A stretch of DNA of 63,792 nucleotides, counting the filler, from Reticulomyxa filosa (taxonomy: Eukaryota > Protista > Foraminifera): NCBI GenBank assembly GCA_000512085.1. It is 22 parts of 22 records of this genome, joined end to end, with 100 filler letters (N's around TTAATTAATTAA, not from the genome) between each part and the next. Parts side by side here need not be neighbours in the genome. Positions count along the whole stretch, not along the records: positions 22,119 to 24,992 come from ASPP01025697.1; 21 more parts are not named here. One strand, 5' to 3'. The position numbers were made by a program, and so were the translations under genes. This document shows, in pieces, positions 1 to 63,792 of the stretch. The notes under the pieces were generated by a model. That model had not been told where the DNA came from and ran no database searches. It was given only the letters and a program-made list of their open reading frames with translations. Numbering within the stretch: position 1 is the first letter of the stretch; each line of letters starts with the position of its first letter.

Positions 1-130
1 GCCTTGGGAATCCTATGCGAAGCCTTGGACCATTGTGAACATCCATCGAGCGTGTGTGGTATGTATAACAAACCAAAAACAAGAGAAAAAATGTTTGCGA
101 CAATAATAAAAAAAACAAAAAAAAAAAAAA

Positions 131-1345
131 GTGAGAATTTGGTCCAGTCGTAAGATATTTCAAACTGGTATATTATTCGTAGTAATCTTCGGACTGTGTC
201 CTGTGTTATTTCATTATCTGTGCCTAGTGTTCATTCTGGAGAGCTACTATTCATTAGCGGTACTATTGACAAGGACAAGTTTAGTGTCATTGTATGCAGT
301 ATGTGTGCATCAAGTGCAGTACGAGCTGACAGTGAATAACAACAACCCAACGACATCGGGCTTTCGCAAGCACGTGCCCAGCCCAGGCGACCGCGCCTAC
401 TTTAAGCCATTTGCGAGGCAGATTATTGCTCCTTTGTTCCAAGCAGCTGCCCAGTTCATTGTCGCGCAAAAAGTGCGATTTCGCGAGATTACGACCACTA
501 CTGAGTCGCAACTGCTTCAATCCCCTAACTTTGTCTTTGATTTATCATCCAAACAGTCGCAACAGATTCAAGTACAAGTGCAAGAGCAACACCAATCGCA
601 ATCTGTACAAGCGCAAGGCGATGACACGATTCAAACCAGATTACTATCAGTTCATTCCAATCGTGGACTTGTTCAAACAATCAGAGATTACAATTCCATT
701 CTTTTAGAACGTTGGGATAGTTGGATGACTGTGCATTGTCTCGTAATCTTATTCTTTGGTATTGCTGAGTTGCTTGTATTTTGGGTTGCATATAATCCTT
801 ATCAGTTCATTGCCAAACGTAGTCCGATTTTGTCAGATTCTTCTTCGTCGTCGGTCTCCACGCAAGGTCTTGCTATGTTTATTGCAATTGCTATGAGTCA
901 TTTGCTTTGTGTAGCTCTATCGATTGCATTGGCGTGGTTACACATCACTAATTTACTGTCGCACATGCGTACGTTTTTTGATTGGGCGCGAAAGCTGGCG
1001 ACATTGGATAACAAAATCAAAGCGAATTCTCCGCAACATCGTGCATATTTGGACTTTGATCGACATTGCTTTTTGAGGTGCTTGGAAGAACTTTGTTCTG
1101 ATTTTTTGACTGTTCGCTTCATTCAAACACGCTTTGAAAGCCCTATTGCCGATGTCATCAATTTGTACTTATTTGGGCATGTCTTTCAATCTGATTTCTG
1201 GACAGACCAATGTCCGACTAGAACAATCCAATCGTGGAAACCAATAACACTTGAGTACAACAATGAACTTCCATGTTACTATTCAGGAGATGAAAGTCAA
1301 ATTATATCGTTACTTAGGCAGATATGTGCTTTGTGCTCAGATTGA
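131..1345 (+). CDS. Hypothetical multi-pass membrane protein, 3' exon (5' partial; probable upstream exon at 1-58)
   Basis: 404-codon open frame with several hydrophobic segments (e.g. ILFVVIFGLCPVLFHYLCLVFIL, LVILFFGIAELLVFWVAY, LAMFIAIAMSHLLCVALSIALAWL) and a Gln-rich loop; GTATGT donor at 59. No family recognised. Confidence 0.6.
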   Translation: MRIWSSRKIFQTGILFVVIFGLCPVLFHYLCLVFILESYYSLAVLLTRTSLVSLYAVCVHQVQYELTVNNNNPTTSGFRKHVPSPGDRAYFKPFARQIIAPLFQAAAQFIVAQKVRFREITTTTESQLLQSPNFVFDLSSKQSQQIQVQVQEQHQSQSVQAQGDDTIQTRLLSVHSNRGLVQTIRDYNSILLERWDSWMTVHCLVILFFGIAELLVFWVAYNPYQFIAKRSPILSDSSSSSVSTQGLAMFIAIAMSHLLCVALSIALAWLHITNLLSHMRTFFDWARKLATLDNKIKANSPQHRAYLDFDRHCFLRCLEELCSDFLTVRFIQTRFESPIADVINLYLFGHVFQSDFWTDQCPTRTIQSWKPITLEYNNELPCYYSGDESQIISLLRQICALCSD

Positions 1346-1959
1346 ATTTCAAAACTATGTGATACTGATATTGTTTGTCTTAAGTCTGTTTAAAACATAT
1401 ATATAACATATTTTAGTTGTACAAATTCTTTATTTTTTGAAAATTAAACAATAAAAATATATTTGCACCTATTCTGTTTTAATGTCAAAAGTAAACTATA
1501 TTCGCAAATTAGCGTACGAACAAAATCCAACAGTGTTGTAAGAAATAAAATAAACATTATTTACATAAAACATATTAGAATATGAATTACAACAACGAAA
1601 TAAAGTATGCAATATCAAAAGATTATTACATATTTGTGTATATGTAAGATTAAACTAACGAACTTACTTGACCAATGTAATGTATGAATATTGTGACGAC
1701 TACCTTTAATCGAAGGAACTTAGTTTAAAAAAGCAACTTCAGTAAAAGGAAATTAAATTAACAAAAATAATTTCAACACAATAAAGGAAAACAAGTAAAG
1801 AAGACATAAAAGCGAGTTGCGTTGTGAATATGATTTTAACACACAGCGGGTCCCACTGTTCAATTAGTATTTGATATTGTATAATATGTACTTGTATAGT
1901 AATTACAGTATGTTACAAAGAAAACTGAAAGCCTAAAACGATATCATATGATGATAATT

Positions 1960-2059
1960 NNNNNNNNNNNNNNNNNNNNNNNNNNNNNNNNNNNNNNNNN
2001 NNNTTAATTAATTAANNNNNNNNNNNNNNNNNNNNNNNNNNNNNNNNNNNNNNNNNNNN
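1960..2059. other. Artificial contig linker N44-TTAATTAATTAA-N44 (first of 21; others start at 3273, 11522, 15445, 18102, 19265, 20919, 22019, 24993, 26174, 30111, 31432, 33353, 36223, 37411, 38731, 47328, 48436, 51224, 57588, 62572)
   Basis: Identical 100-nt spacer with a six-frame stop 12-mer recurs between unrelated sequences, and genes are cut off at its edges. Confidence 0.99.
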
Positions 2060-3423
2060 TTTTTTTAACTGATTGTACTATTTTTGGCGCAATAATGGTA
2101 TTTTTTTTTATCATATCTTTTTTTTTTACTTTAATAAGGCAATGAAATTGTGTTCAATTATCATGGATCATATTGTATTTAAATCAAACCAATTAGTTTT
2201 ATTTTTTATGATAAGAATACTTTTTCTTTATTAATTGTTGCGTATACTTTTTGGTAAGACTTTTTATTGTGTAGGTAATATGAATCATATAATAAAACTA
2301 ACAAGAAAAATATATTCATTAGGTGACGCACAATTTGCAAACAATTTCTGCTATTTCGAAACATCAAAAAGACAATATATTGAAAAATTTTGTCGCCTTC
2401 TGGCTTGCTATTTGTTCTTTCATGCAGTTATAGCTATCGTGGTAAATGTGACAAGGTTCTGATTTGTAAATATTCTATCCCTTTTTGCTTTGTTGATTTG
2501 AAGGGTTTTTTATTATTATTTAACTGGCATTTTTTGGTTATAGTTTCAATGTTGGAATCACATCGCAAATGGATAACTATTATAAAAAAAAATCTATTTT
2601 CTGAATTATTATCAAGAATGTGTTGTGTCAGCAAAAATTAATTTTGTTGATGCAAAACCTTGATAGCCTACAATGCAAAAGTAAAATAATTTTTCATGCC
2701 AATATTCCTTTATTTTTTTATTAAAAAAGCAATTAAGTGATTTACTTCTTTTTACTTTGAAAAATCCAATCTATGATATGTGTTAAAACAGTCAGTGCGT
2801 GAAGCTCAAATTTAGATAGCACGAATAGTGTACGTAGTAATGACAAAAAAATACCATAAAAGAAAGATTTTCTGTTTTCAATGGCAAATATCAGATAATG
2901 TAACTGCAATAATATATTTTATACTTTGATATTTTTTATGAGTTTTTTTGAAGTCATATATATAACGACTTGTAATTTACTGCTTTCAATCTAAAACTAA
3001 GCCGCCAAAAAATGAAAATTTGTATTGACCGTTTTGGAAAGCTAAATCACATTATACAAAAATAGTATATTAAATCTAGAGAACAAGCTGCAATTTGTAA
3101 TTATGACGAATATGAGTACTTGTGTCAATCTTTCAAAGCATATCATTGAATAATGTACTTACTTGTTATTTTTTTGAATTTCTCCAAATTTTGAAGATAG
3201 TTTATCCAATAATTATAACACTTCTTTTCATTTATCGAATCGAAGATATATTCAGTAAAATAGAATCTAGTANNNNNNNNNNNNNNNNNNNNNNNNNNNN
3301 NNNNNNNNNNNNNNNNTTAATTAATTAANNNNNNNNNNNNNNNNNNNNNNNNNNNNNNNNNNNNNNNNNNNNTATATATATATATATGTACATATATGCA
3401 TATATGGACATAATTTCGGTTCC

Positions 3424-4213
3424 AACTTATCATTTTCCAATTGTTTGAAGGGAATGTAAAAATCAGACACGGCAGCGGCCATGAAGAGAACGACAGGAAT
3501 GGTGGCGAATTCGCCAACGAGAAGTTGAGAGAGGACTTGGCAGCACTCGATGCAATAGAAGAAGTAGTCAGTGACGGTTTCAAAGGGGACCATGAGCAAG
3601 CGCTTTCCATCTCGCACGTGCTTTGTGTACTCTGCATACGCGCGTTGCAATGTAGAACGGACGTCCTTGCCGGGGATTTCGATCGACAGAGTGGCTCCAT
3701 CCTTCGGCTTGGCACTCTGTTTCGCGACGTCACTATCGCCACCATTGCCACCATCGCTTTCATTGCTGCCATTGTCGTTGTGGTAGTTTGTCGAATTGAA
3801 GAAGCCCAAGTCAAAGTTCCTTTGACCTTTGGGCAGCAAGTGTCGCAAGTACGGATATACCGTCTGTCGACGATGGATGAATATCACGTTCACTCCACTT
3901 TCCAAAAAGTGCTCTGCACAGGCCGCACCACGAGAACCTGTGCTGAAGTTGTCAATATATCGCACCGTGTTGCGCTCCAATGGCACGGTGGTACCTCCTG
4001 ATGTCACTACCACAAAAGGACGACGTGACTTATTTTTTTTTTTTTTTTGCTAGCCTCCATGTCAAAAGACTTTGCACAAAGTGAGTGAACCTCGTTATGG
4101 ACACATAACTTTTTTGTGAAAGGACACAAATTCTCTCAAGGCGATTTCCACTTGTTTCAAATCCTTTGGTGCTGGCCATTCTTCCAGGAATTCAAAGACT
4201 CCTCATACACCAT
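3424..4213 (-). CDS. PPCS: Phosphopantothenate--cysteine ligase (CoaB/PPCS/CAB2 family), 3' truncated
   Basis: Motifs [37 protein letters not shown] and [12 protein letters not shown]; upstream exon [30 protein letters not shown] spliced in phase 0 (intron ~4110-4029). Exact start uncertain. Confidence 0.92.
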
Positions 4214-5169
4214 TGCTTTTTTTTTTTTTCAATATTATAAAATTTTTTTTAAAAATGGGGGAGACACACTGAGGGGTTTGCTGTTTTAAGTTACAAGTTG
4301 AGCAAAAACAAAAAATAAACAACTCTTGCGAAAAAACGTGGCGTGAAATTTTTTTTAAGTTAACGAAAATCACAAGGCTCAAACTTTTGCGAAAATTAGT
4401 AAAAATGAAATAAAAATCAAATGAAATTAAAAACTACATTATTTGTAGATAATCAAAATATTGATTTTCATGAAATTAACAAAGACAATGACGACAACGT
4501 TACGCTTTTTTCTAACCAACTTTAAATCTATTTTATTGTATGGACAGACTTTTTCTTTCCACAAAAAGTGTCAAAGATATGTTTCGCAACTTATTGGTCC
4601 TTTCAAAAGGGATAATGCATAACTTTGAAACATCAAAGAAAAATGTATTATTTATCAATAAATATCCAAACAATAGGATAGACACCCGAAATTTGAATGA
4701 ATTTATTAAGTAGAACATTTCATGGGCACAGATGTAAATAAAAATAGGCATGTGTTGAATTTACAAAAATGGTTTTATTTGTTATGAATTATTTTAAAAA
4801 AGTTACTATAGAATTATAATAGTAATAAGATTTTAATGTATTGCAAATTTAAACAGCGATTTTAGTTGAGTATGATTTATCATACAAAAAAGCTGCTATC
4901 TTAATGAAATGCTTTTGATTTGTCAGTGACTTTTTAATTGTTGAACTTCAATGAGTTTGCATAAAATAAGTCGGAAACATATCTCTAAGAAAAGTGTTTG
5001 TTGCTGTTTTCTTTTCTTTTTTTCCAAATATCCTGGTTTAAAGTCTTTAGTTTAGTTGCATTTATGAATTTTGTTCCTTTGGTCAGCACTTGTCTGAAGC
5101 TGAAAATAAGAGTGATTACAAGTGCATTTATTGTCTTTTGGAAATAAAGTCAGGTTTAGAATAATTTTT

Positions 5170-5615
5170 TCCGTTTTTCCATCACCTGATGGCCACAAAA
5201 TTGTATCAGGGTCAAAGGATAAATCTGTTCGCTTGTGGGATGTATTATCTGGTAGGCATATTTGCCCTTTCGAAAGACACTCAGATTTTGTCACTTCTGT
5301 TCAATTTTCATTTGATGATTCCAGAATTATATCAGGCTCACTTGATAAAACCATCAAGCTGTGGGATGTAGCATCAGGTAAACGACTCCAAACTTTGGAA
5401 GGGCATTCAAAAGATGTTACTTCTGTTCATTTTTCATCTGATGGCTCCAAAATTGTTTGTCCTCAAATGACAAGCAATCTGAGTCGGATTTTCGGGACGA
5501 AATTATCAATAAGAAACAGTGGAAGTGTATTTGGCAAGGTGGCATTTGGACTAGGGCAAAAGGCTTGACTCTGCTACAGATGTCAGTTGTAGAAGACTAC
5601 GGAGGAACTTTTTGA
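5170..5615 (+). pseudogene. WD40-repeat gene fragment
   Basis: FPSPDGHKIVSGSKDKSVRLWD, FSFDDSRIISGSLDKTIKLWD, LEGHSKDVTSVHFSSDGSKIV; no ATG, and the frame breaks after the third repeat. Confidence 0.8.
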
Positions 5616-5929
5616 GAGTTGTTATTGTGTTTACCACTTTTTTTTTACCAAACTACGAAACTTTGATATAAAAATCAAAATTTTTCCAATTCCATTTTGA
5701 ATTTTTATTCGAAATGTATTACAGGTACAAATACTTTTTCCAATTTCCTTATTCCAAACAACGCGTAGACTTTTAATCCAATTATACTCTCAAAAATAAA
5801 CCTACTTTTTAAAGCTGAAATGAGTTCATCAAAGCGAGATGTGTCGAAGTTTGTTCTTTATTGCTTAGAGTGGTCATGCTTTTCACTTTTTTTTTTTTTG
5901 TTCTACTGAAAGTATTTTAAGGGGCTTGA

Positions 5930-6039
5930 ACGCAAAGATTAGAAGGTCATTTTGATACGATCACTGGAATAGATATTTCACCATATGACAAAAAAATTGT
6001 ATCATGTTCAGATGATAACACAATTCGAATCTGGGAATG
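5930..6039 (+). pseudogene. Isolated single WD40 repeat remnant
   Basis: Manual translation QRLEGHFDTITGIDISPYDKKIVSCSDDNTIRIWE* (too short for the ORF track). Confidence 0.75.
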
Positions 6040-6691
6040 AAAAAGATTACAAAACAAATATAATTAATTTGTTTTTTTTTTCCATATAATTTCCATGTTT
6101 TTTTTTTCCTTTGGTTCACATCAAATGCTTTTCCAAAAAAAAAAAAAAATTTGAAATCCATTGAATGCTCTTGGCGAAAACGAAAAATACAATGACAGCG
6201 GCAAAAATGAAGCAAGTATGACGTGTGGAGTGAAGAATAATATCAAAATTGCATCATCAATATTTTCTTGTCATGATAAAATAGAGTACTAGATGAGAAA
6301 ATACTACAACTATTTAAATTTTTTAAAAAAAAAAGGGGACTTTTTTTCACATCCCTTTTAAAAAAACTAAACATTATGATTATATCTTCTCTTGGTCACA
6401 AGAGAAGACAATTTCACTATATTATCGTATCTTGCAAAAAATGACTGAAAGATTGTGATATTTTTTGTCAAAAAAAAGTTTAAAAGAGTGTCTCGCAAAA
6501 AAAAGGAAATTCTACTAGTTACCCATTCCACTTTCTCTATCTCAATGTGTGACCAAATTATTATCTTTAAATATGGTCTTGATTTTGTTTCAAAAAATAT
6601 TTATTAAATTGATAAAAGACGAAATACATTTTTTGTTATATGATCATTTTAGCTTAACAAAAAAATTTCCTCTTTTTTATTAAACATAAAC

Positions 6692-8428
6692 TTATTCTCC
6701 TAAATTTTTTATTTTTATTTTTCTTTCCAATGTTCTTCCACTCCATTCTCCGAATATAGCACTGCATATCCTCCATGACTCTTCAAAATATTTTTTTGCC
6801 ATTTTCTTTTCTCCTGCTTTTTTAAAAGCAAATCCCAAATTCTGACAACATTTTTCAACTCTTACATCCAAATTTCCAAATATACCTTCACTTGCTTTCA
6901 ATGCATTTTTAAAACATTCAATTGATTTATATGTATTCTCCTTCCTTATCATAAACAAATCCCAAATTACTAAATGAAGAAATAATATCAGAATGACCAT
7001 ATTCCCATTTATTCAAGTAAATTGTTAATGACTTTTCATAGTATTCAAACGATTGATCGTATTCTCTTTTCTCTTTATAAATATGTCCCAAATTATTGTA
7101 CAAATTGGCAACATCAAGATGATCAGACCCCAATTTATTCAATATAATTTTCAATGATTTTTCGTTATATTCAATTGCTTTGTCATATTTTCCTTTATTG
7201 TAATAAACAAGTCCCAAATTATTGTATGAAGTAGCAACATCAGGGTCATCAGATCCCAATTTATTCAATCTAATTTTCAATGATTTTTCGTTATATTCAA
7301 TTGCTTTGTCGTATTCTCCTTTTTCTCTATAAGCACATCCTAAATTGTTGTATGAAGTAGCGACATCAGGAATGATCAGACCCCAAATTATTTAAACTAA
7401 TTTTAAAATCTTTTTCATAATATTCAATTGCTTTGTCATATCTACCTTTATCTGCATATGCACCACCTAACCAAGAATAAGAATTAGCAATATCAATATG
7501 AGAATCATGTAATGTTTGCAATCTAAAACAAAGTACAAAACGAAATAATTGAATTGCTTCATTACATTTTGAGATTTCTAATAAACTTTCTCCCAATTCC
7601 ATTACATTTTCTATATCAATAGGCCAAGGACAAGTAAAAACATGAGAATAGAATTGACAACGAATAACAGATTTATTAGTGTAAATAAGTTGTTGAGTAA
7701 TATGACAATTTCCAAATCCATCAATAATACAATCAATAGCATAAACACATCCATCAATTATAATATTATCAAATATAACTTTTTTTGAATGGAATGAAGA
7801 AACAGAATATGATCCAATGATCAATTTCTTTTTCATGTATTGACTTGAATTAATCATCATTGAGAAAGGGATATTTTTTTGAGATAATTGATAATTCGGT
7901 TTTGCCAATTGTTCAATATTTGTAGCAATAACAATAATTCCTTGTTGTTTATTATTGATCATTTCATTCACCATCTCATGTGCTTTTTTATTTGCTTTAT
8001 TCCATGAATGATCTTTATCAAGCTCAATATCCAAACTTTTATATTTCACGATATTATAAACTTCATCTTTTTTCTCCTCTTTTAGACATTTCTTTTCATC
8101 ATCATCATTATCTATTTTATTAATCAATTGATATTGCTATTTTGTTTTTAACGTAAACAATTGAATGAAAATAGAAACAAAACTTTGAATAAAATGAATA
8201 AAAAAAAAAAACAGGTTTCTCTTTGAATGCAATTCTTAATTGTTTGTTACTGGTAATATCTTGGCCATTATTGTCAACAATTTTAAAATGGGATGCAGTG
8301 TTTCTTGTTTTATTGTTAGTTGTATTAATAATCTTTATCATTTTTTCTTTCAATTTTTTTAATCTTAGAAAACTGATTGTCACTTTATGCACTTCTTTTT
8401 CAAGATAAACAAAGGCTTTGTAAGGCAT
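6692..8428 (-). pseudogene. TPR-repeat protein (42-aa kinesin-light-chain-like TPRs), broken by at least two frameshifts
   Basis: Repeats of type LGSDDPDVATSYNNLGLVYYNKGKYDKAIEYNEKSLKI across ORFs 7366-8127, 6927-7280 and 6692-7000; single extra bases near 7370 and 6932; first exon from ATG 8428. Either a pseudogene or sequencing errors. Confidence 0.8.
7015..7440 (-). repeat. 126-bp tandem coding repeats (TPR units)
   Basis: The block taattttcaatgatttttcgttatattcaattgctttgtc occurs at ~7145 and ~7271, 126 bp apart; more diverged units flank it. Confidence 0.85.
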
Positions 8429-8740
8429 TCTTTTTTAGTTCGTAGTCAGTAGTTATTATAAAGCGAAAAAGTTCTGTGCAGCCCCAGTTTTTAAAAAACT
8501 ATATTTCAGTTCTCAAGCGATACATTTTTTTTCTGATCAGTGTTTACCTTTCAAAAGTACATCACTCAAGTGTATATTTTCTTAAATGCATTCTTTGCAA
8601 TTATTTTTTTAAACGAAGTAATTTTAGAGAAAACTTCATGATATAATTCATATGCAAAATAATACTTATTTAACAATAAATTTGCAATAATGATACTGTT
8701 TCTCAATGTAAATTGAATAAATCCATAAACTGTTAAAGAT

Positions 8741-9090
8741 AACAGCAACCAAACAATTTAATGTATTCAAAGGACATAATGGTTGTGGGATATTCGATCT
8801 GGTCAGCAAATTCACGTATTCAGTGGACATACAGGTTGGGTTACGGCTGTTGAATATTCACCATTTGTAGTAAATAATAAAACAATTTGTGGAAATTCAA
8901 ATGCTCTGGATCAGTAGACAATACAATCCGTTTTTGGGATGTTCGATCATACAAAAATCAACTGTATGTGATCAAAGAAAATAAAGGAATAATGTGTCTT
9001 ACATTTATAGAATTGAAACAAGCAAATGGTGATAGTTGTGTTAATTTATGTTATGATTCAAACAGTGATCTAGTTCGTATTTGGGGATGA
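8741..9090 (+). pseudogene. WD40-repeat pseudogene (second subfamily)
   Basis: Frameshifted pieces KQFNVFKGH / LWDIRSGQQIHVFSGHTGWVTAVEYSPF / CSGSVDNTIRFWDVRS...NLCYDSNSDLVRIWG*. Confidence 0.85.
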
Positions 9091-10957
9091 ACACATACTA
9101 ATGAACTGTTTTTTGATTTGATTATAAATTTTTGTAAAGTGAAAAGATAAATGCTTATTTTGATGTTGATTTTTTAATTTATTCATTTTTATTGGAGTGT
9201 CGATTTGTTCAAAATAAAAAAAGGGTTTTGAAGTTTATTTTGTCATTATGCTTGTATAACTTCAAGAAGAGTTTCTTAAGATAGCTGAAGGGCTGTCTTA
9301 AAGGCCTGTGCAGTGCACTGAAAATGCTGAGGAGATAAAAGATGTCTGACAATAGACTTATACGTATTTTCCTTGATAATTATCATTATATGTTTTAATA
9401 CAATAACAACAATATTTAATGGATTATTTGAAAGTTTTGGCAGAAAACTTAAAATGACAATAATATCAGATAACGAAATACAATTTTGTGTTGTGAGAAA
9501 TTGAACTATTTAAAAATGATTATTACTAAGTATTGTACAAAATAAAAAAAAGAAAAATTGAGGAAACGAGAGAAATGTGATATGTAATGATATTATCAAA
9601 TATGGATTCGCCAACAACATATACTTGGAATTCAATGTTTGAAAGTACTTGATGCAAATCCCATAATTGGATCATGTTATCATTTGCACATGGGATAATC
9701 TTGGAAACAAATTATTTAAATAACAAATATGTTTGAATTTATTTTTTGTGAGAAATAATAATTAAATTTTCAAATAAGGCCTGTTTTTACTTTTTTATTA
9801 ACAATAAATGCTTTATCCACTTCTCATATGATTTCAGCCTTTAGAATATATTATCTTTTTTTTACCTTTAAAAGTGAAACAACTTTGTGACTAGAATTCT
9901 CTCATAATTTATTTGTATTTGCTGTACATATCAAAGAAAAAAATGTTCATTGAAAACATCATATCTAGTTTATTGTAAACCACTTTGTAGAATAATTAAA
10001 TACTAATACATTCATTACAAAGGAAACAAATTGATATATACTCAAATTGTTGAACTTATTAAAAGATACCATCAGCTAAGCTTAAAACGGAATAAAACAA
10101 ATTCTTCATCTTATCACATTCGCATATGCTTATTTCTTTCTAGAGTTTTGATCTTTATAATGTGTATGAATTGATACTTCCAAACTAGGAAAACATACTA
10201 TATTCTCAAAAACTAAATATAATGTTTATCTCCAGAGCTGAACCAATAGTTAAACTTGGTTCCAAAAAAATATTTGAAAAAGAAGTACAAATTTTCAACT
10301 TAATTCACTTTTTTTTTGTTGTACAAAATTAATAAGTAAAACGTCCCAAAAACGTAAAAGGGAGATAACAATAATGCTAGTTGAAAAAAAAACTTGTGCA
10401 TTTTTTTACTCTTCGCAATCATCTGCGTCATAGTTTGAAAAACATTCCTGTCAGAAACTTTTTGTTTTCAAAATACAATTCGGTAAAGTGAATGTTTAAT
10501 TTTTTGTTTCTTCTTTTTTAATTAGTTAAAATATTTATATTCACAATAGGCACCCAAGGTGTGTAAAAAAGGTTTTGCTTAGAGATTTAAAAATAGAACA
10601 ATTTTGTTAGATCGCCCGCAAAAGCACATTTACCACAGTGTTTTTTTTCTTTCCTTAAAAAAAACTCTACATACATGTTTTTAAATAAAGACATAATTAC
10701 AACGAGACGAAAGAGTTTGAGATTAGTTTTATTTTTGTAGTTATAGTAAACTTTGTGTTTTGATAGATAATGGCCAGTGGTGAGCATCAGTTAGCAATGC
10801 CATTTATGACAAGCCCGACAAGATATTATGAAAATTCTATCAATAACAAGGACATAACATTTCTTGTATACTATCAAAATACAAGTTATAAAGTCCAATT
10901 AGTAATATATATGATTTATGAAACAAAGGAGATGTATAACTGTATTTTAATAGGCGA

Positions 10958-11521
10958 TATGAAGTGTAATGGAGGAATGCAAGATAGCAACAGCAACAAT
11001 AATAATCAAAAATACGTAAAAGAGATCAAAACGTTGGTTCGATTATTTGGAGATTCCATCACCGAAGAAGAGTTAAAACAAAAAATAGAAAATCATCACG
11101 GAAATATCGAAACTGTGATTAAAGATCTTGTCCAGCAATCAATTGAAAAAGAGGTATTTAAGTAACAAAATAAAAAACTATTTTTCCAATGATAAAATAT
11201 TTTATTACTTTACTCAAACATAAAAAAAAAAAAAATAAAGAGCAAATCAGAAGAAGAAGGAAAAATCAATGAATTGAAGAATACAGAACAGGTAACAAAA
11301 AAGAAATCATTTTATTTTATTTGATATCTCTTTATTTGAGATGATGAATAGAAACAAGAACAAGGGAATACAGTAAAAGAAGTTAATGGAAGTAACAAAA
11401 GTGTCCAAAAGGAAACAGAAAAAACAGAAATAGGAAATACAAAACCGGGAATTAATTTACAAGGATATTGTAGCAATGAAACCTGTTTGGCATCAAAAGC
11501 CAAATTACCAGTATGGATAAA
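10958..11521 (+). CDS. Hypothetical protein with an N-terminal helical (UBA/CUE-like) segment and a Cys-containing domain, 3 exons, 3' truncated
   Basis: Exons ~10958-11152, 11241-11291, 11352-11521 bounded by GT..AG; YVKEIKTLVRLFGDSITEEELKQKIENHHGNIETVIKDLV and KPGINLQGYCSNETCLASKAKLPVWI. Confidence 0.65.
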
Positions 11522-11686
11522 NNNNNNNNNNNNNNNNNNNNNNNNNNNNNNNNNNNNNNNNNNNNTTAATTAATTAANNNNNNNNNNNNNNNNNNNNNNN
11601 NNNNNNNNNNNNNNNNNNNNNCCCCCCCTCCTTCTTCTCCCTTTTTTTTTTTTGTCAATAAAAATGTAATAAAAAAAAAAAAAAAG

Positions 11687-13252
11687 GATTGGTACGATGG
11701 GCTACGTTCGTTCCTGAGACTGATCTGCGGTCGAAACTGGCTGGGCGGGTGGTTGTTACCTCAAGAGCATTCGTACTTTGCCATTGCTCTGCCGCATCGT
11801 TGGTGGCTGTTTGGCGTGGACTATTCCCTCACGGACGACCTGGATACCCACCAATTCCAATACTTTGCCAGAATTGTGGAGCTGTATTTCAGCAAGGACG
11901 TGAGCCTCGACAAGGTGATCATCCTTTCACATTTGCCGGATTGGATCGTCAACGACCATGAAAACCAAAATTACGGGGCCAATCTCAGATATCTCTGCCA
12001 ACATGTTTTGCAAGGACGTATTAAAGCGAGATTGTGCGGAGACATTCATAACTATACCAGACATGAACCAATCAAATCTCAATGGCGGTTAATTTTTTTT
12101 TTTTTTTTTTCGTATACGTTTAAAAACTAAACGTACATCATACGTATACATACACGTGTGTGTGTTTTTTTTTTTTTTTTTCCAACATAAAATAATTTGT
12201 TGATTGCTACATCAGCCCCAAATCGAATAACACACTAAAAAGAAGTGTGTCCGTACCCAAACACATGAACATCGAAGACGACAAAAAGCTGCCCCAATTA
12301 AAGTCGCTGGACCATGAGCAAAGCACTCCCGACAAAACGTACGACGAAGTGGCTGGGGACACTTGCGGGCCTGCGCTGATAGTGTCCGGAGGAGGGGGCG
12401 CGTTTTGCCACCCCACTCACGTCCCTTACAAAAAACCGATTGACGTGGATGGCGTGATGTACGACCGCGTAACAGAGTATCCATCGATCGAAATATCAAA
12501 AAGCTACGCAGCAAAGAACATCTTTGGATTCCGACGCAGGAATCTCAAGTTTGACCTGTTGGGCGGATTGATGTACTATCTACTCGTGTTTTCCGCATTC
12601 CCGCTGTGCGATTTGAACATTGACAGCACTAAAGAAAATTGGACCGTGTATGACGGAGTGAAGAAATATCTGGCAGTGTTGGGACACACGATTTTGGAAA
12701 TCGTGGAAAGGAGTTATGTGTCTGTAACGGCCTTGTTCATTGGCTGGTTGCTAAGTGTGGCCTTGGTCGATCGCACCTTACAATTTCGACATCGCTTTGT
12801 CATTGGCACTGCCCATGCGCTATTGCACTTTTTAAATGCCGTCTCCGTGCTGGTGGTCATGGAAATGACCATTGAGGCCGCCTTGGAAAACAAGCTTATC
12901 GGCAATAAAACTGCATTCGACACTTTTGCCGCACATTTCCCTTCCATTGTCAGCGTTTTAAAGTCCTTGGATGAACAATACACATGCGGCTGGATCTTAT
13001 ATCTATTAAGTGGCATTTTCAGTGTCGTCGATATCACCGGCTTTCATGTGTCCTTGCGCAAAACCATTTGTGATGCCAAAGTCAAACAAATTGAATTTTT
13101 ATTTCAAAAGTTGGAATTTCCATTGGCACTTGGTATTTTATATATGTACATACCACTTATGTAGATATACGTATTAATATTATTGTTTCTGTATTTATTT
13201 ATTTATTCATTTATTTATTTAAAAAAATAAAATAAAATAAATGATAATAAAG

Positions 13253-13292
<40 letters not shown>

Positions 13293-13916
13293 GTTGTATA
13301 AAAAGAAAATGAATGGTATGAAACTTTGCTGCCATCTCGAGCACATCGTTTATTGTATCACATTACCGCTGTACTCTTTTATTGGATACTTTGCACTCCT
13401 TTGGCTGCATTTGTCGTTGCTTTGTATCTGTTTGTCTCGGTAAATTTTTTGGGGATCCATTTCACTGAGGCATTCTCTTCCATGCGCATGGAAGACTTTA
13501 AAAATTTTTTGAGATGCCATATCGACAAAGATGGATCGTTGTCTATCTATGCCATTGGGGTCGACAAAGTTCCTCGTCGATGGCAGCAAGACAGTGAGTG
13601 GACTGGCAGAGGTACTCTCTTACAAGTCCCACTACTCACAACGGAGCAAGGCGATTCACAGCTTCCTTCGAACCAGGTCGCGGGACGCTCCAAACCTTCA
13701 AGACCCATGGACAACAAAAGGAAAGCTAACAAATGGACAAAACTCAGACACAAAAGAGAGAAAGACAAACAAATGTATTACAATATTCGTGATCTCAGAG
13801 GAATTGGACCCAGCTACACTTGGGAAAAACCCTCTCGTTGGATTCCAAAAAAAGGTGAGTCAAATATTGACTTTGACGATCATATTTGGATTATTGATCA
13901 CATTCGAATTCCTTAA
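11687..13916 (+). CDS. Calcineurin-like metallophosphoesterase with C-terminal transmembrane region (family known from plants and protists), 5' truncated
   Basis: Exon opens DWYDGL (continuing a GNH-D motif), then GGWLLPQEHSYFAIALPHRWWLFGVD, IILSHLPDW, LCGDIHNYTRH, LIVSGGGGAFCHPTH, TM helices, and HFTEAFSSMRMEDFKNFLRCHI...IGVDKVPRRW; at least 2 introns. Confidence 0.9.
13254..13283. repeat. (TA)n microsatellite in intron
   Basis: About 15 TA units read directly. Confidence 0.9.
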
Positions 13917-14187
13917 CTTCCCCTTTTTTTTAATATGACTTATAGTGTAATCAAATATTTATAATTGTTTGTTCTTTGTTTTTCCTTTTTTTTAAAACAA
14001 AAAAGCAATTGTGTTGTTGTCTTTTTTTTTTGACCACATTACTATGACAACACTTGATCAAGTACTATCTTTTTTAGGAATATAATGGCACCCTTTTTTT
14101 GAGACTAATTGAAAAAGCAAACTAAGCTAAATTTTTAATAGAAAGTAGACACTCGAACGTACTAACAAAGTAAAAAGTAGATACAAT

Positions 14188-15362
14188 TCAAAATTTTAAG
14201 TTTGTCGTTTTTTTGTTCTTTTTGTGGGCAGTTATTGTTCTTTTTTTACCAAATGAATCTACCAGCACGTTTTCATTTAAATCGCAAATCTTTCTATAGC
14301 TTTGAAACATGTCAAAGTTCACTGCAAGAGAGCAAGTTTTGTGGACACCGTTCTTTAGCTTTTTTTTTAAAAAAAGAATTATTTGACACTTATTCTCTTC
14401 GATTTCTGCAATTATAACGTAAATGCCTTCTGCTGGTAAGTATAGATCGACAAATTTCCAAAAGCGGATTGACAGTTTTACAAGTGCTTTACACGAAACT
14501 GTAAACTTCAAAAAACGAGGAAATCCAGGTATAATAAGTTTGCGTACTTAAGGGGAGGACTAATAGTGCATTATCAAAAAAATGCTACTTTGTGAAAAGA
14601 TGGTCTGTTCTTTTCTTTGCGCTTTCAAAAAAAAAAAAGAGTCAAAAAAGAAATTAAGATTTGGCGTGTGCCCAAAATGTGAGATGAAAAGCATTGTGGC
14701 AGGTTTGAATTACCAAATGTCTCAAGAGCATCTCTTCCCATGTATTTGCTCGAAGGAATGTGCTGATCTAAATATGCATCGCCAAACATGTGATCCAAAA
14801 GCAGTAACGCAAATATTAGAGGAGCTGATTTCAGGAAGTGCAAAATATTTTGACATGACTTGTGCCGTGAGCGAAAATGGGAAAGAGTCATTCCAGAAAA
14901 AAATTGCATGGAAACCATTGCAACAAACCACATGGAATCGGAACAATCAACCTACAGTTAAGTTGATTATACGTACTTTCAAAAGACAGAGGAGAACGAG
15001 AGAAGAAAGAGTAGAAAAGGGAAAAGAGGGGGGGGGGAAAAGAGGGGAGAGAAATTTGTTTTTTTTTTTTTAAGATTGACATATGCGCACCGTACGTATG
15101 TACCCAGAAAAAAATTACTTTACGTTTATAACAATATGTGGATAAAAAAAAAAAGTGCGACAACATCCGAATAACAGCAGTGAGAAAGGCATTTGTGACG
15201 CTTGCAACAACCACATTTGGTGATGTCGAATTACATGTGGCAGGGTCAAATATCGTTAATAAGAAACCGTATGCACGATTAGGAGTAGGCCTTAGTATGC
15301 TCTCCAACGAATACTGGAAACCTGGCTTTTTGTTCATGACAAGCAGTGACAACAACTTGCCC
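14188..15362 (-). CDS. Hypothetical multi-exon protein, 5' truncated
   Basis: Coding-like minus-strand blocks (ORFs 14888-15355, 14625-14933, 14188-14511) separated by homopolymer-rich intron-like gaps; no family recognised. Confidence 0.45.
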
Positions 15363-15402
15363 TATTTTTTGGAATTTGAATTGAGATATCCGCTTTTGTT
15401 TG

Positions 15403-15444
<42 letters not shown>

Positions 15445-15884
15445 NNNNNNNNNNNNNNNNNNNNNNNNNNNNNNNNNNNNNNNNNNNNTTAATTAATTAA
15501 NNNNNNNNNNNNNNNNNNNNNNNNNNNNNNNNNNNNNNNNNNNNTTTTGAGTTGTAGTTTGCTTGGACATGTCGTTGATGTTTAGGAGGTTTTTTTTTTT
15601 TTAGTTAAATATTATATTTACATTCTCGTTTCACAGTTGCTTTTTTTCATATTCATTTTCAAGTTCCTAACATAAGCATAATTTTATCTATTGATATAAT
15701 GTAAACACTTTTCAATATATTTTGATTTTTTGTAATTTTCTAAATAAAAAAAAAAAGGCGACTTTGTTTTAAGAGTAACTTCATTATCATGCTTGCTCAA
15801 CTTCAAGAAAGATTCTCCAAGACAGATAAGGAGATTATTTCAGATGCATCAGGTACATCAAATGTTACTTACATTTCAGGAAAA

Positions 15885-16006
15885 AGATTAAGTTTATCAA
15901 GAAAACTTGAACAAAACGCGAAATAACAAGAGTTAGATCTTGTGCTGGCGAAATTATCTCTTATTGTTTCCTGTTTTCATCAAGTTTTCTTGCCAAACTA
16001 AATTTT
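15885..16006. repeat. ~120-nt imperfect inverted repeat (long hairpin)
   Basis: CAAGAAAACTTGA (15898-15910) pairs perfectly with TCAAGTTTTCTTG (15980-15992); inner GAAATAACAAGAG/CTCTTATTGTTTC and outer AGTTT/AAACT extend the stem. Confidence 0.8.
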
Positions 16007-18227
16007 AAATAGGCAGATGATTTTTTTAACTTATGATTTTCTTTGCTGTTTAATGTTGATAAGATACAGTATTAATTTACCCCTTTTTGTTTGTATTACT
16101 AAATTTTATGTTTAGCAAGCGTAGTACCTAATACATTGTGTAAGTTTTACTTTATGATTTACGTTATTTTTTTCAATTTAAGAGATTGAAAAATTTAACC
16201 TTGTGATGCATGAAGGACTCCAAGATACTAAAAATTTCTTGTTCAGCTCTTTTAATAAATAATTTAAGACGCTGAACGTAAAAGGTGGATAACAGAAAAT
16301 TCTTGTAGATATTTACTACTTATTGCCTTTTCAAAATTGTATTTGTTGAACATTAGAAAGGAGTTTAAGACTTTGTTCAACGTTCATTGAAACATTTCGT
16401 TTATTGTTACCAAAGTCGATGTGTTTGTGATTTTAAAACTTAAATTGTTTTTTCAACTTTAACAAAATAATGCTTTGTGTTTACAAAAACAATGAGCTTT
16501 TGTTTTCAAATTTATTTTTGATGACAAGATGACCTACATTCGATATAATTAGATTTTTAAATGTGCCCAAAAACTTTTTAGAAATGATCTCATAAAGTAT
16601 TTGTTGTTCAGTGCTTATTATTTTATATTAGAAATTAAACTATAATTACTTTCGTTTTACGACAGTGATAAAAAAGGGTCCACTAGCACTTTCTATATCT
16701 TTATTTATTACCCTTGTTGAATTCCTTGGTTTTTAATGTTGAGTTAGATAATTGAACACAATAAAAAAAAGCAAGTTTTCAATTTCCCAAAATACAAAAA
16801 ATCGGAACAAGTTTTTTCTTATAAAAAAATACTTGCTAAGTTTTTTCAATTCAAATAATGATAATAGAAAAAAATTTCTTTTTTTTATTCAATGCATTTT
16901 ACCACTGTATTATCAATTCTTGTATTTGTATTATCCCCTACTATTGTAGTGTGGTTTCCATGAAAATATCAAATTATTATTTATTTGCTGCCATTCATAA
17001 TACATTTATGTTTTTTGTATTATGTAAATTACAAGCCATCATACTACGACTTGACTTTTATTTTTAGACATTTGCGGATAAGATTTAAAACAATAATATT
17101 TTTTATTAAACTCCAAAAACTTAAAAAATATCAAAATAAAATAAAAACAAAAACAAATTAATACATCATATTCAGTAGTTTTATTAGACAATGGCTTGTT
17201 TCTTTGCTTTATGTATTTTTTGTTATTACTATGTACACTATTGGTCTATTTTAAATTTGAGATCATCACGTTGTGGATGTTCTAGCACATGTTGTAGATT
17301 GAGTTTTTCAAAGTAAAAAGAAACATATCATTTATTTTTTTTTTAATAAAAAAACAATTCGTAATGTAGTTTTAACAGTGAAACTATAACAAAAAAAAAC
17401 TCTTCAAATCAACAAAGCAAAAAGGGATACATTATTTTTATTTGAACAAATAAAAATCAGATCGCTTGCCACATTTATCGAGATGAGATAACTGACATGA
17501 AAGAACAAATAGCAATAACACTTTTATCTTTCAAAAAAGGACATCAACTCAACATTGGAATTCGCTGGCTTTCGCTTTTTCACATCACCTTTTTTTTTAA
17601 AAGGAAAGTCAAGCTACTTAACATTAACAATATAAGTAATTGAACTACAACATAAAGACCTACTGAAAGACAAGTTAAACAAGGCCGACATATTGCTTTA
17701 ACTCCCTTTCAAAATTTGATAGAACAACAAAGACTGTAATGAATGCACTCTGTTGGATATGTTAAACATAAATTGGAGATGAACTATGTAATCATTTAGA
17801 GTAGTAACAAAAATGAATGAATCGAACAATTGTAATCAATCCTTTTACAGATATTCAATCATTCAAGAAATTACCAAGTGCATGCAACGGTTGATGAAAA
17901 AAAGTATTTACTATTTATTACTTATTCAAAAATAAAATTAATATATTTGATTTAAATACAGTCTAAAAAAAAAGAAGTGTAATGGATGTAAAATTCAAAT
18001 AGTATAAATGATTAGTCATTTTTTGTTGCTGATCAATTATGATAAATTTAAAAAAATAATAAATATATGAGTTGGAAGCCCTTGACTTGGGCAACATTTG
18101 TNNNNNNNNNNNNNNNNNNNNNNNNNNNNNNNNNNNNNNNNNNNNTTAATTAATTAANNNNNNNNNNNNNNNNNNNNNNNNNNNNNNNNNNNNNNNNNNN
18201 NAAAAAAAAAAAAAAAAAAAAAGCATA

Positions 18228-18470
18228 CATTTGACAATCGCTTTAATTTCTTTCTCTGTCAACACGACATTGATTGAGGACTCAAAGCGATTCCATCTTT
18301 TGCTTTGATACTTGGCAGCGTTGGAGCAATGGATAATATGAAACACACTCGGATTGGGACAGTACTTTTCAATCAAGTAGCAATAGTAGCTGTTTGGAGT
18401 GGACATGTCACTACTGTTGCAATTGTTATTGCTGTCATTTGTAGTTGTAGCAACAATGCCATTAGTATTA

Positions 18471-18516
<46 letters not shown>

Positions 18517-19155
18517 CATTGCTGTTATTATTATGATTGTCATTATTGTTATTATCATAACCGTTGTTGTTATAACCATTGTTGTTGCTATAATCGTTAT
18601 TGTTATAACAAGGATTTTCATTAGGCCTTTCTTGTTGCGTTTTATTCGTGCATACGTTGTCGTCACTATCACTTTCGTGTTGGTTGCAGACGGACGATTC
18701 GTTTTGGGAATGTGACCACGGGTGATCGATCACTCCGTGGTCATCAGTGGTTCGACAGGAATGGCTCGCTGAGCTTGCATTCTGTTGGTTTTCCTTTTCC
18801 GAATCAATGTTGGAGGTGGACCCCACTTTGAACTTGCTTTGGTCGAGAACGAAATAGAGGCCGTAAATGGTAACCAAATAAGGGTGGATCTCTTTGTTGT
18901 TCCCGATCCATTCCAAGAGTTTGATCAGCGCTCTCATTTCACTCTTCGTCAGATTTTCGACCATGCGAGCAAACATTACCGCCTTGTTTTCTTTCGAGCC
19001 TATTTCCTCTTGTCGCACCCGCAGCTGAATGAATTTCGAGGCAAAACTCCCTCCGGGCAAGTCGCCTACTATCTCAAACCAGTTTGTTATGTCGTCCAAG
19101 TCTTTCAATTCCATTACAAATGGCTTGTCCTCGCAAAAGTTTACGCTTAAATCTT
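18228..19155 (-). CDS. Protein kinase-fold (probable pseudokinase) N-lobe exon with a long Asn-rich insertion; partial at both ends
   Basis: FEIVGDLPGGSFAS (G-loop-like), MFARMV (beta3), HPYLVTIYGLYF, YLIEKYC (hinge), LTEKEIKAIVK (alphaE) in kinase order. Confidence 0.7.
18466..18610. repeat. (TTA)n and degenerate triplet repeat encoding poly-Asn
   Basis: Direct reading. Similar tracts at 32540-32635, 36323-36358 and 40631-40689. Confidence 0.9.
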
Positions 19156-19585
19156 TTTATTGGCATATCAAAAGGGATGAGGGGAGGGGAGAAACAAAGA
19201 GGAGAGAAGGAGGGGGGGGGGGAGAAAAACACAACTTTGGATGTGTATATGTAATATGCACGTGNNNNNNNNNNNNNNNNNNNNNNNNNNNNNNNNNNNN
19301 NNNNNNNNTTAATTAATTAANNNNNNNNNNNNNNNNNNNNNNNNNNNNNNNNNNNNNNNNNNNNATCTCTATAAGATGGCATTTTAGGTGTCAACTTTCT
19401 TTTTTATCGTACTGTACATTACAATATTAAAACGAACATTCAACAATTTATCATGCTTTTATTACAAACAAGTGCCAAATTCATGGCTGATTCACTATTT
19501 TAACTTTTTTCAAAATTCATTTTATCAACTTTTTCCATTTTCTCTGTCAATCATTAGAAAAGAAAAACAGAAAAAAAGTTCTCTC

Positions 19586-20100
19586 AACTAGAGAACAAAC
19601 ATATGATTGAGCACGGCGGAGAGCACGCGATGATTTCTTCCTTAACAATATCGATTCTGGACATTTGAAGGTGTTTCGAAAACCGAGCCTGTTCATTGGT
19701 GGTGATCAAAAGTGCAAGACTGACCACGCCGCGCTACGTCAAAGAGATAGAAAAGTGCTTTGATAATCATTACTTGGTAATGCTGAACAGTGGTCACTTC
19801 ATTCATCGAACACACTTGGCACAAGTCATTCAACTCATCGTTGATTATACTTTTCATCGTGCTTTCCATACTCACTCCATTCCTACTGTTACTATAAACA
19901 CAAAAAAAAAAAAATCAAAAAACATTTTGAAAAGAGTGACGACATATGAACTACTTGTAAAGACATCTGCACTAGCAAATGTATGTATTTTCTGGGATTT
20001 TTAGAGTAACTTGCTGAGAGAAATGCTATAAAAAAAAAAGAAATAGAAGATTACTGTCGGATTTACTTTGCTTGTGCTTGGCAATTAAGATGCATTTTAT
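19586..20100 (-). CDS. Small hypothetical multi-exon protein
   Basis: Exon ...MESTMKSIINDELNDLCQVCSMNEVTTVQHYQ spliced (GTAATG..TAG) in frame to RGVVSLALLITTNEQARFSKHLQMSRIDIVKEEIIACSPPCSIICLFSS*; 5' exons uncertain. Confidence 0.4.
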
Positions 20101-20261
20101 TTCATAAAGGAAAGTGTAATCAGTATACAAAACAACAAAAAGGCCATCATATTGGTATGGCATTAAAACAAAATGGCCAACTGAACACTAACCAGCTTTT
20201 TTTACACGTGAAATTTCCATAAGATTTTTTTAAACTTGGAAAACGTAATAAGAAGCAATAA

Positions 20262-20861
20262 ATGTCATCAACTGAATCGATTTTGACAACAGAGGTCAGC
20301 TTTTGGCTTCTCTTGCTGTGTTGTTTTGTACAAAAAATTAATTAATACGTTGTGCTTGTTTTCTTGGCAGGAGTCGAAGCTTATCAACGACTTTCTCGAA
20401 TTTGTAAATTCCTCGGTTACGCCATTCCATGCTGTTCATACAATTTCGAAAATTTTGGAGAGCCACGTAAAAATAAAAAACGACTGATTTGTATACGTCT
20501 TTTTTAAATCCCGTTGCAAATGTTGTGTCTGTGACTTGGTAACATTTGCAGAAATTTACGAAACTAGATGAGCGTGACAGTTCTTGGGATTCATTAAAAC
20601 CAGGACACTACTACTTTACAAGAAACCAATCCACGATTGTAGCCTTTAGTATTCCTGCCAAATATCAAAAAGGAAATGGTTTTACTATTATGGCAGGTCT
20701 GTGCTTTTTGTTGTTGATACACAAATTTTTTTTTTTAGGAAATCATACAAACCGCAACCAATATATTTTTTAAAAAAAAGGGCACACGGACAGTCCTGCT
20801 TTTCGTGTGAAGCCACGCTCCAAATTAACGAAAGCAGGTTCTTTGATGGTTGCTGTTGAAG
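20262..20861 (+). CDS. DNPEP: Aspartyl aminopeptidase (peptidase M18), first four exons, 3' truncated
   Basis: Spliced translation MSSTESILTTE|ESKLINDFLEFVNSSVTPFHAVHTISKILESH|KFTKLDERDSSWDSLKPGHYYFTRNQSTIVAF...GNGFTIMA|GHTDSPAFRVKPRSK, including the HTDSP metal-ligand motif. Confidence 0.93.
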
Positions 20862-21069
20862 GTAAACTTTTTGCTTTTTTTTTTTGATAGTGTTAAAAAC
20901 GGTAGTCAAAATATGTCANNNNNNNNNNNNNNNNNNNNNNNNNNNNNNNNNNNNNNNNNNNNTTAATTAATTAANNNNNNNNNNNNNNNNNNNNNNNNNN
21001 NNNNNNNNNNNNNNNNNNTATATATATGGATGCATCACCCAAAAAAAAAAAAAAAAAAAAAAACACAAA

Positions 21070-22018
21070 ACAGTGACGCGACTCCAAAAGCTTGAACTTG
21101 TGCATGGCGAGGACGGCAAATCCGGAGGGAGGTCTTGCTTCTGGTTCATTTCTTTATCAAACTCGCTGCGTTCGAGTTGTAATCGTCGAGGCATGAGAAT
21201 TTCTTCGGGCAAAGGGCGTCCCCGAATCAAGATGGATAATAGATCACCAATGAACCAGAGCACATACAAAAAGAATACGACCAGGTTGAATGGAGGCGGC
21301 ATCAGCGAACTGTGAGCATTTGCAATCCAACGTGTATTGTGAATCACTTACAAAAAAAAGTATATATACATATAATATATATATTATATGTGTATATATA
21401 TATATATATATATAAAACAACATATTAAAAACAAACAAAAGAACTTGCTATTGTCAAATTGATAAATGGTTTTAATTCGGATAAAAGACACCTCCAACGC
21501 GTTGTCGTCATGAAGCTTTTCAAACGTCTTGGTCATCAATGCCACCAGCAAGTTCAGCAGAACGACTGCGGAGCAAATCATCCAACACACAAACAGGGCA
21601 TTTAAAAATGTCAGACGATACGTGCCAACGTGCGCGTCGCCACTGTCATCCCAACTCATGTCTCCCAAGGCCGCGCGAAACAGCCTTAAGAACGTGTACC
21701 ACGGCGTGGGCATCTGTCCGGACTCGTTCCCTGCCACGATCAACGTGCAGAACAAGAAGCCTAAGAACGCGACCATAAAGATTCTGATAAAAGCACTGTG
21801 TTGTATTTTGTATTCGAATTACTTAAGTTTGGGGGTATTTTCAAACACACACACACACACATAAAAATGTAACAATAATAAGAATTAGTTGACGTACCTG
21901 ACATCAGCAAACATGTTTTTGATCATATGGATGAACGGCGAGACAGTTCGATCCAAATAATACACTCGAAGTAACTGAATCCACAAAATGATCGCGTTGA
22001 TCCCCCACAAGAACAAGT
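21070..22018 (-). CDS. TRP-like cation channel, S4-S5-pore-S6 and TRP-helix region; partial
   Basis: LWIQLLRVYYLDRTVSPFIHMIKNMFAD (S4/S4-S5 linker), pore helix TFLRLFRAALGD, S6 VVLLNLLVALMTKTFEKL, and MPPPFNL. Confidence 0.85.
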
Positions 22019-22301
22019 NNNNNNNNNNNNNNNNNNNNNNNNNNNNNNNNNNNNNNNNNNNNTTAATTAATTAANNNNNNNNNNNNNNNNNNNNNNNNNN
22101 NNNNNNNNNNNNNNNNNNGAGTCATGATCCCGAGATTTTTGCAGACTAGTCTACAGAAAAAAACTTTACAGAAATGCTTACAGAAGTGCTACAGAAATTT
22201 TGGAAAATTCATCTTTTGGAAAAGAACTGCACAAGGTTTTGAAAATTTAAAAAAGAAAAATACTTAAGTTTTCCAAAGTCAAAACAAAAACAAACACAAA
22301 T

Positions 22302-22790
22302 TCACTCCTCCCTTCTCCTCTGTCTTAGAGGCTGGTTCTCCTCGTTCTCCTCGTTCTCCTCCTCTTCTTGGACAACTTCATTAAGAAGATCGCTAAGTCT
22401 TCTTCTCTGGACCCGAGCTCGAATTGGAGCATTCGGGACAACCGGCAGTTCTCGGAGAATGTCGGGGGAAGGGAGGTAATTCCTCACACCAGTGTAACGA
22501 GATTCGACGAACTCCCCGTGCTCGTCCACCATAATATCATCTCGAGCTGGCACCGACGGCGAAAGCTCCGATGATGATAACTCTCCATTCGACAGAGCAA
22601 CTAGTCTTGCTCGTTCATCCTCCGGCATTACAGGCAGCTCCGGAGGTTCTGGCAAAGCGACAACTTCCTCAAAAAATTGGTCGGGCTGGGGGCGAGGTTC
22701 ATTCACTAGATCATTCATCTGCCTTTGCAAAGATTCCCTCGCTCGTCGCAAAAATTCGTTAGCATTCTCTCTAATTTGGTAGTTATTCAA
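22302..22790 (-). CDS. Acidic/Pro-rich disordered ORF, probably the -1-frame C-terminal extension of the upstream RING gene
   Basis: 162 open codons beginning at a TTG that overlaps the RING-gene TGA; ends EEEENEENEENQPLRQRRREE; coding-like composition. Confidence 0.65.
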   Translation of the reverse strand: MNNYQIRENANEFLRRARESLQRQMNDLVNEPRPQPDQFFEEVVALPEPPELPVMPEDERARLVALSNGELSSSELSPSVPARDDIMVDEHGEFVESRYTGVRNYLPSPDILRELPVVPNAPIRARVQRRRLSDLLNEVVQEEEENEENEENQPLRQRRREE

Positions 22791-23665
22791 AAATCCGCTC
22801 TAGATCTTAATCCCATAAACCTAGACCAATCGACCACCGTGAAATCGTTATCACCACGCTCAAGTCTTCCCCAGCTATTAATCGCTGGAACAAATCCATA
22901 CATGCCATTAAAACCAATGATTTCGTTACACAATTCACTGCCACATTCACAAATTTGAGACTCTCGGCAACATGGACACCTATTATCCAGAGTGGTGTGC
23001 ACCTGAGTATTCCAACAACTAGCACACAAATGATGCCCACAGCTGAGAATTCTTTCACGGACATCTGTCAAATTATATGTTTCCATACAGATTACACACT
23101 CGGTAACGGATTGACGATTCATTAAAATAAGGTTCGAATCTAAAACATTTTCAATTCCTAAACGAAGAGCCTGAACAACATTATTGAGCCGCATCCTTTC
23201 AGCATCCAGTCGGGCAATGGCTCTTTCCACTAAACTAACCATTCGTTGTCGCGAGTCAATGAGCGCGCGATTTTCTTGTCCATTTGGTAACTGCTGGGCA
23301 AAGTCGGTGGAGTCTCCAATAATTCGGAAGGGTTCGCCAGGTTCCACTTCCATCAAACGGTCGGCAAACACATCCGCCATGCCGATACCGTTGCCAGGGA
23401 CATGGACATTGTCCACCACATCAATTGCCAAACCTGTACACAACAAACTTTAGTATACGTACAACACATCACCACATAAAAACAACATACCATTGGAAAA
23501 GGTTGGTGGGGATGGCGCTGGGGATGGGTCTTCGGACTTGAATTCCTTCTCGTCTTTCTCCTCCTTGTGCTCAGCAATGTTGGCACGGGAAACACCAACT
23601 GTGAGGTCCATCACCTCATCATCACTTTCAACTAAGTCCACAAAAACATTAGAATTCAGAGACAT
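22787..23665 (-). CDS. SIM-containing RING-HC (C3HC4) E3 ubiquitin ligase-like protein, 273 aa, 2 exons (23665-23491, 23433-22787)
   Basis: 57-nt intron GTATGT...TACTAA...TACAG joins FSN-G-LAIDVVD in frame; N-terminal VFVDLVESDDE and VMDLT; coiled-coil-like LVERAIARLDAERMRLNNVVQAL; RING CVICMETY...LSCGHHLCASCW...RCPCCR. Confidence 0.85.
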
Positions 23666-23887
23666 GTTCTCAATATAGTGTTGGAACAAGCTGAAAAAGT
23701 AACTAACAACAAAGATGTTAAAAAGATGAACAAACAAACTGAAACGCTAAGTGAGTTAAAACTTTTCTAGCTCTCTAGTTCCCCTGGGATCCCCCTTCGT
23801 TCAAAAAACCAGAAACGTGGAAAATAAGTTCCCCACAGGCCCCTGAGTCCAAAACCCCATTATTTCTATAAACCAAACTCAATTCAA

Positions 23888-35009: not shown

Positions 35010-36210
35010 ATGTCAACAAACAATGATCAATTATTTTTTAATACAAGAATCCCACAGTATAAGCTTTCGCCATTGGTAGTTCTGTCGATTTTGAACCACT
35101 TCCAAAGACGACCAAACAAGTCCCCGTCGCCGGAGTTGGACACGTGCGACTTTGTAGTTGGACTGTTGTTTGGAACAAAAGAAAAGTCGTGCGTTCGAGT
35201 GATATCCAGTTTCCCGCTGTGTGTTTATCAAACGAAAAAGGTGAATCCAATGAGCCAACGAGAGCAAAATTGTACATGTATATTATACATGTATACATAT
35301 ATGTATATGTATATAATTGATTTTGATCCTTAATAGATATATTGTAAATAAAATATATCTATTAACCTAGGGTGCCCTAACATTGCCACCAGACCAAATA
35401 GTTCGAGTAGTGGACTTGCACTCGCAAGGCCATTCAAAAGACGACAAATTGGTGGGATGGTACAAGACAGGCATGACACCGGAGTCGTCGATGCACAAGC
35501 TGTTGCAAGGCGAGGAAGTGAAGATTGCGAGCAAGCGCAAAGCGAACAGCAACGAGCTGTTGCAACTGTTGGTGGATACCGAATTGATCGACAACACCAT
35601 GCGTGTCATAGGTTATGTGGGCAACGCGGTGGTAGACCCTTTGGAGTTGAATGCGCTTTCGTGGCAACAGGCAAATGCCAATGATGCTGATGACGCCGAC
35701 GAAAAGCAAGCAAAAAAAAACAAACCGCGGAAACAAAAGAAGGCGAAAAAAAGTGGCGATATTGCGCGAAATGTACAAGTGGGAGAGACGTTTTGGAAGT
35801 TTGAACCTGTTGTCATTGAGTATTCGATGGAGAAGGCGGAAGAGATTGTTTTTCATACCACTTTGAACACGCCTCCTGATCAGACGTCTTTAGATGCACC
35901 CTCGACTTTGTTGTCTGATTTGGGCCATTTGGAAAACACTTTGCAAGACTTGACAGATTCCTTGGCCAAAGTCTCTGATTTTGTTCAGTCTGCTAAAGAG
36001 TCAGATCGTTTGGATCACACGTCCTTGGGATGGGACATTGCTCACGCCTTGTCCGCCATCCCTACCATTGCTCCTCACATCTTTGAAAAAGTACTTTCCA
36101 ACAGATTGCAAGACTTGCTCATGTTGGCGTATCTGGGCAAACTCACACAAACCCAATTGAAAGTCGCCGACAAAATTAATCAAGTCTTGCATCAAACCAT
36201 TCAAAGCTAG
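35010..36210 (+). CDS. EIF3F: Eukaryotic translation initiation factor 3 subunit F (MPN domain), 2 exons
   Basis: KLSPLVVLSILNHFQRR, VVGLLFG, VISSFPL, LVGWYKTG and C-terminal FEKVLSNRLQDLLMLAYLGKLTQTQLKVADKI; intron ~35241-35370. Confidence 0.88.
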
Positions 36211-36322
36211 TTTTCTTTTTTTNNNNNNNNNNNNNNNNNNNNNNNNNNNNNNNNNNNNNNNNNNNNTTAATTAATTAANNNNNNNNNNNNNNNNNNNNNN
36301 NNNNNNNNNNNNNNNNNNNNNN

Positions 36323-36359
<37 letters not shown>

Positions 36360-36990
36360 CATTTGTTATTATCACATTTGTTACTACTTTTTCCGACAAC
36401 TTGTTTATATTCAAATCACTATGTGCAAGATTGCTTTCTTGGCTAGTCAATTGCTCAGGCATATCTTGCTGCAAGACTGCCGAGAGTCCATGCTGTTCTT
36501 GAGTATACGTACTTGGCAAGAGTAGCACGTTTGACGCTGGTAGTGGTGAAAACTCATGTTCTTTTGCTGGTATCGACAATAATGTATTTGACAGTGATTG
36601 CGTGCTCTCCTTTTCATTTTGTTGTTGCTGTTGCTGTTGCTGCATTTGTGGATGCGATTCGTAATAACTTGGGCTCTCTTTTTTAATGTCCTGCTTCACT
36701 AATGGACCTTGTTTCCGAGACGATGCTGGCGAAATTGGTGCTAACTCTTTTCTTTTCACTCGCTCATACGTGATGTACGTGATATGGTCACTGCAAAAGC
36801 AATATACGAGCTGTTTGTACCACACGCAAATTAACAGTAGATTGATCACAATTAACCACAACACTGCAAACCACGCTGCGTACGGACTTGTGTATGCTTT
36901 TTGCCACCAAAACATTCTTCAATTTTTTTATCTTTAATAAACAGAGGAATGCGAGGAATTCAAACAAGGTCCTTTCACACCAAAACTACG
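36323..36990 (-). CDS. Hypothetical single-pass membrane protein fragment with Gln/Asn-rich tail
   Basis: AAWFAVLWLIVINLLLICVWY hydrophobic helix followed by a low-complexity region running into the contig end. Confidence 0.5.
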
Positions 36991-37510
36991 TACACACATT
37001 TATCTACTTTTAATACACACAATGTTTGAGTAACTTTTGTAATTCTCTTTGAATTTTGTTCATTCATATAATTTATGTTTGTATCGCATTGAATAAAAAC
37101 TAGTTAGAAAATAGATAACCATAATTATTCAAAATTGGATTTGAAGTTTAATTATAAGATTTGAAACCGAATAAATTTGAGTAATTTGCTAGTGCATTCT
37201 GGTGCAATGCAATGCATAGAATAATAATTTTCTATACACAATGGCTGTTGACTACAGCAATGAACTAAGTGATTTTGCACTGAAAGAAACAAGGTTTTTA
37301 AATTATTTTACTTTGCGATTTATCAAATATACACTTCGTGTCATTTAATTTACTTAAAGCAATTTCAAATAAAAAATTATTTGATTGAGGCAAGAGATAT
37401 AATCACTTTTNNNNNNNNNNNNNNNNNNNNNNNNNNNNNNNNNNNNNNNNNNNNTTAATTAATTAANNNNNNNNNNNNNNNNNNNNNNNNNNNNNNNNNN
37501 NNNNNNNNNN

Positions 37511-38730
37511 CAATCAATCAACATTAAAGAAATTGATTCCACCATCTACCATCGAGCAGCAGGAATGTAATTCCTTCCAAGCAGTTAGAAGCACGCGCCA
37601 CCATTCTGCTATAGTACAACGTCATGACACTGACATCAAGGAAGATGCAGTTAATGGAGGAAAATTTTGTTGTCGTGCATGGCTAGCATATCAATTCTGT
37701 TTTCAATCAACCCAACGGTTGAGGCTGCGACCTGGACCGACGATGCCCTTCAATTTGCAGCGGATATCTCGCATGTCACAATATCATCAAAGGAACCTAA
37801 TATAACAGTGAGTAGTATTCCATCAGGAACGCTGGCAAGAGCGGCACCCGATACCCGCGCTAGCCAACGTAGCTCTTACCATGGATCATTTGAGCAAGAT
37901 GGATTATTTACTATCGTCCCCATCAAATCCACGATCCACCTCCATCGTCAATGATTATGCGACCAAATGCTCACAACATATTTCAATATCCAGTTATGTG
38001 TGCTCTTCCGCCCTCAAATCGGAAGCGGGCATGCATATCTACGTCAACTTCATTACCAAAACCTGTGGATCCAAAAAACGTAAATGTATCCTCGACGGCA
38101 AAGTTAAATGCTACACATGCCAGGCCCATCAAACTCGCAGCATTGGGTGAGCTATCAAAGTTATTCAAGGCACTGACCCCAAGTCAACTATAATTTATGA
38201 CGACGACACTGTCCGTCAACTACAACAAAAGCACCCGCTCGAACCCCATCATATATAAGTATTGCAATCTTTTGAAAGTGATGAACAAGTCCACATGTTC
38301 CATCACATCCCCACACAATGTCATCTCAACAGATGAACTAACTGCATATACCATAAAGCTATGAAGAACATCTGCTAGTGGTATAGACCTTTTTGCGGCC
38401 CAACATTTAATCGACCTGGTCCCTTTTGAATATGAATCTGGCACAATGTCAAATTGGGCCAAGGTGATCACATTAATAACCAATGGAACTGTCTGTGAAA
38501 GTGCTGCCCCTATTGCATACGGAGCAAGATTAATTGGAATCGTGAAACTTGATGGTAGCCCTAGACCAATATCTATCGGATCCATTCTTAGAAGGTCCGC
38601 GGATGCTATCTTATTGCATAGACATGCCGAACAAATCCAAAATATTGTAGGTCCCAACCAATTTAGTATTAATGTAAAGGCTAATATCGAATTTTTGTTC
38701 ATAGATTTAAAGCCATCCTCCACCACATTC
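37511..38730 (+). mobile_element. Degenerate CRE-type non-LTR retrotransposon, N-terminal region and start of reverse transcriptase
   Basis: SASGIDLFAAQHL, AYGARLIGIVKLDGSPRPISIGSILRRSA and IVGPNQFSINVK resemble RT domains 0-2 of CRE/SLACS elements; intronless, with stops and frameshifts upstream. Confidence 0.8.
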
Positions 38731-39042
38731 NNNNNNNNNNNNNNNNNNNNNNNNNNNNNNNNNNNNNNNNNNNNTTAATTAATTAANNNNNNNNNNNNNN
38801 NNNNNNNNNNNNNNNNNNNNNNNNNNNNNNGAGAGAGAGAGAGGGCCGAAGAAGATACAACAAAGGAAGAGAAAAAGAAAGAGGGCATGACAATAAGTTT
38901 GATTATGGCATGTCTGAAAATACAAATACTTATATAATAATAAATTATTAATTACGACCGTAACAAAAAAATGATGAGAAAACAAAACAAAACAAAACAA
39001 AAATAAAGTGTGAAATGTGTTCTGTGATGTGCACAGCATACA

Positions 39043-40644
39043 GGGACGGAGGAGAGCGACGCGGGAATGGCAACGCACGCTGGCAAGATGGACGATGGAT
39101 CGCAAGCACAGAAGGCCAAAGAGCAGAGCAAAAAAAAAAGAAGACTAACAAACAAGTAGGCGAAGAAGGCAATAGCAAATCGCCATTAGCGGGAATGATG
39201 GAAGCAGTATCGACGACGACGACTACTACTACTACTACTACTACAACGGGGACCAAACTGGGATACGAAATTGTACCGACTCATCCAATGGCAATCCATT
39301 CAAATCATCAATTTGCACTTGGCTTTGCCGACCAAGTGTATCCTCCTGCCTTTTATCCATCACCGCCAATCGACTGTGCTGTCCCATCGTCGGCCACTGC
39401 TACTCCCGGTGGTGCTGTTGTCGCAACGCCTGTTACTACGGCAAACACTGTCACGGCTACTGCTGCTACTGTCGCGGGCACTCTTCCCCTCCCTCCTCTC
39501 CCCACCACTCAAATGCCCTTTGGAACGCACGGTCTCACTTTTCCATACAATAGCTTTGATCCCACCGCATTTACCTTTCAAGTTATTACATTAACTTTTT
39601 TTTTTCCAATAAAAATTATTTGAATAAATAATAACAATGAATAAAACATATATAAATATGTGCTGCCAACAGAACGATCTAGAACGTGCACATTTCAATG
39701 CACTGGCTTCCAATTACTTGGCGTCGTTGACACCGGCTCAATTGGAACTCGTGTCAGCGCAATTGCTGGAAGCGGCTCAAACAACGCAGCCCATTGTGAA
39801 TGACCACAATGCACGATCGACGGCCAACCTCCAACTGCAAAGCCAAAAAAGTATGAATGGGTCGGCTAATTCACAAGAGACATCATTGATTGGAAATAAG
39901 GAAACAAAGCTCGATGGTACTATCAATGACAATACTAATGCCAATGATAATGTGAATGATAACTTGGATAATCGCAATCTGTTTCACATTGCAAATTTGA
40001 ATGAGGCAGGCTCCAGGTCAATGACGCCAGTTGGAACAATGGGATTGGATGAGTTATTCCAATTCCCTTTGATCACTCCCTCTCCTCCTCCGTTTTTGGT
40101 CAATCCATTAACGAACACAGCACACGAGGAAACCACCCAAACGCCCACGCCAGTCCCGGGCGCCGACTTTACTTTTGGCCTCACCAATCCACCCACTCCG
40201 ACTACCTTGAACTTGTTTCAATCCATCAATGCCGTGCTTAACAGTCAAGGCAACCTTCCCATACCTCTTCCTTCTTCTTCTCTCCTTTCCAACACTGCCA
40301 ACGATGGCAAAACGCAACCTATTCCTTCCCAATTGCCAAGCCAAGACTGGACCAATCGAACAACGACAGTTCAAATTCTGCAAAGCATTCATTTCACATA
40401 TGGCTCTTTATATACATATATGTATATGTTTGTAGATTTAAAAAAAAAAAAAATCTCTGTTTCGCAAATGGCACAGAAAATGAACAGTTCATTGGACAAT
40501 TTATTTAACATGGACTACGGTGCACTTGTCGATTACTTGGGTCCAAACTCGCAAGATTATAACCAAACACTCAATGTTCTTGGTTCCTTAGGCCTCAATC
40601 TTACCAGTGGAACTCTCGCAACCACCACCAATAATAACAATAAC

Positions 40645-40690
<46 letters not shown>

Positions 40691-41010
40691 TTGGAACCAA
40701 TCCATCCATCGCTACCTTGCCACGTCCAATGTCTCGCTCCCCAACTGCCTCTTTCGCTCAAACTTTGGACGCCATCAACGCACTTGCAAGTCTGTCCAAC
40801 GCCGTTGCAACCTCCGTTCTTTCCGATCCAACCACACTAGCCAATTCGAACAACACAAATGCAAATGCAAGTGTAAATACAGTTGTCACGACTACTGACA
40901 TTAACAATTCCAAAACTATCATTCCAACCCATTCAACCTTCACAACCACAACCAATACCAACACAAACCATGTGACAGCAGTGCCAACAAAGAATGAAAC
41001 CAAACTCTAA
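39043..41010 (+). CDS. Low-complexity Thr/Pro/Asn-rich protein, C-terminal exons; 5' truncated
   Basis: Long ORFs 39015-39623 and 39637-41010 with intron-like AT-rich inserts (~39582-39672, ~40368-40473); no folded domain recognised. Confidence 0.6.
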
Positions 41011-42232
41011 TGCCAGTTGGGGCAACTTGGAACCATTATACACTCTTCATTACTACGTAAGCCAACTCAAATCACAGTCAAACACTATCTTTATCACTAT
41101 TACATCAAAATAAAATTAAATACATTGCCATTGTATTGCCAATACGTTTTCTTTTGTTTTTTTTTTCCCATTTTTCATTTCTTTTTTTTTTTTTTGGCCT
41201 TGGCATACTTTTTACAACACACTCACCTTAAAGATAAATGAATAATAAATAAATTAAAAAAAAAAAAGGTTGTTTGTGCCGAGGAATTTGGGTCTCTTTG
41301 TTATTTATTTACTAACTTATTTATTTTTCTGTTTTGAAAAAACAAAAATTAAAAAGTTAACAAAAATTTTAAAAAATTAAAAAATAAAAATAAAAAAAAA
41401 AATAACCAATCAAACACGTGCAACCAAAGCCCTTTTGTGAAATGCAACATCCAACAATTTTTGTAAGAATGCTCACCTTTTTCCAAGCGGTATCGTCAGT
41501 GCTTTCCTTGTTTGATTGGTTGGTATTGAACATGGAGGGGAAAAGCTATTTTTTTTTGTTTGTTATATGTTTGTGACAACCACTTTATTTACAACTATAC
41601 GATACCCTTTTTCTCATTTTGCTCGGTTTGTTTTTGAGGTTGCTCTTAATCACATTTTTTATTCATTTGACTTTGTTCACGTTGTTCGGATTTGATCCTT
41701 TGATTTGTACGTTATTTCCCTTTTTTTTTAAAGAATTTATACTTAATTTACAATGGTCATTTTTTCCCCCATGAAATATCAAGGTCTATCAAGGCCCTCA
41801 AATTGATTGGGAAACCTTGGAGTTATTTGCAAATTTCACACAAACAACTTTAAAAAAATACCCTTTTCCGTTTTTTTTACAAACATAACAAAGTCGACAG
41901 CAGTTGTGATGTGAAAGTAATTATTCTCAAAATTTGGATGTTATGTAATTTTTGTGCATTCTGTACATTATACATCACATTTCTTTTTTATAATGTGCTA
42001 CCACAAGTTCCCAAAGTAAAGTTTTTATCGAGCAAGAAGAGGAGCGCTACCAAAAATCCAGTATGACGAAATGGCTCTGTTGTCTTTTTTTTTGGTGAAA
42101 CCATTTATTTTTGGATGCACGCTTCATATATATAAGCAAAAGATAAATGGACGTACAGTCTTTAAAGGAGGAAGCGCATGTCATCAGTTGAACTTTTTGT
42201 TATTGGAAGTCTTCATACAATCATTTTAAGCA

Positions 42233-45136
42233 ATGACAGCGCGAGAAGATTCACTTTCACCTTTGGCAGCTCCTCAACAAAACGTGAATGGTTGGATAGA
42301 TAGTCTGGATGCAGACAATCAGAATGGGCAGACCGACGAACCAAAAGAGGTGGAAGATCAAGACGATGAATTTTCTGATGAAATTGACGAAAGTTGGCGA
42401 AATGTTTTGAATGATCCAGACAAACTTGTTTAGCAAAAGAAAACACATTTTTTGTTTTTTAATGATGAATAATCCCCTTCATAACCTCATTACATTGATA
42501 CGTACAATATGAATCCTTTTTTTCTTCATAAAAACTGTAATTCAGGCATCAGAATTGGCCCCTTTTTTGGAATCACTGACAAAGCAAAACCGCGAATTGA
42601 AACATGACAATTCAATATTAAAAAAAAACTGCGTCAATCAAGAGCAACACATAAGGGTTCAATTGTTGCATTACATAACAAGATGTTTAAGAAATTGCTT
42701 GACGTCGAAGAGGAGCATGAAAATGACGTTTCGTTTATATGTTCTTTTTTAAAATAAAAAAAGCAATCTCATTTAACACATGGATGATAGGTTGACGACG
42801 GATTAAAAAAAATTTCGTCATTGGAAAGAAAAGTGGAAGCATATGAAAAAGTAGACCGAAGTGATGACATAAACAAAACGTTGCAAGAGTTTATTGAAAG
42901 ACAAGAACAATATGCGCAACAAGTATGTCTCTTTAGCTTCTTGTTACAACAATTTTTTTTTTAAAAAAAGGGGGAGGGGGGGGACGGAGAAAGGAGAGTA
43001 GAAAAGGGGCTAAAAAATTTTTTAATAACATTATAAGGGGAGGGGGGGGTGATGATGTGACGATTAGATCGACGAATTGAAGCAAAGTAATAAGCAATTG
43101 GAAAATGAGCTGAAAATTGAAAAATTGAAAACGGAGAACACAGACCAAGAGCGCCGAAAATCAGTGACAATGCTGCACAATCGCATGTTTCAAAAACTGC
43201 TCGATGCAGAAGAGAGCAACGAAGAGAAAATGAACATTTTGAAAAGACGTGTGCAAGAGTTGGAAAAGGAACTGCGCCAGTCGGGAGATCACCGTCTCTC
43301 GACGGCTTCCGATATCAAGTTTGATCGCGCTCCAGGCGATGACGTCGATGGAAAAAATCTGCAGCAGCTTAACAAAGATTTGAAACAAAAAATCAAGCGT
43401 CTCGAGTTGGAGAACTCCACATTACGACAAAATATTTCTGGTTTAGAAGTGAGCCCGGTTAGGAGATCATTTTTGCTTGGGGTTTTTAAAAAAAAAAAAA
43501 AAAAAAAAAAACAAAAAAAAATAGAAATGAAATTGTATATACAAGATCGCTAACTGCTGTTCTTTTTTTCTTTGTTTTTAATTTTCTTCTTTTTTTTTTT
43601 TACAGAATACCGGAGATGTAAGCTGGAAATAGAAGAATATACAACATATACATATATGTTTATGTATATGTGTTTATTCATATACATTTTTAATACATAT
43701 GTTTATTTCATTGTGCGAAAGTAAAGTATCTTCGCAATGGGGAAAATATGAACACAATTTTTTATTTTTGTTGTTTGTGTAATCGACTTTTTGCATACTG
43801 CAAATTCAAGCCATTAGACACGGAAACACAAGTTCGGGAATGGAAGATGAAATATCACAATGCCGTTAAGTACACTGATTACCACTCGGGGTTCAACGGT
43901 CTTGATTTCTCATCCCTGACTTTCCTACAGCCCTGAGATTACTCTTTTGTTTTTTTCCTTTCGCGCAAAAAAGTAAAACTGTCTTTAAAAAAAGACTCAA
44001 TGATTGCAACCTTTTTTTTTTGCTTGAATTACTTGGGAGAAAATAGTTTAAAGAATCCGAACGCTTACGCCAAGAATTAGGCGAAAACAAACACGAATCG
44101 TTGCAGGGTAAGTTTGGAAGATGGAAATAGGGAAGGGAGAGGGAGAGAAAGAATTCAGTTCTCAAACAAAAATATCGAATGTATGTGTACACTCAAACAT
44201 AGAAAAAAATTGAAGAATACAAAAAGTCACTGGATGACGAAAAAAGAAACTCGAGCGATTTGAAAAATCAACTGCAAAAGACCCAAAATAACTTAAAAAA
44301 AGTGGCTGGAAACTGGCAACGACGATGTATTAAAACTCAAACAATACATTACCGAATTGGAGAAGAAATTAGACACACAAACGGAAAAGACCAATACCAC
44401 CGAAAAACAACGACGTGAATCTCTTTCTTCAATGTCCAATCATATGATAACCAGTTTGACAGAGGCAGAGGACGAACATGGAAAAGCTATCAAAGATATG
44501 CAAGCAAGAATCGACCTTTTAGAAGAAGAGAAAAAATCACTAAACTTACAATTACATGCAGAAGAACGCAAACGAAAAAGTTCCAATGCGGAAGTCTCGG
44601 CATCTATGTTCAACAAATTATTATTGATTGAACAAGAAAAAGAATACGACAAGACAAATTATGAACAAAAAATTAAAGAATTGGAACAGCAACTAGAAGA
44701 GCTTACCATTGGAGCGCCACGTCGTGCTAGTGAAGTGCACAGTTCCATGTTTAAATCTTTGCTGGAAGCAGAAGCAGATTATAACAATGCAAAATTGGAA
44801 TGGAACACCAAAGAACAACAACTGAAAAATGAAATCCAATCATTAAACGAACAGTTGGGAAAATCTAAACAAAAGGCTGAACTTTCCGACAAACAACGTA
44901 GAGAATCTATTTCTCAATTACAAGATGACATGTGGAAACATTTGGTCGAATCCGACGAAGATAATAAAAAAGAGAAAAAAAAAATGCTTGTAGAAATCAA
45001 GACTGTGAAAGACGAAAATAGTCAACTCAAAAGGAAAATTTCTTACTTGGAAAATTCTAAATTAGCTATGATAGAGGAATGCAATCGACAAATGAATCTC
45101 TTGCGAATCGGGGTTCGGGTTATGAATGGGCAATAA
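42233..45136 (+). CDS. Multi-exon coiled-coil protein with six copies of an RRxS...MFxxLLxxE repeat
   Basis: ATG 42233, E/K/L/Q-rich heptad exons (ORFs 43077-43553, 44357-45136) and GT..AG introns; repeats listed in findings. Confidence 0.75.
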
Positions 45137-45612
45137 GCTCCTCCTGTTTTATGTTTGTTAATTTGTTGGGTTTTTCTGGGGATAAAGAAAAATTGTGGAT
45201 TTTTGTGTAGACAAAAAAAGAAAAATAAACAAAATGAAATTTGTTTCGTTTGAGAAATGCTTGCTTTCAAAAAACATCAAAATGTTTAAGTATGTCGCAC
45301 AAACGAATTTTTTAAAAATTTTCTAATCTGTAAGATATAAATTTTGGATATTTTGAAGTCAAAAATCAGTGTATTATCGAATATTTCATTTAATCTACAG
45401 AATGTCTGTGAAAGAGTTGTCCTTAGAAAATGAATGAGTGAAATTTTCATAAAAACGTTATCGTGTCATATTTTTGCAGGTTAAGTTGGTTCAATTGCAG
45501 ACAAACGCAATTACCCTTTGTGAATAAAACAAAAGTCCCCATTCACAAAAAAAACTTATCATATGAACAACTTCGCCTCAGTGTTCATCTTTATTCCATT
45601 GTCAAAAATTGT

Positions 45613-47327
45613 TTATGTAAAAGATGGAGATGAGTATGGATTTGGAAGGTAGCCGGAAGCTGGTTGCGTTCCAGTTCCGAACTGCGGAGCAGATTGATTT
45701 TGTGGGATATAACCAATCATCAAGTGTGTTGATGCGAGTAGGCCAGCGTTTTGTTCAATTTTTTCGTTTTCTTGTTTTTGCTCTTTTCTTTTTGTTCTTG
45801 GGCATTAATTTCTGTTTTTTCTACTTTGTTGGACAAGGCTTCCACTTTGGAGCTGAATTCACGGAAAGTTTGGACCATGAACGGCATGGAAAACTCCATC
45901 AAATTGTATCTCCAGGACAATTCCAACACCACATCAGGGTGAATCAAAGGATAGCAAGTATACAAGCAAGCTGCAAAACATGATTTTGGACAATCATCAC
46001 ACGATACGAAAAATCGTAGTAACTCCTCAGCCAATGTCGCATCACCTGATGCAGCTCCGGTATCCATTGCATCTTGCCACAACTTGTCTTGTTTTGACAA
46101 GTTAATGGATGTTGTCCAGCGCTGGTTGCTGCGGTATAATTGAGCAGCAATTCGTCTGAACTCCAATAATTCGTGCTTTTGGAGAGTTTGAGCCAATTGA
46201 ATTTGATCAAAGTTGTCGTAATCGGCGATACTTTCGCGCAAGGCCTCATAGTTTTCTTCTTCAACCAACAAACCATTGATGGCTTCATTCACAATTTTGT
46301 TATTTTCTCGTTGGACATGTTGCAAATAAGGCATAATTAAAGGTAATTGGCCGCCCATGTCAATAGTTTGCACAACGCGTTTGTGATCCAAGCGTCCACT
46401 TAACTCATTCAACAATTCACTCAAGAACAGTGGGTGTTCACGTAAATAAAAGTTAACAGCACGATAGAATACTTCCGTATTTGCTACCCTGACAATAATC
46501 GACTTGAATTGTTCATGTTCCCAACAAGATGACGAGTGGGCAATCATGGTATCGATAGCATTATCATATTGGTCATAATGAGTGTACAAAAATACTGTTT
46601 CTTTCCAATGCAAGTTATCTTTACACGCTTGCAACAAAGTCGGAATGTTAATGCGATTCCAGAACAAGTTAATGTGTTCCATCAATTTCTTTTCCTTGTA
46701 TTTGGCATATAATATACCCAATTGAGTGTAAATCCCTTGATGAGCACGATCCAAGTTAATGCCTTGTTCCAACAAAGCAATCAATTCAGCAAAGTGACCG
46801 CCATTTTCATAGTGTTGAATCAATTCATTCAAGTGATCCATGAACACGATAATGTTGACACCGCACATTTGGGCCAATCGGAATTTGCCGTGTTCAATAC
46901 AAGCATAACAAACGTCTTTCCATGTTTGGATACTGTTTGCTTGTCTTGCTGCTTCCACTGCTTCTTGGAATAATTCCAGACGGACCAATGTGGTGGCTAA
47001 TTTGGCATAATTGCTTATTTGGGTAAAGATGATACGTGCAGCAGGGTACAATTTCTCCTCAAAACATCTATCACCAACTTTGTCCAGATTAGCGCTGTTG
47101 GGTTTACCAATAAACTGTTCCAGTGCACTGAGATCTTGAATACGTGCATACGAATAAATTAATTCGCTATCGACTGCCTTGTCTCTAACTTTACTGCGGG
47201 CCATTAGCAAATAATCGATTAACCGTTTGAAATCCTCTGTTTTGTTGGCTTTCAAAATGACCAATTCGTAATGTGTTGCATCTTGAGCTTTTAAAAAGGA
47301 TTCAATGGATTGGGTCACTAAGTCAGC
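45613..47327 (-). CDS. CHC: Clathrin heavy chain, C-terminal third (5' truncated)
   Basis: LIDYLLMAR, VDSELIYSYA, VGDRCFEEKLYPAARIIF, FRLAQMCG, LDRAHQGIYTQLGILYAKY, LQKHELLEFRRIAA, PDVVLELSWRYNLMEFSMPFMVQ. The true tail appears to shift frame near 45785 to ...HLMIGYIPQNQSAPQFGTGTQPASGYLPNPYSSPSFT*. Confidence 0.97.
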
Positions 47328-47699
47328 NNNNNNNNNNNNNNNNNNNNNNNNNNNNNNNNNNNNNNNNNNNNTTAATTAATTAANNNNNNNNNNNNNNNNN
47401 NNNNNNNNNNNNNNNNNNNNNNNNNNNTTGTTTAAAATAATCAATATGTTATTGATCCATATGTTTGTTCAATTCTTTCCTTTCTTTTTTTTCTCTTCCT
47501 TCAAACATAAAGTGAAAGTACTTCACATTGAAATGGTTCAGATCATATTGCTTTGTTGGAAACATATTGCAATCACTGAAAATATTATATACATGTATTT
47601 GTTTTTTATGCAATCTTTTAACTCAATATTTAAATAGATTTGTGTGTGATCTTTTTGAAGAATATTTATTCAAAATCGAACTTTAAATCAATTGCGGAA

Positions 47700-48300
47700 T
47701 GGTTCATTTCTATTTTAACCTTCACAGAAGCTTCAAATACGTGAGCCACAAAAAAAAATCACTTTGATCTGATTCACTTGAATCTATTGGTTTTACTCAT
47801 CGAACAGGTAAGTAGCATTTGCTTTAACATTTTTATAAATCTCTTTATTCCATCACTTCAAATGCTTATTCTGATTCTTGCAACTCTGAGAGAAAACAAC
47901 AAATTGTAATTCAAATTACTTAGAAAAATAATAAATGATTTTTAACTTCAATGAGATTGGAGAGCTATCCCTCGTGATACCAATCTTGCACACTTTTTCT
48001 GTTTGATTGTCTTGAATTTGAGTAATGCAGGATTGCACGTCACAAGGGAAATTTTCTGTGTCCATTTGAATATCTCCACCAGATATAATCACAGTAAATT
48101 TATCTTTCTTTAATTGTATGTATTGCATATATTTTATGTAATTGCGATATATACCAAAAAGCGGAGTTGGATAATGACACAACATTCAGTTAATGACTTG
48201 CTCTCTGCAGCAACACGACTTTGAAAATGAGCAAAAGCATATAACAGTGCTATTGTCGGAGCCCAAGTCAATACCATTGTTTTCGAGGAAAAGACATTCA
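47700..48300 (-). pseudogene. Possible decayed Hsp70-superfamily fragment
   Basis: Only NNGIDLGSDNSTV at ~48245-48283 resembles the Hsp70 GIDLG phosphate-1 motif; downstream frames are broken. Confidence 0.3.
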
Positions 48301-48713
48301 ATCTTTGACGCTTTCATCTGGCTCCAATATTTTCATTTTGGATAAAATCTTTGGATTGCAATTTCTTTTCCAGTACGTGTCGAAGATAATTGTGATCACT
48401 TTTATTGCGCCGGTACACAAACTAGTTGATATGCANNNNNNNNNNNNNNNNNNNNNNNNNNNNNNNNNNNNNNNNNNNNTTAATTAATTAANNNNNNNNN
48501 NNNNNNNNNNNNNNNNNNNNNNNNNNNNNNNNNNNTTTTTTTTTTTTGTTCATCAAATTGAGTTTAGATATATTTCCATATTGAAAGAGTGGTGGGACAG
48601 ATACCACGCATACAAAAAAAAAAAAAAAAAAAAAAAAAAGTGTATACGTACACATGAACCACATAATGTTCAATACATTAGTAGTACTTATACACATATA
48701 CATACACACACAT

Positions 48714-49115
48714 AACTTCTTTCAACTTGCCAATCTCAAGCAACAAGTTGGCTAGGTCTGTTTCCAGTTGGTTGTCTTTTGCTGACGTTCCTCCAAGGGC
48801 TTTTTGCAAATGAAGAGGTTCATACTTCAACTGATCCATTGTCAACTCTAATAACTGCTCTCCGTCGATCTTTTCTCGGCCAAACGCACTTTCGAAACGC
48901 TTAAACCCACACTCTTCCAACCATTTCTTCACTCGTTCTGGGCTCCAGTCTCGCACTTCCAGTTGTTTTTGTACATTGCTCCAGTCGATCGTATCCGCCG
49001 ATAAATGTACCGTAGTCGTTCCTACTTTCTCTCCGTTTACAACCTCGTCACTCTCCGCTCGACGAAGCATGTCACTCATGTGCGCCAGGCCTCCAAAGCC
49101 CAAAGTATTGGCCAT
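48714..49115 (-). CDS. SAM-domain protein, first exon (3' truncated)
   Basis: VRDWSPERVKKWLEECGFKRFESAFGREKIDGEQLLELTMDQLK...LLLEIGKLK is a typical SAM signature. Confidence 0.85.
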
Positions 49116-50636
49116 TTTTTTGTTTGTTGCTTTCTTTTTTTGAGAGAAAGCTCACAAAATCTAATGACTTTCAGATAAACTGCCTTGTGAGAAGGTACCA
49201 CGTTGCAACAACAAAAAAAGACAAGGTAATTAATCTGGAATAAACAATTTAATAAACAACTGCGTCATTGCTGTTTTTTTATTTTTCAAAATTTACGACT
49301 ATATACTTTGATGAAATATTTCACAGTTTGACGGGAAAAAAGAGAAAAACTGCCCAGTGAAGGGACGATATTCCGTTTTACAACAGAACAAATCCTAACA
49401 ATACACTGACAAAGCCTGATGTATTTCAGCTCCTACCCCTTGAAATCTTTCTTTGCTCTATGAGCCACTGTCTGGCAGTGTACTATTTGAGAACGGGTGT
49501 TGATTTGTGGAAGCGGAATATTCCACAAGCACAGACAAAGGCAAAAACAAAACCAAGAGCAGTGTGATTTTGCTTTCATCGGTGGTTGAGGGGAGCTAAT
49601 GCAATTTCGGAACCCAGTTGCTGCTGCGCTATGAAAGCACAAGTTACTTGCAACATGTCGAAAATGATGTGGTGCTAGTGATCAAGGGCTACCTCGGGTA
49701 CATGGCCTCGTGTCATTTATACTAGAATGGTTTGTCTTGACTCAATTTGATGTGGCCGAAAATAGATTGTCTTATCAGCAGCTCAGCTGTGTTTCTTTGC
49801 ATTAATACACCGGCTTTTTTTTCAAATTTCAAAACACCATCATTTAATTAAAAATATTTCCTTTAATTAAAGAGAAAAAAATGGCATCCTTTCTTATCTC
49901 TCGGCCTATCCACTGTTTTGTTGTCCACGCACTAAACTACCCTCATCCGTATTATTGGTGGCAAAATTAATAAAAATAAAACTTACTATTCGTTATTTGT
50001 TCCAAATTCTAGCTAGATTTATCTTTTTCTTGTTGTTTTTGCTTGTTTGTAATTTTGTTTAAATTTTTAAAAAGTATGACGATTTTGTGTCTTAAATTTG
50101 TAATGTTTACTGTTGAATTGTCTATTCCTGGTCTTTCTTCATAACAATTATTTTAAATTAAAAGCCTCAAGTTCGTTCATAAACAATATATCAATAGTCA
50201 CAACGTGTGTTGAATAATTATCATTTTTGTACGCAGCTGCAAAAAAGGTCAACTGTAGCTCACTTTCTTTGCGTGGTGCTTTCAAGTTTATGATGATGGC
50301 CCACTTTTTTGTTTTATTCAGACATGTGCTAAATATTGTACGATTTGTTGAGTTTCAAAACTTGTGAAAAAATTTATAAAAATACTAATATAAAATCTTA
50401 ATATTTTAAGTTTTGTTAATTAAAGACCTTTTGAACATAAATATATCAGATATTTTTTAAATATGATGAACAAAACAAATTAGTAAAACTTGAAAATTCT
50501 TTCTTACTGAAAGATGAACTATCCCAAGGTGATTTTCTGTACACTACCTTTTAGTTTTTAGTGACTTTTGCTTGTGTTTCTACAAACTTCAACAGAAAGA
50601 GGGGAGATCAAAAGACAAAAAACATTAAAAGATAAG

Positions 50637-51175
50637 ATGCTTTGTGGTGGCAATATGTTGCGCTCGCACTCGTCGCAGCGTGATATAGATACAAAAGACG
50701 TAGCGGGCAAGGTATGGTGTTGTCTTTCCAAAAACTGGGGAAAAACTACAAACGAAACACGCCGCAATCCTCTGAAAAGCATAAATAAAACAATAAAAAC
50801 AATGAGAAAAAAAATAAATAAATAGCCATCACCCAAAGAAACCCGTGTAATATCGACAAGCCATGCAATGCCACGGACGACCCCAGTTCCTCTATCGGTG
50901 ATGTTATTTCAATCCGACATTCAAAACATATTGAATGAATTTCAGCATTATCAAGTTCGTACTTGTTTACACTTGGAACAAACACAGACAAAAAACCAAC
51001 AAAAGCACAACAAAAATAATATTCAAAGCAGCACTTGGCATGGCATTGGTTCTCCAACAAATTCGAACCAGTGTTGGAAATGCAAGCCTCAGACAAGTCC
51101 ATTTTGTTAGTGCGAATGGACAAATCAAGTGTAAAAAAATGTGAGACATGTTATCGTCCAAATTTGTTAAAAGAG
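50637..51175 (+). CDS. Hypothetical multi-exon protein, 3' truncated
   Basis: Three short coding-like blocks separated by GT..AG A-rich introns; no family recognised. Confidence 0.4.
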
Positions 51176-53142
51176 GTAACCTTTTTTTTTTTTGCCCCCT
51201 TTTTTTTTTTTTTTTTTTTTTTTNNNNNNNNNNNNNNNNNNNNNNNNNNNNNNNNNNNNNNNNNNNNTTAATTAATTAANNNNNNNNNNNNNNNNNNNNN
51301 NNNNNNNNNNNNNNNNNNNNNNNCGCTCTCATTGATAGTAACACTCTTTCGTATTACATTTAGTGAATCTCTTCACTGTAGACTCCCCACATTAGGCTAA
51401 TACAATAACAAAAGAGAAAGTATGATAGACAAGAAAATGTTTATGCATCACCAAAAAACAAATATTTAATAATAAAGTTTTAAAACAAACAAAAATCAAA
51501 ACGGATCCAAAAAAACATCAAAAATACAACGAAATTATCAATTATGCATTAGAAACATCGAAAATATTTATGAGGTAGCAGTATATCCATTTTTTTGCAA
51601 ACATACTTGCTATTGATAGTACAAAATAAATCAGTTGTTTTGGGATTCTACAGCATGATACTGATACCTCTTGTTAGATTAATGACAAGATATCAAACCT
51701 CGAATTTGCTGAAATATGCTGTCAAAAGGAAATGAAGAAATACGTGGAAAATTTGTATTTTGACAATCAGTTACTGTGTCAAAAAGTTTCGGCATTGACA
51801 GCAAAGAATGATATCTTAATTGAAAAGCAATCCAACAAAAGAGCAAATGCCAAACGTATAAACGGCAAAGTCAACACTACCTGTCCGAGATGCAACAAAT
51901 TCAAGCAAGATTATCTGCAACTGTCGAGGAATGACGCAACGTTCAAGAGCAATGGGAATTTGAAAAATCTGAACACGAGAGTAAAATTAATGAATTGCAG
52001 CTGCAATGTGATGCCACTAAGGTGTTAAATTTCTTTTTTTTATGAATTATTTTATGTATATATATCTAAGCCTGTATCGTTTTTACGGCCGTTTATATTT
52101 CTTTTGTAAATAATAGATAACAAAGAAAAGTAGAGGCACTAAAGTGGAAGGGTTGAATGAAGCGGACAGTCATTCCAAAGAATATCGACAATTGTTGGAA
52201 GAGAAGCAATTGTTGCAAATTATGACATATCTTGAATATTAAATTGAGCAAAGCTCAATCAAAATAGTTAATGTTTTTAGGATTAACAGATATGTATCAA
52301 ATGTTTTAACACTTGTAAATAATTTTTACATGTACAATCTCTTGTCCAAATTAAATCAACTAAAATTGGACACGAAAAACAAATTAGTCAACTAAAAGCG
52401 TCTGTAAGCGTGTATATCTCTAGTAAACTTGACAACTCTCAAGACTTGCGTTTTCATGATGGAATCATACCTCAGATGACAAATTAAAAATTTATTGAAC
52501 TCTGTAAATAGAATTTTAATACTTGTCAAAAAATTCGTTTGTTGAATTGTGAATTTTTTGTTTTTTTGCTAATACCTTTTGTAAAATAAACATACAATAA
52601 CAATTTTTCTTAAAAACACATGGACAATATGAAAAACATTCAATTTCTTTTTAGATACACAAAAGCATGAAGTACCTTATAACGAAATGACCCAATAAAG
52701 AAGAGCTGATCAAAAAATTGTTAAAAACAGACTAAAACAAAGATCCATGTTTAAGTAAAATTTGTCAATAGCAAAATTGTAAACATATTTTTTTGTTTTG
52801 AGCAAGAGATGAAATGTTTTTTATACATTGCAACCAGACCATCTGGCCCGACCCTTGTAAAACTGGGGAGATAAATTCTAAAAAGTAATTTAAAAAAAAA
52901 TCCAAAAGACTGAGTTTTGTGTTTCGTTTTACTCCTCAAAACAAACACCAAACATCAAGCAACAAGTCCAACAAAAGGGTCGAGAAAAAAGATGTAGTTG
53001 ATTATCGACAAAAAAAACTTTTCTTCCCTTTGAACAAAACCTGTGCGCATAGGAAAAGCAAATTAATTATTTTTAGATTCCTCTGCACGATTTTGTAAGG
53101 ATTAAAATATTCTCTCCTTTCTCTTCAAATGAAATGCTAATA

Positions 53143-55580
53143 CTACTGTTTTTGAGCAGGTGCAGTTCCGGTCATTGTTGACTCGATATTCGTTTTCGCA
53201 TTTGTATCTTTGTCACTTACGCTCTTTTCTTTCAATGTTTTTTCTATCAAAGCCACATGTGCAAAAAGCATACATACGAGCAAAAGTCGAAAGTACATTA
53301 GCACTCTTTTTCTTTCACCTCACATCAAATTTGGCCATTTGCCCTTACCTTGCTCTTCCATTTCTTTCATCATTTGTTTTATTTCTTCACTGTTCATATC
53401 AATGCTTCGTTTGAACGTATAGCCCCAGAAATGGTGCTTATCTGTCCAACGTTTGAGATAGATAGCAAAAACAAAAACAAAACAAATGAACACATGTCTT
53501 TAAAATATGCGTGTGTATGTGTGTGTGTGTGTGTGAAAGCAATAACAATGAACAAAAACAAAACAAGCCTGTTGTTTTTGAAGCTTTGTATTCTTGTTTG
53601 TGCTGATCAACCGCTTGTTGCGATTGTACTTCTTCAAAATGAGAGGAATCAGTTTCGTGTTTGAGTTTGGGAACAAAAGGTGGCTTCATGCTCATCAAAT
53701 TATCCCATGGGATATCCTTGAAAAAGGCATGCTTTTTCAACTCTTCATATCCGAAGCGCCGTCGTGCAGAACAGATCAAGTTGTGGATCAAGTCTTTGCA
53801 CTCCTCGGATAAAGTAGAGTCTGCTGGAATGCGGAAGTATCGCCGAAAATGAACAATTTTGCGACATGTGGCTAAGGGATCATCCGCATAAAAAGGAGGG
53901 AACCCAACACAACATTCATACATTATCACCCCCAAAGACCACCAATCGACTCTCTTATCATATCTTTTCCAGTCACAAACCACCACACAAGCACATTAGT
54001 TACATTAATTGTAACCCCTATGAATATTGTTAGACAAGGAATATGTATGAACCAAGAGACCCCCTTTTTTTTTTTTTTTTTGATCGGAACATATTACATA
54101 TGTATTATATACATATATATGTATATATGTCGTATAAATAGTAAACAAACCCGCGTCTGGAAAAGACTTCCGGAGCAATGTAATCGGGAGTGCCGACGGT
54201 CGAATACATCAGCTTTTTTTCTCGCTCTTTGTACTTGGCACGCGTTGCTTTTGTGTTTTCAGGCGTGTCTGTGCTTTCTTTTTCGTCTTCATCCGCATTG
54301 TCTAATGTCTCTGCATTTTGCTGATATTGAGATATCATTTCATCATTTTCTGTCCGAAATGACTTGGCTAACCCAAAATCGGAGAGTTTGATATGTCCAT
54401 CATTTGCGATCAATATGTTATCGGGTTTTAAGTCCCCTTTTTTTTTTTTTTTTTTGTGTAACTTATTGCAAGTTAGTTAGTACAAAAAAAAAAAAAAAAG
54501 AAAATAACTTTTACTTAAAAAAAAAAAACTAAACCGATAGAACAAAGTCCAATTGATGTACCGCGTTAATCGCAGCTGCTAACTCCGCCATATAGAAACG
54601 GGTGGTTTTTTCCGACAAGATGTCTTGTTTCATCAACACATTCATTAAATCTCCTCCTCCACAAAATTCCATTACTAAATACAAATAAGTGTCATCCTTT
54701 TTTTTTTTATAAAATGAGGCAAAGAGAGGAAGGGGAGAAAAAAAAAGTATACGTAGAAGAAAATTCTGTTCTGAAAAGATACACTTTTTTTTTAAAAAAA
54801 AAAAATTTAAGTTAAAACTTGGAAGGAAAAATGTAATTTGACAAGCCAAGGACTATCTGCCCCAGCCATTAGATTTCTCTCTGCTTCAACATGTGTGGCC
54901 TGATTTTTGGCGATCATGTCTTTTTTTCGCATTGTCTTCATTGCATATACTTGCTTCGAGTTTTGTTCTCGTACTATGCGGACTTCACCAAAGGCACCCT
55001 TACCAATTACACGCACTAATGTAAAGTCTTTCAGCCCCACTTTGTGGCGTTGACTTCGAAGTGCTTTTTCTAATTTTTTTTAATTTAGCAAATCCGATTT
55101 TTTTTTTAAAAAAAAAAAAGGAAATAAGGATTATTATAATAATAACTTTCGGCCATTAAATACTCTGTATATTTTTCTCGTTTTTGCTCTTCTGTCAAAC
55201 CCATGGCTTCCAAACGAGTCAAATTTTGTTCCATTTTTTGTGTCCTTTTTTTAAAAAAAAAAAATTAAAAGTTTGAAAAGTGTTATGGCAATCACTCGTG
55301 TTGTGGTGGTCTTTCGAAACAAACAAAAAGCGAAAATAACAATCCCATTTTACAGATAAAAGTGATGTGAAATAAAGTGCACAAATCCATTAGAATATAC
55401 CGAAGTCTTCGCGCGTTGGTGGAATTAAGACGGCTTGCTATTGTCTGTGATGAGTTTGCAGCTAACGTTACCTACTGAAACTAACAGCAAATAGAAATGT
55501 TTTTTATTTTGTACCGCTTCCACTCGTTCTTTCATTTTGGCCACTTTTGCCATCGTCTCTGGGCTAGGTTCTGATGCCAT
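53143..55580 (-). CDS. NDR: NDR/LATS-family AGC serine/threonine kinase, multi-exon, apparently complete
   Basis: N-terminal regulatory region, DFTLVRVIGKGAFGEVR, YAMKTMRK, HVEAERN, DLKPDNILI, KLSDFGL, long activation-segment insert ending MYSTVGTPDYIAPEVF, DWWSLGVIMYECCVGFPPF and hydrophobic motif FWGYTF. An extra base disrupts HR at ~54540. Confidence 0.95.
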
Positions 55581-55971
55581 TATCAATGTCTGACTGAATG
55601 TTTTTTTTAAGATGTAAAGTTCTGTAGCCTTGCAAAGGAACTAACTGTTCGAGTTCAACAACGTTTTCAGCAGTTAAGTGTCTAAAGTCCAAGCCGTTGT
55701 GACTGAACTCTATCACACCCAAAGATAAATGTTGCAGAAAATTAGCTTAACTTTCAAACTAACTCAAAAAATAAGCGTTCAAGAATACTATATTTAGTAG
55801 AAATTTTAGCACATTACTTAGAATAAAATGAGATCAACTACACAAACAAAATGAAGATAATGGAGTAGAGTAAATCGTGAGCGACGACTCCTGAGCACGA
55901 GGAACAAGACGTTGGAACTTTTTTTGTCATATCAAAATGACGACTTGTAAAATTGAATTTTCATTCAGAAA

Positions 55972-57278
55972 ATGGCACTTTTGGCACAGAATCTCCAAAA
56001 GCGTTTTTGGCCAATTTTCAATATGCAATTATCCTTGCGTGCTTGTGTGCGCCTCAGTACAAGTTCGTCACGAAATTTCTCCAAACTTCGTTCGCCTCCT
56101 GTTGCAGAATCGGACGATGACATTTATGGAAAACCACTGAGTAAGGAGGACGAAGAAGAAGAAGAATTTATAATAGCATTTAGCTCTCGTAATCTGACAG
56201 CCAAAGAAAATGTGAGAGAAGCCGAAATTGTTGAGGTTACTACAGCCATCAAAAAAACGTCAGTTGTACCCGACAAAATGGCGACTGAACAACGTGGCGG
56301 TGAGTCTAGTAATGTGACTCAAAACGAGAAAAGACCATCCACTCATCTCGAAAGACAAAAACTACCGACATTCGATTACAACGCGTTACTGGACAGATAC
56401 TCAGACTATGACAGCATACGGCAACGATTGCGTGATTTTTCGAGCAAAGTCGATAGCGAACACTCACCCGCAATTGTGCATCCTTTGTTGACATTTCTGA
56501 ATTCCAAAGCAAAGATGAAGGCCAACAAAGACGGAGGAGAGGACATGAGCATGGTAGACTATCCTCAACCTTATGACTATGGCCCAAACTACAGGGTATC
56601 GTTTCCGATTCAAAATGTCATCCAACACATTCAAAAAAGTGGATGCAAAGATATCAAGGTTTATGATGTACACACTTGCGATTGCAATATGCCCGGCTTC
56701 GGTATGATTGATGATAAAGATTGGCTTATCACTGCTGTATGCTATAATTATGATCATCTGGAAACTGTTAATACTCGGTATGATACCCTTTTTTTTGCTC
56801 ACAGTTGATCATAACATGCCTCTAATTGTTTGAAAGGAAGACAGAGGGGGGGGATTGGTTTGGACACATTACAAGTTTGATGCGACAGGCTCATTTGCGT
56901 AAGGTGTATAAAGATAGCTATTATAAAGAGGTTTATAAAAGTGATTTTGGAAATGAAGGGGGTGGCCACAATTGGACCATGCTGGATTTAGCAGATTCTT
57001 TGGTTTTATTGGTCACACTCCAATTACGTAATGATGTCTCCTATCAAACACTCGCCGAAATTGAACAAAAATTTGGCTCGTTTTTTTATGGAATATATCA
57101 TACCTCCGAACAAAATCATATCAAAATGTGGAACCAAGAAGAGCATAAACAAAGAGCTGCAAGATTTTTGAAAAAGTTTGGCCCAATGGATGCCAAAGGC
57201 CTCAACAAAATTGAACAAACTGTCAAAAGAGAGCAAGAGGCTCGGAAGGAACAAAAAAAGAACCTAGTGTTTGAATGA
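55972..57278 (+). CDS. Divergent RsfS/Iojap (MALSU1-like) ribosome silencing factor, probably mitochondrial, 2 exons
   Basis: Arg/Ser-rich, acid-free N-terminus; IQHIQKSGCKDIKVYDV...DWLITAVCYNYDHL and NEGGGHNWTMLDLADSLVLLVTLQLR...Y follow the RsfS pattern. Confidence 0.6.
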
Positions 57279-57729
57279 GTTTATCATATTGCAAAAAAAA
57301 ATAAAAACGTTTGCGTTAACTGCAATCACAGTTTAATTGAGGTCTTCGAATTGATCCAACAGCTATCAGATATAGTTTTTTGACAGTAATTCGCTACAAT
57401 ATACATATGCAAGAATTTTTAGTTGTAATCAATTCAATCAAAAGTTGCAAAGTAACAACATGTTCATTTGTGATAGTTATTTTTACATTAAGTTGCAAAG
57501 AAAACTGAACGCCTAGAACGATACCTTATGATGATAATTGATTTTCTCCATGAAAAATCAACATTTAGACCTAATTTTTTTAAAAAANNNNNNNNNNNNN
57601 NNNNNNNNNNNNNNNNNNNNNNNNNNNNNNNTTAATTAATTAANNNNNNNNNNNNNNNNNNNNNNNNNNNNNNNNNNNNNNNNNNNNAGAGAGAGAGAGA
57701 GCACGAAAAATAGAAGATAATAATGTCAA

Positions 57730-59492
57730 AACTGGATTTGGATTCATCGCTTGTTCCATTTCTTGAATTGTAGCAAATTCGACAAAGGCTTGATTCAAAT
57801 CGGACTTTTTGAGAATTCGAATTGGAAAGATTTTTCTATCTGTACAAGAATTTTCCAAAATGCGATTAAATGTGTTTCTAATTTTTGTTTGGCTCCTTTT
57901 GCCCAAAAAAAAAAAAAAAAAACACCTTGGAAAAAGAGAGAAGAGCTCCTTCACTAATTTCAGGTAATCCTGCCAAGGCCACCCAAAAGTCGGGGTGTTT
58001 TCATTTGATGACGATGGTATGGCATTTTTTGTAATTTGACTTTGGTTCGTGAGTCTGTTTGGCGTTGGTTTTGCATCAACTTTTTTCCACTCCAATGGGA
58101 CTGGTGTTTGTTTTTGTGGACGTGCTCCCCCTCCTCTTGTTACTCCTTTGGCAGTGGTTGTTGTAGCCACTGTTGCTGTTGTCGCTGTGGCGGACATAGA
58201 CTGTAAAGAGGAGGAGCGAGACGGTTGTTGAGGTGGATAGTTACGTTTTTGTGTTGTCGATTTGATTGGATGCAGACGATCATGATCATGACCCTCGGTC
58301 TGCTGCATTCTTGGTAATGTCTCCAATCCCACTAACTTTTTTAATGTTGAAGATGGTTCTTCTCCGGTCCCTCTTCCTTTCCCTCCACTTCCTCGAGTCT
58401 TTCTGTTGTCGCTCGGATACAGCGGCACCGTCGCGCTCAGCGACATCTCATATTCATTGCTTTTGAATAGCTCCACATAGCGTTGTCCGACGTATTGGCG
58501 ATCCAAACTTAGAGCTTTCCTACATCAAGTCAACAAACAAGCAAACATACAAAGAAATCACACACACACACGCCCTTTTCGGTACACTCAATGATTGTGT
58601 TGTTCCAACAACAACAAAAAAGTACATTGCAAAAAAAAAAAAAAAATAATAATAACTTCCGGTGCCCATATGTCTTAAATATCACAAATGCATTCCCATT
58701 AAATCTGCCCAACTCGTCCAATGTCAAAAAGATTTGCACTGTTTTAGAGGAAAGAGGTTCAAAAGGGGGGAATTTTTTTTTTTTTTTAGGTGTTGGTTTG
58801 GAAAATGAGAGCAAAAAATTATAACTTTAACAAAAAATAATCTTCCAACTTTATTGCAAATACTTAAAAAAAAAAAAAAAACCTTGATTCTCACCTGGCT
58901 CAATTCGAGAGTCCTTTTGCTTGAAAAATTGGATAAGATCAGACGCTTTCACGTCAAAAGGTAGACCCTTGATTTTGAGGATGTATCTGGAAGGACGATG
59001 GGAATGTGGAAATTGCTCATTGCCGTTTGCGTTTTCGGCGCTTTCATTGTCACTTTCGCCAATTTGCGACGATGGGTTATCGTCGTCGTCGTCGTCATTG
59101 TCATTGTTGCTGTCGTTATTGTTTATTGGGACATTTGAGATAGAACTATTCATCTTCGTGTGATAGTGCTGGCCTCCTTTCACTTGTCCGAGATGTGTCT
59201 CAACGTCTCGCTGTGATGCAATTTTCACATCAATGTAACGCTGTCCAATATATTGCTTGTCTTTGCCTAACGCGCTTTCCAAATCTTGCTGTGTTGCAAA
59301 CTCTACCAATGCGTGCCCACTATTTCTTCCATTTTTATCCACAAGTATCTTCACATAGACTATGTTCTCATCACGGAAAAATGCCACAATGTCTCTTTCA
59401 GTGCTCGAAAAGGGAATTCCTGTTATCCGAGCTACGTATCTTGATTGAGTTGGAGATGTTCCTGTCAATCTTGAATTTCCCAATGTTGACAT
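57730..59492 (-). CDS. hnRNP F/H / ESRP-like quasi-RRM RNA-binding protein, 3' truncated
   Basis: ARITGIPFSSTERDIVAFF...GRNSGHALVEF...KQYIGQRYIDV; LKIKGLPFDVKASDLIQFF...GRFNGNAFVIF...RQYVGQRYVELFKS; third degenerate RRM with QAFVEFAT. Confidence 0.9.
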
Positions 59493-60066
59493 ATTTCTCT
59501 TTGCGGAGGATTTGATAAAGTTCAAGTCATAAACACGTTTTTTTTTTGTTTGTCGGGTCCTTTGGAAACGAATATTAACTCCTTTCAACACCATAAATCA
59601 TTTCATTTGTTGTATAAACTTGCATAAGGCAAAAAAGTAGCTCGAATCGAGACGTTTTGTTTTAAAATGAACTTAAATCTACTGCCAATAAATCAAATCG
59701 CTGTTAGGAAGGGAGTTCTTGTTGATCGTGAGGATATGATGTTCTGGGGGAAAAAAGTGCTGTCTTACAAATGTGTTCTTTCATCTTTATTTTATCTCAA
59801 ATGGGGAGACACTGAGGGCCAAATTTTCAAAAATGTTTTCCACATTCTCCCATATTATTTATCGTGCGACGTACAATTCAGTGCATGTTTATGTATTCAA
59901 TTTTTTTAGCTGTTAACAGCAAATCAAGAGGAGGAGTCACTCTGCAAAATTTTAAAGCAGAGATTTAGGCTTTTCGAAGCACCTTTATTTGCGAACGAAA
60001 ACAAGAAAAAATGATAATAACCTTTATACATCCTGTTAGTATAAGATAACCACGGAAACAAATCAC

Positions 60067-62197
60067 TCATAAATGGACATCATCGTCCACAATTCGTGTG
60101 GAGACTTTTTCTTTTTGTTCCAATCCTGAGTACTTATGACTTAGAACTGCGTGTTCAGTTTGGTTTGGATTGTACCATGCTTCGGCTACCACGAGCGAAA
60201 GTAACGTGCACAATAACACATACAATCCTACATACACAGTGCCAAAGTGTGCCAACGCTTCACTTACCAAAGGTGCCGTACCACCAAAGAAAGCCTGTTG
60301 TACACATACATACGTATACAGTTACAATCGACATATTAAATAACAAAAAAAAAAACATCAAATAAAAATGAATAGACATGAAATCGTGTAACAAAAGAAA
60401 AAAAAGTATACGTAACTAAGCCAATGTTGTAGCCAATACCTCCAATGGAATATCGGACTCCAACATTGTCAATGGCCCCGCCCAAGAACATCTGCAAAGC
60501 AGCAACTTGCAGACATAAAGTGGTACCCAATAAAATTTGGATCAAAGCCATAGGCCACCATTGCCCGGCAAAAGCGCCAAAGCACCAAAACAAAGGCAAA
60601 GCCAACAGGATTTGGACAATTCCGGGATAACGAAGCAAGCCTCTCCATCCGTGTTTATCGGACAGCACACCTCCAATGATTAACGTTACGCCAACGAAAG
60701 CCAGTAACACGCTGTTTACAGTAAGGGCTTGTTTGAAGGGTGGGTCCATGCGCAAAGCATAGTTTGGTAGCCAAATAAATTCCACATAAAACCCGCATGC
60801 TATACAAACACATAACAATCACATAGCTATAACTTTGTTGACCCAATGCAACATGCAGTGTATTAGACCTCCTCCCTTCTTGCCTTTCTTTAACGGCCGA
60901 TTGTGCTCACTGTTCAAAAAAAAAAAAAAAGTACCGACGTCGAAATAATCAAGGCAATTCCAATGATATCTTTTTTGTGATTTTTCCAAACATAAGCAAT
61001 AGGATTTTCGTGCAGTTCATTTCGAGCCATGGCAGTGTTGTAGTCATGCGAGTGCGGCAAATCCTTTGAGGCCAGCCACCCAATGACACCGATCACAACT
61101 GACACTAAAAATGGAATTCTCCAACCGTAACTGTTCATCGAATGTTCGCTCATTGAGTTCATTGTGATCGACACACCACCACGCTACCTAACACACTTCC
61201 AACTCCTCCAAACACCTGCACCAGACTCGTATAAAATCCACGGCGATCATCAGCAGCACTTTCTGTAAGTTTCCAATCACGCATATTAAATTATATACGT
61301 AATATAGATTTTTTTTTTTAAAAAAAAAAAGGGGCACATAAGTGCTGTATACAAATCAATGCAAACCAAAAAAATAGATGGTGCTTCCAACAAATTGTCC
61401 ACCACAAGAAATGCCTTGGAATGTTCGCAATAGCAACAACAACAAACAAGCTGCAATACCAATACGCTTATACGTTGGCAAGAGTCCCATTGCTGTTGTT
61501 GCAAATAACATGAGCAATATGGAAAGGTTTATCCCCGTCTTTCGGCCGTGTTTGTCACTTCAAATATTTTTTTTTATTTTTTTATTTTTTTTTATCTTAC
61601 ATAGTATTTTATTTGATTTTTTTTTTTGGGAAAATAGTTGGGAAATGTGAAACCTCTTTGTTCCTAGCTCTTTCCTCCTTCTCTCTTCCCCCCTCTCCGG
61701 GAGAAACAAGAACATACCCGATCCAACCAAAAAGCATTCCTCCAAGAGGTCTTGCCATAAATGCCACACAAAAGATTCCATATGTGCTTAACACGCGGGC
61801 AAAACTGGATTCATTCGATGGAAAAAAATTTTCCGCAATTGGATCAGTTAAGTAGCCAAATACTGTGAAATCGTACTTTTTTGGGGAGAGAAGAAAAGGT
61901 ACACAGTTTTTTTGTCTGATACTATGCCAATGAAAAATATAGTTTATCTCGCTGTTTTTACGTCCATACCCATTCTAACACGTTCCCAGCTAGACTGTTG
62001 ACGTATTTGTGCATTTCGTGTGTTAATCGCAAATTGAAAACTAGCTTTAGCTCAAATATATTTACTTTTTTTTCCGTTTACCCTGCGACCAGTTGCTGCA
62101 TTGTTATTGTTTTTTCTGGCACTGATTCACTTGTATTGATGCCATTTTTCTCAGGGCTGGGTTTAAACGGTTGTGTTTCAGAATATTCATCATCCAT
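60067..62197 (-). CDS. MFS metabolite:H+ symporter (ProP-like proline/betaine transporter family), multi-exon
   Basis: AGNVLEW|YDFTVFGY...FFP, AFMARPLGGMLFGWIG|DKHGRK, GLLPTYKRIG, LLRTFQGISCGGQ, RRGFYTS, YGWRIPF, GGVLSDKHG. Confidence 0.92.
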
Positions 62198-62671
62198 TTT
62201 TGATGATCTTAATTGAAATGCCTTTTTAATAGCTTTTTTTAAGGAAAAACTTCTTGAAGACGTACACAACAATAATCTTGTTTGTTCAGATAGTCTAAGT
62301 TTTTTCAACAGAAGTTAATTAGTTCTTTAACTAACATTGCATCGATTACCTTGCAATCTGTTTGAGTATTTTATAATAAATAATATATCAATCAGTTTCG
62401 TATCACTACAAAATGAAGGACACATATGTCTTAGATAAGTAAAAACATTGAAAATAACTTTGGATATAGTATTTTTACAAAATACTAAATGATTTTTTGA
62501 TGAATTTCAATCATTTTTTTAAAAATTAATTAGCGCACATGCAATTTTCTTATTCTTTTAAGCTTAAATATNNNNNNNNNNNNNNNNNNNNNNNNNNNNN
62601 NNNNNNNNNNNNNNNTTAATTAATTAANNNNNNNNNNNNNNNNNNNNNNNNNNNNNNNNNNNNNNNNNNNN

Positions 62672-62709
<38 letters not shown>

Positions 62710-62751
62710 ACCGTCCTAGTTTCATTTAAAAAAAAAAAAACAACATACATA

Positions 62752-63021
62752 CCTTATTGTGGTTCTGAAACTTCCTCTTTCAGTTGTAAAGAAATAATGA
62801 TGAAATCGGTCGTAAATTCCTTCCACATATGGCACATATTTAAATAGCCTTATTCTATCATTTGGGGTAGAATTGCTCGACGTTGTCGCCGTCTTTCTTT
62901 TTTTACTCGATCCCGCTTGACTTATTGGACTCGTTGCAATTTTTCCAAATGTGTCGCCCGCTGCTCCGTTTTGAGACTGAATGTCTTCAAATTCAGTTTC
63001 TGATGTGCTATTTATACTCAT
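62752..63021 (-). CDS. Hypothetical protein, first exon (3' truncated), with NLS-like KKRK
   Basis: ATG-started frame ending at a GTATGT donor; no family recognised. Confidence 0.5.
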
Positions 63022-63546
63022 TGTTTTGCTTGATCGATTTTATATTATTTGCTTGCTCAAAGTAAAATAAAATTGATTTTGATGTTTGATAAGATTGTTT
63101 ATTAGAACCGGTTATTAGGGTTTTTTGTTCGAGTAAATTTTTAAACAAAACCCTGAAAAGCTGTTTTACGTGTGAGGGTAAATTCAAACTTCTATCTTTC
63201 GCATTGGCTTGGAAAATAAATACAAAATAATCTAAAAGTATACGGACTATCATGTTAGTGGTAGTGTATGTCAACTAAATTGTTTAAAAATCAGCACGTT
63301 ACAAAGAAGTACTGTTCAAGTGTGCAAAAGATAACGCCTAGTCATGTGTACGATTTTTTTATGTATGGGGCGCAGAAGACACACGAACATATAGTTTTGG
63401 ATGCAGCAAATGAGTAAAAGATAGTAGAAAGCGTGTTTACTTCGTTGAGCGAACGAAAGGGAAATAACACGAATAATATATCAAAAAAATTTCGGAAGGA
63501 ATCTTTTAGCCAGCAGCATCGTGTGAAGCACTAAAGAGGAGGAAAA

Positions 63547-63792
63547 ATGTCGAGCTCAGACATGCAAGATATGGAAGATGAAGTGAAGAACGTCCTGACA
63601 GAGATAAAAGCTCTAATTGCGCGAATAACAAAAAGCATAGGAAGCGACGGGGACTTTGAGGTGGTGAGCGACAAAATCGATTTTGCCAAAAGCAAAATCC
63701 GTACGATGGAGCTGCAAAAGCGTAGTCTGGACTCACAAGAAGCGCGCAAGTGGTCCCCTGTGATCAAGGAGTTGCAAGACAGTGTGAAGGAT
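63547..63792 (+). CDS. Probable Qb-SNARE (Vti1/NPSN-like) N-terminal three-helix domain, runs off the window
   Basis: Manual translation MSSSDMQDMEDEVKNVLTEIKALIARITKSIGSDGDFEVVSDKIDFAKSKIRTMELQKRSLDSQEARKWSPVIKELQDSVKD; MEL..RSL...RKW pattern of Vti1-like Habc domains. Confidence 0.6.
   Translation, partial: MSSSDMQDMEDEVKNVLTEIKALIARITKSIGSDGDFEVVSDKIDFAKSKIRTMELQKRSLDSQEARKWSPVIKELQDSVKD

What the first reader, a model, noticed from the sequence alone, without database searches (positions are those of the whole stretch)
22787..23665. Hidden spliced gene: probable SUMO-targeted ubiquitin ligase split across two ORF-track entries
Seen: removing a 57-nt GT-AG intron (23490-23434) fuses ORFs 23450-23737 and 22787-23446 into a 273-aa protein with VFVDLVESDDE, VMDLT and LAIDVVD, a coiled-coil-like segment, a C3HC4 RING and an extra CECGSELC Cys cluster. 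Established: hydrophobic-plus-acidic and V/I-x-D-L-T motifs are SIM consensus types, and tandem SIMs plus RING define STUbLs (RNF4, Slx5/8; functionally HSV ICP0). Inference: an anti-silencing factor that removes SUMOylated host proteins from the element's DNA.
Basis: partly seen in the sequence, partly recalled or inferred. Interest (0 to 1): 0.7.

Follow-up and report, generated by a model that had tools for sequence, protein, structure and literature searches.

The report
Polinton-borne SUMO-targeted ubiquitin ligase candidate
A likely spliced, almost lysine-free RING-finger gene sits back to back with the start of a Polinton (virus-like transposon) DNA polymerase gene in what is probably a foraminiferan genome, and it likely encodes a ubiquitin ligase that would destroy SUMO-tagged host proteins, much as herpesviruses do to escape silencing.

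Summary
The intron (57 nt, 23490-23434), the 273-aa translation, the long helix and the C3HC4 RING are real. A Reticulomyxa filosa paralogue (RFI_36594, 78% identical) supports the intron and shows that the gene is longer: it runs on, without a gap, into the next ORF (22793-22302). The family protein is about 435 aa, and this copy has a one-base frame break. New here: (1) a 392-residue lysine-free stretch in both copies, a trait of Slx5, Arkadia and other E3 ligases; (2) a 635-nt nested palindrome with eight copies of a two-part site, lying about 220 nt from this ATG and from a divergent ATG; (3) that divergent ORF is identical for 39 codons to ETO19856.1, published as an R. filosa Polinton polymerase. 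So the 'element' is a Polinton-type endogenous virus. Two N-terminal xxDL motifs are rarer than chance, but they miss the strict high-affinity SIM consensus, and the third motif is weak. SUMO binding, splicing and anti-silencing were not testable. Verdict: very likely an E3 ligase, probably Polinton-borne, STUbL-like at about even odds; this copy is probably decayed.

The parts
22119..24992 (.). The contig that holds the finding (2,874 bp between N spacers); a fragment of a Polinton-type element
   Evidence: N44-TTAATTAATTAA-N44 spacers; polymerase match
23491..23665 (-). Exon 1 of the RING gene: two SIM-like motifs and the only four lysines
23630..23644 (-). SIM-like motif 1, FVDLV, followed by ESDDE
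   Evidence: identical in the paralogue
23600..23614 (-). SIM-like motif 2, VMDLT (relaxed DLT type; fails the strict [VILFY][VI]DLT)
23537..23566 (-). Lysine cluster K34, K37, K40, K43; K43 lies in FKSE, a psi-K-x-E SUMO-acceptor consensus
   Evidence: same four positions in both copies; consensus from PMC3991395 passage
23434..23490 (-). 57-nt GT-AG intron with an in-frame stop
   Evidence: paralogue comparison; not shown by RNA
22787..23433 (-). Exon 2 up to the stop of this copy: weak third motif IDVV (23425-23414), long helix, RING, Cys cluster
23108..23275 (-). 56-residue helix that runs directly into the RING (coiled-coil-like)
   Evidence: AlphaFold2 model; hydrophobic a/d positions 10 of 14 in the best register
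22967..23098 (-). C3HC4 RING finger
22928..22951 (-). Extra C-x-C-G-x2-L-C cluster, possible third metal site
   Evidence: kept in the paralogue, 0 of 56 other RING hits; model unresolved
22787..22795 (-). One-base frame break at a run of five T (G GAT TTT TGA); the paralogue is continuous here
22302..22793 (-). C-terminal part of the same gene: acidic and Pro-rich, lysine-free, with Arg clusters (possible nuclear signal, inferred)
   Evidence: 130 of 163 identical to paralogue residues 283-443; 0 K in 165 aa
23888..24522 (.). 635-nt nested palindrome; eight copies of RGWCCT-N8-GTCTCT, four per strand, in facing pairs around AT-rich spacers; 36-nt GC-rich asymmetric centre
   Evidence: 81% over 646 columns; inner arms 144 nt at 94%; fold z = -46, 0 of 20 shuffles; motif map
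24743..24859 (+). First 39 codons of a Polinton protein-primed DNA polymerase B
   Evidence: identical to ETO19856.1 / RFI_17364, listed as a Polinton polymerase in 10.1101/809541
24860..24992 (.). 133 nt unrelated to the polymerase protein up to the contig end: truncation, insertion or a long intron

Best explanation
This is likely an accessory gene of a Polinton-type endogenous virus, probably of the foraminiferan Reticulomyxa, that is predicted to encode a spliced E3 ubiquitin ligase of about 435 residues which likely binds SUMO chains through two N-terminal motifs and would send SUMO-marked host proteins to the proteasome. Shown in the sequence: intron signals, RING, helix, lysine desert, palindrome and head-to-head position with the polymerase start. 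Inferred: the mirrored palindrome with its repeated sites drives both genes, so the ligase is made early together with the polymerase; the RING recruits a host E2; the lack of lysines protects the ligase from tagging itself; the Arg clusters take it to the nucleus; its targets are SUMOylated repressors on the element's DNA (the weakest step, by analogy to ICP0). This particular copy is probably dead or damaged: the ligase frame breaks once and the polymerase match stops after 39 codons.
For: Polinton link: the divergent ORF is identical for 39 codons to ETO19856.1, Pfam DNA_pol_B_2 E=4e-30, named a Polinton polymerase in a figure legend of 10.1101/809541. The ATGs lie 222 and 220 nt from the palindrome ends. 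The paralogue differs by 22% (333 of 427 identical), like other copies of the element family: polymerase N-termini 97 of 114, six capsid genes 70-86% to their reference. One full-length relative among 1.84 billion representatives, from the same species; of the other 66 hits, one is a repeat-protein match and the rest centre on the RING. E3: complete RING with Ile, Pro and the Arg after the last Cys kept in both copies (role of these residues recalled). Lysine desert of 392 and 400 residues; 0 of 10,000 codon-position shuffles reach zero lysines (mean 14.5); other frames hold 7-16 K per 273 codons; 16 host ORFs 281 K in 3,468 aa, longest gap 95; the polymerase 124 K in 1,299 aa. Slx5 has a 398-residue and RNF111 a 663-residue desert. 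SIMs: two hydrophobic-hydrophobic-D-L motifs within 20 residues occur in 29 of 20,000 shuffles, 0 of 65 RING hits and 0 of 94 other open frames of the window; acidic flanks raise affinity and two type-b SIMs suffice for di-SUMO binding in RNF4 (PMC3901395).
Against: Neither motif meets the strict high-affinity consensus [VILFY][VI]DLT, and my tandem pattern was chosen after seeing the motifs. A review warns that many consensus matches are not real SIMs. The 18 identical residues over the motifs are no stronger than other stretches of this pair. The RING is not specially close to RNF4: TRIM32 and NOT4 score 27.5-33.1 bits, RNF4 17.7-19.3; by fold RNF4 and TRIM32 tie at E about 0.01. Lysine deserts mark many E3s that do not read SUMO, and 2 of 65 RING hits also have 200 or more lysine-free residues. 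The link to the Polinton rests on one 2.9-kb contig; the DNA around the paralogue could not be fetched. No integrase, capsid, ATPase, terminal repeat or target duplication is on the contig. Only two copies of the RING gene were found in protein collections. The 5' spacers are not more alike than shuffles (39 of 500 and 33 of 500 reach the score). Only the paralogue's annotation, not its DNA, shows the continuous frame.
Confidence: 0.45

Rival explanations
1. Polinton-borne E3 ligase or acidic transactivator that does not read SUMO. The acidic-hydrophobic N-terminus is an activation domain or an ATG8-binding (F-x-x-L) motif, as in early viral regulators with helix plus RING.
For: Strict SIM consensus not met. 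Helix-plus-RING proteins of large DNA viruses fill the fold search, none below E=0.001; weak Baculo_IE-1 match, 17.2 bits against a cut-off of 33.1; Atlas neighbours are viral RING clusters at 0.86-0.87, lead level only. FVDL fits the ATG8-binding pattern (recalled).
Against: Two xxDL motifs 10 residues apart with acidic flanks are rare in shuffles; a psi-K-x-E site holds one of the only four lysines in both copies.
Confidence: 0.27
2. Host gene (a host STUbL or other lineage-specific RING ligase) next to which a Polinton end or a foldback element has landed.
For: It has a spliceosomal intron with host-like ends (three host introns read from the window are 79-135 nt with GT...AG ends), whereas Bellas 2023 states that such endogenous viruses lack introns. 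The palindrome begins CACAG and ends CTGTG, like CACTA/Transib-type ends (recalled). The polymerase match is only a 39-codon stub.
Against: No orthologue outside R. filosa. Both ATGs lie at nearly the same distance from the palindrome. The contig has no A/T run of 10 or more, as do 6 other of the 22 contigs, so this is weak. Copy divergence matches that of the element family. No convincing target duplication flanks the palindrome.
Confidence: 0.18
3. The 57 nt are not an intron but a coding hydrophobic segment, broken here by a nonsense change; the protein would be a membrane-anchored RING ligase.
For: The paralogue is annotated as reading through the segment, which is very hydrophobic; both lengths are multiples of three.
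Against: 7 of 16 identity against 82 of 91 next door, with the conserved residues at the two splice ends; GTATGT donor, TACTAA word, CAG acceptor.
Confidence: 0.06
4. The joint is an assembly chimera, made at the palindrome from two separate loci.
For: Short-read assembly of a diverged multi-copy family; no reads could be laid.
Against: The two arms differ (81% overall) and the centre is asymmetric, which a simple fold-back artefact would not give.
Confidence: 0.04

Closest known systems
RNF4 / Slx5-Slx8 / Arkadia (RNF111) SUMO-targeted ubiquitin ligases
   Same: N-terminal tandem xxDL(T) motifs in an acidic region, a RING, and a long lysine desert (398 aa in Slx5, 663 in RNF111).
   Different: The RING is central with about 220 residues after it (RNF4's is C-terminal); a 56-residue helix and an extra Cys cluster flank it; motifs miss the strict consensus; no sequence kinship beyond a generic RING.
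HSV-1 ICP0 (and KSHV K-Rta), viral STUbLs
   Same: A DNA-virus gene with RING plus SIM, proposed to remove SUMO-based silencing of the viral genome (PMC8616421 passages).
   Different: No ICP0-family entry among the PDB hits; host is a protist; PML bodies are not known there (recalled); function here is untested.
Polintons / Mavericks of R. filosa (ETO12468.1, ETO19856.1, ETO13433.1 in 10.1101/809541; six capsid genes in Bellas 2023)
   Same: Polymerase N-terminus identical to ETO19856.1 for 39 residues; several diverged, partly broken copies (RFI_24210 runs into a reverse-transcriptase-like sequence).
   Different: No RING or SUMO-related accessory gene is mentioned in the main texts I word-searched; a spliced gene and an internal 635-nt palindrome are not part of the usual description.
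RING proteins of large DNA viruses (Nucleocytoviricota; baculovirus PE38/IE-0 type)
   Same: Helix followed by C3HC4 RING; top rows of the viral fold and Atlas searches.
   Different: Matches are weak (E above 0.001, TM about 0.2 over the query; Atlas under 0.9) and cover the RING; none of 65 RING hits has the tandem motifs.

Membership tests
RING-HC (C3HC4) E3 ligases | Eight metal ligands in C3HC4 spacing | tested here: met
   both copies
RING-HC (C3HC4) E3 ligases | RING fold | tested here: met
   model pLDDT 71-90 over the RING; Foldseek probability 1.0 to TRIM32, RNF4 and RNF168 RINGs, E about 0.01-0.02
RING-HC (C3HC4) E3 ligases | Ubiquitin transfer with an E2 | not testable with these tools
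   indirect only: lysine desert
STUbL (functional class) | Several SIM-like motifs in an acidic unstructured region | tested here: inconclusive
   one classical core with acidic flank (VDLV) and one relaxed DLT; tandem rare in shuffles, pattern chosen after the fact; third motif generic
STUbL (functional class) | High-affinity SIM consensus [VILFY][VI]DLT | tested here: not met
   VMDLT and FVDLV each miss by one residue
STUbL (functional class) | SIM-dependent SUMO binding and ubiquitination of SUMOylated substrates | not testable with these tools
RNF4 / Slx8 orthologues | C-terminal RING with sequence kinship to RNF4 | tested here: not met
   RING central in the 443-aa paralogue; RNF4 ranks below TRIM32 and NOT4; no tree was built
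Polinton / Maverick | Protein-primed PolB | tested here: met
   5' stub only, identical to ETO19856.1
Polinton / Maverick | rve integrase, capsid proteins, ATPase, protease on the same element | not testable with these tools
   contig is 2.9 kb and no genome is held; the species has six capsid genes on other contigs
Polinton / Maverick | Terminal inverted repeats (100-1,500 bp) and 5-8 bp target duplication | tested here: inconclusive
   definition from PMC10748475 passage; the palindrome arms (about 300 nt) could be two joined ends, but the centre shows no AG...CT-type ends (recalled feature) and no duplication
Programmed -1 ribosomal frameshift | Slippery heptamer plus stimulator, conserved between copies | tested here: not met
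   G_GAU_UUU is in phase with the stop, but the paralogue is continuous (S-V-E-F-I) and the downstream 80 nt fold weakly (-10.6 kcal/mol)

The most novel reading that the evidence does not exclude
A protist Polinton virus carries its own spliced ICP0-like SUMO-targeted ubiquitin ligase, evolved independently, and expresses it together with its DNA polymerase from a mirrored palindromic control region (possibly the joined genome ends of a circular form), to strip SUMO-based silencing from its DNA. Viral anti-SUMO defence would then reach far beyond animal herpesviruses, and a unicellular host would have SUMO-based intrinsic immunity.
Probability: 0.25. Interest if true: 0.8.

Novelty: new variant of a known kind. 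Interest (0 to 1): 0.6.

Why it matters
How Polintons escape or manage host silencing is open, and most of their accessory genes have no assigned function. This gene gives a cheap test: a 30-residue peptide for SUMO binding and an intact paralogue for ubiquitination assays. It also shows that intron-blind gene calling, as used in large surveys of these elements, can split or miss accessory genes. The eight-site palindrome is a defined candidate promoter or origin for a Polinton.

Tried and rejected
No genome is held. No RNA or DNA run was listed, so no reads were laid; this is no evidence on expression. Word-index search with exon 2: none of 148 candidates passed. IMG/VR: no relatives of exon 2, the paralogue, the polymerase stub or the full polymerase, and no match to two palindrome patterns. 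Metagenome scan of the motif: 5 single matches, 20-26 nt only, taken as chance. Phage and plasmid tblastn with the polymerase: none. PHROGs: nothing below E=0.08. Rfam: 0 matches. PDB sequence search with the polymerase: none. Single-sequence fold of the paralogue: mean pLDDT 43, not used. Homodimer prediction for helix plus RING: no verdict (score 0.02). Sigma-70 scan: not relevant to a eukaryote. Programmed frameshift: considered and given low weight. Homopolymer sequencing error at the frame break cannot be told from a real mutation. Similarity of the two 5' spacers: not significant. An LxCxE motif is not present in this copy. Earlier findings: none for this genome or these sequences. Not held: 10.1016/j.cub.2013.11.027, Kapitonov and Jurka 2006, PMC11426020.

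Full report
Setting. The window is a chain of 22 small contigs separated by N spacers. The finding lies on one contig of 2,874 bp (22119-24992), so genes elsewhere in the window are not neighbours. The closest named relatives of both genes on this contig come from the foraminiferan Reticulomyxa filosa. The host is therefore probably this species or a close relative.

The observation. Removing 23490-23434 gives a 273-aa open frame with the motifs quoted. The intron has a GTATGT donor, a TACTAA word about 20 nt before the acceptor, and a CAG end. 47 GT-AG removals could open the frame, so I looked for outside evidence. A search of 1.84 billion representatives gave one full-length relative, RFI_36594 (443 aa, 3,034-bp contig), among 67 hits. 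Its annotation reads through a 16-codon version of the intron at the same place. Identity there is 7 of 16, against 82 of 91 in the next exon stretch (p=8e-5), and the kept residues sit on the splice ends. The intron is thus very likely real, but no RNA shows it.

The gene is longer. The paralogue runs without a gap into what is here a separate ORF (22793-22302; 130 of 163 identical). This copy shifts frame by one base at G GAT TTT TGA. The family product is about 435 aa after splicing. The break may be a mutation or a sequencing error. A programmed -1 shift is possible in form but is not needed in the paralogue and has only a weak downstream fold.

Protein anatomy. Residues 8-22 hold FVDLV and VMDLT in an acidic stretch. 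A 56-residue helix (112-167) runs into a C3HC4 RING (171-214). A C-x-C-G-x2-L-C cluster follows; it is kept in the paralogue and absent from all 56 other hits whose RING fitted the pattern (of 65 examined). The residue before the last RING cysteine is Cys here and His in the paralogue, so a third metal site is possible (inference; the model does not resolve it). The C-terminal 160 residues are acidic and Pro-rich, with Arg clusters. The RING is generic: TRIM32 and NOT4 score best and RNF4 lower, and no fold match reaches E=0.001 in PDB or the viral library. The middle (151-273) is 58-66% identical between the copies, against 82-90% in the long flanking stretches; a dip this deep occurs in 73 of 10,000 permutations. 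Recombination or diversifying selection could explain it.

Lysine desert. Both copies have four lysines, at 34, 37, 40 and 43, and none after (392 and 400 residues). Codon-position shuffles never give zero (0 of 10,000; mean 14.5). Other frames of the same DNA hold 7-16 per 273 codons. Sixteen host ORFs that I picked as clearly coding have 8.1% lysine and no gap over 95. The element's polymerase has 124 in 1,299. Two of 65 RING hits have gaps of 200 or more. Published deserts protect Slx5 and San1 from self-ubiquitination, and RNF111 has one of the longest in humans (passages of PMC10169902 and PMC13696103). This argues that the protein is, or recently was, an active E3. It does not show SUMO targeting. 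K43 lies in FKSE, which fits the SUMO acceptor consensus.

SIMs. Neither motif fits the strict [VILFY][VI]DLT (PMC3991395 passage). A relaxed DLT pattern (recalled) occurs in 123 of 20,000 shuffles, 1 of 65 RING hits and 0 of 94 other open frames. Two hydrophobic-hydrophobic-D-L motifs within 20 residues occur in 29 of 20,000, 0 of 65 and 0 of 94. That pattern was chosen after seeing the sequence, and many of the 94 frames are non-coding. Classical four-residue cores are not enriched, so IDVV adds little. In RNF4 a tandem of two type-b SIMs suffices for di-SUMO binding and acidic flanks raise affinity (PMC3901395, passages and section 11). I put SUMO reading at about even odds.

The element. 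Upstream lies a 635-nt palindrome (23888-24522; 81% over 646 columns; inner 144-nt arms 94%; fold z = -46). It holds eight copies of RGWCCT-N8-GTCTCT, four per strand; GTCTCT occurs 13 times in the other 121,836 strand-bases of the window. The hexamers are kept while the 8-nt spacers vary, as expected for protein-binding sites (inference). On the far side an ORF starts at 24743. Its first 39 codons give the same residues as RFI_17364 (ETO19856.1), a 1,299-aa protein-primed polymerase, which a figure legend of 10.1101/809541 lists among R. filosa Polinton polymerases (passage). After codon 39 the match ends, 133 nt before the contig end. A third copy, RFI_24210, runs into a reverse-transcriptase-like sequence. 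Bellas 2023 lists six capsid genes of one cluster in this species (supplement rows). The spacers from the palindrome to the two ATGs are 222 and 220 nt, though not alike in sequence beyond chance. My odds for the palindrome: internal mirrored control region 0.55, joined element ends 0.25, inserted foldback element 0.15, assembly artefact 0.05.

Mechanism. Shown: structure and linkage. Inferred: joint early expression with the polymerase, nuclear entry, E2 recruitment, self-protection by the desert, SUMO binding by the tandem motifs, and removal of SUMOylated repressors as ICP0 does (PMC8616421 passages). Rough odds: E3 activity of the family 0.9, carried by the Polinton 0.78, SUMO-directed 0.55 to 0.6, aimed at silencing of its own DNA about half of that.

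Literature. I found no report of a RING or SUMO-directed accessory gene in Polintons. Searches: polinton, RING, E3 ubiquitin ligase, terminal inverted repeat, SUMO (4 of 5 terms; one paper on fungal transposon co-option, listing only); polinton, RING finger, head-to-tail, circular, protist (5 listed, only PMC6431247 word-searched); Reticulomyxa with polinton (3 papers). The word RING has no occurrence in the main texts of PMC10120064, PMC8502044, PMC10748475, PMC8547959, PMC11296320 and 10.1101/809541; in 10.64898/2026.10.13.758929 the passages shown use it for figure rings. PMC8502044 does report deubiquitinase-like domains in these viruses. Introns in Polinton-like elements are known from introner insertions (PMC12166617 passages). 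10.1101/068312 was seen as passages on terminal repeats. All of these were seen as passages, not whole texts. bioRxiv supplements were closed, and gene tables there (809541, 758929) may list RING genes. The R. filosa genome paper and two key Polinton papers were not held.

Verdict. The gene is probably a Polinton accessory E3 ligase with STUbL-like anatomy in a new arrangement; it is not an RNF4 orthologue by the tests run. Interest 0.6.

Noticed in passing
window 23888-24522: Nested palindrome with eight two-part sites and a GC-rich centre that holds GGGGCGG on the minus strand; candidate promoter or origin of the Polinton.
   Followed up: yes
window 24743-24992: Polinton polymerase start that breaks off after 39 codons into 133 nt of unrelated, A-rich sequence.
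   Followed up: partly
window 22790-23158 (residues about 151-273): The RING-containing middle is the most diverged part between the two copies, while the low-complexity flanks are better kept; the reverse of the usual pattern.
   Followed up: partly
window 22119-22301: Short direct repeats (12-nt period, about three copies at 22166-22198) near the contig end, downstream of the RING gene; role unknown.
   Followed up: no
P0076 (RFI_24210): Annotated protein that joins a Polinton polymerase N-terminus to a reverse-transcriptase-like piece, probably a retrotransposon insertion in a decayed copy.
   Followed up: partly
whole window: The window is 22 contigs joined by N44-TTAATTAATTAA-N44; ORFs that cross these spacers are artefacts.
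   Followed up: yes
window 45720-47204, 35473-36210, 53438-53923: Ordinary host genes by eye (clathrin heavy chain, an MPN-domain subunit, an AGC-type kinase); names recalled, not searched.
   Followed up: no
window 38220-38778: ORF pieces that look like a non-LTR reverse transcriptase (recalled resemblance, not searched).
   Followed up: no
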